From Laetmonice hystrix (lineage: Eukaryota): a stretch of 64,000 nucleotides of DNA. Position 1 is the stretch's first letter, and each line of letters starts with the position of its first letter. The position numbers were made by a program, and so were the translations under genes. Of the stretch, positions 1-64,000 are shown in pieces. The DNA is taken from assembly GCA_965235115.1 (NCBI GenBank), contig OZ249436.1:17362001-17426000 (forward strand), written 5' to 3'. The notes beneath the pieces are model-generated. The model was not told the origin of the DNA and did not search any database. It saw nothing but the letters and a program-made list of their open reading frames with translations.

Positions 1-378
1 CGCAAGGCCGTCGCAAACTCGTTGCGACCGTGGGAACGTGAAATCGCAAAGAATGAACATGTTCATTCTTTGCGACGACGGTTGCAGCTGAATCGCACCG
101 TTTTCCTGCTTACTACAAGTGTAGCCATCGCCGTCGCTCGTCGCAATGACGTGTCCACTGGATCAACCAACCAGAAGTCGCTATACTTGTCATGTGATTA
201 TTTGTACGCATATTGGTTGAAATGAGGCGGCAAATCAGGTGGGCTATCCCCTGTTCGATCGCCAAGTGTAGCAGCATTACCGATGCAACGAGCGAGAGAC
301 AAGCGACAGGCATCCCCCCGGTGGCGATGGGTTGTTGCAAGCAAATCGCTTGTTGCGTCGCCTAGTGTAGCACCAGCT
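1..378. mobile_element. PIF/Harbinger-type non-autonomous element, right part (left end outside window)
   Basis: Ends ...TAGTGTAGCACCAGCT followed by TTA (379-381), a Harbinger-like terminus with a TWA site. Contains a 32-bp palindrome at 44-75 and repeated TCGCAA/TTGCGA motifs. Confidence 0.6.
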
Positions 379-381
379 TTA

Positions 382-743
382 GCGATATCGACGGATAAAC
401 TGCTCCGAGTCGAAGTATGTGACGGGATCTATATATGTGAAAAGAACCGTCGTCTTCTCCCATGACGTTCCATGACAGTTTTCCCTCCCCAAAAAAGATT
501 TGAGACTTCCAGTGGATTTAACGAACACCTTTCTGCTGGTGTTCATAATTTGCGACAATGAAAAGGGAATAAAGACACCTTGAACGACATCGTCAGAACA
601 ACGAAAATTTTATGCAACAGATTCTAGAGGTTTTCGGGGTATCGTAACTTACGACACGTCCTAGAACAAGAACGACTTTTTATGCAACGGCTATTGTCGT
701 TGTTCATGGAAAATTTTATTTTCGTTGATTATGCAACAGGCCC
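382..743. mobile_element. Right part of a CWG-target MITE (NuwaI/Harbinger-like)
   Basis: Ends ...TTATGCAACAGGCCC then CTG (744-746), the same terminal style as the MITEs at 16209, 36952 and 51815. It truncates the LINE RT frame exactly here. Confidence 0.5.
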
Positions 744-747
744 CTGG

Positions 748-1560
748 CAGCTGGGGGTTGATTATGTTATCAACCCACTTCAGCACTAGTGATTCAAAAA
801 CCTTAGCAACGATTGGCGTCATAGATATTGGTCTTAGGCCTAAGTCTTTTTAAACTGCATTCAGGTGGGTGCTTCTTAGGAATCGGAATAATCGTTGCTG
901 ATTTCCATAACCTAGGTAGAATACCTTCCCAGGCTTAGAGAGCTGCTAAAGATTGCAGTAATTGGTGCAGCCAGCTGTTGGGAAAACTCCTTTAGAATCC
1001 ATGGTGGGGTATTATCAGGACCCATGGCTTTATTCACTTTTATCTTACTGAGAGCGGCCTGTACACTAATGGTGAATTCAGCTGGCACCTCAAATATGGG
1101 ATGAGTCGGTTGTAGTCTTGGTAGGTCATCACTGACCGACGCGAAAAATTCATAAATAGTGTTAGCCAGACAGACCATATCGCCATCGGTGTAGTTATTG
1201 GCCAAGCCCTTCATTACATTACTCCCATTTGTCGACATGGCCATGAGAAATTTCATGTGTTTCACGTGACGATGAATCCTCGGGAGATGCTATCTTCGAC
1301 TGATAGAAATCATGCCTAGTCTGGGTGCAGCCGCGGTTCACCATATTCCGCAATTTCCGGAACTGCCTTAGGTGACATGAGAGCCCGTTGTATTCGTCTC
1401 ACCAGGTTGCGGAAGTTATCCGTAATCCACGTGGGTTATCTGCAGTATGCAGATTTATACGGGAAGCATTCATTAATTAGTTGATCAATGGTTTCATGGA
1501 AAAACTGGAACTGCTCCTCACAGGTGTGCAAATATACTTCCACCTGGTGTGTGACAGCGA
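748..1560 (-). pseudogene. Decayed non-LTR retrotransposon ORF2 fragment (CR1/L2 group; pre-RT region and start of RT)
   Basis: Minus-strand translation gives PTWITDNFR, then KAMGPDNTPPWILKEFSQQLAAPITAIFSSSL, then after frameshifts IIPIPK and LRPISMTPIVAKVFESLVLKWV. These are canonical motifs at the start of LINE RT. Confidence 0.85.
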
Positions 1561-2588
1561 TGCCGCAAACATAGTGCGCTCCAGGTATCCACAAACTTCC
1601 AGAGTTAATAGGATCTTGTTGGTGTTTTCAAGCTCAGTTTTCAAGCTATCTTAATGGAGGGAAGGTTTAGCAGGCCAAAGAATACTGATGCCCAGATGCA
1701 TTACGTCATATGACGTAATTTGGGCATTTTATGACGTAATATGGACGTTTTCAGGTGAAATTTGAAAGGCTTTTCTCAATGTTCTGAGAAGATAGACAAA
1801 AAGCACTAATGACATTTGATTTGCATTAAGGCTCCTAAGACTTTTCTACATGAAGTTGACCTCTGACCCTTTCCCTTAGTCCAAATTAGGTCAAAGGTAG
1901 CAAAACGCTCAAAACCCTACTTCTCGCTCAATCTTTTCTGAAATCTCGCCAATTTAAGTGGTTCACAATGACAATCTCCTCAAAGGAAGTTATATGACGT
2001 TCCAATCTGACCTATTTTTACTGATTCGGGTGACCTTTAAGTTGTCAACCCTGACTATTAATCGTGGATAGAAATTAATATATGGCCTTTCAACTGCCAC
2101 CATTTTCATGGCATTGGCATGACCTTGAAAGGTCAAATCGATGACCTGCCAATATTCAGAGGTCTGTATCTTAGAAAACGTGCACGATAGACCCATAGTT
2201 AACTGTTAATCATGGATAGGAAGTCATATGGCCTTTCATTTGCCACCATTGTTATGTCCCGGCAGTGATCTCGAAAGGTCATGGTTCCATAGTTCTATGG
2301 TTCATACAATAAAGTTAATTGCTTATAAAACGACATATACTAGCCTATATGTAGGTGACCGATTTAACAGACGCTGTCTCAGGTTTGGAAATATGTGAGC
2401 CGCGGGGGTAGGCCGGCGCTTACTGGCTCACCCGCCGGGAGCGACCGGTGGGGGCCAGGGGCAGGGGAGCGAGGCGGCAGGCAGGCAGGACGCCAGAGTC
2501 CATGCAAGCAGGGATGATGCCGCCCTTGCAAAACGTCTCTAGACTAGAATGTAAAACACACATTCCGCCCAATAGCGCTCCAATATTA

Positions 2589-4526
2589 AGCCCGCCGTAC
2601 ACTGTCACGACTTTGCCCAACTCCCGACTCCCGACTCCCGACTGACCACCGTACACTCTCCCGATTATCTGCTCCCGACCCATGCAGTGTGGACGGCCAT
2701 AGATCGGCACCGTAGTTGGGAGGTCATCCAGTTCAACCCCCACTTGAACGCCCAGAAAGTGTTATTATAATATTTCTAGCCTAGGTGATAATAGTGTGAA
2801 GACTAACTGCTTGACCTGTTTAGCTTTCATTGTCACTTGTGACATCATAATAGTTTGCTACGTATTTTGATACATAATATTACAATATTTCACTGACAAA
2901 AAGGCTGTGGCGTCATAAAGAGGACGTGCGGCAGAGCCGTGAAGAGAAGGCTTAGATCTAACGTAGACTGCACTATTTTGCTGTCTAGCTCTCGTTTTAT
3001 CAACAGATGCATTAAAATACTACAGACACAGAAACATTAACGGTCAGTAGATATTCTCTGAAAATTATAGCATTATAATACCTGTGTAAACATCATTATA
3101 GGCCCCTGATCCTACACAGCTTCGATTGGAGCCTGGCTGTCTATTGTGATATTTAACGTCATTATCAAAGTTTTGGGAACTTTTAAATTTCCAAACAAAG
3201 CTCGCTGTATTCATAACTAAAAGGAGTCTCGCTAAAACAAAGACATCTATGGAAACCTTACGATGTGGGGAAAAATTCTAGGTACTTTTTTGTATAGGTC
3301 GTCGCGACAGATTTTGCATGGCAAGACCTGCAAGGTAGAGAAGTCACACGTTTTCAGTTTTTTTTATACGTTTTGGATGATTTTCGAATGGCCGTATTAA
3401 AAAGAATCCTTAAATCTATTTATTAAATTTTATACTGGACAAAAGCCACATATCTCTAGTTTCCTTTGCAATAATTTCCATCTGAATTGATTCATTGTTA
3501 TTACCACCGCGAGCGTGTTTTGAAGAACCCAAGGTTGGAAAAACTAAGCTTAGTCGGCCATAATCGGGAACCACGCTCGGCTCCCGATTCGTTTTTCGAA
3601 TCGGCTACAGCCCGCCGTACACTTTCCCGATTTTGCCCAACTCGAGTCGGTAACCATGGTTCCCGACTGCTCCCGACAGCTCCCGACTGCAGTTGGAGCA
3701 AATCGTAGCCGATTCGAAACCTATACAAAATAGTACCCAGAATTTTTCCCCACATCGTAAGGTTTCCATAGATGTCTTTCTTTTAGCGAGACTCCTTTTA
3801 GTTATGAATACAGCGAGCTTTGTTTGGAAATTTAAAAGTTCCCAAAACTTTGATAATGACGTTAAATATCACAATAGATAGCCAGGCGCCAATCGAAGCT
3901 GTGTAGGATCAGGGGCCTATAATGATGTTTACACAGATATTATAATGCTATAATTTTCAGAGAATATCTACTGACCTTTGAAGTTTCTGTGTCTGTAGTA
4001 TTTTAATGCATCTGTTGATAAAGCGAGAGCTAGACAGCAAAATAGTGCAGTCTACGTTAGATCTAAGCCTTCTCTTCACGGCTCTGCCGCACGTCCTCAT
4101 TATGACGCCACAGCCTTTTTGTCAGTGAAACATTGTAATATTATGTATCAAAATACGTAGTTAACTATTATGATGTCACAAGTGACAATGAAAGCTAAAC
4201 AGGTCGAGCAGTTAGTCTTCACACTATTATCACCTAGGCTAGAAAGATTATAATAACACTTTCTGGGCGTTCAAGTGGGGGTTGAACTGGATGACCTCCC
4301 AACTACGGTGCCGATCTATGGCCACCCACACTGCATGGGTCGGGAGCAGATAATCGGGAGAGTGTGGTGGTCAGTCGGGAGTCGGGAGTCGGGAGTTGGG
4401 CAAAGTCGTGACAGTGTACGGCGGGCTTACGATTTGCTCCAACTGCAGTCGGGAGCTGTCGGGAGCAGTCGGGAACCATGGTTACCGACTCGAGTTGGGC
4501 AAAATCGGGAAAGTGTACGGCGGGCT
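2589..4526. mobile_element. PIF/Harbinger-type non-autonomous element (outer copy, about 1.1 kb without the insert)
   Basis: TIR AGCCCGCCGTACACT...AGTGTACGGCGGGCT, TTA on both sides (2586-2588, 4527-4529), repeated subterminal CTCCCGA/TCGGGAG motifs. Confidence 0.9.
3609..4427. mobile_element. Inverted, internally deleted copy of the same element nested inside it
   Basis: Same TIRs with TAC duplicated (3606-3608, 4428-4430). The sequence is the reverse complement of the outer copy minus about 300 bp (roughly 3300-3595). Confidence 0.9.
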
Positions 4527-5895
4527 TTAGTTACGAGTTTTCCTATTAAACCGAGGCTGTCTCAGGCTTGAAAATATGGCAGCTGCCGCACTGAGCAGCA
4601 GACTGCGTAAGGTCAGACTTGCAGGCTCAGCCCGGCCGGCGGGAGTGACCGATCCCGAGGTGGCGGCCGGGGCTGCAGGCGGGGCATTCGGGACTCCCTC
4701 GGGCATATGACGTCACTTCCTGCTATTCGAATATACCCTCGGGTGGAATAGCGGCCATGTTTGGCAACCAGATACACGGCCAAATGGAGGTGTGTAGCGA
4801 GGCACTGAGTGAACCGTCATATCCCATCGAGCCAGGAAGTAGTGCATTATTGACACCTGCTCCTTCGGCGTTGTATGTGCAAATATAAATTTCTGGTATG
4901 AAGGGGAACGTTTGAAGAAGAAAAATGAATCACCCAATTTACCTAAATGGGCGTCAATACGGTAATTTATCAAATTCTGGGAAGCAATATGGCTGCGCCC
5001 ATGTACGACACTGGCCCGACACATGGTAGGACTACTTATAGATCTAATCATGTTGTAATTTAAGTTGTATCATGACATGATACTATTGTAATATTGCCCA
5101 CTGACTTCGGGGAAAGCATTGTAGGCCTATTTTAGTTGCTTCCATGCCTGATGCAGACAAAATACTGCAAGCACTGCCATGCTGGCGAGAGTCCCGGCTA
5201 AATGTACCCGCGCTGCAATGCTCAAAATGGCACCTATTTCACCCGAGGCTACTTTCGAAGATATGGCCGAGGATTCCCGAATGCAGGCGGGGTAGGCCTA
5301 CCGAAGTCTGTGCATGCATGATGCCGCCGTTGGAGGCTTGTATAAAACGTCTCGAGAACGCTAGAACCAGCCGTTGATCAGCATGAGCAGACTTCCGTTA
5401 AATTTAACCAATCGGCTGCAAGACGACCGGATGCAGAATTCCTGTAGCCTACTTTTTGAAGGCCGCTTATGTCTCGGAACAGTCTCACAACTGGGAGATA
5501 CAAAAGCTACCAGACCCTCTGCTAGGGCCGCTGAGGGTCTGGATGATCGAGACTGGATAAAACTGGGCGGAACAAGGCGGAAATACACGCCACCTGGTGG
5601 ATTAGATTAAAACCAATAATTTGCTACATGGAAGGAACCTTTTTTATATTCATTGTGCTCAAATGCCACACTATTCTGCATACCGGTCTTTTCAATTTGA
5701 TGCCACTAATTAGTTTTGAACAGAAGAATGAAAGCTCCTGCTCCAGAGTGTGCGTGGCCCGTTGCCAGTCTAACAAATCGAGAAAAGGAAAGCTAAAGTA
5801 GACAGAAATATTCGGGATGTGTTAAGTGAGGTGACAGGGTCATTGTTAGGGAAGCAATTCGATGTTCCGTGGGGCACTTAACATTAAGAACATAT

Positions 5896-6149
5896 CAGGG
5901 GCGGATCCAGGATTTTTTTTTTGCAGGGGGCGGGGGGGGGGGGGGGTCAGAAGGCGCCTGCGCCAAGGGGGAAGCTTTTGAAGCTTATATCATGAATATG
6001 TTATCCACAATAAAAAATTAGGTTGTTTTATTTCTTGGTGTTTCACGCCTGTTTACCTTTAAAACTTTAAAGGGCACTTCCTTGTCAAAATGGGTACTTT
6101 CTCAGAAAGACCATAGTGGCAACTCCCCCTCCCCCTTACTACAGCCCTG
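5896..6149. mobile_element. Degenerate CAGGGGCGGATCCAG-type MITE
   Basis: Starts CAGGGGCGGATCCAGG plus a G run, like the element at 57414. Ends ...TACTACAGCCCTG. The TIR match is weak. Confidence 0.4.
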
Positions 6150-7461
6150 GGTGACCGAAAGAGTATCTTCGTGTCGACCGGCCTCCTGTCAGAGGAAATA
6201 TATGATCAGAGTGAGTTTGTAAGCGGATCGAAGCGCACCCTGGCGGCAAACACCCCCGTCATCAGCCCCCTGAGACCGGACGCCAATGGAAGGTTGGTTT
6301 GTTCGCTGGTTTCACGTTTCTGGTTTGCACGTGAGAGTAAATGGCGCCAAAGAGGTTTGGACATTGTTACCCCAAGCTTCCTTAAGATATTGAATATTTC
6401 TGATGATTTCTTCACTCCATTTGTATTGATAATAGACCTATAAATGACCACGGTGTATCACCAGTTTGGGTGAGAGAGATAGAGAGAGTCTTCCCTTGTC
6501 CCGTCCCTTGACACGGACCGTATAGACAACGTGGGGTCTATGCGGGTGGGAGGTCGACGGTGGTGTATTAACGTCAAGGTGTTGTCTCCTCGGCAGGTGT
6601 CTTTAAAATCTATATGTACAGAAAGGTTATCATATGATACAGTAAGGAGTGGGAATCTAGCCTTCAATTAGTGTCATCCATGTGCCTAACGGAAGTTTTA
6701 GCGGTTCTAACCTAGACCGGTAGGTCAACATGGGGTCGAGTGGGAGTGATAAAGCACTTGAGAGAGAAAGGACGCAGAAAGCAAATATAGGAACAAGAAC
6801 TACTCGGAACACTTCAGTTACGTGACAGACAAAATGTTCTGACGGACCAAGGAGGAGACCAACGTTCAGTGATTATGTCTCAATATTACTCCAGGTGGCA
6901 CCACCAGCAATTGAAGTGAAGGTTGACAGTTCTTTATTCTGGACAGCAGCCCGGCCACATGGCCCTTCATCCGCGCTTCCAGCACAAAAGGTTTTCTTAA
7001 TTCTATAAGAAATGACAACATGATGATGATGACGAGATGAATGAAATTCGAGCAGTAGTCATTTTGAAGGGTTTACATGTTGTACTCTTTGAAAGGAGAG
7101 GCCTACCTTCTACTTCAATCAATCAATCAACAATTAATTCAATTCATTATTTATTCTTAGGTTGTAGATGTAGCTTTATGTAATGTGACCTTGAACATGC
7201 CTTCCGAAGTCTCCCGACAGGGAACAGAGACAAGCGTTTCATAACTTCGAATTCATACTTGATTCATAAATTAAGATATTCAGAAAACAGAACTTAACTT
7301 TCTTTTGGAGTGTCACAGGCTGTGATGTGTATAGTAAGTTTGATAACAAACAATAGTTGTGGAGTTATCACGTGTTGAAGTTGAGAGAACATTTTTTCGA
7401 TGGGCCAACCAATGCTAAGTGACCGGAACCGGAATTTGACTGTCGCAAGTTTGGGCCACAC

Positions 7462-7923
7462 TAGCCTGGTCCCCGGTGCCTTACCATACGCATCCGCTTG
7501 ATGTTAGGCCCGGTGATGGCTAACAGAAAGCTGTAAAACGGAAGTGGTGATCTCCAAGCACTTCCGCCTCGGAGCTAATCACTTCCGCCTCCGGTCCGTT
7601 GGTCAGCGTTAACAGAGTGATTGACTTCTGCTTGGAGCGTGGCCGGGAGTGGCCAACAATAGCAACATGCCCCTGCGTATGCAGACCGTAGTAGCAGGTG
7701 TGGGGACTGCTGACGCTATGTTTACATCCAGAAAAGCGAGGATATTTAACACTTGTATTTTAAAGGGATTGACGAAAATATTTGTGTCTTGTTGGAGAAA
7801 TACGGAGGGTACGGAACTATACCTCGTTTGCGTCCATGTTTTCGATGGGCCAATCACAACGCTTGCTTCGATTGGCCATCACCGGGCTCTATATACGTAG
7901 TGTTTAGACCCGGGTCCAGGCTA
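7462..7923. mobile_element. Non-autonomous DNA transposon with TAG termini and 9-bp TSD (AcademH-like)
   Basis: TIR TAGCCTGGTCCCCGG / TAGCCTGGACCCGGG; exact TSD GGGCCACAC at 7453-7461 and 7924-7932. Confidence 0.8.
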
Positions 7924-8597
7924 GGGCCACACTTCCACCAGAGGTCGCTTTTGCTGGAACCAACCTCTTCTGGTTAATAACTCAAACTCAATGACTTCCC
8001 ACAATCGGCAGGGTCGTAGTCACTTCAGAGATCGCCGTTCACTTCATTCAATCTCTGCCACACCCTGGGTACTGCTGGACAGCAGCCCGGCCACATGGCC
8101 CTTCATCCGCGCTTCCAGCACAAAAGGTTTTCTTAATTCTATAAGAAATGACAACATGATGATGATGACGAGATGAATGAAATTCGAGCAGTAGTCATTT
8201 TGAAGGGTTTACATGTTGTACTCTTTGAAAGGAGAGGCCTACCTTCTACTTCAATCAATCAATCAACAATTAATTCAATTCATTATTTATTCTTAGGTTG
8301 TAGATGTAGCTTTATGTAATGTGACCTTGAACATGCCTTCCGAAGTCTCCCGACAGGGAACAGAGACAAGCGTTTCATAACTTCGAATTCATACTTGATT
8401 CATAAATTAAGATATTCAGAAAACAGAACTTAACTTTCTTTTGGAGTGTCACAGGCTGTGATGTGTATAGTAAGTTTGATAACAAACAATAGTTGTGGAG
8501 TTATCACGTGTTGAAGTTGAGAGAACATTTTTTCGATGGGCCAACCAATGCTAAGTGACCGGAACCGGAATTTGACTGTCGCAAGTTTGGGCCACAC

Positions 8598-9059
8598 TAG
8601 CCTGGTCCCCGGTGCCTTACCATACGCATCCGCTTGATGTTAGGCCCGGTGATGGCTAACAGAAAGCTGTAAAACGGAAGTGGTGATCTCCAAGCACTTC
8701 CGCCTCGGAGCTAATCACTTCCGCCTCCGGTCCGTTGGTCAGCGTTAACAGAGTGATTGACTTCTGCTTGGAGCGTGGCCGGGAGTGGCCAACAATAGCA
8801 ACATGCCCCTGCGTATGCAGACCGTAGTAGCAGGTGTGGGGACTGCTGACGCTATGTTTACATCCAGAAAAGCGAGGATATTTAACACTTGTATTTTAAA
8901 GGGATTGACGAAAATATTTGTGTCTTGTTGGAGAAATACGGAGGGTACGGAACTATACCTCGTTTGCGTCCATGTTTTCGATGGGCCAATCACAACGCTT
9001 GCTTCGATTGGCCATCACCGGGCTCTATATACGTAGTGTTTAGACCCGGGTCCAGGCTA
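8598..9059. mobile_element. Duplicate of the AcademH-like element
   Basis: Identical copy with the same TSD, so it was copied by the tandem duplication rather than inserted independently. Confidence 0.8.
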
Positions 9060-10054
9060 GGGCCACACTTCCACCAGAGGTCGCTTTTGCTGGAACCAAC
9101 CTCTTCTGGTTAATAACTCAAACTCAATGACTTCCCACAATCGGCAGGGTCGTAGTCACTTCAGAGATCGCCGTTCACTTCATTCAATCTCTGCCACACC
9201 CTGGGTACTGCTGTTTGAGTGACCCCTGACCTGACCTAGAAATCCCCGACTGGAACAGCCGAACATTGCCGAGCTCGAATCTTGTATGTCACTTGGTATT
9301 ATCTCGGTGTTGGGATTTAGTGGTACGTTAAATTTTACAGATACCATACAGGACGGCCGACTTTGCCCGTAAAAAGTCAGGTGTGGCAGAGGGGTATAGT
9401 GGAGCGAGCCCCTCTGCATTATGGGAGATTGGGTCGTAGTCTCCAGAGTACGGGCATGCGCAGTTTGAGTCTGGGCCTCCAAACCGCATTTCTCGTCGAA
9501 TCGCGCATTGTAACGTAACATACTTACAAACAAAAACACCGTCTTTGTCGTTGCATTGGTACTTTGGATATATGGATCATTTAAAAAAAGGGGACAATTG
9601 CCTCTCCAAGCTTTTGTGTGGAAACCCTTGTACTTAGAATGTTATGCAATTAGCCGTTATGTAGGTCTAGCTGAGCTCGCCATCTGCAATAAAAATCATT
9701 CAAATAGAATCTGTATTCTTTCCGTGAATAAAAGGTAGTTTACGACATGCACATGTTCTATCAGTTTTCCTTTAGAAAAGGTGCTTAAACGTCAACTACT
9801 CTGCAAACCCCCGTATTTCCTTCCCAAATGGTGGTAGTTTACGAATGCCACCTTATTAACATGTAACAAGGTTGTTTGTGCAGAAGGTTTGGGTAGAGCT
9901 GAAAGCAGTTAAAGCTGCTGAAAGCATTGGAAACTTTTTGTACAATTTACGCAGAGCATTTTTCCACGAAGGAGTTCAACGGGTTGAAGACACACTGCCG
10001 CCTATATGGTACAGTTTACGACATGCATTTTTTGTAGTTTACGGAAAGTCCTGT

Positions 10055-10506
10055 AGGTCATGACCCCCTATTTAGCCAATGGGCTGCTGGTTGTCCCTCA
10101 AAATGCTATGGAGTGAATGTATCTAGGGCCAAGAATGGATATAACCCCCCTGAATGTGCTCATCAAATACCACAGAGAAAAAGTTCACTATATATGATCA
10201 ATAATATCAGTGTATTATTAGAGAATATCTGCTTAACTTTCCTTGGAAAATCTTAGCCAATATGTTATGTATCACAGGCCTGTATTCTGGTCGATTTGGT
10301 GGTGCCACCTGGGGTCATGTAACAGAAGCTCCGATAAAATAAAATCTAATCATTCAACCTATACGTAAATTGAGTTTTTATTGTCGGAAACATGCATATC
10401 TAACCTGCCATGCCAAGCAGACATTCGCAGAAATTATTTTAAACATTGAAAATGGCCAAAACATTACATTAAATTATAGAAGAAAATAAATAGTGGATCA
10501 TAACCT
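10055..10506. repeat. Left long direct repeat (LDR), 452 bp
   Basis: Starts AGGTCATGACCCCCTATTT and ends AAATAGTGGATCATAACCT (16/19 inverted match). Identical by eye to 12606-13057. Confidence 0.95.
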
Positions 10507-10603
10507 GTAGGGGCCTGATGGGAAACTCACTATACAAAGGAATTTTACTTCTGGTTGCCAAAGTCAACATTCAGAGAGTGTCACCCATACCCACCAAAGC
10601 ATC

Positions 10604-11110
10604 ATGGAGCCGCGGCAGGCTGTCACAGAAGTACAGGGCAGGTTACTGAGTAAAAGTAGACTCGTTTGTGGAGGGTGCCTCCTGTGGACAGAGGCCAGGT
10701 GGGGAGATTCACATTATGGGGTTCTAAGTCTTCGTTTGCCAGGTTCCTCTAAAAAGATTTATTTTCGTGTCCATAGATTAGCCTATCAATTACACTACCT
10801 TATTCAACAACCAAATATTAACCACATTTCGGTTCAGATTTTAATGCCCCCCAACATCAATCTTCAGGGAGATAGGGTTGAAATTAGCCATTTGTGCCAC
10901 CAAACCCTGTGTGTGAATCCCTCCCACCTGACCCTTGAGCCACGTCCAGTGAATGCTGCAAGACGTGTTTGTAATGCACAGCAAGTTTGCACCCGGGAAC
11001 ACACCCCTAGGGCCCCCCCTAACTGTTTTTTTCCTGGTAGGTGTAGCTTTAGTTTAGGTCTAACCCCGAGCTCTCTCACCGCCATAATTTATGTTCACAT
11101 TTTTGTGTAG
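10604..11110 (+). CDS. His-Me finger (His-Cys box, I-PpoI-like) homing-endonuclease-type protein, 168 aa
   Basis: Motifs CLLWT, HYG, VHRLAY and EISHLCHQTLCVNPSHLTLEPRPVNAARRVC....C...H......C match the zinc-binding loop of His-Cys box nucleases. The ORF is uninterrupted. Confidence 0.9.
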   Translation: MEPRQAVTEVQGRLLSKSRLVCGGCLLWTEARWGDSHYGVLSLRLPGSSKKIYFRVHRLAYQLHYLIQQPNINHISVQILMPPNINLQGDRVEISHLCHQTLCVNPSHLTLEPRPVNAARRVCNAQQVCTREHTPRAPPNCFFPGRCSFSLGLTPSSLTAIIYVHIFV

Positions 11111-11877
11111 ATATGGTCACTGTGCTGAGTCTGTTTCAAGGCAAGATTTTTCTGGTAATAAGTTTTAGAATCCTGTGGTTCGCAGGTGTCCTTAAGCTTA
11201 AAAAGTGTCCTTCTTTTGTTGATTCGTGCATTCTTTTTCTTTGTTGACCCCCTGGCAAGTTTTCTGGCCATGTCCTGCTGCTGACGTCGCAGCAGGCCAC
11301 GTGTCACCCGTGTACCAGGAGTGACTGGGGCTCCCACAAACTCCGTTTGACTCAGGATTGAATCACCAATCCCTCGATTCACAGCATTCACAGCACAGTG
11401 CACTCTGGCAGCAAAGTTCCTTGAAAATGTTTTGTTCTTGGGTGTTGTACTGCTTATGGCCCTGTTGACAGCTTCACATTTTTGGGTGGTTAACAGGTGT
11501 TTGGTCTTTTCCAGGACTTTCTGGCCCAGCCTGTATTCAATCAGTCTGACCAGTTTCTCCTTGTCACCATCCGTGCATGTAAGGCCAAAGCCCTCAGGCA
11601 GGAATGCACTGTGTGACAGCCAGTTTTTCTTCTTTTTTGCTTTGCAAGGCCTTGCCTTGCACAGCCGGCCCTCACTGTCGGTGATGGTGGCTGCAGCCTG
11701 ATCTCCTCTTCCACTGTGTGTAGGTGAGCGGAGTAATTCGAATTCTTCTTTGGTGGGTCTTACATAGACACCTACGTCTGGTTCAGGCCTACCGGTCTGC
11801 TTTCTCAACTTGTAGGCGCAGTTACCAGGTTGAAAGCCATGTCTCCAGCTGTGCTTCTTTCTGCTACGTGATGTCAT
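11095..11877 (-). CDS. Kolobok-type DDD/E transposase, in-frame internal deletion derivative, 260 aa
   Basis: C-terminal TTQKCEAVNRAISSTTPKNKTFSRNFAARVHCAVNAVNRG resembles the TQNxNES..N..I....PK catalytic-Glu motif, followed by a basic tail. The protein is too short for a full transposase and no catalytic Asp region is recognisable. Confidence 0.8.
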   Translation of the reverse strand: MTSRSRKKHSWRHGFQPGNCAYKLRKQTGRPEPDVGVYVRPTKEEFELLRSPTHSGRGDQAAATITDSEGRLCKARPCKAKKKKNWLSHSAFLPEGFGLTCTDGDKEKLVRLIEYRLGQKVLEKTKHLLTTQKCEAVNRAISSTTPKNKTFSRNFAARVHCAVNAVNRGIGDSILSQTEFVGAPVTPGTRVTRGLLRRQQQDMARKLARGSTKKKNARINKRRTLFKLKDTCEPQDSKTYYQKNLALKQTQHSDHIYTKM

Positions 11878-12605
11878 GGTAGTTTTCTAAGAAATTCTCT
11901 ATAATTTAGGCGAATTTTTTTCAAAATCCTGTTCTAATCAAACAGAAAAATGATACTGAGTTTGATCTGCCTGTTGGCTTCATATATACCCACTCCCACC
12001 CTCTTCCCAGGCAGCTCAGACTCTCAAGTGGCACCTTTGAACCCCTCCCCCTAATAACCTAGGCTTCCTGCCTGGGGTGGGTGACCACCTTTGAGGGGGT
12101 CCATACATCCACACAGACACTTGGAGTACATCTCTTTTGATGTTTCTTTGAAGTTAACATCCTTCCCATATTCCCTCAACTGAATTTGACACTTTTGAAA
12201 TCCAACATAGGGAGATATGGGGATAAATATAATAAAGTGGACCCTTTTTTTTACTGAAAATATGACAGCGGGTACTCACATGCTTCATAGGGAATGAAGA
12301 TTCTCACTTTATATTTATTAATTTCAACTTTTGAACACTTTACATGTTGGCTTAATACATAACTAAAATGAGAAGTTCATAGATGAATTTATTCATTGTC
12401 TAATTTGTGCACAAAGTCAGAATACTGCTATGAGTGCAGGGCAAAATAGGGTTTTTTTTTATCTCCGAGTGTCCATATTGTATATGATCGATAACTCAGT
12501 CTTCATTTAGTCTACACCATTTATATTTTGTGTGGTTGTTGCAAACATATAACCATTAAAGGGGTCCAATTTTGAACAGATTCGGGGTGATGGGTCTTGA
12601 TCTGT

Positions 12606-13057
12606 AGGTCATGACCCCCTATTTAGCCAATGGGCTGCTGGTTGTCCCTCAAAATGCTATGGAGTGAATGTATCTAGGGCCAAGAATGGATATAACCCCC
12701 CTGAATGTGCTCATCAAATACCACAGAGAAAAAGTTCACTATATATGATCAATAATATCAGTGTATTATTAGAGAATATCTGCTTAACTTTCCTTGGAAA
12801 ATCTTAGCCAATATGTTATGTATCACAGGCCTGTATTCTGGTCGATTTGGTGGTGCCACCTGGGGTCATGTAACAGAAGCTCCGATAAAATAAAATCTAA
12901 TCATTCAACCTATACGTAAATTGAGTTTTTATTGTCGGAAACATGCATATCTAACCTGCCATGCCAAGCAGACATTCGCAGAAATTATTTTAAACATTGA
13001 AAATGGCCAAAACATTACATTAAATTATAGAAGAAAATAAATAGTGGATCATAACCT
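12606..13057. repeat. Right long direct repeat (LDR), 452 bp
   Basis: Copy of 10055-10506 at an offset of 2551 bp. Confidence 0.95.
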
Positions 13058-13289
13058 CTAGGTGGTTACATGGAAGGCTGTCGCGGCGTTGCCGTTAACT
13101 ACCAGTCAACGTATGTCACCGGTGGTCCTTAGGTACGATATCAACAACAAAAAACCATTTCGCTTGTATCAGCGGTCTACAGTGATTTCAATTTCGTATA
13201 TCTTAAATTTGCTCGCCTCGCACTCCCCGATATATTTTCTGCGGGTCCCCGTATCATAATGGATGTCAAGTAAAAGCAGGGCCGCTGCA

Positions 13290-13660
13290 GTAACCAATCA
13301 TAGATTTAGAACACCCCATCGAGGCCCCCTGGCCAGCCAACCATAGCCAACCTTCCATCGAGGCATGGCCGGCGGCGGCTGCTGCTGCCACACGACAAGA
13401 CAACCGCTCTGAACACAACGTGCAGAGCAATACAACCAACATCACTGTTGCTATGCCAACACGTGTAACAAACGCTCGCAGTACCCATCGCCAAACCCCA
13501 ATGTCCAACATAAATGGACGAGGTTGAAGTGGGGACTGGTTGTTGTTGGGATACCGGTGGATAACGTTTGGAGCCGATACACCCGACCGCGAGCTTGGCG
13601 TTGGTGAGTCGGTCATTAAACGTGCACCGCGTGTTTTGGGGTTTGATGTAGGCTGGCGGT
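13290..13660 (+). promoter_or_regulatory. Putative promoter / 5' region of the host gene
   Basis: CpG-rich, CCAAT near 13294, RFX X-box-like GTTGCTATGCCAAC at 13447-13460, upstream of an ATG followed by a GTGAGA donor. Confidence 0.35.
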
Positions 13661-13662
13661 GA

Positions 13663-13676
13663 ATGGCTGACGGCAG
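13663..13676 (+). CDS. Putative first coding exon (MADGR) of an unidentified coiled-coil gene
   Basis: ATG GCT GAC GGC AG then GTGAGA donor. The phase-2 end fits both the 14082 and the 33222 exon. Confidence 0.45.
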
Positions 13677-14081
13677 GTGAGACCTGGTCGTCGTGTGCGG
13701 AACGCTCGTTCCCACGGTTTGTCTACAGGTAGGCCTAGAGTGGAGTACGCGGAACGCTCGGTCCGAGAACGCTCCATAACAAACGTCGCCGGCCGTGCAC
13801 GTGGGGGAGTACGTACGTACGGGCGGGCGGACGCTCGGTGTCCGCGTCTCGGCGTCGATTTGTGACGAGCAGACGATATTCGTGGATCCTACCCGCCTGA
13901 CGTTATAAAGTCGGCTGGACGGACGGGCGTGTGTGGCTGGACGGACGGTTTACGGTCGGAGACGGGGGTCAAACATGTGAATCCCAATGAGTACGCGATC
14001 AAATGAAACGTGAGTATGCAAACAGACGTCCTATATTTGTGTGTTTCCTTTATCTTTTTGTGTTTTTACTGTTTGTTTTAG

Positions 14082-14106
14082 AAACGGTTTGGGACAGCTG
14101 AAAGTG
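14082..14106 (+). CDS. Putative micro-exon (NGLGQLKV)
   Basis: Long T-rich tract plus TAG acceptor, GTGAGA donor, in frame with exon 1. It ends in phase 0, so it cannot join 33222 directly. Confidence 0.4.
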
Positions 14107-14593
14107 GTGAGAAACTGGGCTGCGTTGGTTGGGAGACCCACACAGACTGTCAGGTGGAGGTCTATTACCTGTGCTGTCAACGTGAGAGGGACGGAGTCGG
14201 GGAGTAGATGTATGTGTCCCCTTGTCCAGGGTTGGGCACGGAAAGAACAATGAAATTTATTATCTCAACTCTGGCTCACAGTGGGCGTTTTATTGATATG
14301 TGAAAACGTTGGTGACACGTATTAACGTTCAGTGGTTGAGCCCCGAGAGCGTGTATAGATCATACAGCACCTAACCCACCGAGCCACACATCGACACAGC
14401 TGGCGGTGTGTGGGTATGGGTCTGGGTGGGTGTGGGGGCGGGCGTGGATCTCGAGGTGTCACCTGGATCATTGCGGGCGTGCTTCAGTACATTGGCCTGA
14501 TTACAGGCCATACTGTGACCCAACCATCGATTCTGGCCAAAAATGTGAATTTTAAAACCGGTTTATCGATGGCAACAGCCACTTGGGGTCGGT

Positions 14594-14662
14594 GATGACG
14601 ATGGGGTGATGATGATGGGGTGATGATGATGGGGTGATGATGATGGGGTGATGATGATGGGG
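14594..14662. repeat. 14-bp tandem repeat
   Basis: (GATGATGATGGGGT)n. Confidence 0.9.
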
Positions 14663-14749
14663 GTCAGCTATTCCCCATGGTAACATTTAAACGAAATTAG
14701 GGGCAGAGCTAGCAAGATTTAGGGGGGGGGGGGGGTCTAGGGACCGATA

Positions 14750-15240
14750 GTAGGGTTTACAGTGAGGCGTTGGGTTGGGGACCGGTGGTCGGGGTTACAG
14801 TGAGGCGTTGGGTTGGGGACCGGTAGTCGGGTTGGGGACCGGTTGTCGGGGTTACACTGAGGCGTTGGGTTGGGGACCGGTAGTCGGGTTGGGGACCGGT
14901 TGTCGGGGTTAGAGTGAGGCGTTGGGTTGGGGACCGGTGGTCGGGGTTACAGTGAGGCGTTGGGTTGGGGACCGGTAGTCGGGTTGGGGACCGGTTGTCG
15001 GGGTTACAGTGAGGCGTTGGGTTGGGGACCGGTAGTCGGGTTGGGGACCGGTTGTCGGGGTTACAGTGAGGCGTTGGGTTGGGGACCGGTAGTCGGGTTG
15101 GGGACCGGTTGTCGGGGTTACAGTGAGGCGTTGGGTTGGGGACCGGTGGTCGGGGTTACAGTGAGGCGTTGGGTTGGGGACCGGTGGTCGGGGTTACAGT
15201 GAGGCGTTGGGTTGGGGACCGGTGGTCGGGGTTACAGTGG
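14750..15240. repeat. G-rich minisatellite, about 38/60-bp units
   Basis: GGGGTTACAGTGAGGCGTTGGGTTGGGGACCGGTGGTC repeated. Confidence 0.95.
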
Positions 15241-15619
15241 TTGGGCGATCTCACCCGCACCACTAGAGATTTCGTGGTAGTTACCATGAGGTACCGGTAC
15301 CGGTAAAGATTATCCGAGCACCAGCCTGCAGCTATTATTGGTATTATGTGTTTGCGATGTGAAACATTTTGCAGCGTCATGACCCCAGTAATGACAGGCC
15401 GTACGTAACACGTGGGACCTGAATAAGGTGACTCATACGATGGATGCGAATGTTAGTAATATATGGGGGAAACCACCATTTCACAACAAAATAATCGATT
15501 GTGGAGTCAGCACTGACTGACTGTAAAAAACGGAGTGGCATCATCCTGTGTACGCATTGCTGACAAAGTCCGACCTGGTTGATGTCAATCAGTCCTGGTA
15601 AATCTATATCCACACCTCA

Positions 15620-17635
15620 GTAAGATAGTCCAGGTTTGACCTCGGTAAGGTAGTCCAGGTATGACCTCGGTAAGGTAGTCCAGGTACGACCTCGGTAAGG
15701 TAGTCCAGGTACGACCTCGGTAAGGTAGTCCAGGAATGACCACGGTAAGGTAGTCCAGATACGACCTCGGTAAGGTAGTCCAGGAACGACCACGGTAAGG
15801 TAGTCCAGGTACGACCTCGTTAAGGTAGTCCAGGTACGACCTCGTTAAGGTAGTCCAGGTACGACCTCGGTAAGGTAGTCCAGGTATGACCTCGGTAAGG
15901 TAGTCCAGGTACGACCTCGGTAAGGTAGTCCAGGAATGACCACGGTAAGGTAGTCCAGGTATGACCTCGTTAAGGTAGTCCAGGTACGACCACGGTAAGG
16001 TAGTCCAGGTATGACCTCGTTAAGGTAGTCCAGGTACGACCACGGTAAGGTAGTCCAGGTATGACCTCGTTAAGGTAGTCCAGGTACGACCACGGTAAGG
16101 TAGTCCAGGAATGACCACAGTAAGGTAGTCCAGGTATGACCTCGGTAAGGTAGTCCAGGTACGACCTCGGTAAGGTAGTCCAGATACGACCTCGGTAAGG
16201 TAGTCCTGGGCCCGGTTCACAAACAAAGTCAAGTCAATTTTAATTGACTTGAAGTCAAATTTACTTGAATCTGATTGGTTAAAATGGATTTCAAGTTAAT
16301 TAAAATTGACTTGACTTTGTTTGTGAACCGGGCCCAGGAATGACCACGGTAAGGTAGTCCAGGTACGACCTCGGTAAGGTAGTCCAGGTACGACCTCGGT
16401 AAGGTAGTCCAGATACGACCTCGGTAAGGTAGTCCAGATACGACCTCGGTAAGGTGGTCCAGGAATGACCACGGTAAGGTAGTCCAGGTACGACCATAGT
16501 AAGGTAGTCCAGGTACGACCATAGTAAGGTAGTCCAGGTACGACCTCGGTAAGGTAGTCCAGGAATGACCACGGTAAGGTAGTCCAGATACGACCTCGGT
16601 AAGGTAGTCCAGGAACGACCACGGTAAGGTAGTCCAGGTACGACCTCGTTAAGGTAGTCCAGGTACGACCTCGTTAAGGTAGTCCAGGTATGACCTCGGT
16701 AAGGTAGTCCAGGTACGACCTCGGTAAGGTAGTCCAGGAATGACCACGGTAAGGTAGTCCAGGTATGACCTCGTTAAGGTAGTCCAGGTACGACCACGGT
16801 AAGGTAGTCCAGGTATGACCTCGGTAAGGTAGTCCAGGTATGACCACGGTAAGGTAGTCCAGGTACGACCTCGGTAAGGTAGTCCAGGAATGACCACGGT
16901 AAGGTAGTCCAGGTACGACCACGGTAAGGTAGTCCAGGTACGACCTCGGTAAGGTAGTCCAGGAATGACCACGGTAAGGTAGTCCAGGTATGACCTCGTT
17001 AAGGTAGTCCAGGTACGACCACGGTAAGGTAGTCCAGGTATGACCTCGTTAAGGTAGTCCAGGTACGACCTCGTTAAGGTAGTCCAGGTATGACCTCGGT
17101 AAGGTAGTCCAGGTACGACCTCGGTAAGGTAGTCCAGGAATGACCACAGTAAGGTAGTCCAGGTATGACCTCGGTAAGGTAGTCCAGGTACGACCTCGGT
17201 AAGGTAGTCCAGGTACGACCTCGGTAAGGTGGTCCAGGAATGACCACGGTAAGGTAGTCCAGGTACGACCTCGGTAAGGTAGTCCAGATACGACCTCGGT
17301 AAGGTAGTCCAGGAATGACCACGGTAAGGTAGTCCAGGTATGACCTCGGTAAGGTAGTCCAGATACGACCTCGGTAAGGTGGTCCAGGAATGACCACGGT
17401 AAGGTAGTCCAGGTACGACCATAGTAAGGTAGTCCAGGTACGACCTCGGTAAGGTAGTCCAGGTACGACCTCGGTAAGGTAGTCCAGATATGACCACATT
17501 AAGGTAGTCCAGGTATGACCTCGTTAAGGTAGTCCAGGTACGACCACGGTAAGGTAGTCCAGGTACGACCTCGTTAAGGTAGTCCAGGTACGACCTCGGT
17601 AAGGTAGTCCAGGAACGACCTCGGTATAGGTAGTC
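15620..17635. repeat. 25-bp minisatellite interrupted by a MITE
   Basis: (GGTAAGGTAGTCCAGGTACGACCTC)n with variant units. Confidence 0.97.
16209..16334. mobile_element. 126-bp hairpin MITE with CWG target (NuwaI/Harbinger-like)
   Basis: TIR of about 45 bp, GGCCCGGTTCACAAACAAAGTCAAGTCAATTTTAATT...; flanks are CTG (left) and CAG (right). Confidence 0.9.
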
Positions 17636-19049
17636 CAAGTAACTCGAACACCCTGGAGTTGGGCCTCATACAGCCTGTACAGTGTATAGTGAGAGTACCA
17701 CGCCCCCCGGTTGGTTAAATGAAATTTGTTCCTGTCCTGGAGATGGCCAGTAATTACCGAGAGGACATAAACCACCAGACCACGTCCCAGCCGCAGCAGT
17801 GGACGCGCAGGTGACGGCGTGACCTGGACCGACCTACCGGAGGAGGGGGGCGGGGGTGATCATAGGACCCGTTTTAATATGACCGAGGTGTGTGAACGCG
17901 AGCCCACACGGCCAGCTGGTGCCCGACAGGCAGGCCAACAATGTCGGGTCGGAGACGGTCGTAGTACCTGCCCGCTCCTTTCCCAGAACTCACCTCTATA
18001 TCAGTTAGGTGGTCTACCTCCAGGTGAACCACCCAGGCTGCCTCACCTGTGTGTGGTGGAGGGGGGGGGGGCGATCGCGAGATGACTAGATCATTCAGTG
18101 TTAATCTGTATGACAACCTTAGTGTACACAGGAAGACATGGAGAGAAGCTCCAGTATTTGGGATTACAATAATCCACAGAGTCGGATCACAAAGCTTTGT
18201 GAAACTATCTAGATCAAATATAATCTGGCGGAACCAAGGATCTTTACGTAATGGATATATTTACGCATTAAAATCATGTACATCTGTAGCACCAAGGATA
18301 TAAATCTACGTTTTGATGTCTTCTCAAGCTGTGCACCAAGGATGTTTACATCTTGAAGTCTTTTGAAGTTTTACCTCAAGGAAGTTTACAAATTGGAGTC
18401 TCCTCAAGCTGTGCAGCAAGGATGTTTACATAGTCAAGTCTTTTAAAGTTTTATACCAAGGAGGTTTACATAATGAAATTGTTTGAAATTGTGCACCGAG
18501 GATGTTTGCATATTGGAGTTTTTGAAACATAAGCGTGATTTGACACAGCCGAAGATTATCTTGAGATGGCCACGTGCATCCTGTACAGGTAGGAGTAAAG
18601 ACTTTGTTAAAAACCTTCCATGATCATGATATGGCTTCATTGTTGAGGATTATCTGGAGCATTATTTTCAGAAATCCTTTAAATTTTTAAGTAATGATAG
18701 AAGATTAATTTTTATGTACTAAATATATGTGGCCTATGGTTTCATGACATGGTACTAGTCTGAAATTGTAACCACCTCAATAGGACTTTGTTTGATAATT
18801 TTAGTGGCAGAATTCCAGCTGGGCCGAGCTGAACTTGAACAAAAGTAATTACAGGTCCACGTTTCAGATGGCACCACAAAGGCTGCCGGTTGCGATCCAA
18901 GCTTATACAGTTTGTAAGGTCAGAGATCGAAGGTCATAGGTCAGATCTTCTCTTTGTTATCCAAGCGGTAATTGACCTCGATCACGTGCCGTGCATCCAT
19001 GGCACCACGTCAGGTACTTCCGGTAGAACCACTTCCTGTCAGCGGGCAC

Positions 19050-19515
19050 TCGGATCTCGGTTATATAGAAGCTGGACCTCGGTTATAGAGGAAGGAACTC
19101 GGGTCATAGAGGAGGGACCTCTGTTACAGAGGTTGGACCTCGGTTATAGAGGCTGGACCTCGGTTATAGAGGAGGGACCTCGGTTACAGAGGTTGGACCT
19201 CGGTTATAGAGGCTGGACCTCGGTTATAGAGGTTGGGCCTCGGTTATAGAGATTGGGCCTCGGTTATAGAGATTGGACCTCGGTTATAGAGGCTGGACCT
19301 CGGTTATAGAGGCTGGACCTCGGTTATAGAGGAGCGACCTCGGTTACAGAGGTTGGACCTCGGTTACAGAGGCTGGACCTCGGTTATAGAGGTTCGACCT
19401 CGGTTATAGAGATGGGACCTCGGTTACATAGGTTGGACCTCGGTTTTAGAGGTTGAACCGCGGTTATAGAGGTTGGACCTCGGTTACAGAGGTTGGACCT
19501 CGGTTATAGAGGTTG
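19050..19515. repeat. 20-bp minisatellite
   Basis: (CCTCGGTTATAGAGGTTGGA)n. Confidence 0.95.
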
Positions 19516-19939
19516 ACATCAATCGAAAAGAGTAGGGAGTTCGCCTCGGCGAGCGGGGTTTCTTCCCAGTGTATCATCTCATCATCAAAAAATGGATTTC
19601 TCTGATATAGGTGAAATAAGTATTGGTGGGCATTGACTTTATATAGAAACTTATCATGACCTTCATCAGACAATCTTAGCGGACTTGAGGTCACAGATAC
19701 ACGGGACAGCTGAAGGTGTTCTCATAGCGATCGTGTACGACTAATGGTCGTATAGACACCGACCCCGTGAGGTCAAGGGGGGGGGGTAGAATCCTGGCTC
19801 ATTCTGGACTCAAAAAACTGCCGGCCGGGAGCGGGGGGGGGGGGGGGGGCGTGCAGGCATGCGCACAGCTCGGTTAACCAGATGTGGACAGTGGGTAGCT
19901 GACTGAACTGGGACTGGTCTGTGAGGCTCCACGTCGAGG

Positions 19940-20980
19940 GTGGGAGGGGGGGGGGGGGTGGAGGGGGGGAGGTCCTAGCTCTATGTGGGGATGGGGGGGA
20001 GGTGCTGGCTCCATGTGGGGGTGGAGGGGGGGAGGTGCTGGCTCCATGTGGGGATGGGGGGGGGGTGCTGGCTCCATGTGGGGGTGGAGGGGGGGGGTCC
20101 TGGCTCCATGTGGGGATGGGGGGGGGGGAGGTGCTGGCTCCATGTGGGGGTGGGGGGGAGGGGGGAGGTGCTGGCTCCATGTGGGGGTGGGGGGGGGGGA
20201 GGGGGGAGGTGCTGGCTCCATGTGGGGGTGGGGGGGGGGGTGGGGGGTGGGGGGGGGTAAGGTCCTGGCTTCATGTGGAGGGGGAGATCCAGGCTCCATG
20301 TCGGGTGGGGAAGTGTAAGGGCAAGGTCCTGGGTCCACGTCCGGGGTGGGGGTGTGATGGGAAGGTCCTGGGTCCACGTCGGGGGTCTGAGGGCAACCCC
20401 CTCCCGGGCCCCCAGTCCCCCTCCCTCCCCCTCCCCTCCCTTCCGCTCTCGGTCTCCCTGCCCCCTCCCTGTCCCCCAGTCCCACTGCCGCCCTCCCGGT
20501 CCCTTTCTGTCCCCTCCCTCCTAGTCTCCCTGCCCCCTGTGGCTCTCCCGGTCCCCCTACCCCCTACCTCCCTGCCCCCTGCCACCCGGTCCCCCTCCCT
20601 CCCTCCCTGCCACCCGGTCCCCCTCCCTCCCTCCCTGCCACCCGGTCCCCCTCCCTCCCTCCCTCCCGGTCCCCCTCCCTCCCTCCCGGTCCCCCTCCCT
20701 CCCTGCCACCCGGTCCCCCTCCCTCCCTCCCTCCCTCCCTCCCTCCCTCCCTCCCTCCCTCCCTCCCTCCCTCCCTCCCTCCCTCCCTGCCCCCTGCCGC
20801 CCTCCCTGTCACCCGGTCCCCTCCCTCCCTCCCTCCCTCCCTCCCTGCCGGTCCCCCTGCCGCCCTCCCTGTCCCCTGCCGCCCTCCTTGCCCGCCCTCC
20901 TTGCCCGCCCTCCCTGCCGGTCGCCCTCCCTGTCCCTCCCGGTCCCCCTCCCTCTCTTTCTATCCCTTCCCTCCCGTTCC
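19940..20980. repeat. G-rich minisatellite abutting C-rich low-complexity sequence
   Basis: GGAGGTGCTGGCTCCATGTGGGGG units to about 20390, then (CCCT)n/CCCGGT-rich sequence. Confidence 0.9.
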
Positions 20981-21447
20981 CCCGCCGTGAGACTGACCCA
21001 ATCTGCTGCAGACGTAATTACAGTTAACAGGTGTAGAAGATGACAGGTGTGGGGGTATGAGCTGAGAGCTGGACCGTTTGGTGACGTGTAGGAAAATCTC
21101 CACTAGGAGCAGCAGTCTGTGTGTAATCAACTCATGATCCTCTAAATATTGTACTGGAAGTGGTCGGTAAGGTTTGGTGACGTCCATCATGTTGTTTTCT
21201 TATAATGCTTCATTTAGACTGAACTGATGACCTGTTTCACCGGAAATACACATGGGGCAGTTCATATTTGTATGTTCCAACCCCCCCCCCCAAAGAAAAA
21301 CACCTTCACGGAACCTAGTAGAGGGTCTCTCCTCAACTGAGGCTGAAGTGTCACGTAAGACCCAGAATGGTAGGTTTAGAGGTCACCTTTGCTTAACGTA
21401 ATCCTGGATCAATGAAGAGTCCTGTACGGTTGATCTGGAGAGAGTTA

Positions 21448-22347
21448 AGCCCCTGTCACACTTTCCCGGATCGCACGACGGTTTGGAATGATCCGTAGCG
21501 GAAGGCGATCCGGCAGCTTCCGTGACCTGGAAAGGCGATGATGCGTGAAACTCCGTATCCAGAACGGGTCGATAAGGGTTGACACGGCTCCAGTAGGGGT
21601 TACTACGACATTGTTACGGGTTGAGAAGGATTGTTACGAATAGCTTCCCGGGGCTACTCCGTATAGGTACGGCTTACTATGGCTCACTACGGCTCTCTTA
21701 CGGGTTGATGCGGTTCCACTACGGATTACTACGGGCTGTTACGTATCTCCGACGGGTTATTACGGATCGAACAGGTTGGGGTGCTCGCCAATATATAGGC
21801 GAGCGTCACCACGTGCCACACGCGTTGGCCACCTTGATTTGAAGCAACCCGTAGCAAGCCATACCAACCCGTCACAATACGTAAGGTACCACCGTAGCAC
21901 ACCGTATCAACCCGTAGTGGATACGTACCAATACTTTGTGTGATCCGTTCCTATACCTACCAATACTTACCTATGCGTACCAACCCGGGAAGGATACCTA
22001 ACAACACGTAGTGGATCCATCACCGATCACGTGATCACGGCTTACTAGGGAAACGCTAGGTGTCCACTAAGGTTTGCTACGTATCGTCTACGGGTTACTA
22101 CGGGTCATCTACGGGTTGCTACGGATCCGCTACGGCGATTTTATCCGTGGTCGAAATCGAAAAAGTTTTGAACATGTTCAAAACTTTTCCACGGGTCGAA
22201 AGACCGCTACGAATCGGTACGGGTTGCCACGGGTAGCTACGGAACATCCCGGATCACGCCGGATCGGACCACGGATCATGCCGGATGCGCCCGTAGCCCC
22301 GATCCGGCAAGACCCGGCGCGCGATCCGGGAAAGTGTGACAGGGGCT
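21448..22347. mobile_element. Complete 900-bp PIF/Harbinger-type non-autonomous element
   Basis: Perfect 27-bp TIR AGCCCCTGTCACACTTTCCCGGATCGC, TTA TSD (21445-21447, 22348-22350), many TACGG/CCGTA motifs, internal 28-bp palindrome at 22161-22188. Confidence 0.93.
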
Positions 22348-22904
22348 TTACCGCCGCATGTGAAAACTTCTATTGTGTAAGGCATAACGAGCATTGCTCA
22401 TAGTTATCCAGGATTGTGCAATATTGGTTCAGTTGTTCAGACTGAACGACTCAAGCCGTTCACGTTCATGGACTGTGAACAGTGTCTGTAACCTATAACC
22501 TCTATAACCTCTACCTCCTCTCACCCCAGCCCCGCCTTCCACCCCTGAATCACTACCGGGACGGCGTCTGGCTGACACCTGAAGCCTTGCTTCCAGCGGT
22601 TCGCTGACCCCTCGTTTAAAACTGGCAGCGTTCCGATGACCCCAGGTGTAACACTGCCAGGCTCTCTGACAGAGCGGGAAATACTTTCCCATGCCCTGTT
22701 TTCGAAAGACAGTCTGAGAAATACTGCCAGGAGACCGGAGTCTGTGTTAATTACAGGTGTGTGGGGCCTAACTGTCGGCAGGAGATCTGAGGGACACTTG
22801 AAGGAAACACCTGAACGGCTAAATGAAATTTTCACGTAAATAATCAAACAGAATATTCTGTTTGCAAAGGATGGGGGAGGGGGGGGGGGGGGTTGTGATT
22901 GTTG

Positions 22905-24441
22905 TTTAGAAGTTACATCTTGTCGGTAATTGGTGGACATCTTCAGAAGTTACATCTTGTCGGTAATTGGTGGCCATCTTCAGAAGTTACATCTTGTCGG
23001 TTTGGTGGACATCTTCAGAAGTTACATCTTGTCGGTTTGGTGGACATCTTCAGAAGTTACATCTTTTCGGTAATTGGTGGCCATCTTCAGGAGTTACATC
23101 TTGTCGGTAATTGGTGGCCATCTTCAGGAGTTACATCTTGTCGGTAATTGGTGGACATCTTCAGAAGTTACATCTTGTCGGTTTGGTGGACATCTTCAGA
23201 AGTTACATCTTTTCGGTAATTGGTGGCCATCTTCAGGAGTTACATCTTGTCGGTAATTGGTGGCCATCTTCAGGAGTTACATCTTGTCGGTAATTGGTGG
23301 CCATCTTCAGAAGTTACATCTTGTCGGTTTGGTGGACATCTTCAGAAGTTACATCTTTTCGGTAATTGGTGGCCATCTTCAGGAGTTACATCTTGTCGGT
23401 AATTGGTGGCCATCTTCAGGAGTTACATCTTGTCGGTAATTGGTGGCCATCTTCAGAAGTTACATCTTGTCGGTAATTGGTGGACATCTTCAGAAGTTAC
23501 ATCTTGTCGGTAATTGGTGAACATCTTCAGAAGTTACATCTTGTCGGTAATTGGTGGCCATCTTCAGGAGTTACATCTTGTCGGTTTGGTGGCCATCTTC
23601 AGAAGTTACATCTTGTCGGTAATTGGTGAACATCTTCAGGAGTTACATCTTGTCGGTAATTGGTGGCCATCTTCAGGAGTTACATCTTGTCGGTTTGGTG
23701 GCCATCTTCAGAAGTTACATCTTTTCGGTAATTGGTGGACATCTTCAGAAGTTACATCTTGTCGGTAATTGGTGGCCATCTTCAGAAGTTACATCTTGTC
23801 GGTAATTGGTGGACATCTTCAGAAGTTACATCTTGTCGGTAATTGGTGGACATCTTCAGAAGTTACATCTTGTCGGTAATTGGTGGCCATCTTCAGAAGT
23901 TACATCTTGTCGGTAATTGGTGGACATCTTCAGAAGTTACATCTTGTCGGTAATTGGTGGCCATCTTCAGAAGTTACATCTTGTCGGTTTGGTGGACATC
24001 TTCAGAAGTTACATCTTGTCGGTAATTGGTGGACATCTTCAGAAGTTACATCTTGTCGGTAATTGGTGGCCATCTTCAGAAGTTACATCTTGTCGGTAAT
24101 TGGTGGACATCTTCAGAAGTTACATCTTGTCGGTAATTGGTGGCCATCTTCAGAAGTTACATCTTGTCGGTTTGGTGGACATCTTTAGAAGTTACATCTT
24201 GTCGGTAATTGTTGGCCATCTTCAGAAGTTACATCTTGTCGGTAATTGGTGGACATCTTCAGAAGTTACATCTTGTCGGTTTGGTGGACATCTTCAGAAG
24301 TTACATCTTGTCGGTTTGGTGGCCATCTTCAGAAGTTACATCTTTTCGGTAATTGGTGGCCATCTTCAGGAGTTACATCTTGTCGGTAATTGGTGGCCAT
24401 CTTCAGAAGTTACATCTTGTCGGTAATTGGTGGACATCTTC
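22905..24441. repeat. 35/37-bp minisatellite
   Basis: (CTTCAGAAGTTACATCTTGTCGGTAATTGGTGGCCAT)n. Confidence 0.97.
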
Positions 24442-25146
24442 ACGACGAGAACAAATCTCTTCTAAGTGCGATGAGACACAGAGACACGGTGTTAGAGCAC
24501 ATGATGCTGTGCGACTTACAGCGAATTGTGACATAGGAACGTTTGACCTAAGGAAACAATTTGTGTGTGTACACTCACTGGCCAAAAGTATTGCAAAGTT
24601 CTGTCATAATAGCACTTCACAGTAACAGGTCAGACGGGGTTTCATTTCGATTTTATCGATCGTGTATTACATAATACGTGTTCATGATCTCCGTACAATG
24701 TATATATAAAGGGAAAGGATGACCAGATTAGACTGCAAATGTTGCTCCTGCCATGCCGAAGGTACGGGAACTTATGCTCATGGAACTTATGGAACTTGTA
24801 CTCATTTCTCGGAGAGAGGAAGCTGTTACGGACATAGCCAGACGTCGTTTAGGCCTACTTTCAAAACATTTTAATTATTGTCAAGAAAATGGAATAAAGT
24901 ATTGTAAAACTGTTCTTTAAACTGGATTCTGATGTGCATTTAAATGGTGCAATACTTACGGCCAGTGAGTGTATGTATGCGGCTTGGGAAGGCGACATGT
25001 TGTATGTAGGTTCATATTGATGGAAATACCACCCATTTCTCGCTGTGTCAGTAGGGCCATTATTCCAGCCATAACCAGAGATGAGAGATATGTTTCCAAT
25101 ATTTGGACAACGACTGAAACCTTTTGAAGTTAGTCCTTCTTGTCAT

Positions 25147-25615
25147 CCACCCACCGGTCCAAATACATTCACAAACAGCTGACTGGGCCTCGGTGCAAGG
25201 GCAGGGCCACCCACCGGTCCAAATACATTCACAAACAGCTGACTGGGCCTCGGTACAAGGGCAGGGCCACCTACCGGTACATACATTCACAAACAGCTGA
25301 CTGGGCCTCAGTGCAAGGGCAGGGCCACCCACCGGTACATACATTCACAAACAGCTGACTGGGCCTCAGTGCAAGGGCAGGGCCACCCACCGGTACATAC
25401 ATTCACAAACAGCTGACTGGGCCTCAGTGCAAGGGCAGGGCCACCCACCGGTACATACATTCACAAACAGCTGACTGGGCCTCGGTGCAAGGGCAGGGCC
25501 ACCCACCGGTACAGACATTCACAAACAGCTGACTGGGCCTCGGTGTAAAGGCAGGGCCACCCACCGGTACATACATTCACAAACAGCTGACTGGGCCTCG
25601 GTGTAAAGGCAGAGC
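25147..25615. repeat. 58-60-bp minisatellite
   Basis: CCACCCACCGGTACATACATTCACAAACAGCTGACTGGGCCTC... about 8 copies. Confidence 0.95.
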
Positions 25616-26977
25616 CAGGTGGTGACGAGGGTAATTAAAGGATGACCAGGGCCTGGTGCAATCAAAGTATGACTCAGGGATGACAGGACAAGGACTGTAT
25701 CAGTTTTAAAGACTTGTGATGAGCCAACAGGATCCGCCCCTCTTGCCCATGGTGACCGCTGACCTTTGACCCGTTGCGCCATCAGTGCGGTGTGAGTCGA
25801 CCAGGTGCGGAGGTTCGTCACACTACCAGCTGTTGTTCGGCTCACACCTTGGGGCGTTAGACCGTGGTCAGGAGGAATGTTAGTCAACATGGCGTGGATA
25901 CAACAACATTGGTTTCCTTTAACCGCCACCACTGGCTCTAAATGATCTCTATAGGGAGATGAAAGATCCCCGTGCGTAGTCCAGTGTTTATAATACATGT
26001 ATTTCATTTTTCCGACTTGAAAATAAAGGGAGGATGGGAAAACTAAATGGATTGTATTTTCCCTAATGATGAGAGAGTGTTTCGGGAAGCCTCCAGGTCT
26101 TTCTTTACGTGTGCCCTGTGGTAGTAAACGGTGGTGAAACTTTGAAAACATTTTGATGGTTATTGATAAGGTATAGTCCAACGTTAACCCGGTTGAACTG
26201 ATATCAAACATGTTTCCAGTTTGTCAGTTATGCACTTTAAAAAGGATAAAAAGTAAAGTCGCCTTTTGACATAAAGAACACGATGCAGCTGGGTTAGAAG
26301 AAGTAGGTCTTTTTTCCCTTTTACTTCATCAAAGTGAATTCAGTAAAAACGGTTTTGTGTCCCGCTGTTGCTTGTTTAGACCTCAGTGGCTCGGGTCTGT
26401 GCTGGGCGCATGCTATAGCTAGGCTTGTCATCACCGGGGTCCATGAATTTGATGTGTCTCCGATTGAGATCAATTAGAACCAAGTTAGTAACTCTGACGG
26501 TAAGAATATTGTTTGTGTCAAGGATTTTTATCGAGAAGCATCTAATGAGGAAAGATGAAATTATTCCCTTAGAGGCGGTCTTAGAATTATTGAGAATAAA
26601 CACTTCAGTTGTCTCTTGAAAATATAGAGAGACGTACAATGTATGACCTCGTGATATGAACCTATATAATTACCATCCGTTATTAATTAACTACAGGCGG
26701 AGTTCGAGAACCACAATTAAAGTGGAATGCCAGACTCGCCCCTGACTGCTCAACTTAGGACCGGCCCGGCCCCAGCCCCGGCTCCAGCCCCTGGCCTCTG
26801 GCCCCCGGCCCCCCGCCCCCCGCCCGCGGCCCCCGACCCCAGCCCCGGATGGCCTCTGGCCCCCAGCCCTCCCCCCGCCCCCGCCCCCGCCCCCCCGGCA
26901 TAAGAGGCCTGTGGTACATATTCCTAAATGATTTCATTCCTATACCAAATTAGAGGTAGGAGTTAGGTTTTGGGACA

Positions 26978-27235
26978 GGTTAGGTTCTGGGGCAGGGCTA
27001 GGGGATAGGTTCTGGGGCAGGGCTAGGGGTTAGGTTCTGGGGCAGGGCTAGGGGCTAGGTTCTGGGGCAGGACTAGGGGTTAGGTTCTGGGGCAGGGCTA
27101 GGGGTTAGGTTCTGGGGCAGGGCTAGGGGTTAGGTTCTGGGGCAGGGCTAGGGGTTAGGTTCTGGGGCAGGGCTAGGGGTTAGGTTCTGGGGCAGGGCTA
27201 GGGGTTATATATATGTTCTGGGGCAGGGCTAGTTT
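26978..27235. repeat. 25-bp G-rich minisatellite
   Basis: (GGGCTAGGGGTTAGGTTCTGGGGCA)n. Confidence 0.95.
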
Positions 27236-29679
27236 TTAGGTCTCGCACACATCGTGCAGACGTTATAATCGGAAATCTCCTCCCCCAAAATCTAATGGAA
27301 AGGAAATACATCGTAAAATATTGTTGGGACTCAACTACCCAATGCGTTTATTTCCTACGGATTATTGATTGAACTCCAGGCCTAGTATTACCATAAGCAG
27401 TTACTCCACACGTCAGTGGACACAGAATTAACCAAATATTACGGCTGTGCGGCACTGTGCTGTGTTGTTCTGGACGCTTTCATTCATAGCACCAGTGATA
27501 GCGAATAACTGTACACTTCGTGTGAAATTTAAATTTTGTTTTAACATTTATGGCTGCATTATTACGCGGCCGTTTTGTAGTGTGACATGCTGAGAGCTTG
27601 ACACAGATAGGCATAGGTTCTCAGTGTGGCCACGTTGGCGCTGGCTCGGTCATTTCCCCTGGAAACGATGCTATACGAATTCAGGGTCGGGGCTCCGTTT
27701 TTATTTGTGACTACTGTAATAATCCGTATTACATCATCTGTGTAATACATGAATGGAACCTGGAGATGAGACGGTGATATTGGAGTGTCATAGATCAAAG
27801 CGTGGCGGGGTGGACCTGTACCTGAACAGGTGAGGAGACTTGTCAGTATGTCAATCATCTCACCTGTAGGTGACAGGTTACAGACGCAGTCAAACCATAA
27901 CTGGACAGCCTGCAGGTAACAATCTTCTCTACAGGTTGTTCTCACGGTCCGGTTGTCGACACCTGTCAACACTGGCCTCAGTTAACGACGCTCTCTCAGC
28001 CATCGTTAATTATCATACCGTTAATTTACTCCTCTCGTTAACGATGTCATTAGTCATTGACCTACCATTGACTGTTGTGCAAGTTAACGATATCAGTAGT
28101 CGCGATTGGCCCCAATTGATCGCTTTGAAAGTTAACGATATTGTTAATTGTTAACGATGAACGGAGCAAGGTTTATACAATCGGTTGAGAGGAACACACT
28201 AGAAGGTCCATGAATAACGTTCCTGCTGTATGAAAAGAACTGTTATATTGATTTTCAGTATAACTTCAGACGGATTATAAACACCTCCTACCAATATATA
28301 TCACGAACCGGGGAACAGCCATGCCATCTCGTAGAGTGGACGGGATGTTTTGATGGTGAAAAAATACTTGGCTTTGAAACATCAGTGTGATTTATAAGAA
28401 ACAGTACAGCACTCCTTTAATTTTGTTCTTTGAACAGTGTTGTTTGAATCATATACGTCACATCTCTTATTTTTATTTTCCTTTTATTCTTTTGTTTCTC
28501 TTGATTTAATGCATAGCTACGATTTAGTCTTGTGATGTCTTCTAATCAAGCAGAAAATGGAGAACTCGCAGTCAGCCTTTGCAGAGAATGATGGAATGAT
28601 CAGTTGAGCTGACAAGTATAGTTGCAGTGAGGCTTGCACGTAGCTCGTGTATTCGTGGAAACACTTGGCACAAGTCAGCGAGTGGCCAAATAGTCCGCGA
28701 TGAGTTATTTGCTAATTTATAAACTGCTAATATATAAACATAATATTCGAGTACAGCACAGCGGGAGTGATTTGATATATTCTGACGCGTGTAGGCGTGA
28801 GCCGCCGGAGATGGCGAGTATCACAGGAAATAGTTCGCTCATATTCCACTCGTTGTTTGATTCTGACTGTACCCGGATGTCAAGATGGACGGCTGTCGTA
28901 TTGCTGCGTCTTATCTCTCCATAACGGGACGGTGCCAGCGTCTCTGAGCTGGGGGGGGGGGGGCGTTACGGAGTCAGCCGGTCACCATGGAGACCGACTG
29001 CCGTCTCCAGGCAACCACCTCCCCGCCGTCGAGTCTGGACAAAAACCTCAGACGGAACTATAGATATAGTGTCGGCAAACAAAGTGCCCGCGTATAGAAT
29101 TTTAATAATTCCCGAGGATCCTGAAAACTTGAAGATTGATGGACAAACAGGCAAACAGTCAATTCTAGTTTACCGCTGCCTATATTTACTGTGAAGCAAC
29201 GTGATGTCATCTATATATATATTATAGGGGACAGCGGGAGGTATTGAACTGAGGTATTGAACTATACCCACGGGCGTATAAGGTAAAGCGGTGTGGATAT
29301 TGGGCCTCCTATAAATCAACGTATGTGCAACAGTAGGGGGTGTGTGGAATGACCATTTGAATCACAATAGATAGGTATATATATACATGACATGTATTGA
29401 TTAAAGCTTTACCTAGGGCCATGGAAGGATCCGTCCGGAGTTGGAGTTACCGGGTATATACTTATTGATGCCATTGTAATGGACTGGCCTTCGCTTGACC
29501 CAGTTCATATCCAGCACCGCCAGAATGAACGATAATCAACTATTATTTATTTACATGGGAATTGCATTTCCCCAAACAATCTTGGGAACGAAATCCCTTT
29601 GACAGAAGTACCATGAATACTGCGTTATAATCTGTGAGGGAGGCTTGGTTTGGGCAGTACTGCTTGTATACTGATGTAT

Positions 29680-29945
29680 CTATCCGCTGTCAACTGGGAA
29701 CGGTACTGGGGGCTGTAATTCTGTGTCCATCCGCTGCCAACTGGGGACGCTACTGGGGATGTAGTTCTGTAGGCCTATTCATACGCTGCCTACTGGGGAC
29801 GGCACTTAGATCTAAGCTGTAGTTATGTGTCCATCCGCTGCCAACTGGGGACGGTACTGGGGATGTAGTTCTGTATCCATCCGCTGTCAACTGAGGACGG
29901 TACTGGGGATGTAGTTCTGCGTCCATCCGCTGCCAACTGGGGACC
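29680..29945. repeat. Diverged minisatellite, about 46 bp
   Basis: TCCATCCGCTGCCAACTGGGGACGGTACTGGGGATGTAGTTCTG repeated. Confidence 0.85.
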
Positions 29946-30689
29946 ATACAGGGGTACGCTGGTCAAGGAGATCGAGATGTTACTGCCAATAGTCAGAGAA
30001 TGAAAAACTTCGCCAATAGAGTCTATCGGCCAATGAACCTGGATGAGAGTTAAAAAAACATAATCATGAAAATATTATGACGTCATGGAACGTGATGACG
30101 TCATAAACTGAGGATGTCATTTCATAACTAACCTCATCGTCGTAAGTTTTCTCCCATGCACAATATTTACTTTTAGCTCAGATTTGGTTAGCTTATGTAG
30201 CTCAAGCGCTGTAATTTGCCTGGGGTTTTGGATTTTACAGCCATGATCTGAACCAATATTGTTCACAGGACGGTGTGATGTTCACTGTGACACTGACAGG
30301 ATCCAGTGACACACACGTACACACGTACCTGAAAGGTTTATACTATTGTCCACAGTTACAATTCAATCGACAGAAAAATCAATTTTCAGGAGGAGGTCAT
30401 ACCAGACGAGCTCCCAGAGGACCCGCTCAGCCCCCTGGGGAGAAGGATGTGGGGTAGGGGGAGCGGGGAGCGGGGGGCGGAAATGGATTCATTCTGGCAG
30501 CAACGGTCGATGGCGGTTCGAATCGTGGATCCGACCCATGCAGCCACACTGACAGTGTTTCAGAGTATGTCGGTCCACAGGGACTATGTCCCCGTCAGTC
30601 TCCCCGGAAGGGGTAGTTTTCAGATTGATTTCCAGCCCCCCATCCTCCCCAATAATTCATTGCATATTTCTCTGGTTGAACTAACTTTG

Positions 30690-31222
30690 CGGTTGGACTG
30701 ACCGGGAGGTTGGCCTGACTGTGAGGTTGGACTGACTGTGAGGTTGGACTGACCGTGAGGTTGGGCAGATTGAGGTTGGACTGACTGAAACGTTGGACTG
30801 ACTGTGAGGTTGGACTGACCGGGAGGTTGGACTGACCGTGAGGTTGGACTGACCGGAGGTTGGACTGACCGTGAGGTTGGACTGACCGTGAGGTTGGACT
30901 GACCGTAAGGTTGGACAGACCGTGAGGTTGGACTGACCGTGAGGTTGGACACGACTGTGAGGTTGGACTGACTAAGAGGTTGGACTGACCGTGAGGTTGG
31001 ACTGACCGTGAGGTTGGACTGACCGTGAGGTTGGACACGACTGTGAGGTTGGACTGACCGTGAGGTTGGACTGACCGTGAGGTTGGACAGACCGTGAGGT
31101 TGGACTGACCGTGAGGTTGGGCTGACCGTGAGGTTGGACTGACTAAGAGGTTGGACTGACCGTGAGGTTAGACTGACTGGGAGGTTGGATTGACTGAGAC
31201 GTTGGACTAACTGTGAGGTTGG
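30690..31222. repeat. 17-bp minisatellite
   Basis: (GAGGTTGGACTGACCGT)n. Confidence 0.95.
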
Positions 31223-31225
31223 CAG

Positions 31226-32660
31226 CAGTCCTGTTCGAGCAGTTTTAATGCAGTCACCAGTCCTGTTCAAGCAGTCCTGTTCGAGCAGTTTTAATGAAGT
31301 CACCAGTCCTGTTCAAGTAGTCCTGTTCGAGCAGTTTTAATGAAGTGCCAGTCCTGTTCAAGCAGTTTTAATGCAGTCACCAGTCCTGTTCAAGCAGTCC
31401 TGTTCGAGCAGTTTTAATGAAGTCACCAGTCCTGTTCAAGCAGTCCTGTTCGAGCAGTTTTAATGAAGTCACCAGTCCTGTTCAAGTAGTCCTGTTTGAG
31501 CAGTTTTAATGAAGTGCCAGTCCTGTTCAAGCAGTTTTAATGCAGTCACCAGTCCTGTTCAAGCAGTCCTGTTCGAGCAGTTTTAATGAAGTCACCAGTC
31601 CTGTTCAAGCAGTCCTGTTCGAGCAGTTTTAATGAAGTCACCAGTCCTGTTCAAGTAGTCCTGTTCGAGCAGTTTTAATGAAGTCACCAGTCCTGTTCAA
31701 GCAGTCCTGTTCGAGCAGTTTTAATGAAGTCACCAGTCCTGTTCAAGTAGTCCTGTTCAAGCAGTTTTAATGAAGTCACCAGTCCTGTTCAAGTAGTCCT
31801 GTTCAAGCAGTTTTAATGAAGTCACCAGTCCTGTTCAAGTAGTCCTGTTCGAGCAGTTTTAATGAAGTCACCAGTCCTGTTCAAGTAGTCCTGTTCAAGC
31901 AGTTTTAATGAAGTCACCAGTCCTGTTCAAGCAGTCCTGTTCGAGCAGTTTTAATGAAGTCACCAGTCCTGTTCAAGCAGTCCTGTTCGAGCAGTTTTAA
32001 TGAAGTCACCAGTCCTGTTCAAGTAGTCCTGTTCGAGCAGTTTTAATGAAGTCACCAGTCCTGTTCAAGCAGTCCTGTTCGAGCAGTTTTAATGAAGTCA
32101 CCAGTCCTGTTCAAGTAGTCCTGTTCAAGCAGTTTTAATGAAGTCACCAGTCCTGTTCAAGTAGTCCTGTTCAAGCAGTTTTAATGATGTCACCAGTCCT
32201 GTTCAAGTAGTCCTGTTCGAGCAGTTTTAATGAAGTCACCAGTCCTGTTCAAGTAGTCCTGTTCAAGCAGTTTTAATGAAGTCACCAGTCCTGTTCAAGC
32301 AGTCCTGTTCGAGCAGTTTTAATGAAGTCACCAGTCCTGTTCAAGTAGTCCTGTTCGAGCAGTTTTAATGCAGTCACCAGTCCTGTTCAAGTAGTCCTGT
32401 TCGAGCAGTTTTAATGAAGTCACCAGTCCTGTTCAAGTAGTCCTGTTCGAGCAGTTTTAATGAAGTCACCAGTCCTGTTCAAGCAGTCCTGTTCGAGCAG
32501 TTTTAATGCAGTCACCAGTCCTGTTCAAGCAGTCCTGTTCGAGCAGTTTTAATGCAGTCACCAGTCCAGTCCTGTTCAAGCAGTCCTGTTCGAGCAGTCC
32601 TGTTCGAGCAGTTTTAATGTAGTCACCAGTCCAGTCCTGTTCAAGCAGTCCTGTTCGAGC
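31226..32660. repeat. 46-bp minisatellite with 14-bp sub-repeats
   Basis: (CAGTCCTGTTCAAGCAGTCCTGTTCGAGCAGTTTTAATGAAGTCAC)n. Confidence 0.97.
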
Positions 32661-33221
32661 AGACCTCTCTCTGTGTGCTAATTTCCCACTGATTGTTACA
32701 TTGGTAAAGTTAGAGTTGATCTCATCGTGTTACCTGTGTGTGAGATGATATCGCATGTCTCAGTGACAGGGATGGCTGGGGATGTAGTTATCCCATTGTT
32801 AGGATCGGGAAAGGTTTGGCATGTGTCAGGCACGGGAGCCAGGTAAAACATCGTCTGTAGGGGTAGGAATCGGGTACAACGTTAAAGGCTGTCAATGTGC
32901 CCCTTGATCTCTAAACAGACATTGAGAAGTGGACCGCCCAACGTGAGGACAACCAGGGTCATGGCTGCGTGACCCTGGGACTGGTCAAGGTCACCGCAAT
33001 CAGGACTTCATAATGACTTTATTCCTGACCATCAATTGGTCCACTCCGCCCTTCGACAGGCTAGCCAAGGTCACACCCCTTTTACCCTGATATCAGGGTA
33101 ACAATATAACGTGTTTCCAGCCCTACCAACCCCTGGAGAGGACAGCTTGAGCTGGTCCTCAACATTTATTTGACATCTGGTTCAGTCTTTACCACATTTT
33201 CCCTATGTCTGTGTATTTCAG

Positions 33222-33375
33222 AGTTAATGGCGTCATGGCGTGCAGTGAGAGTGACGCCAGCTCAACCACCTCCAGTACCAGTGATGGCGTCTCCACGTGT
33301 AGCGGAGGAGGTGACGCTAAGGGACCCGGTACAGAGAATGTTGGACTCATGGACCTCTTCGGCGTCCAGCTCGAG
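33222..33375 (+). CDS. Internal exon, Ser/Thr-rich (VNGVMACSESDASSTTSS...LMDLFGVQLE)
   Basis: Pyrimidine tract plus TTTCAG acceptor and GAG|GTGAGC donor. 154 nt, phase 2 to 0, compatible with the exon at 60282. Confidence 0.65.
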
Positions 33376-34212
33376 GTGAGCCTGTCTAAAGTCACTGCAG
33401 GAAAAAATAGCATTGGTTGTTCATCTTTAGTAAAGTTAACGTTGGTTTGGCTATTTATATTTAGCATTGGTTTCAATGTTCAATATGAGGAAAGTTAGCA
33501 TTGGTTTAAGAGTTCAATCTCAGGAAAGTTAGCGTTAGTTTGGGTGTTCAACTTTAGGAAGTTACTGAAAGTGAAATTACAGAAAGTCTTCAAAGTCGAG
33601 ATTCAGATAAAGTTATAAATCTGAGATTAAATCATAGCTAACTCGGATCGAGATCAGGAAAGGTTCATTCTCTCAAATTGTGTTACTCTGTCGACTGTTC
33701 CTGATTTCTCCAATTAGAGGGGGGGGGGGGTCGAATTGCTGCTGTTTTTAAAAGATTTTGTTTGCCGACCCTCTGTGTCCAAGTAATAGGCCACAACTAA
33801 GGTGGAGATCAGCCAGGATCTGCTGGGTATGAGACTATTCGTCATAATGCTGCCGTAGGGAGACATGACAAATGGAATTCCTTCTGTCAGATCTTCAGCC
33901 AGGGGTAAAGTTCATTCCATCCGTCTAGCCCCCACCGTCCGGTGGTTGATAGATAACACAGTCACTGTCAGACTGGGAGTTCTCAGACAGTGAACAGGGT
34001 AGGCATCCCTCCCCTTCCACATTGAATAGATCTATAGATATATCAGCTCCAGACAGGGTCGATAAACCGTCCACTGCATCAGTAAAGGTTCGGTGTGGTA
34101 GGGAAGAAATGTACAGTGGATAAAGTCAGTACGTGGCCGCATGATTCTGTATGAACGTTGTGAGAAGCTCATTTCTAATCCCTGTTATTGTAAGACAGTC
34201 TCACTAAAGTCA

Positions 34213-34443
34213 GGCTCAGTCCCTGGCCCAGTCCCTGGCCCAGTCCCTGGCCCAGTCCCTGGCCCAGTCCCTGGCCCAGTCCCTGGCCCAGTCCCTGGCC
34301 CAGTCCCTGGCTCAGTCCCTGGCTCAGTCCCTGGCCCAGTCCCTGGCCCAGTCCCTGGCCCAGTCCCTGGCCCAGTCCCTGGCCCAGTCCCTGGCCCAGT
34401 CCCTGGTCCAGTCCCTGGCCCAGTCCCTGGCCCAGTCCCTGGC
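34213..34443. repeat. 12-bp minisatellite
   Basis: (CAGTCCCTGGCC)n. Confidence 0.97.
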
Positions 34444-34967
34444 CGACCGACCTGCAGACCGTCTCACCTGTGGGGGTCATCTCTAATAGTTAAATTATAC
34501 ATCATTATAAATTATACATCAGTGTTGGCTTTCAATCTTGGATTGAAATCACGGCTGGTGATTTCTGGATGGTCTGACTGCAGATTACCGCAGATCGATC
34601 CTAGGATAACCAAATCCCATCCTTGACACACTGAGATCTCTCCCGGAAAATGTCACTGTGGGGGTTCGTTAGCGATAATCATTGATGAAACCACGAGCAG
34701 TGTTTTCTGATCTAACCTCAGCTGAGTTCGGAGGAGAACTGGATAAATTTCAAAGTTTAGAATAGAACAGGGATTTCAAAATGAAATGCCGACACATGCA
34801 TGCCCCGCTGGGGCCAGCGGAGGCAGGCGTTGCATGTTGCATGATAACCTTGTCATGCTTGTTGCCATGGTTATTAATTATTAGGTCACCAAGGCGGCAC
34901 GTGTTCACGGAGAGCATGTAACACATGTAAACATAACATGTTCTGTCAGACAGAAAATGGAAGGGTA

Positions 34968-36300
34968 ATCAAGTCAGACCTTTACTGGGAGTGGAGCCTA
35001 ATCAAGCCAGGCCTCTAGTGGGAGTGGAGCCTAATCAAGCCAGGCCTCTAGTGGGAGTGGAGCATAATCAAGCCAGGCCTCTAGTGGGAGTGGAGCCTAA
35101 TCAAGTCGGGCATTCAGCTCTTTAGTGGGAGTGGATCGTAATCTCACAAAGTCAGGCTTTTAAGGGCAGTGTAATCTAATCTAATCAAATCAGTTCTTTA
35201 GTGGGAGTGGATCCTAATCAAGTCAGACCTTTACTAGTGGGAGTGGATCCTGATCAAGTCAGACCTTTACTAGTGGGAGTGGATCCTGATCAAGTCATGC
35301 CTTTAGTGGGAGTGGAGCCTAGTACAGTCAGACCTTTACTAGTGGGAGTCGATCCTGATCAAGTCATGCCTTTAGTGGGAGTGGAGCCTAGTACAGTCAG
35401 ACCTACTAGTGGGAGTTGATCCTGACCAAGTCATACCTTTAGTGGGAGTGGAGCCTAGTACAGTCAGACCTTTACTAGTGGGAGTGGAGCCTAGTCAAGT
35501 CAGACCTTTACTAGTGGGAGTGGATCCCGATCAAGTTATACCTTTAGTGGGAGTGGAGCCTAGTCAAGTCAAACCTTTACTAGTGGGAGTGGGGCCGAGT
35601 CAAGTCAGCCCTTTACTAGTGGGAGTGGAGGCTAATCAAGTCAACATTTACTAGTGGGAGTGGAGCCTGGTTAAGTCAGACATTTAGGCCTACTATTGGG
35701 AGTGGAGCCTAGTTATGTCAGACATTTAGGCCTACTAGTGGGAGTGGAGCCTAGTTATGTCAGACATTTACTAGTGGGAGTGGAGCCTAGTTATGTCAGA
35801 CATTTACTAGTGGGAGTGGAGCCTAGTTATGTCAGACATTTACTAGTGGGAGTGGAGCCTAGTTATGTCAGACATTTACTAGTGGGAGTGGAGCCTAGTA
35901 AAGTCAGACCTTTACTAGTGGGAGTGGAGCCTAGTTAAGTCAGACCTTTACTAGTGGGAGTGGAGCCTAGTTATGTCAGACCTTTACTAGTGGGAGTGGA
36001 GCCTAGTTATGTCAGACATTTACTAGTGGGAGTGGAGCCTAGTTATGTCAGACATTTACTAGTGGGAGTGGAGCCTAGTAAAGTCAGACCTTTACTAGTG
36101 GGAGTGGAGCCTAGTCAAGTCAGACCTTTACTAGTGGGAGTGGAGCCTAGTTATGTCAGACATTTACTAGTGGGAGTGGAGCCTAGTAAAGTCAGACCTT
36201 TACTAGTGGGAGTGGAGGCTAGTCAAGTCAGACCTTTACTAGTGGGAGTGGAGCCTAGTCAAGTCATACCTTTACTAGTGGGAGTGGAGCCTAGTCAGAC
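34968..36300. repeat. 33-36-bp minisatellite
   Basis: (CTAGTGGGAGTGGAGCCTAGTTATGTCAGACATTTA)n. Confidence 0.95.
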
Positions 36301-36951
36301 CCTCGTCAAGGGTGAAGGTACGCCCGGGTATGGGACCTGAAGTCGTGAGAAACGTCTAGTCTTTGTTATTGTAAGACAATCTGGGAGACAAGAATTGTAT
36401 CCACATTACTCAATACCCTCCGCATTCAGCATGTCAGTCAGCTGTCACCCCTATTGTAATACGTATTAACTTTCATGTTCTTTATTTTTTGTATAAATGT
36501 CTAAAACTTATGAAAGGGACAAAAACAGGGAAACTTAAAATGAAATGCAAGAAGGAGTTTTGAAAAGCGTTGATGGGTTGGGCTGCGTACCCCGAGGGTA
36601 GGTGGTGGAGGGGTAGGGTTACACGGCAGGGTACGAGACAATCCAGGATGTACAACACAATGATCACCTACTGAGGACCGGCCTGGCAAGGTCAGGCGGA
36701 GGTCATAACGTCATGTCCGGGAATTCAGAGTGATGACGTCACTGACAAGCACCAGCCGTCACCAGCCGTGACGGTGGGAGTGGGTGACGATAGGGGTGGG
36801 CGTGGGGATTCCCCGACCCTACCCTCCCAGCCAGGTGGATACACCCTCCCGTGAGACGCCCCCCCCCCCCGTCAGCCAGTCTACCTGTACGGTTACCATG
36901 GCACCGTGTTAGAACCTACCGTCACTGCGACACACCTGTCTTGGAGACCAG

Positions 36952-37088
36952 GGGCTCATTTCACTAAGACTGTACGAGTTCGTATATGGCCTTATAGCTC
37001 GTAAAGAAGCAAAAAGTCGTACATTTTGCTATTATGATCTATAGAAAATACGAGCTCGTAAAATACGAGTGTTTAGTGAAACTGGCCC
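36952..37088. mobile_element. 137-bp MITE with CAG TSD (NuwaI/Harbinger-like)
   Basis: TIR GGGCTCATTTCACTAA / GGGCCAGTTTCACTAA, CAG on both sides. Confidence 0.75.
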
Positions 37089-37619
37089 CAGGGTCACCAT
37101 ATACCGTGGCACACAGCCTAGAAATCTCTTATCGATTAATATTTGTTGAGGGTTAAAGTAAGGAAAGGGTGGTTTAATCATTCGGTCAGTGAGCCTTTGG
37201 GGGGCACCCCTGGAGGACACCCTGGAGGACTTCCACCACCCCCACCCAAGGTCCAGAGGTCTCGGTCGGGATGGGGGTGTGGGTGTGAGTGGTACACCCC
37301 TGGAGGACACCCCTGTGGGACACCCCTGGAGGACTTCCACCACCCCCACCCACCCCACCCAAGGTCCAGAGGTCTCGGTCGGGATGGGGGTGTGGGTGTG
37401 TGGTACACCCCTGGAGGACACCCCTAGAGGACACCCCCCCCCCCCCCAGTTCAGAGTTTGAGACGCTGGCCTGACCATTTATCTCCGTGTGTCGGGAGAT
37501 ATCATGTCTGGTGGAGAGAAAACCGTCCAATTCCCGAGGTGTAAATAAACAAGGCAGTTGCCTGCGAGCGGCGACGACTGTTAGTGTTCAACTTCTCATG
37601 GTAACACTGCTACGAAATC

Positions 37620-37850
37620 AGGGGTTATGGATAGGGACAGGGGTAGGGACAGGGACAGGGACATGGTTAGGGGCAGGGATAGGGGGAGGGATAGGGTTAG
37701 GGGCAGGGATAGGGTTAGGGGCAGTCATAGGGTTAGGGTTAGGGGCAGTCATAGGGTGAGGGTTAGGGGCAGTCATAGGGTGAGGGATAGGGTTAGGGTT
37801 AGGGATAGGGTTAGGTCTGGGGACCGGGTGGAGGGGTTAGGGTTAGGTTT
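37620..37850. repeat. Degenerate TTAGGG/ACAGGG-rich low-complexity tract
   Basis: Mixed GGGTTA, GGGATA and GGGACA hexamers. Confidence 0.8.
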
Positions 37851-38499
37851 GGAGCTGGGGATAATTAAAGATATTTAGTTTTTACACCACACAATTGGTG
37901 GGAATGTTAGCATGGGGAGCCACTGGTCAATCCCTGACCGTGCTGACCGATAGTGACCTGGACTCATTGTCACATATTTCAACCATATACAGAGTGTATA
38001 TTACCATGATTCATCAACAAACTCTGCTCTGGGATCTATGTGACTGCTGTGTGAGAGTGTGCTTCCTTAGTCTCCGCCACACGACTGCCTGAGGTACCAA
38101 GGTACCGGGGTACCAGTACCATGTATCCTCGGTACGTGGAGCCCTGGGCCAGACCCATCAGTATCATCTCCCCGCCCAGCTTTCTCCAGGTGAGTGGAAC
38201 GCCCGCGTCTCTCTGATCCCGGCCAGGTAGGTAGACGCCGACCCCAGCGTCTCTCTGACCCCGGCCAGGCTGACGCTGACTCCAGCGTCTCTCTGATCCC
38301 AGCCAGGTAGAAGACGCCGACTCCAGCGTCTCTCTGACCCTGGATAGATTGACCTTTACTTTCGTACCTTACGTAGGAAGGTTTGTTCATTACTTGCTCT
38401 AGGTTTTTTTTTTTCTCCGGGTACTTTTGATTTCCAATTCTATACCTGAGTCAAACTTACCGCCATGGTATGCTGGCTCTGGCTGTTGTTGAGACATGC

Positions 38500-38855
38500 A
38501 CTCTGAAACTCAAACCCGGACCCACGTGGTGCGAGTTGTAATGACACGTGAACTCTCAAACCCAAACCCGGACCCACGTGGTGCGAGTTGTAATGACACG
38601 TGAACTCTCAAACCCAAATCCGGACCCAGCCGGTGCGAGTTGTAATGACACGTGAACTCTCAAACCCAAACCCGGACCCACGTGGTGCGAGTTGTAATGA
38701 CACGTGAACTCTCAAACCCAAACCCGGACCCACGTGGTGCGAGTTGTAATGACATGTGAACTCTCAAACCCAAACCCGGACCCACGTGGTGCGAGTCAGT
38801 TGACACGTGAACTGTAAAACCCAAACCCGGACCCAGGCGGTGCGAGTTGTAATGA
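38500..38855. repeat. 52-bp minisatellite
   Basis: AACTCTCAAACCCAAACCCGGACCCACGTGGTGCGAGTTGTAATGACACGTG, about 7 copies. Confidence 0.95.
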
Positions 38856-39107
38856 CTTGAGTGTGACGCCCCCGGGAGCACCAGCTGACACCTGGTTGGG
38901 TGTGTATAAATTGCCGATTTGACAATTTCCAGGTTAATTGGTGAACGATTGTCGTACAACTGAGTGCTTGCAATGTCAGCTTCACGGTTGGCAGGTCCCA
39001 CTGTAAACAAGGCACGAGTTTCTCCCACCAGGTGTCGGGGTTTTACACCGGGCGGAGGGAGAGCGAGTACTTTTCTACCTCATTTACGGATCTTAGTAAG
39101 ATCTTAA

Positions 39108-39626
39108 AGGGGCATACTATGAAACACGTTTTTGAGGATTTCCGGCAATTATCCAACATGACCCTGTACTAGGGATCCAAGTAAATAATCCTACCACAGC
39201 ATTTTGTCCTCCGACGTGCGTATGCAGCACAAGTAGGTTCTATACGACCAAACCTATAGATTTCTCCCGATAGCACATCTCCCGACATAATTTGGCGGAC
39301 AACCTCCCATCAACCCGTGTAATTGCATACTGTGTCACATCCTGTGTGTGCACTCTCTGCATGTGCTTAGTCACGTGCTTTGCTTAGTTGTAAAAAATTC
39401 AGCAGTGGCACTCGATCGCCCGGCATCAGAATGCCACCCAAAAAATATTTTACGAAATCGGCAGAGAAGCGGGCAAGGGAGCTTAATAAACTTCGATTTC
39501 TCACGCAAAATAAAACTGATAAGTCTGTCTTTGTTTACCAAGCAATTTTAATGAAGGATCTCTTTATGAAAACAGCAAAAGTTCTATGAAATACCGATTT
39601 TTAACGTTTCCTCATAATATGCCACT
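39108..39626. mobile_element. Kolobok-type non-autonomous element, 519 bp
   Basis: TTAA on both sides (39104-39107, 39627-39630). TIR AGGGGCATACTATGA / AGTGGCATATTATGA, with the RR termini typical of Kolobok. Confidence 0.8.
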
Positions 39627-39674
39627 TTAAACAACCATTTGAGGAAAAGATTTGTCAAATAAACCCGACCCACC

Positions 39675-40205
39675 GTGTCCAGTCTGTGGTCAGTATTGTC
39701 CGTGTCCAGTCTGTGGTCAGTATTGTCCGTGTTCAGTCTGTGGTCAGCCGGGACCATGTCCAGTCTGTGGTCAGTATTGTCCATGTCCAGTCTATGGTCA
39801 GTATGGTCCGTGTCCAGTCTGTGGTCAGCCGGGACCATGTCCAGCCTGTGGTCAGTATTGTCCATGTCCGGTCTGTGGTTAGTATTGTCCGTGTCCAGTC
39901 TGTGGTCAGTATTGTCCATGTCCAGTCTATGGTCAGTATTGTCCATGTCCAGTCTATGGTCAGTATGGTCCGTGTCCAGTCTGTGGTCAGCCGGGACCAT
40001 GTCCAGTCTGTGGTCAGTATTGTCCGTGTCCAGTCTGTGGTCAGCCGGGACCATGTCCAGCCTGTGGTCAGTATTGTCCATGTCCAGTCTATGGTCAGTA
40101 TTGTCCGTGTCCAGTCTGTGGTCCGTATTGTCCGTGTCCAGCCTGTGGTCAGCCGGGACCATGTCCAGCCTGTGGTCAGTATTGTCCATGTCCAGTCCAG
40201 TTTGT
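39675..40205. repeat. 24/27-bp minisatellite
   Basis: (TGTCCAGTCTGTGGTCAGTATTGTCCG)n with a CCGGGACCA variant. Confidence 0.95.
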
Positions 40206-41989
40206 GGTTAGTCTCAGGTAATGTAGATTGAAACCATTTCATGTCAGATCTGTCCTGGCTCGCTTATATCCGTGATATTATTATACGTCTATGGTAACAA
40301 GTTTCCAGGATATTCCTTTTTAAACGTTAATTTTTTTATTTTTTTTTACACCGGTGTTTTGACAGGTTTACAGTATCTCTCTTGTATGCATCAAGATTTG
40401 GTAGTTTGAAAGCATTCCAACGAATAATTTACATAAATAATGGAAATGTTTTACTTGAGAACCTCTAAAATATTTAAATTACTGTCATATTGTCTCGGGA
40501 TTTCTTTATCCATTCCAGTGTAGATCAGAGAAGTGTGTGACTTGAATAACATTTCTATGTTTTAATCTGTCCATGTATTCCGACCAGCTGATGAAGTGTT
40601 CTCACAGTGTGGTGCCGTATTATTTATAAACAGCGTCGTATAACGTGTTTCTTATAAACGTATAAAACTGTTCCTAGAATAAAACAAAAATCATGAAGTG
40701 TATAATGATTGATGAACACTAAAAAGGAGCCATTGAACCTCTAGGGGTTATGATATATAGTGTAAAGTTTCTTTATCTTGACTGAGTTGTGCGTGTGTTT
40801 GTGTCTGTTTTTTTACCTGAGTGTCTGAGTGTCACCGACTGTAGTGGTGTGCGGGACTCTCCAATTGGTAATCACTACGAGGAGAGCCGTAAACTTTATG
40901 GTCGACACTAAATGTCTAAAAGGTGGTTAGTTGACGTAAATCACCATGTAAATGATGACTGAGTGGCGGGTTTATGACTGGTGATCATTGTCAGCTGCAT
41001 GAGGAGGATGTTGTTATGGCACTATGAGAGATGTTCATTGGTTGACCCACTGAGGACCGCATCACTGACGTCATGTTAACACATCATTCCGCCGCAGTCT
41101 GCAGGCTCAGTGATTGGGTGCCCCCTCCATGTAACAAGGCCATGAAACTGGGGCAGGGTTTCCGCCAGATAATAATTGATATTGATGGGGGGGGGGGGGG
41201 GGGTCGGGAATGCCGGAGACATGTTTTCTGAGCCTCAGAGCAAAAAATTCCATCGTTTTTATTTGTGATACATAAAAAATCGGCATGAGATTCACATAGA
41301 ACATTCGTACCCTACTTGTTAAGAGGATTGATACGATTTTATATCATAGGTGCTTGCCTGCTTTTAAAAAAAGGTGGCTTTGCGGGTTGATGGGGGGGGG
41401 GATATCCCCCTTGTCCAAGATATGCAGGGGATTCCCCCCCCCCTCTGTATGAAACCCTAGCTGTGGGGGTAAGGTTAGGGTTAGGGACAGGGCTAGGTTT
41501 TTGGGGAGGGATGGGGACGGCAGTAGGGGTAGGGTGGGAGCTGTGAATAATTATAATTTTGTATTTCTTACCTGTAAATTTCGTGGATGTGTTACTATAG
41601 GGGATCTAGCAGTGATTGAATCCTGTCAGTTGATTGATCCCTATCTGTTGATTGACACCTGTCTGTTGATTGACACCTGTCTGAGTCGTGATACCCACAG
41701 CGACACGGGAACTGATATGACATTATTACGATGAACGTGACCAGTTCACATGTATACTGTTGCACATACACATGTACTATCACCTGTTTATAGCCCCGTT
41801 GTCAACATGAAATACGAGAATTTAAGAGTTGTTTTTATTATTCATTACACGCAAGACGAGAACATCCTCTGATAAAAAAGTCTTACTAAGATTACATCAA
41901 AATAAACAGACGTTCTTTTTCTGATCCAGATACAAAGTACATGAACCAGTAATAGTCAGTTCTCTCATATTGGCAACACACAACTCTTA

Positions 41990-42420
41990 CATTATAGTAG
42001 ATCAGGCAATCAGAGCAGTAACGTTTTAATAGCTGTTTATAGTAGATCAGACAGGCAGAACCGTAACGTTTTAATAGCTGGTTATAGTAGATCAGTCATT
42101 CAGAACCGTTACGTTTTAATAGCTGGTTATAGTAGATCAGGCAGTCAGAACCGTAACGTTTTAATAGCTGGTCATAGTAAATCAGGCAATCAGGACCGTA
42201 ACGTTTTAATAGCTGGTTATAGTAGATCAGGCAATCAGAACCGTAACGTTTTCATAGATGGTTATAGTAGGTCAGGCAATCAGAAACGTAACGTTTTAAT
42301 AGCTGGTTATAGTAGATCTGACAATCAGGAATAGCTCGTTATAGTAGATCAGGCAGGCAGAACCGTAACGTTCTAATAGCTGGTTATAGTAGATCTGGCA
42401 ATCAGAGCAGTAACGTTTTA
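41990..42420. repeat. 45-bp minisatellite
   Basis: ATAGTAGATCAGGCAATCAGAACCGTAACGTTTTAATAGCTGGTT repeated. Confidence 0.93.
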
Positions 42421-43419
42421 AAGAAATTAGCCCAGGTCATCATGGTGAGACCTTGACCTTGCACTTGTTGAACCCGGAAGTGGTCTGGGGACCTTGTAGT
42501 TGGTACTCCCGTGTGGGGTGGGTAGAACAACCGGCCATTATCTTGCTGGGGGTTAATATTGACACTGATGGGCCCCACTCCGGGCCCCACCCCCTCATAC
42601 AGGTGAATTCCCATGGAAACGGCTGGCAGGTCTAAAGGTCATCGCCAAAGGTCATATATCCGCTTTGTATGTAGGTGTCGTAGAGTTTAATGGCTTCTTG
42701 AACAAGGTTGAGCATTGAGAGACAATATGACCCGCCTTCATACCAGGTGGTGGAGAAAGGATTTGTTTTAAATTCTTAAAAGTTGACTCTAGTCACCAGG
42801 CTAGAAAGAAATAATACAATATTTTAAAAGGCTGAAGACGATTTGTGGATATTTTGGTTTCCCTAGGGGGTGGGGGTGGTGGGTGGTGGTGAGAGGACCG
42901 TGGCAGAGCAGGGTTTGAGGAAATCACCCCATCTGGCGGGGTGAAGGGGTGGTGGGATAGAGGGGGTAGATTGTTACGTAACAACATCTTTGCTCCAACC
43001 CTCCAAGTTTCCGAGGGATCTCGATGATTTAAAATGTGTCTGATCGCTAAGTCGACCGCTAAGTCACACAGTGGCGGATTCACAGGCTAGTAGCGGAATG
43101 GAGGTAATCATTACTAGGGTCATCCACACAAACACAAGGCTATTGTTGAGCGGCGGCCGGTCGGTAGGGCGGAATTCCTCTGTGGTAGGACGACTGAAGG
43201 TTGTTGGGTGTATGTAGATACAACCAGGTATATCATAGACACTCACGTGTCCCGACGGTGGCCGAGTCTGGATGTAATCCGAACAGGTTCCCAGGTGTGT
43301 TTAATATTGATGACATAGGAAAACATCGGACTGTTGGAGGAGGCGATGTTGATTGTTATCAACGGCTCACTACTGACACCCAGGTACAACACACCCCAGT
43401 ACACCCCAATATCTGCCCA

Positions 43420-44240
43420 GTACAAGACCTCCCGTACTGGAGCCAGGTACAGGAGACCTCCCGTAATGAAGCCGGGTACGGGAGACCTCCCGGACTGGAG
43501 CCAGGTACAGGAGACCTCCCGTAATAAAGCCGGGTACTGGAGACCTCCCGTACTGGAGCCAGGTACAGGAGACCTCTCATAGTGGAGCCAGGTACAGGAG
43601 ACCTCCCATAGTGGAGCCAGGTACAGGAGACCTCCCATAGTGGAGCCAGGTACAGGAGACCTCCCATAGTGGAGCCAGGTACAGGAGACCTCTCGTACTG
43701 GAGCCAGGTACATGAGACCTCTCGTACTGGAGCCAGGTACAGGAGACCGCCTACACTGAAGCCAGGTACAGGAGACCTCCCATAGTCACAAGTGGAGCCA
43801 GGTACAGGAGACCTCCCATAGTGGAGCCAGGTACAGAAGACCTCCCATAGTGGAGCCAGGTACAGAAGACCTCCCATACTGGAGCCAGGTACAGGAGACC
43901 TCCCATAGTGGAGCCATGTACAGGAGACCTCCCATAGTGGAGCCAGGTACAGGAGACCTCCCATAGTGGGGCCAGGTACAGTAGACCTCCCATAGTGGAG
44001 CCAGGTACAGGAGACCTCCCATAGTGGAGCCAGGTACAGGAGACCTCCCATAGTGGAGCCAGGTACAGGAGACCTCCCATAGTGGAGCCAGGTACAGGAG
44101 ACCTCCCATAGTGGAGCCAGGTACAGGAGACCTCCCATAGTGGAGCCAGGTACAGGAGACCTCCCATAGTGGAGCCAGGTACAGGAGACCTCCCATAGTG
44201 GAGCCAGGTACAGAAGACCTCCCATGGAGCCAGGTACCCA
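43420..44240. repeat. 29-bp minisatellite
   Basis: (GGAGCCAGGTACAGGAGACCTCCCATAGT)n. Confidence 0.97.
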
Positions 44241-44379
44241 CCCAGGTCACATGACCTAGCCGCGTGCGTGGTGGTAGGCACACCCGGGACGGAGCTCATG
44301 ATTCCGTGGTGGATGATTAAAAAACCTCCGTGTTGTCTGACCAAACAATGCGTCATGACCGGTCGTGGGGGAGGGGGGG

Positions 44380-44515
44380 GCGTCCTGGCGCAGGGTGGAC
44401 AGGTCCCAGCGTCCCGGCGCAGGGTGGACAGGTCCCAGCGTCCCGGCGCAGGGTGGACAGGTCCCAGCATTCTGGCGCAGGGTGGACAGGTCCCAGCGTC
44501 CCGGCGGAGGGTGGA
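44380..44515. repeat. 29-bp short minisatellite
   Basis: (CGGCGCAGGGTGGACAGGTCCCAGCGTCC)n. Confidence 0.9.
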
Positions 44516-45065
44516 TGAGGGGGGGGGGCAGCGTCCCGGCGGGAGGGTGGACGGGGAGGGGGGGGGGGGGGTCAAAGACGGTCAGGTAACGGTGGCCAGG
44601 TGTGTTCACATCTTCGGGCGTCTTCCAAACAACCGGCGTCTACAACAAACACCACGTCAAACACATGATGTGTGTTCGTATAAAAAAGGAGAAAAACTCT
44701 GCAAAACAACTGTACAGACAAGGGAAGCTACTCAAGGAGCAGACCCACTGTCGTTCCTGATTGAAAAACTATTTTTGGCAGACCCCGGAGATGAGAGCTG
44801 TTTCAGGATGACATTCTGATGTTCTCACATACTAACCATTGTTACCAAGTCACGTGACCGGTGAATATGAGCGCCACCTGTCCTTGTCGTTGGTAACTAC
44901 ACGGCGATGATAGAGGTCACGTGATGCGCTGACCACACCTGACCGCCAGGTGGCCGAGGTGACTCACTCAGACATCAAAGGGCCGGCCCGCCCAGGTGGG
45001 CCAGGTACGACGACGATGACGACCTGATAACTCATCCCTAGTTAAAAAAATATTTAAAATGGACC

Positions 45066-46350
45066 GATTTGATACGGGCAGGGCTGGCTATGGCGGGTGG
45101 TGATTTGATACGGGCAGGGCTGGCTGTGGCGGGTGATGATTTGATACGGGCAGGGCTGGCTATGGCGGGTAATGATTTGGTACGTGCAGGGCTAGCTAGG
45201 GCAGGGTGATGATTTGATACGGGCAGGGCTGGCTATGGCGGGTGATGATTTGATACGGGCAGGGCTGGCTGTGGCGGGTGATGATTTGATACGGGCAAGG
45301 CTGGCTGTGGGTGATGATTTGATACGGGCAGGGCTGGCTATGGCGGGTGGTGATTTGATACGGGCAGGGCTGGCTGTGGCGGGTGATGATTTGATACGGG
45401 CAGGGCTGGCTATGGCGGGTAATGATTTGGTACGTGCAGGGCTAGCTAGGGCAGGGTGATGATTTGATACGGGCAGGGCTGGCTATGGCGGGTGATGATT
45501 TGATACGGGCAGGGCTGGCTGTGGCGGGTGATGATTTGATACGGGCAAGGCTGGCTGTGGGTGATGATTTGATACGGGCAGGGCTGGCTGTGAGTGATGA
45601 TTTGAAACGGGCAGGGCTGGCTGTGAGTGATGATTTGATACGGGCAGGGCTGGCTGTGAGGGATGATTTGATACGGGCAGGGCTGGCTGTGAGTGATGAT
45701 TTGATACGGGCAGGGCTGGCTGTAAGTGATGATTTGATACGGGCAGGGCTGGCTGTGAGTGATGATTTGATACCGGCAGGGCTGGCTGTGAGTGATGATT
45801 TGATACGGGCAGGGCTGGCTGTAAGTGATGATTTGATACGGGCAGGGCTGGCTGTGAGTGATGATTTGATACGGGCAGGGCTGGCTGTGGGTGATGATTT
45901 GATACGGGCAGGGCTGGCTATGGCGGGTGATGATTTGATACGGGCAGGGCTGGCTATGGCGGGTAATGATTTGGTACGTGCAGGGCTAGCTAGGGCAGGG
46001 TGATGATTTGATACGGGCAGGGCTGGCTATGGCGGGTGATGATTTGATACGGGCAGGGCTGGCTGTGAGTGATGATTTGATACGGGCAGGGCTGGCTGTG
46101 GGTGATGATTTGATACGGGCAGGGCTGGCTGTGAGGGATGATTTGATACGGGCAGGGCTGGCTGTGAGGGATGATTTGATACCGGCAGCTAGGTCTGGCT
46201 GTGGCGGGGTGATGATTTGATACCGGCAGGTCTGGCTGTGGCGGGGTGATGATTTGATACGGGCAGGGCTGGCTATGGCAGGGTGATGATTTGATACCGG
46301 CAGGTCTGGCTGTGGCGGGGTGATGATTTGATGCTGGCAGGGCTGGCTAT
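45066..46350. repeat. 33-37-bp minisatellite with 250-bp higher-order duplication
   Basis: GATGATTTGATACGGGCAGGGCTGGCTGTG units; the variant GGTACGTGCAGGGCTAGCTAGG recurs near 45179, 45429 and 45973. Confidence 0.95.
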
Positions 46351-46595
46351 ATATAGTGTGGACAGATTTTCAAAGCGGCACTAGCGCCCCTGGTGCACTA
46401 TGTCGGGAAGCGAGCGTTCAGAGTGAACTTACCCAACGTAAGTAGTCTACCGACGTAGCTATGCCCCCAATATTTACCCGAAGTAATTCGAGGGCTTACG
46501 CGACGTAAGTTATGTCGGACGAGTGCGTTCATATACAGGTGGCCACCCGAAACAGCGGGTAGGCGTCGGAACAAGCCTCCAATGTGAACGCGGGG

Positions 46596-47357
46596 TTAAA
46601 CTCTGAGAGTAGAAAAATACCTCGTATAACTATTTAAACTCTGAGAACACTGGGCCGCGATTGTCAGTAAAAAAACACCTCGTATTTAAACTATGGGGCA
46701 CTGGGCTGGGATTGTCAGTAGAAAAACACCTCGTATTTAAACTCTCAGAACACTTGGTCGAGATTGTCAGTAGAAAAACACCTCGTATTTAAACTATGAG
46801 AACACTGGACCGGGATTGTCAGTAGAAAAACACCTCGTGTATTTAAACTGTAAACACTGGGCCAGGATTGTCAGTAGAAAAACACCTCGCGTATTTAAAC
46901 TGAGAACACTGGGCCGCGATTGTCAGTAGAAAAACACCTCGTATTTAAACTATTAGAACACTGGACCGGGATTGTCAGTAGAAAAACACCTCACGTATTT
47001 AAACTGAGAACACTGGGCCAGGATTGTGAGTAGAAAAACACCTTGTATTTAAATTCTGAGAAAAGTGGGCCGTGATTGTCAGTAGAAAAACACCTCACGT
47101 ATTTAAACTGAGAACACTGGGCCAGGATTGTCAGTAGAAAAACACCTTGTATTTAAATTCTGAGAACAGTGGGCCGCGATTGTCAGTAGAAAAACACCTC
47201 GTATTTAAACTATGAGAACACTGGACCGGGATTGTCAGTAGAAAAACACCTCACGTATTTAAACTGAGAACACTGGGCCAGGATTGTCAGTAGAAAAACA
47301 CCTTGTATTTAAATTCTGAGAAGAGTGGGCCAGGATTGTCAGTAGAAAAACACCTTG
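46596..47357. repeat. 52-bp minisatellite
   Basis: GTAGAAAAACACCTCGTATTTAAACTATGAGAACACTGGACCGGGATTGTCA repeated. Confidence 0.95.
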
Positions 47358-48054
47358 AGAATCATTACAACCGATACGAACAACTTACGATCCATACAAA
47401 ATATTTATGATACAAACGAACAACTTACGATCCATAGAAGGACAGGCTGTCGCGCGTGATCCCTGATTGATGACATGATTTATTGTTTTACAGTGATTAT
47501 TACATAAAAATATGTAGATCATGTACCAAGGTGTGCTCCTCCCGAGCAAAGCCTCTCTTTCTCTTGTTTAACATAATATAATGGTATAATAGCGACACTG
47601 CTGGTGTAAATTATAACCTTCTTCCATAAGACAACGTCCATCAGTAAAGTAAAGGAACTTATATAAAATAAAGAAGTCATGTTAGACGTGAGGAACCGCT
47701 TCTACTGTTATGAGATAATCCTATCATTAATCCTGTTATAAATGTGGAAACTAACTTTCATACAAAAAGGTTCAAGCTGTTACACATAAATCCAATATGA
47801 TTTTTTCTCATGGCATGGAACCAAGGTGGGCGAGAGATGGCCGGCTGCGTTGTCCTCAGCTGGCAGTGGTGATGTGGGAGCTGACCTTTTCTTTTGTCAG
47901 ACATAGTGACATACCCTTTGTGTAGAAGTCATAAACTGTAGCAGTTTTACAAGGCAGTGCCTCCCCAATGACGTATTGTCATTATGGAGGTCACTCAACC
48001 ATGTCAGGCGTCGAAGACGGTGCCTCCAGTCTCGATTGGTATGTGTATGACGAG

Positions 48055-48535
48055 GGCAGTCAGCTGTGGCGACCATGAACCATGGCTCACTGACGGACAG
48101 ATTGTGGTGTTGGATGGGGTCAGTCAGCTGTGGCGACCATGAACCATGGCTCACTGACGGACAGATTGTGGTGTTGGATGGGGTCAGTCAGCTGTGGCCG
48201 GCCATGAACCATGACTCACTGTCAGGCAGATTATGTCGTAAGATGGGGGAAGTCAGCTGTGGTACTGTCACAGAGATTATTTAGTAAGATCGGGACGGTC
48301 AGCTGAGGCACTGTCAGACAGATTATGTAGTAAGATCGGGACGGTCAGCTGAGGCACTGTCAGACAGATCGTGTAGTCAGATCGGGACAGTCTGCTGTGG
48401 CACTCTCAGACCGATTGTGTGGGGCGGTGAGCTGAAGCACTGTCAGACAGATTATGTCGTAAGAGGGACAGTCAGCTGAGGCACTGTCAGACAGATTATG
48501 TAGTAAGATTGGGATCGTCAGCTGAGGCACTGTCG
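48055..48535. repeat. Diverged tandem repeats
   Basis: GTCAGCTG(T/A)GGC...GACAGATT units. Confidence 0.8.
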
Positions 48536-49369
48536 ATTTCCCACGACAATCTCGATTTCCCCAATTCTCGATCCTGGAACGGTTCCATGTTTGTGACACG
48601 GGTGACTGACTTCGTGGACCTCTTCCTAACTTTGTCACCCCCACGTCCACCCCCACCCTACTCCAGCCTCACGTGCCCCAGCCAGACGGTATTGTAAATA
48701 ACGCTACAGGTGCAGACGTACAACCCCCACCACCAGACAACACCAAACAGTACGTCGTAACGTAATAAGGCAACCACCACAGGTAAACTGTCTGCCGGGT
48801 TATTAACCGTGGTGACATTCACTCGAAAATGGGGATAAGGGACAGGGTTCGGGTCAGGGACAGGGCTAGGGACAGGGGTCAGGGACAGGGATAGGGACAG
48901 GGATAAGTTGTTGGGGAGGTCTAGGTTAAGGGTAGGGGTAGGTTTGAGATCAGTGATATGGAGTCTAGATTTTAGTTCGGACAATCGTGGTAATGTAAGC
49001 ATGGGGAAGCTGCTATATCTGCCGTGACGGTATGAGCTTTTATAGGAGACCAGGTATTTACTTGGGGGATGGGGTTGGGGTGGGGGTCGGGGGGGAGACA
49101 CCTGGCGCCATTCATCTATACCTTGTATCCATGGAGTTTATTCAGTCAATGAAAGCTCGAGTGATTTTCAACCGAGATATGGGAACAATGTCGTGGCGTT
49201 TAGTGCGTTAACAGCGCATTGCAGCATGCAGTCGAACTTAGGATTATAGAGGGTTTATTGGTCCTATGTTCCCTACACACGACCCCGCATAGTGGAATGA
49301 CATATTGAGGACTGTGCTTAGGTAGAAATAAAACCTAACTCGATGGAATTAGTTTTGGGTGAGAATAAC

Positions 49370-50492
49370 GGGAACCAGGGATCGTCAGCACATGGGTTGA
49401 TGTTGAGGGTATGATCACAGGACCAGGGATCGTCAGTACATGGGTTGATGCTGAGGGTATGATTACAGGAATCAGGGATCGTCAGTACATGGGTTGATGT
49501 TGAGGGTATGATTACAGGAACCAGGAATTGTCAGTACATGGGTTGATGTTGAGGGTATGATTACAGGAACCAGGAATTGTCAGTACATGGGTTGATGTTG
49601 AGGGTATGATTACAGGAACCAGGGATCGTCAGTACATGGGTTGATGCTGAGGGTATGATTACAGGAACCAAGGATCGTCAGTACATGGGTTGATGTTGAG
49701 GGTATGATTACAGGAACCAAGGATCGTCAGTACATGGGTTGATGCTGAGGGTATGATTACAGGAACCAAGGATCGTCAGTACATGGGTTGATGTTGAGGG
49801 TATGATTACATGAACCAGGGATCGTCAGTGCATGGGTTGATGCTGAAGGTATGATTACAGGAACCAAGGATCGTCAGTACATGGGTTGATGTTGAGGGTA
49901 TGATTACATGAACCAGGAATTGTCAGTACATGGGTTGATGCTGAGGGTATGATTACAGGAATCAGGGATCGTCAGTACATGGGTTGATGTTGAGGGTATG
50001 ATTACAGAACCAGGGATCGTCAGTACATGGGTTGATGCTGAGGGTATGATTACAGAACCAGGGATCGTCAGTACATGGGTTGATGGTGAGGGTATGATTA
50101 CAGAACCAGGGATCGTCAGTACATGGGTTGATGCTGAGGGTATGATTACAGGACCAGGGATCGTCAGTACATGGGTTGATGCTGAGGGTATGATTACGGG
50201 AACCAGGGATCGTCAGTACATGGGTTGATGCTGAGGGTATGATTACAGGAACCAGGAATTGTCAGTACATGGGTTGATGCTGAGGGTATGATTACAGGAA
50301 CCAGGGATCGTCAGTGCATGGGTTGATGCTGAGGGTATGATTACAGAACCAGGCATCGTCAGTGCATGGGTTGATGCTGAGGGTATGATTACAGAACCAG
50401 GGATCGTAAGTACATGGGTTGATGGTGAGGGTTACGTATGATTACAGGAACCAAGGATCGTCAGTACATGGGTTGATGCTGAGGGTATGATT
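49370..50492. repeat. 48/49-bp minisatellite
   Basis: GGAACCAGGGATCGTCAGTACATGGGTTGATGCTGAGGGTATGATTACA repeated. Confidence 0.97.
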
Positions 50493-51505
50493 AGTGGCAA
50501 GTTGTCCAACAGGTCGAGTACACCAACACTGGCCACAGGTAAATCATTACAGACTTATTAATACCCATCATCTCGACGGGTGGGAATTTTAGGTCGTATC
50601 CCTGGAAAAATTCTTAAATTCACGTTGTTCGTGTAGGAGGGGCAGCATTGTTTCTCAGATCGACTTGTTGGAGTTGGATAGAAACAGATAGTAACCATAA
50701 TATTATTTATTGGTAACCTTGGCAACACACAAACAAACGACCCTCTCGCGGCCTGGGTTGGTGCCAAACGGTTTACCTCTCTCCGAGTTAGTACCAACAT
50801 TGGACGCCAGGTGTCGCAGCTCCAACATGACGGCTGGCGCCTATCACGGCCAGGGAAGCGTCACTGAATCCAGGGAAGGTGCTGTCAGTACTGGGGCCAT
50901 CGGGAGATTACACAGATCTCAGGAAGGTGCCCCTACATACGCTATAAGCGTCATCAATCCAAAGGTCATGGGTATCTATACTGGCGCCACCGCAAGGACA
51001 CAGATCCCATACAAACACTATAACCAGTACGAAATCCTGCGAATCTCGTGGCTTAATTCAACTCGCAGTTTAATCATCCGAAGTGACAAATAATTAAGAA
51101 AGGCTCAACACAGCTTCCCTACAGTTGAGCTTGACCATCCTTGCTGACAAAAAAAGAGAAAGAATTGTGACGAGACCATGACACATGTGACCTCCGTGTG
51201 ACATGTCCACCAGCTGTGGCCGACGAGGCCCTCTGGCGACGGTGAGGGGCACTATGGCTACGGCGAGGTTTCACACTTATTGATGTACATTTTGTAGTTG
51301 GAACGCCGTGCAGTTCTGAAGTCACAGAAAATGCCGGGAGTGAGGAGTTGGCATGCTCGTTATCATTCTTTTTAAAGGGGTGGATAACAAGACCGTGGTC
51401 ATAGCAACCACAACACTGAGAAACCGGCGCTAATTTCTCCCGGGAATAAAGATGGGTTGTGCTGGACTCTACGCAATGTCAGATCTACTAAATCATGACG
51501 CAGCA

Positions 51506-52703
51506 TCTAACCAGACCGGAACAATACCTGTCCTGATGTAGAGCTCAGGCTGTAGCTGTGTTTGGGGGTGCGACAGGTCTAACCAGACCAGAACAATATC
51601 TGTCCTGATGTAGAGTTCAGGCTGTAGCTGTGTTTGGGGGTGGGACAGCAGGTCTAACCAGACCAGAACAATACCTGTCCTTATGTGGAGGCTGAGCTCA
51701 GGCTGTAGCTGTGTTTGGGGTGGGACAGGTCTAACCAGACCAGAACAATATCTGTCCTGATGTAGAGCTCAGGCTGTAGCTGTGTTTGGGGTGGGACAGG
51801 TCTAACCAGACATGGGCCCGGTTTCAGAAAGGTTAGCATGATATTAACTTAAGCTCTGCTTAGCCGTTTAGGACCCCTGATTGGCTGGTCCTCTGCTGCT
51901 AAGCTTCAATCAGCCAATCAGGGGTCCTAAAAGGCTAAGCAGAGCTTAAGTTAAGATCATGCTAACCTTTCTGAAACCGGGCCCAGAACAATGTCTGTCC
52001 TGATGTGGAGGCTGAGCTCAGGCTGTAGCTGTGTTTGGGGGTGGGACAGCAGGTGTAACCAGACCAGAACAATATCTGTCCTGATGTAGAGCTCAGGCTG
52101 TAGCTGTGTTGGGGGCGGAACAGGTCTAACCAGACCAGGACAATATCTGTCCTGATGTAGAGCTCAGGCTGTAGCTGTGTTTGGGGGTGGGACAGGTCTA
52201 ACCAGACCAGGACAATATCTGTCCTGATGTAGAGCTCAGGCTGTAGCTTTGTTGGGGGCGGAACAGGTCTAACCAGACCAGAACAATATCTGTCCTGATG
52301 TAGAGCTCAGGCTGTAGCTGTGTTTGGGGGTGGGACAGGTTTAACCAGACCAGAACAATGTCTGCCCTGATGTGGAGGCTGAGCTCAGGCTGTAGCTGTG
52401 TTTGGGGTGGGACAGGTCTAACCAGACCAGAACAATAACTGTCCTGATGTAGAGCTCAGGCTGTAGCTGTGTTTGGGGTGGGACAGGTCTAACCAGACCA
52501 GAACAATAACTGTCCTGATGTAGAGCTCAGGCTGTAGCTGTCTTGGGGGCGGAACAGGTCTCACCAGACCAGAACAATAACTGTCCTGATGTCGAGCTCA
52601 GGCTGTAGCTGTCTTGGGGGCGGAACAGGTCTAACCAGACCAGAACAATAACTGTCCTGATGTAGAGCTCAGGTTGTAGCTGTGTTTGGGGGCGGGACAG
52701 GTC
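51506..52703. repeat. Minisatellite of about 71 bp interrupted by a MITE
   Basis: TCTAACCAGACCAGAACAATATCTGTCCTGATGTAGAGCTCAGGCTGTAGCTGTGTTTGGGGTGGGACAGG repeated. Confidence 0.95.
51815..51983. mobile_element. 169-bp hairpin MITE with CWG target (NuwaI/Harbinger-like)
   Basis: Near-perfect TIR of about 73 bp, GGCCCGGTTTCAGAAAGGTTAGCATGAT...; flanks are ATG (left) and CAG (right). Confidence 0.9.
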
Positions 52704-52978
52704 AGATCGATTGATCTGAGGGAACAAAACTCGATGAGAATGAGCATGCTCACATTGTGGCGCAGTTCATACATTGATCGAACGGTGAATCGATTCACAC
52801 GAGAGGCCAACCAAGGCTGATGAGCAATTTCACTACAGGGACATTGGTCTGGGGTAATGTGCCGGACATAGTGTTATCTGAATCTGACGGAAGGATAAGA
52901 TTAGAGCTGCTGAATAGATAAGGCAACCACGGCCCAGCGGTTACTTATCCTGCTAAATTCTAATCAAGATAATTCCTG

Positions 52979-53139
52979 GCCCCGGTTTTTAGTTCGTCAT
53001 TTTACCAATCTTAAGACTGAAATTTTAAGACTGACTTGTATTATGGCCTCTCATTGGCTGCCAATCAGAAGCTCTGAAACAAGAGTTCAGTCTTAAGATT
53101 TGAATCTTAAGACTCGGTTTGCAAACTAAAAACTAGGGC
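52979..53139. mobile_element. 161-bp MITE with CTG TSD
   Basis: TIR GCCCCGGTTTTTAGTT / GCCCTAGTTTTTAGTT, CTG on both sides, internal TCTTAAGA motifs. Confidence 0.75.
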
Positions 53140-53519
53140 CTGGGCTGATAGAGAAACGTAGTATCATTAGGATACGCGTTTCAGTGATCTTAGAACTACC
53201 TTGTTCAGTAAAGTTTATCATGACGTCACATAGCCCAGGGTAACCAATGGACGCCGCCATCTTGGTTCACGGTGAACGAGATTCACGCTGAGTCCGTGAG
53301 CTCACAAACAGTGTGCTCTTGATAATAAGACAGATCGTATGTTTGTAGACGGCCACTCTTTGATGTAATCTTATCGTCGGAGGGAGGAAGTAGCACTGTG
53401 TGTATTTGACCTAGCCTTATCATGGTTATTACTAGAAAGTAGTTAGGCCTAAGTACTGTATGCGTTGATGCAACATTGTCTCAGCAATATCGGTTGGGAA
53501 GTTGAGGCCTTTTTAGGTT

Positions 53520-55146
53520 TAGCTGGTTCCCGGCTCACTCGCCAGGTGGCTCTGTGGTCGACGCGAATAGGAGCCGGTAACGCCATTCGGGAACCCTCGG
53601 GAAAGTCCGCCACCTTCCGGTGGGTTCGGATTTTCACCTCGGGTGTAATGGACAGTTTTGTGTGACTTTGTGATGCGGCGCGAATGAATATGAGTGAGCA
53701 GGCAGGGGGGGGGGGCACAATGCGCGCTGACCAAGTAATCCCTACAGCGTAATGGCAGCGGTTGATGAGTGTTTGCATTATGCACTTGGAAACTGTCCGA
53801 TAACCAAAGGAAAGTCGCGGCAGTTAAACCAAAACAGAGAGAAACATGCTCAACTCGGAAATGGCTTATGCCTCCATTCGTCCCATCGTCGGCCACCAAC
53901 ACTCGCTGACTCCCCGGGGCAGCTACCGACAGCGGCGAGACGGGCCCCCGCTGCTAAATCTACTGCTAGCGCGAAGCGCTCGGAAACTGGTGAGGCAGTC
54001 TAGGCGAGATACAAATTAAGGAGGACGTTATTTCACATAACTCTGATCACGTACCGTCCCTTCCGTGAACACCCACTAGAATCTTTTTATAGCGACAAAG
54101 GCCAAGATGGGAGCTGTGGAAAGCACATGGGTTTGTTTAGTTGTGTGACTACTTTCAAAAATGGCGACCTGACCTTTATGGCCGAGACATGATCTGCCAT
54201 CTGTCGAGGTAGCGCCGAGTGCCGGTAACGCCTGCCATCTTTGTACACTCTTGCTGTACATTCGTGGGGGGTCTGAAATTGGTAATGACGTATTTCCGGG
54301 ATTCCCAACGCTCCCGTGAGAAAAGTTCTGCTGAAAACGGAGACGGCGACTTCCTTGAAATTCCAACACTGCATAGTGTGGAAGGAGTGAAGAGTCGCAA
54401 AATATAATATTCTATCATATTCTAGATCTAGGCTACATAGTTAACTCAGGGCCTAACTTAATGATAGGCCTACATGTCACTCTGAACAGGATCAGCACAG
54501 GACCTGGCACTGGCAGGCATGGGTCACTGTCACTCAGCTACACAATCAATATCAACTCAATTTTCCATACACATGTGCTGCGAATCTACATTACCAAACT
54601 TGCCACAGACAAAGATTCATATCATATGTTCTGAAATTAGGAATATGGTTTTTAATCTCTGGTACAATTTTAACAAACACAGGTGAGGTCTCTAGGCAAT
54701 GTCCTAACACGCGTGTTCACGGGCGAAGGGCCCGGGAGACCCCACTCAGGACCCCGGCCGAGTCGCATGGAGCGCTACCGACGCTCACTGGCGAAGACAA
54801 CATCAGTTTGCTTTTGCCTCAAGACAGTCAAGTAATTTATCACGCAGTTGAAATCTTTACAATAGCTACTTACGGCGAATTTCAAAGTTAATAGTCGATT
54901 TACTTTTTCACCAAATGTCACTGTCCAGTGACAATAATAGAAGTTCAAATTTGGTAGAAGAAACCCTGTGAGCGGGCAGCGGCCTTCACGGAGGCGCATC
55001 CTCAATGTATTTTTAGATAAGCCAATAATAAGTGAGTTATCAAAGAGGGGAGTGTGACCAATGACAGCCAAGCTCTCAGTAGGCGTTACCGGCTCCTACT
55101 CGGGTCGACCACAGAGCCACCTAGCCAGTGAGTCGGGAACCAGCTT
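53520..55146. mobile_element. 1.6-kb non-coding DNA transposon with TIRs of about 65 bp (superfamily uncertain)
   Basis: TAGCTGGTTCCCGGCTCACTCGCCAGGTGGCTCTGTGGTCGACGCGAATAGGAGCCGGTAACGCC is matched in inverse at 55082-55146 with about 6 mismatches. The TSD is degenerate. Confidence 0.75.
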
Positions 55147-55814
55147 ATTGTCAGGTCAGCGGGCTGCCAATAACAAATATTAGGCTTACTTGGGATGGTT
55201 TTAATCTAACATTCAGGCAAGGCCTATAAAACTCTATATTATTACAGACGAGCTTCCCCTTGTATTCGGCAGGCCAAAAATATGTGACATTAGTACTTAT
55301 ATTTCTCCTCAGTTAGTGGCACCAAAGAAACCAAACATAGCATGATGTAAGAATCTCCGCCTTTCATGGACCAGCAGGATGGCATCTCTGGACCACGATA
55401 GAGGCAGATATACATATATTTTAAACTTATATTGATACTATTTTCTCAGGGGTATTATTTTTATGCCATGCCGGAAGAAAGGTTTCATAAATATCTTCTG
55501 TAAACCGAACTGATAGGTTGCCGAAGGGTGTGGACTTTAATCATGATGTATGTTGGTGTAATGATGAATGACATCATGGTGATCATGATGATAGGGGCGT
55601 ACTGTATGTCATGCCGTATGGACTTACATAACAATGATTTCCATACCGACAACTAGACGTACCGCCCGCCCGACACAATGAGTCTATGATACTCTGACAA
55701 AGGCTGAGTTCATCCATTCAATGGTGCAGATGATGTGGACGTTCAGGTCTGACAGACTGTGGACGTGTTGTGAGGGGTAAGTTAGTTAATGGGCAGGCGA
55801 CACGACACGACAGA

Positions 55815-56255
55815 CACCCCTACTCCCCCTCGCTCTACCCCCCTACCCCACTCCACTCCACCCCACCCTCACTCTACCCCCCCCCCACCCCACTCCACTC
55901 CACCCCACCCTCACTCTACCCCCTACCCCACTCCACTCCACCCCACCCTCACTCTACCCCCCACCCCACTCCACTCCACCCCACCCTCACTCTACCCCCC
56001 CAACCCCACCCTCACTCTACCCACCCCACCCTCACTCTACCCCCCCCCCCACCCACCCCACTCCACCCCACCCTCACTCTACCCCCCCCCCACCCCACTC
56101 CACTCCACCCCACCCTCACTCTACCCCCTACACCCCACTCCACTCCACCCCACCCTCACTCTACCCACCCCACCCCAGTGCACTCCACCCCACCCTCACT
56201 CTACCCCCCACCCCAGTGCACTCCACCCCACCCTCACTCTACCCCCCCCCCCCTC
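55815..56255. repeat. C-rich minisatellite
   Basis: CCACTCCACTCCACCCCACCCTCACTCTACCCCC units. Confidence 0.93.
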
Positions 56256-57413
56256 GCCATCATTCTCATGTGTGAGTCACGTGGACCTGATCTATTGACT
56301 TTATTGGAAGAATATTATTTATTCGCCGATGAATTTAACGAGTGCACAGCTGTAAGGTAGCGTGTCCGGCTTGATATACTTTTAACCCTTTATTTGACCT
56401 TTACTTTGATATCAGACTCGTGCCTGAGTGGATACCTGCTGACCTTTATTTTAGTATTAGCCACCTGTCTAAGTGAATATCTCCCTTTGTGTATGTCTCA
56501 GACACCTGTCTGGGTGGATACCCTACTTTTATGTCTGAGGGGTCTGGCTTTTATATTGGTGTGATACACCTGTCTGATTGGATAATGAAGCTTTGTTTTG
56601 GTCTCAGACACCTGTCTGGATGAATAGCCGACTTTTACTATCAGACACGTGTCCGATTCGATTAACGACCTTTTTCGTGTCTGATTGGAAAAGATTATAG
56701 ATAACAATAATTTGTGACCTGTAGTCAGGCTCGCTCACAGTTAAAAAGTCGCTCCCGAACGGGGGCATTCAGTGCAACCGTTCAGTGGGTTATTATACAT
56801 TGACTGACAATACAACCTAATTAATTATAATGCAACTAATATGTTTTCTTTGATCTTCATTACGGTTGATGGAGATAAACATCATTCTGTGGACATGGAC
56901 ACGAGCCGCGAGTTATTGATCAGCGTTGTATCGCAATGAACGTAGGCTGGCACGTCTGTTAAACAGGACTGGGTGAGGCAGAGGACGCAACCACCTCCTC
57001 TGATTCTTGCCCCAGGACCGTAGCCTGGTTGCCTGGCTAGTTAAGTCTGAGAGAGACCTCCTCAGATTGACAACTCGCCTCGCCCGATTTCTCATTCAAA
57101 TTTCTGGTCTGGGCACCTCCTAGTAATGATTGGTCATGATGGTCCTGCCAATCATCAGGTACGGCTATGATACCAATCATCACGGAGAGAAGACCCGTCA
57201 TGTGTAATGGATGCAGAAAGGGTTACTTAATACTAACATAGGTTGATGATTACATAACACATGTAATAACATTTATAAGTGAGCGTTACGTAATCCGAAC
57301 ATAGGGTGATCATTACGTAAAGGATGGTCATTACGTATTACTAAATATAGGATGGTCCTTAACAGTACAGATTAATTAGTGTGGGAAGGATGCAACGTTA
57401 CCGGCCGAAAAGA

Positions 57414-57875
57414 CACTGGCGGATCCAGGGGGGGAGGGGGGTTCGAACCCCCCTAAAATTTTGCAGATACACACATTTTAACTTAAGGGGGTTCAAACAT
57501 TATAATTTAGAAGGTTTTTTTTCAGTCGCAAGATAAAAACCACCTAAAAGTTTTTTTTGCCTCGCTACGCTCGGCATGATTTCATGCTATAGCCAAAGTT
57601 GCTGTTGGACTTGAGGAGGCCCTTTTGCCCTTGGTCACATTGGTCATTGAATAGCTTATTTTGTCCTCCAAAATGCATCGGATTGCAACAAATTACACGT
57701 TGAATTTCAAAATTTTCTGGGGCGGGGGGGGGGGGCATGCCCCCGGACCCCCCTAGGAAGGCTTCGCGCCTTCGGCGCTTGCAGACTTCGCGCCTTCGGT
57801 GCTCGTACAGTCACGCCTGTGTCGCCACTAAACATGTTGAACCCCACCTAACGGAAAAAGCTGGATCCGCCCCTG
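57414..57875. mobile_element. 462-bp MITE (CAGGGGCGGATCCAG type)
   Basis: TIR CACTGGCGGATCCAG / CAGGGGCGGATCCAG, AAAGA on both sides, internal GC hairpins (GCTTCGCGCCTTCGGCGC). Confidence 0.8.
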
Positions 57876-57962
57876 AAAGAAATCTTTTTGGAAGTTTAAT
57901 CAGTTTTATCAGCAATAGTCTCCTGTTTATGATTATCTGAATGCTGCAAGACACAAACTCTC

Positions 57963-58573
57963 TGTGAGAATATTGACTATACGAGAGGTGTACACAAACT
58001 CCTCCCTCTCCCCGTCCACAGGGAGGATGTCCGTCCAACAGTTCACTGTGAGAATATTGACTATACGAGAGGTGTACACAAACTCCTCCCTCTCCCCGTC
58101 CACAGGGAGGATGTCCGTCCAACAGTTCACTGAGAATATTGACTATACGAGAGGTGTACACAAACTCCTCCCTCTCCCCGTCCACAGGGAGGATGTCCGT
58201 CCAACAGTTCACTGTGAGAATATTGACTATACGAGAGGTGTACACAAACTCCTCCCTCATCCCGTCCACAGGGAGGATGTCCGTCCAACAGTTCACTGTG
58301 AGAATATTGACTATACGAGAGGTGTACACAAACTCCCCCCTCATCCCGTCCACAGGGAAGATGTCCGTCCCACAGTTCTCTGTGAGAATATTGACTATAC
58401 GAGAGGTGTACACAAACTCCTCCCTCACCCCGTCCACAGGGAGGATGTCCGTCCAACAGTTCACTGAGAATATTGACTATACGAGAGGTGTACACAAACT
58501 CCTCCCTCTCCCCGTCCACAGGGAAGATGTCCGTCCAACAGTTCACTGTGAGAATATTGACTATACGAGAGGT
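57963..58573. repeat. 82/84-bp minisatellite
   Basis: TGTGAGAATATTGACTATACGAGAGGTGTACACAAACTCC... about 7 copies. Confidence 0.97.
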
Positions 58574-58974
58574 GCACTTTGTGACCCGTCGTGAAACAGA
58601 CAGGTGATCGTAATGTGGTGACCCTGGGTCTTGTGTGCTAGAGTGAAGTGCCCTCATGCAACTATCCTCATCAGAACTGACGCTGATCACATATATACCC
58701 ACCCACCCTAGGGGGTAACAAATTAACCCCACCCCTGACCTAGGAGTCTCCCGAACATCACCTCCCAGAATCCTCGGCCGTAAATGTCGTTCGTCTCGAC
58801 ACCACTTCCGGCGTGAGCGTTCGGACGGTGAACATCAAAGGGCCGCCAGGTGAGAGAACGAACCCTGGGGATGGGGGGTAGGTGAGGGGGCGTCAGGCAA
58901 GGTGGGGGGTAGACTCGTGACATGGCATCCTTACCCTCCACACAGCACGACTGAGGTATGGATGAACAATCAGT

Positions 58975-59310
58975 CAGTCTGGTGGGCCTATGCCGATGGG
59001 TTGATTGGGGCATGGCAGTCTGGTGAGCCCATGCCGATGGGTTGATTGGGGCATGGCAGTCTGGTGAGCCCATCCCGACGGGTTGATTGGGGCATGGCAG
59101 TCTGGTGGGCCCATCCCGACGGGTTGATTGGGGCATGGCAGTCTGGTGGGCCCATCCCGACGGGTTGATTGGGGCATGGCAGTCGGGTGGGCCCATACCG
59201 ATGGGTTGATTGGGGCATGGACGTCTGGTACGTGGGCTCATGCCGATGAGTTGATTGCGGCATGGCAGTCTGGTGGGCCCTTGCCAATGGGTTGACTCAG
59301 TCGGGTGGAC
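58975..59310. repeat. 41-bp minisatellite
   Basis: GGCAGTCTGGTGGGCCCATCCCGACGGGTTGATTGGGGCAT repeated. Confidence 0.93.
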
Positions 59311-60281
59311 CCATGTCGATGGCGAGGGTGGTTGAAAGTGACGTTTAATTATCTCCGGACAATTTGCACTGTTCAGGATATGTAATGCATGTCTCAAAGG
59401 GGAACCTACAATACCTCCTGTCAAATCAACGATTACTCTGAATTATGGCTGGTAAATAGATAAAGTGAGATGGTTAATTTGAACCCAGCTTCACCGGTGA
59501 TGGAAGGTCTCCAGTGAGCTTGTGAGAAAGGCAATTGATCATAGGGGGTTGGGTTAGAAACGGGCGGTTTGGATCGTGGGAGTTTGGGTCTCCAGCCGGG
59601 GGTTTAGGCGTTTCGGGATGGGAGTTTGGGTCACAACGGAGAGGATGGCGTAGCGTTTGGGTCATGGCAGTTTGGCTCATAGACAGGTTGTTGCAGCGTT
59701 TGGGACACGGGAGTTACTCATTTACCAGTGGTCTAGGTGGTCACGGGACCTCCCCCCTGGCTGCCGCTTGATGATGCCACTGGTCGTGACGGGGTTAGCC
59801 GTAACGCTGAGGGAGGGGTTAACTTACCCCGGCCAGTTGGACACCCCGTCAGATTGGGAGGGCGGGTTGTTTATTTAGTGTGAAGGGACAAAAACATCGC
59901 TAAGGTCACAGGGTACAGATCGGGTGGTTAGCTGTAATTTGATGATCTCTGATTACACAATAATAAACTGCTTCTTTCTCTGGTTTTGATCAATCCTTTG
60001 ATTTGTGTGACGGCTGAAGAGCCTCAAGTCCATTGGCTATCGTCTCTAGTTGGGTGAGAGGGGTACGTTAGGTGTGACCTTGAGAAGGTCAAACGACATC
60101 AATCGGGACATTTTCTATCTCAGGTTTTCTGGTGTAGGAGATACAAGGGGTCGCCTTGTTTACATATACCGGTAGGATACAAGAAAATATTTTGGGAGTT
60201 ATTCTTGAGTCAATAATCCAGCTTATATGCAGGTTTATAAAGTTATTAAACAGTGTTTTTGTTTGCATTTCTGTTGTCCAG

Positions 60282-60377
60282 GTGACCTCACGACTGTTGT
60301 ATGCAGAGCAGCGAAAGTTGGATGCCTTGGAGCGTGAACTCGGAGCTCAACTAACGACAGGCCCCAGCCGGCCCAAG
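60282..60377 (+). CDS. Internal exon, coiled-coil (VTSRLLYAEQRKLDALERELGAQLTTGPSRPK)
   Basis: TTTCTGTTGTCCAG acceptor, AAG|GTAAAG donor, 96 nt, phase 0 to 0. Confidence 0.75.
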
Positions 60378-60790
60378 GTAAAGTGTCTCCTCAATAGTGC
60401 TGCCATCTTTCGGTGTAGCAGAACGCCATCTAGAGTCAAACGGAAGAACTGATCTGGTTACCACGGGCCAGACCCGACCACCAGTCCTATCCGCAAGTGG
60501 CCTATACGAGCGACGAGCGGCCTCTAGCGGGAAAAAGTGGTCTACGGGCCTGTTGGAGCTCAGTCTCGGTGTTGGAGTTCGAATGGCGGCAATGGCCTCA
60601 TTGGTGCTGCCACCTGGTTTTTAGTTTGACGGTTACCTCACCCGACCAGCGGTCGTGAAGAAACACGGAACAGAATTAAATTACTAACTGACCCAACTCC
60701 AAGTAAACCTGGAATACAATAATTGATTGTGTTATAAATAATCATCAGTCGTTATACAAACATAGTAAAAGCACACTCATTTATTTTCAG

Positions 60791-60825
60791 ACGAAAGAAG
60801 TAGAGCAGCTTGAAGTCAACATTGG
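60791..60825 (+). CDS. Internal exon (TKEVEQLEVNIG)
   Basis: TTATTTTCAG acceptor, GTAAGT donor, 35 nt, phase 0 to 2, in frame with both neighbours. Confidence 0.78.
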
Positions 60826-61261
60826 GTAAGTCTGTCCTTCTGTCTGTCCTTCTGTCTGTCCTTCTGTCTGTAGGCCTAATTTACAATCATCATGTACGTA
60901 GTTCTTCATATCAAAGGGCACATATAATTATACTTTAGTGATTCTCCCGTTAATGAGAAAATTGGTTGTGGATTGAAACGGGTTGTATGTATCCGTGTAA
61001 AACAAGTCATTATTGAAGATTATTAGCATAGAACGGCCAAGTGTTGCATGGCTTTGTATCTTTATAAGGTTAAACGTTCACTGACATTGTATACAGGTTT
61101 AAACTGATGACTGGTCTGACATTATACCTGGTCGACTTTTCAGAATAGTGACGGGCTTCCATATTAATTTTAACCAATTTATATCAGATTGAACATTATA
61201 TAATAGTTTATAGTCTATGGGTTTATAGTCTGTCGAAGGGAATGTAGCCTTGTAGGGAAGT

Positions 61262-62080
61262 CGTCAGTGAAGATCAATTGTCAGTTTACACCTGTATTTG
61301 TGTAACCAATCCCTGCTGAACCTGCTGTTTGCTGTCGTCAGTGAAGACCATGCAGTTGTTAGTATGTCGACCTGTATTATATAACCAATCCCACACATAG
61401 TGGACCTGATGTTTGCTGTCGTCAGTGAAGACCATGCAGTTGTTAGTATTTCCACCTGTATTATATAACTAATCCCACACATAGTGGACCTGATGTTTGC
61501 TGTCGTCAGTGAAGACCATGCAGTTGTTAGTATGTCCACCTATATTATATAACCAATCCCACACATAGTGGACCTGATGTTTGCTGTCGTCAGTGAAGAC
61601 CATGCAGTTGTTAGTATGTCCACCTGTATTATATAACCAATCCCACACATAGTGGACCTGATGTTTGCTGTCGTCAGTGAAGACCATGCAGTTGTTAGTA
61701 TGTCGACCTGTATTATATAACCAATCCCACACATAGTGGACTTGATGTTTGCTGTCGTCAGTGAAGATCATGCAGTTGTTAGTATTTCCACCTGTATTAT
61801 ATAACCAATCCCTCACATAGTGGACCTGATGTTTGCTGTCGTCAGTGAAGACCATGTAGTTGTTAGTATTTCCACCTGTATTATATAACCAATCCCACAC
61901 ATAGTGGACCTGATGTTTGCTGTCGTCAGTGAAGACAATGCAGTTGTTAGTATTTCCACCTGTATTATATAACCATGCAATCCCACACATAGTGGACCTG
62001 ATGTTTTCTGTCGTCAGTGAAGACCATGCAGTTGTTAGTATGTGTATGTCCACCTGTATAACCAATCCCTCACATATGTG
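61262..62080. repeat. 84-bp minisatellite immediately upstream of a splice acceptor
   Basis: TCAGTGAAGACCATGCAGTTGTTAGTAT...GGACCTGATGTTTGCTGTCG, about 9 copies. Confidence 0.95.
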
Positions 62081-62112
62081 ATCATAGATGACCTGCTGTT
62101 CGTTGTTATCAG

Positions 62113-62203
62113 GAGGATTCAGCAACAGCACGACCAACTCGATCGCGAGTATCGTGAGGCTGCAGCCGGACTCCTCCGGAACTCCAGCAAACTCCGCAGA
62201 CAG
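62113..62203 (+). CDS. Internal exon, coiled-coil (RIQQQHDQLDREYREAAAGLLRNSSKLRRQ); gene probably continues past the window
   Basis: GTTGTTATCAG acceptor, CAG|GTCAGT donor, 91 nt, phase 2 to 0, in frame with the 60791 exon. Confidence 0.75.
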
Positions 62204-63424
62204 GTCAGTGACGTCACCGCCAGGGGGAATGACCCCGTAACCTCAGGTCTCAACTCCTCGCGTCTCCTCTCTGGGGGTGTTTTGGGGAGAAAACCCTGGG
62301 AAATATTGGCCTGATCTGATCGGGGTGTAGCCTCGGGTTCACACTGGTTATGGAAATCCTGAGCGGGGGCATACATGAAATTCACTGATAGAATCTAGTA
62401 ATAGAAATCCTGGGAAATTTTAACACATTTTAAAAAAAGTCATGGAAATATATCCATTATCTCAGGACCACAAACTCTATTATGCTGTCTCGAGTTGGGG
62501 CTAACCCCTGAGACTAGGGTCTATGTTTGGCGCTAGGTGGCAGTATGGTCGGCGCTAGGTGGCACTATGGTCGACCATCGGTCTGACAGTGGGAAGGAAT
62601 CCCTGTTTGGGAGAAATGGCTAATAATTGTCGATATATAAATATAACAAAAATTATTTATTTCGAAAACATTCAGAAAGTTGCTGACAAATTCAAGGTAG
62701 GTGTTTGAAAGTAAATATTCAAACCTGGAAATTTTACTCACAGACCAGTTCAGCACTAAGAATAGGATATGTCACATTTTTTGTTTGATCATTTTTTTGA
62801 AAGCTGACAACGACCCCCATGTTATTTTAGGGGTCATATTACGTCCTTTAGTTTGGGAGTTCGTTTCACCACGCTTGGCTGCATGGTTGTGTTAGAGTGT
62901 AGGCTGCGGTCACGTGACGCGGCTGAGCGTCCTGATTGGCTCCTTCGTTTTGACACCATCTCATCGTTTGTAGATCACGTGGTATGTTCATGGAATAACG
63001 CCAACTACAGATGTATGATGTTCAAACAGCCTGAGGGTAGTACACTTCTTTAGTTTGTCAATAACTTCTCGCTTTATGCTTTGATTGTCTCAAGCCTGAT
63101 GAAAAGGTAGCTTTTATTCCCATCACTGTATATTTTATAGATCTCTGCCTGTGCCTGATGTTTTTTTAAATACCAAAGGAGAAAATAATCAGGGATAATA
63201 CTACTACACACGTATAGGCCTACATATGGATACAAAAAAAACCTGGTAAAAAGTCAAGAATTCTATGTACTCAATAAGGTATATAATTATGCCAGTGTGC
63301 AATATAAGGTGCAAGGTAAGCGTTATAACATAGAGGTCAACTGAATAATGTACAAGGCAAACAGGATGTATGAGATAAAGTTCCCTCTCAGTCACATGTG
63401 CAAACAAGGTAGTTGAGGTTGAAT

Positions 63425-63513
63425 TAGCCTGGTTCCCCTGCCCGCCGCTACGCTCCGCGTGCGACCATTGATCAGCGCCAAGGAGCGTAGCGGCGGGCAG
63501 GGGAACCAGGCTA
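63425..63513. mobile_element. 89-bp hairpin MITE with TAG termini (AcademH-like)
   Basis: Perfect 32-bp TIR TAGCCTGGTTCCCCTGCCCGCCGCTACGCTCC. Flanks AGGTTGAAT / AGGTTGGCC share the first 6 of 9 bases. Confidence 0.75.
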
Positions 63514-64000
63514 AGGTTGGCCGCTAAGGCCGGTCCATCAGTCCAGCCCCTGCTGCCATATATTATTTATCTTATAGCATGGTTACATTTAATTTAACGG
63601 CAATACTGCCGGGAATACTGGGTGACATGGAGGGGGGGGGGGATTTAATAGTTTCTCAAGGTGAACAGCATATAAAGCTGGTTAGAATGCAGAGGCCCAC
63701 CCCTAATAATCTGGAGGGGGCATCCCCCCTACCCAATAATCTGTGATCACGAAGTGATGCAGATTGCTGGCATAATGTAGGCATACACCCACATTTCACG
63801 AGAAACAAGATGTGGGTGGCACTAAATATCATCACTCAACGTTTGAGTGACGGTCGTGTTCGACTGGGGAGAAATCAAACTTTAATATGAGCCTTGTGTT
63901 ACTGACATGAAAGTCCGGGAGATACCCAGAAGTGATGTGAGTATACCCCAGTCTGTCACATGGTCTCGTTGGTCACACCGACACCAGTTTTCCCAGAGCT

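Follow-up and report, generated by a model that had tools for sequence, protein, structure and literature searches.

A very probable non-autonomous KolobokP-type DNA transposon with 450-bp direct repeats, and its family, in the genome of Laetmonice hystrix

What kind of transposon places two identical long direct repeats around a nuclease gene and a transposase-like gene, and can such a copy move by itself? The question is raised by positions 10055 to 13057 of a 64,000-nucleotide stretch of DNA from Laetmonice hystrix (the window; contig OZ249436.1 of assembly GCA_965235115.1, positions 17,362,001 to 17,426,000). We consider it very probable that the 3001 bp at 10056-13056 form a non-autonomous monomer belonging to a KolobokP-type DNA transposon, derived from a 4.18-kb autonomous element by an in-frame deletion. 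The monomer has the form LTDR-INT-LTDR, in which LTDR is the direct repeat and INT the internal region.

Within the window, all 456 positions of 10051-10506 agree with those of 12602-13057, and the identity drops to 25-50% immediately outside. Such direct-repeat identity is far above the chance level. The repeat proper (LTDR) is 450 bp long, and the extra matching bases of the 456-bp stretch are common flanking letters. Both LTDRs are assigned to the minus strand; in the transposase sense the right-hand one lies at 10056-10505 and the left-hand one, identical to it, at 12607-13056. The terminal inverted repeats of the LTDR (10056-10074 and 10487-10505) match at 16 of 19 positions, or at 17 of 20 when extended one base outward, and the ends read GG...CC. 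The INT (10506-12606, minus strand, 2101 bp) has one tetranucleotide at both its ends, TGTA on the plus strand of the window and TACA in the transposase sense. Just two ORFs reach 100 aa, a nuclease (10604-11110, plus strand) and a transposase remnant (11095-11877, minus strand), which are convergent and share 16 bp. Upstream of the transposase start, the region 11878-12606 (minus strand) is non-coding, with no ORF of at least 50 aa within 11883-12601 in the ORF list. It is also present in full-length copies and is collinear with one of them, L031, at 97.8% identity. The original prediction had described identical 452-bp direct repeats from 10055, each with imperfect 19-bp inverted repeats, around convergent ORFs with a 16-bp 3' overlap. 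The identity, the inverted repeats and the ORF arrangement stand, while the length and the start of the repeats were off by one to two bases.

The 168-aa open frame at 10604-11110 encodes a putative His-Me finger nuclease of the His-Cys box (I-PpoI-like) type, as had been proposed. It matches the expected Pfam family PF05551 (zf-His_Me_endon) with an E-value of 3.2e-14 and 53.7 bits (cut-off 27), and in a PDB sequence search it matches I-PpoI chains with an E-value of 1.2e-4. The stretch SHLCH..C.NP.HL..E...N..R..C aligns to I-PpoI residues 80-127, and includes the Ser-His catalytic pair together with the equivalents of C100, C105, H110, E114, N119 and C125. Judged from its sequence, the nuclease of the window has an open frame in which the aligned catalytic residues and zinc residues are retained. 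Beyond the aligned part there are three more Cys/His/Cys residues with altered spacing, recognized by inspection only. The spacing of the second zinc motif differs from that of I-PpoI, with C-x5-C-x3-H-x7-C here and x3 before the last Cys in the full-length copies. The I-PpoI and His-Cys box homing endonucleases are borne by group I introns and home to intron-less alleles, whereas the nuclease gene of the window sits in the INT of a transposon. Three natural forms of the gene exist in the genome, of 164, 168 and a truncated 138 aa; compared with the 164-aa form of the full-length copies, the 168-aa form has four additional residues in its second zinc motif, inserted between the His and the last Cys. 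No relatives of the nuclease by sequence were found at E<=0.001 among proteins of 92-294 aa. Its Atlas matches are only PF05551/HNH clusters, mostly labelled viral, and are leads only.

The second ORF (11095-11877, minus strand, 260 aa) corresponds to residues 1-76 and approximately 484-667 of a 667-aa protein encoded by full-length copies. It can also be aligned with a relative of 719 aa, P0001, at residues 53-127 and 536-719 of the latter, in which the PF20700 domain occupies residues 161-536. Residues ~77-483 of the full-length protein, including the whole PF20700 region, are missing from the remnant. With them are lost the invariant D262, D366 and D368 as well as the N-terminal and CCHC zinc motifs; C485 and E542 are kept. 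Comparison with a full-length copy places the junction of the in-frame internal deletion at 11646-11649 (minus strand), where 2 nt stand in place of 1223 bp present in the full-length copy, a net loss of 1221 bp (407 codons). Because the 260-aa ORF lacks the entire catalytic core, the window copy is non-autonomous and unable to move by itself. A Kolobok-like DDE transposase had been predicted here, with an expected profile match to a Kolobok/Mutator-like transposase. The ORF is indeed transposase-derived, but its DDE core is deleted, and searches with it gave nothing in Pfam at E<=1 or among PDB sequences at E<=10.

The full-length copy L031 is 4178 bp long and shares 97.5-99% identity with the window element on either side of the deletion. 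It contains a 667-aa ORF with PF20700 at 106-485 (E-value 3e-52) and a convergent 164-aa nuclease ORF with the same 16-bp overlap as in the window element. An open full-length transposase frame is found at six places in the genome, and in L031, L032 and L036 the 667-aa ORF runs from ATG to stop. In 49 aligned proteins D262, D366, D368, E542 and the Cys/His columns are invariant or conserved. The order along the protein (D262, C308, C329, D366/D368, C470, C478, C485, E542) is as expected for KolobokP, with the residues assigned by position only and without alignment to the reference sequences of PMC9587614.

In an AF2 model of the 667-aa transposase (pLDDT 88.5, pTM 0.86) the best structural match is the DDE transposase of ISCth4, of the IS256 family (E-value 2.4e-5; PDB 6xgx, 6xg8, 6xgw), at a sequence identity of ~11% and TM-scores of 0.24-0.46. 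Weaker matches are to the P element (6.2e-3) and Hermes (2.4e-2). Unlike the window family, ISCth4 is a bacterial IS that has neither LTDRs nor zinc fingers and carries no accessory nuclease. The nearest Atlas clusters of the transposase are PF20700 proteins, commonest in Mollusca, with one cluster commonest in Parabasalia, and are a lead only. A literature search found no papers naming 'PF20700'.

The KolobokP lineage of Kolobok DNA transposons was described by Kojima and Bao (Mob DNA 2022; PMC9587614). Its LTDRs are ~450 or 660 bp long and have short inverted termini of their own with 5'-RR...YY-3' ends, and the target-site duplication is 3-5 bp. The elements code for a DDD/E transposase and, downstream on the opposite strand, a His-Me nuclease. 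In the transposase signature the first D is followed by a CCHC zinc finger and then by a C/DxxH motif, and a zinc finger precedes the last E. Also described are solo LTDRs, multimers of the form (LTDR-INT)n-LTDR and INTs that abut with one common tetranucleotide, as are autonomous families of 4022-4748 bp in the Pacific oyster and internally deleted non-autonomous derivatives that outnumber their parents (PMC9587614).

The original prediction of a KolobokP architecture agrees with what the locus and its family contain. The window element is alike in its ~450-bp LTDRs, their own inverted termini, the GG..CC (RR..YY) ends, the 4-bp duplication and the opposite-strand nuclease. The family is alike in its transposase and convergent His-Me nuclease, its solo LTDRs, multimers and INT-INT junctions with one tetranucleotide, and its excess of deleted derivatives over parents. 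The window copy differs in that the DDE core is missing; the Kolobok-type transposase is present in the family as the 667-aa ORF. The prediction had left the role of the nuclease open, in agreement with a 2026 review that calls the model one that awaits experimental proof (PMC13565253). The placement in KolobokP rests on architecture, PF20700 and motif positions.

The window element probably represents a new family of a known kind, the architecture having been described in 2022. Among the 228 consensus sequences of PMC9587614, four short LTDR-end words searched as exact words gave no match to the window family, and the sole 10-mer match in that file lies within another family's sequence. The same four words and two peptide words found nothing matching the window family in the four supplementary files, of which file 4 holds coordinates only. 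Among the families listed in PMC9587614, none combines 4178/3001 bp with a 450-bp LTDR.

The family is abundant in the genome. At least 520 first-look candidates for the LTDR were found, and 40 of the 40 that were scored are at 99-100% identity. The 24-mer spanning the deletion junction occurs at 339 places genome-wide versus 8 places for the undeleted breakpoint, and the deleted form exceeds the full-length form by ~40:1. It is found mostly within large tandem multimers. The arrays have 2544-bp and 2094-bp spacing, and some are longer than 100 kb. TACA (TGTA on the plus strand of the window) is the tetranucleotide that flanks LTDRs inside multimers, and INT-INT junctions with one common TACA occur at 167 places genome-wide. 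Solo LTDRs also occur. The nuclease frame ends at 138 aa, ahead of the last zinc ligand, in 24 of the 35 nuclease ORF instances at the loci examined, and array membership therefore needs no working nuclease in cis. For L031, TGTG was rejected as a true duplication because the supposed flanks recur at least 26 times at ~3-kb spacing, so L031 sits inside an array.

Monomers at other loci, which have flanks of their own, carry the same deletion junction, and the element spread after the deletion had arisen. Identity among the compared copies is 97.5-100%. The repeat unit is linked to its internal region elsewhere, as the prediction implied: LTDR-INT-LTDR recurs at many loci with 4-bp duplications.

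In three arrays, non-Kolobok DNA and one LTDR with identical flanks follow each other in alternation. LTDR-driven tandem amplification of neighbouring host DNA was considered and downgraded, because the partner DNA of the array at C1:21.88-21.97 Mb is a tandem repeat itself, which occurs at C1:38.15-38.18 Mb and C3:13.63-13.65 Mb with no LTDRs. For this array, the one of the three for which the satellite comparison was made, it is simpler to assume a satellite that carries an LTDR along.

The insertion site is documented by an empty allele. Two contigs of the public run X3 join 10049 to 13055, and one of the two equals 13055-13400 exactly, with no other letters and no gaps. The empty allele and two paralogous empty sites give the target as GTCC-TCTA-G. 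The insertion is a single 3005-bp unit, the element plus a 4-bp duplication, at a TCTA that lies within an older dispersed repeat. Of the two copies of the target-site duplication, the right one (13057-13060) is TCTA, equal to the target, and the left one (10052-10055) is TGTA, not TCTA. The filled left junction, with either base, matched nothing in a metagenome-contig scan. The identical LTDRs, the empty allele, the 339 deletion junctions and the six open full-length transposase frames support the predicted recent insertion and possibly active family.

Very probably a 4.18-kb autonomous element, of a form still present in the genome, lost its DDE core through the in-frame 1.22-kb deletion and yielded the 3001-bp monomer. 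From these data we infer that the window copy is mobilised in trans and that the nuclease may drive array growth. The window copy would then owe its movement to the 667-aa transposase that the few full-length copies encode, with the short inverted repeats at the tips of the LTDRs as the probable place of action. The arrays may grow through unequal crossover between LTDRs, possibly provoked by the nuclease as in the proposal of Kojima and Bao. An autonomous, active KolobokP copy with its own working DDE transposase would likewise show two open ORFs and identical LTDRs. Such a copy is hardly tenable here, because the second ORF has no DDE profile hit and lacks residues ~77-483 including D262, D366 and D368, and because the element is 3001 bp long versus 4178 bp for the full-length copies here and 4022-4748 bp for the oyster families (PMC9587614). 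The long direct terminal repeats and the solo repeats in the genome might also be expected of an LTR-type retroelement (TRIM/LARD-like) or of two independent MITE insertions bracketing unrelated DNA. However, no gag, RT or integrase-like sequence was found in the window element with the ORF list and the Pfam search. The repeats have inverted termini of their own and end in GG...CC, not TG...CA, and the parent codes for a DDE transposase. All 3005 bp are missing together from the empty allele, and the complete LTDR-INT-LTDR unit with its 4-bp duplications is repeated at many loci. Neither an LTR element, which the prediction had already dismissed, nor a pair of MITEs is a credible account of the locus.

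KP is an internally deleted P element derivative that acts as a repressor. KP-type P elements are an in-frame deletion derivative that far outnumbers its autonomous parent, as in the window family, and the deleted transposase ORF might act as a KP-like regulator that aids spread. This role would be compatible with a non-autonomous monomer moved in trans. The deletion preserves the reading frame exactly, an open remnant ORF is found here and elsewhere (260 aa in 9 ORF instances at the loci examined, and also 263-aa open frames), and the deleted form prevails over the parent form by 339 to 8. Conservation of the 180 C-terminal residues that remain extends to 603 library proteins at E<=0.001. On the other hand, the copies, at 97.5-100% identity, are too young for open frames to show selection, and shorter remnant frames are found in several of them. 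Moreover, the remnant has lost the part likeliest to bind DNA, the conserved N-terminal motif H122/C129/C153/C156. A regulatory role is on balance improbable.

The non-autonomous monomer in the window has unequal flanks, and so have some of its relatives. In a survey that rests partly on 27-28-nt pattern matches (with 100 of 156 places listed in one search) and leaves out left flanks with C at position -6, the flanks are identical in 18 of the 24 paired insertions of the family, and of the 6 imperfect duplications 4 show TACA on exactly one of the two sides, namely the window insertion and three others. One-sided TACA flanks are absent from the available part of the published description of KolobokP (PMC9587614). 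Heteroduplex extension in LTDR-LTDR recombination was tried as an explanation; it fits the one-mismatch pairs TAGA/TACA and TATA/TACA and is poor for CGTA/TACA and AGTA/TACA.

The one-sided pattern suggests donor-flank carry-over. KolobokP elements might carry a 4-nt single-stranded flap of donor flank on each 5' end, a tentative reading to which we give somewhat less than an even chance. The flap could come from an IS256-like circle spacer or a piggyBac-like staggered cut. If it were ligated and not trimmed, each daughter duplex would have one donor-type flank and one target-type flank. Carry-over of the flap would explain both TGTA/TCTA at a TCTA target and the one-sided TACA among the imperfect duplications. 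The flap model would also account for an INT with the same tetranucleotide at both ends and for the seamless LTDR loss at the 167 INT-INT junctions. IS256-type circles hold a short donor-flank spacer, an analogy drawn in PMC9587614, and such a spacer, as in ISCth4/IS256, could account for carry-over in the window family. In ordinary Kolobok elements the donor and the target are both TTAA, and carry-over would therefore be invisible there. The piggyBac elements transpose seamlessly with TTAA targets. The putative 4-nt donor-flank flaps and precise LTDR loss may be likened to this, although piggyBac has an unrelated transposase family and the targets of the window family are not fixed to TTAA.

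Taken alone, the window copy is an ordinary instance of a kind of transposon known from a 2022 publication. Its genome is nevertheless well suited as a natural system for questions about KolobokP, as the family is very young and still polymorphic. It holds a handful of intact autonomous copies beside hundreds of deleted ones, and three nuclease forms. No experiment that we know of has shown the way in which Kolobok transposases cut and join DNA. The one-sided flanks, if real and no polishing artefact, would constrain how the transposases do so, and donor-flank carry-over, if true, would be the first sequence-level view of Kolobok strand-transfer chemistry.

The element occupies positions 10056-13056 of the window (3001 bp) and has a long terminal direct repeat (LTDR) at either end. 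Self-comparison of the window showed 10051-10506 and 12602-13057 to be identical in direct orientation at 456 of 456 positions, with identity of 25-50% just outside. Comparison with other genomic copies sets the LTDR proper at 450 bp (10056-10505 and 12607-13056), because the extra letters are flanking bases common to both sides by coincidence. The LTDRs start with GG and finish with CC, and their tips form an imperfect inverted repeat matching at 16 of 19 positions. At one LTDR end the outermost 10 bp (10056-10065 and 12607-12616; GGTCATGACC) are a perfect palindrome. The internal region (INT, 10506-12606) carries two convergent open reading frames (ORFs) that overlap by 16 bp, a nuclease ORF (10604-11110, plus strand, 168 aa) and a transposase-remnant ORF (11095-11877, minus strand, 260 aa), with no ORF of at least 50 aa between 11883 and 12601. 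The original prediction had placed these direct repeats and convergent ORFs correctly to within one or two bases. No further copies of the LTDR or INT are present elsewhere within the window. Other features of the window include an exact direct repeat of at least 78 bp (8000-8077 and 9136-9213, 1136 bp apart), which may reach further left of 8000. Minisatellites lie at 14591-15000, with a 14-bp GGTGATGATGATGG-type unit and a 19/38-bp unit reaching the edge of the searched region. A GC-rich block with negative AT skew spans 20001-22000 (0.62 versus 0.48 for the whole window).

The identity first proposed for the element, a relative of the KolobokP lineage of Kolobok DNA transposons, is upheld. 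KolobokP LTDRs are about 450 or 660 bp long, with RR..YY ends and their own inverted termini of 11-18 bp, and create target duplications of 3-5 bp (PMC9587614). The elements carry genes for a DDD/E transposase and, downstream on the opposite strand, a His-Me nuclease related to I-PpoI (PMC9587614). They occur as solo LTDRs, as (LTDR-INT)n-LTDR multimers and as abutted INTs with one common tetranucleotide, and internally deleted non-autonomous families are abundant (PMC9587614). All of these published architectural features are found here, except that the transposase core is absent from the window copy. The LTDR end words of the family do not occur in the consensus file of that paper, apart from one 10-mer with one unrelated internal match, and its Table S1 lists no family with these lengths combined. 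By this exact-word comparison, the family is probably absent from the published description.

The 168-aa protein matches PF05551 (zf-His_Me_endon) in Pfam at E 3.2e-14 (53.7 bits, curated cut-off 27), which bears out the expected His-Me nuclease. It also aligns with I-PpoI chains (E 1.2e-4), with a Ser-His pair, two Cys, His, Glu, Asn and Cys conserved. Across the loci examined there are 35 ORF instances with a nuclease-like start, although the loci overlap and the counts are not independent: 24 have a 138-aa form, 6 the 164-aa form of the full-length copies and 3 the 168-aa form (all the window copy in overlapping loci), and the remaining 2 are shorter. The 138-aa form carries 10 inserted bp that put the sequence out of frame immediately ahead of the final Cys in the second zinc motif. 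Relative to it, the window form has two extra C's in a C-run, which restore the frame and add four residues. At position 11012, contigs of the public sequencing run X3 lack the two extra C's in about half of the depth (25,206 of 54,407). Both states are thus frequent, and the window form is no isolated error of the assembly. Since many array copies have a truncated nuclease frame, array membership does not require a complete nuclease gene in cis.

The second ORF was predicted to encode a DDE transposase, and for the window copy this does not hold. Searched against Pfam (E<=1) and PDB sequences (E<=10), the 260-aa protein gave no match. It has 603 relatives in the protein library at E<=0.001, and among the best 150, those of approximately 640-750 aa have their best-scoring stretch within roughly the last 180 residues. 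Ten longer relatives (577-719 aa) all contain PF20700, 'Mutator-like transposase' (Pfam was rerun on five of the ten). In the closest relative, a 719-aa protein, PF20700 spans residues 161-536. Residues 1-76 of the window protein align with 53-127 of this relative and residues 78-259 with 536-719; the two blocks flank the PF20700 span, and the ORF is therefore a transposase without its middle.

Full-length parents are present in the same genome. With the 719-aa relative as query, the assembly (627 Mb, 35 contigs) gave 988 first-look candidates, of which 62 were scored. Among these, open 670-aa frames covering residues 46/49-719 were found at six places, five at C1 72.16-72.26 Mb and one on C10, and the short, deleted form at dozens of places. 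One locus, L031, contains a full-length element of 4178 bp (locus positions 331-4508) with two LTDRs. Its 667-aa transposase ORF has PF20700 at residues 106-485 (E 3e-52) and is convergent with a 164-aa nuclease ORF, with the 16-bp overlap of the window element. The window element is collinear with the L031 element and 97.5-99% identical to it on either side of a single gap at 11646-11649, where 2 nt stand in place of 1223 bp, an in-frame net loss of 1221 bp (407 codons). The L031 protein was aligned with 48 of 158 relatives, picked for a length of 638-751 aa. Fourteen columns are invariant (H122, C129, C153, D262, C308, C329, E342, D366, D368, H396, C470, C478, C485 and E542), of which the window ORF retains only C485 and E542. 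The window copy, as judged from its sequence, is unable to make a transposase and is a non-autonomous deletion derivative. An AlphaFold model of the L031 transposase on this alignment (mean pLDDT 88.5, pTM 0.86) has its best PDB matches in the IS256-family transposase ISCth4 (E 2.4e-5 to 5.6e-4), followed by RNase T chains (E from 6.2e-3), the P element transposase (6.2e-3) and, lower, Hermes (2.4e-2), all with low TM-scores (0.24-0.46). The predicted fold lends support to a DDE RNase-H-like transposase but to no finer assignment. Five of the six open full-length frames are housed in a single array (C1:72.16-72.27 Mb, loci L031-L035), in which at least 26 LTDRs with identical TGTG flanks are spaced approximately 3 kb apart and alternate with DNA unrelated to INT.

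The deleted form predominates in the genome. At least 520 first-look candidates exist for the LTDR; 40 of them were scored, every one at 99-100% identity. A 24-nt word over the deletion junction occurs at 339 places and the undeleted breakpoint at 8. Tandem arrays hold most of the deleted copies, at a spacing of approximately 2544-2548 bp where the unit is LTDR plus INT or 2094 bp where it is INT only; examples are C10:3.46-3.60 Mb, C29:1.66-1.72 Mb, C3:8.49-8.56 Mb, C4:32.57 Mb onward and C6:21.89-21.99 Mb. INT-INT junctions with a single common TACA occur at 167 places, and solo LTDRs are also present. The identical deletion junction is found in isolated monomers elsewhere with different flanks, so the deletion came first and the deleted form spread afterwards. 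An apparent 124-kb multimer (C1:66482265-66606202) contains many INT-INT junctions, and its left and right LTDRs are flanked by ATTA 123.9 kb apart. LTDRs with constant flanks also recur at C1:21.876-21.974 Mb (AAAA, at least 23 times) and C4:32.57-33.03 Mb (TTTA, approximately 50 times). The partner DNA of the AAAA array is itself tandemly repeated, and C1:38.15 Mb and C3:13.63 Mb hold the tandem repeat without LTDRs; in the AAAA array the LTDR is probably carried along in a satellite.

The window element inserted into an older dispersed repeat (9750-10050 and 13062-13195). For the left flank of the element all 33 candidates were scored, giving 56 matches of 71-95% identity elsewhere in the genome. 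Two paralogous repeat copies without the insertion read ...GTCC TCTA G/A... at the matching point. The empty allele itself is found in run X3, where two contigs connect 10049 to 13055, omitting 3005 bases, and read GTCC TCTA GG; one covers 13055-13400 without differences, plus 51 letters fitting the left flank. LTDR-INT-LTDR and the 4-bp duplication are therefore one single insertion, into TCTA. This confirms the recent insertion originally predicted; the insertion is polymorphic still, or was until very recently, the contigs carrying no allele-frequency information. The deleted form was detected at low depth in two marine metagenome runs, and one contig of run X1 crosses the deletion junction. 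Across the family, insertion sites show a weak context in which the AT-rich 4-bp duplication is preceded by C and followed by G (among perfect duplications with context, G after in 10 of 15 and C before in 7 of 15).

The two flanks of the window element differ. The right flank (13057-13060) is TCTA, the target, and the left (10052-10055) is TGTA, though TCTA is expected on both sides; in transposase sense they read TAGA and TACA. TACA adjoins every LTDR inside multimers because INT starts and finishes with TACA. Since the LTDRs are without any difference, a chance point mutation to just that flank base is unlikely (we estimate below about 0.3%). Flanks were paired for 24 insertions from the listed pattern matches, in an incomplete survey: 56 of the 156 places of one search lay outside it, as did left flanks with C at -6. 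Flanks match in 18 of the 24 (TTTA, TACT, TTGA, TATA, TACTA, TAAA, ATTA twice, AGTA twice, TGTA, AATA, GAAA, TATT and TACA, and the arrays AAAA, TTTA and TGTG), where the two AGTA insertions have common 6-nt flanks and may not be independent, and the three arrays count once each. The other 6 are unequal: TAGA/TACA (window), CGTA/TACA, AGTA/TACA, TACA/TATA, TATA/CATA and AGTA/TAGC. TACA is on one side in 4 of these 6, and it makes up 7 of the 54 distinct non-INT left flanks among the matches listed. Among the unequal cases, an empty site was found for the window insertion only. TACA beside an LTDR could be a polishing artefact: the multimer copies number in the hundreds, and their reads may have been mapped to the wrong place. 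In the reading proposed here, an element leaving a multimer may take along 4 nt of donor flank as a single-stranded flap at each 5' end. Were such a flap ligated and not trimmed, each junction would be a donor/target heteroduplex, and replication would give each daughter one donor-type and one target-type flank. Such flaps could come from an IS256-like circle with a spacer of the length of the duplication, as suggested from excision footprints (PMC9587614). The ISCth4 match of the transposase model is a loose fit to the circle route. A piggyBac-like cut would give equal geometry. The one-sided donor-type flank is the sole possibly novel point and needs read-level confirmation.

The arrays may arise and expand by unequal crossover between LTDRs, and LTDRs between INTs may be lost seamlessly. 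As Kojima and Bao proposed, the nuclease may set off these crossovers through cuts within or at the LTDR, a role still unconfirmed according to a 2026 review (PMC13565253, in the part available). The palindromic LTDR end would suit a homodimeric His-Cys box nuclease, although this is only a lead. The element probably belongs to a new family of a known kind, and the window copy is its recently inserted, non-autonomous deletion derivative. Mobilisation of the deleted copies would occur in trans, through recognition of the LTDR tips by the 667-aa transposase that the few full-length copies encode.
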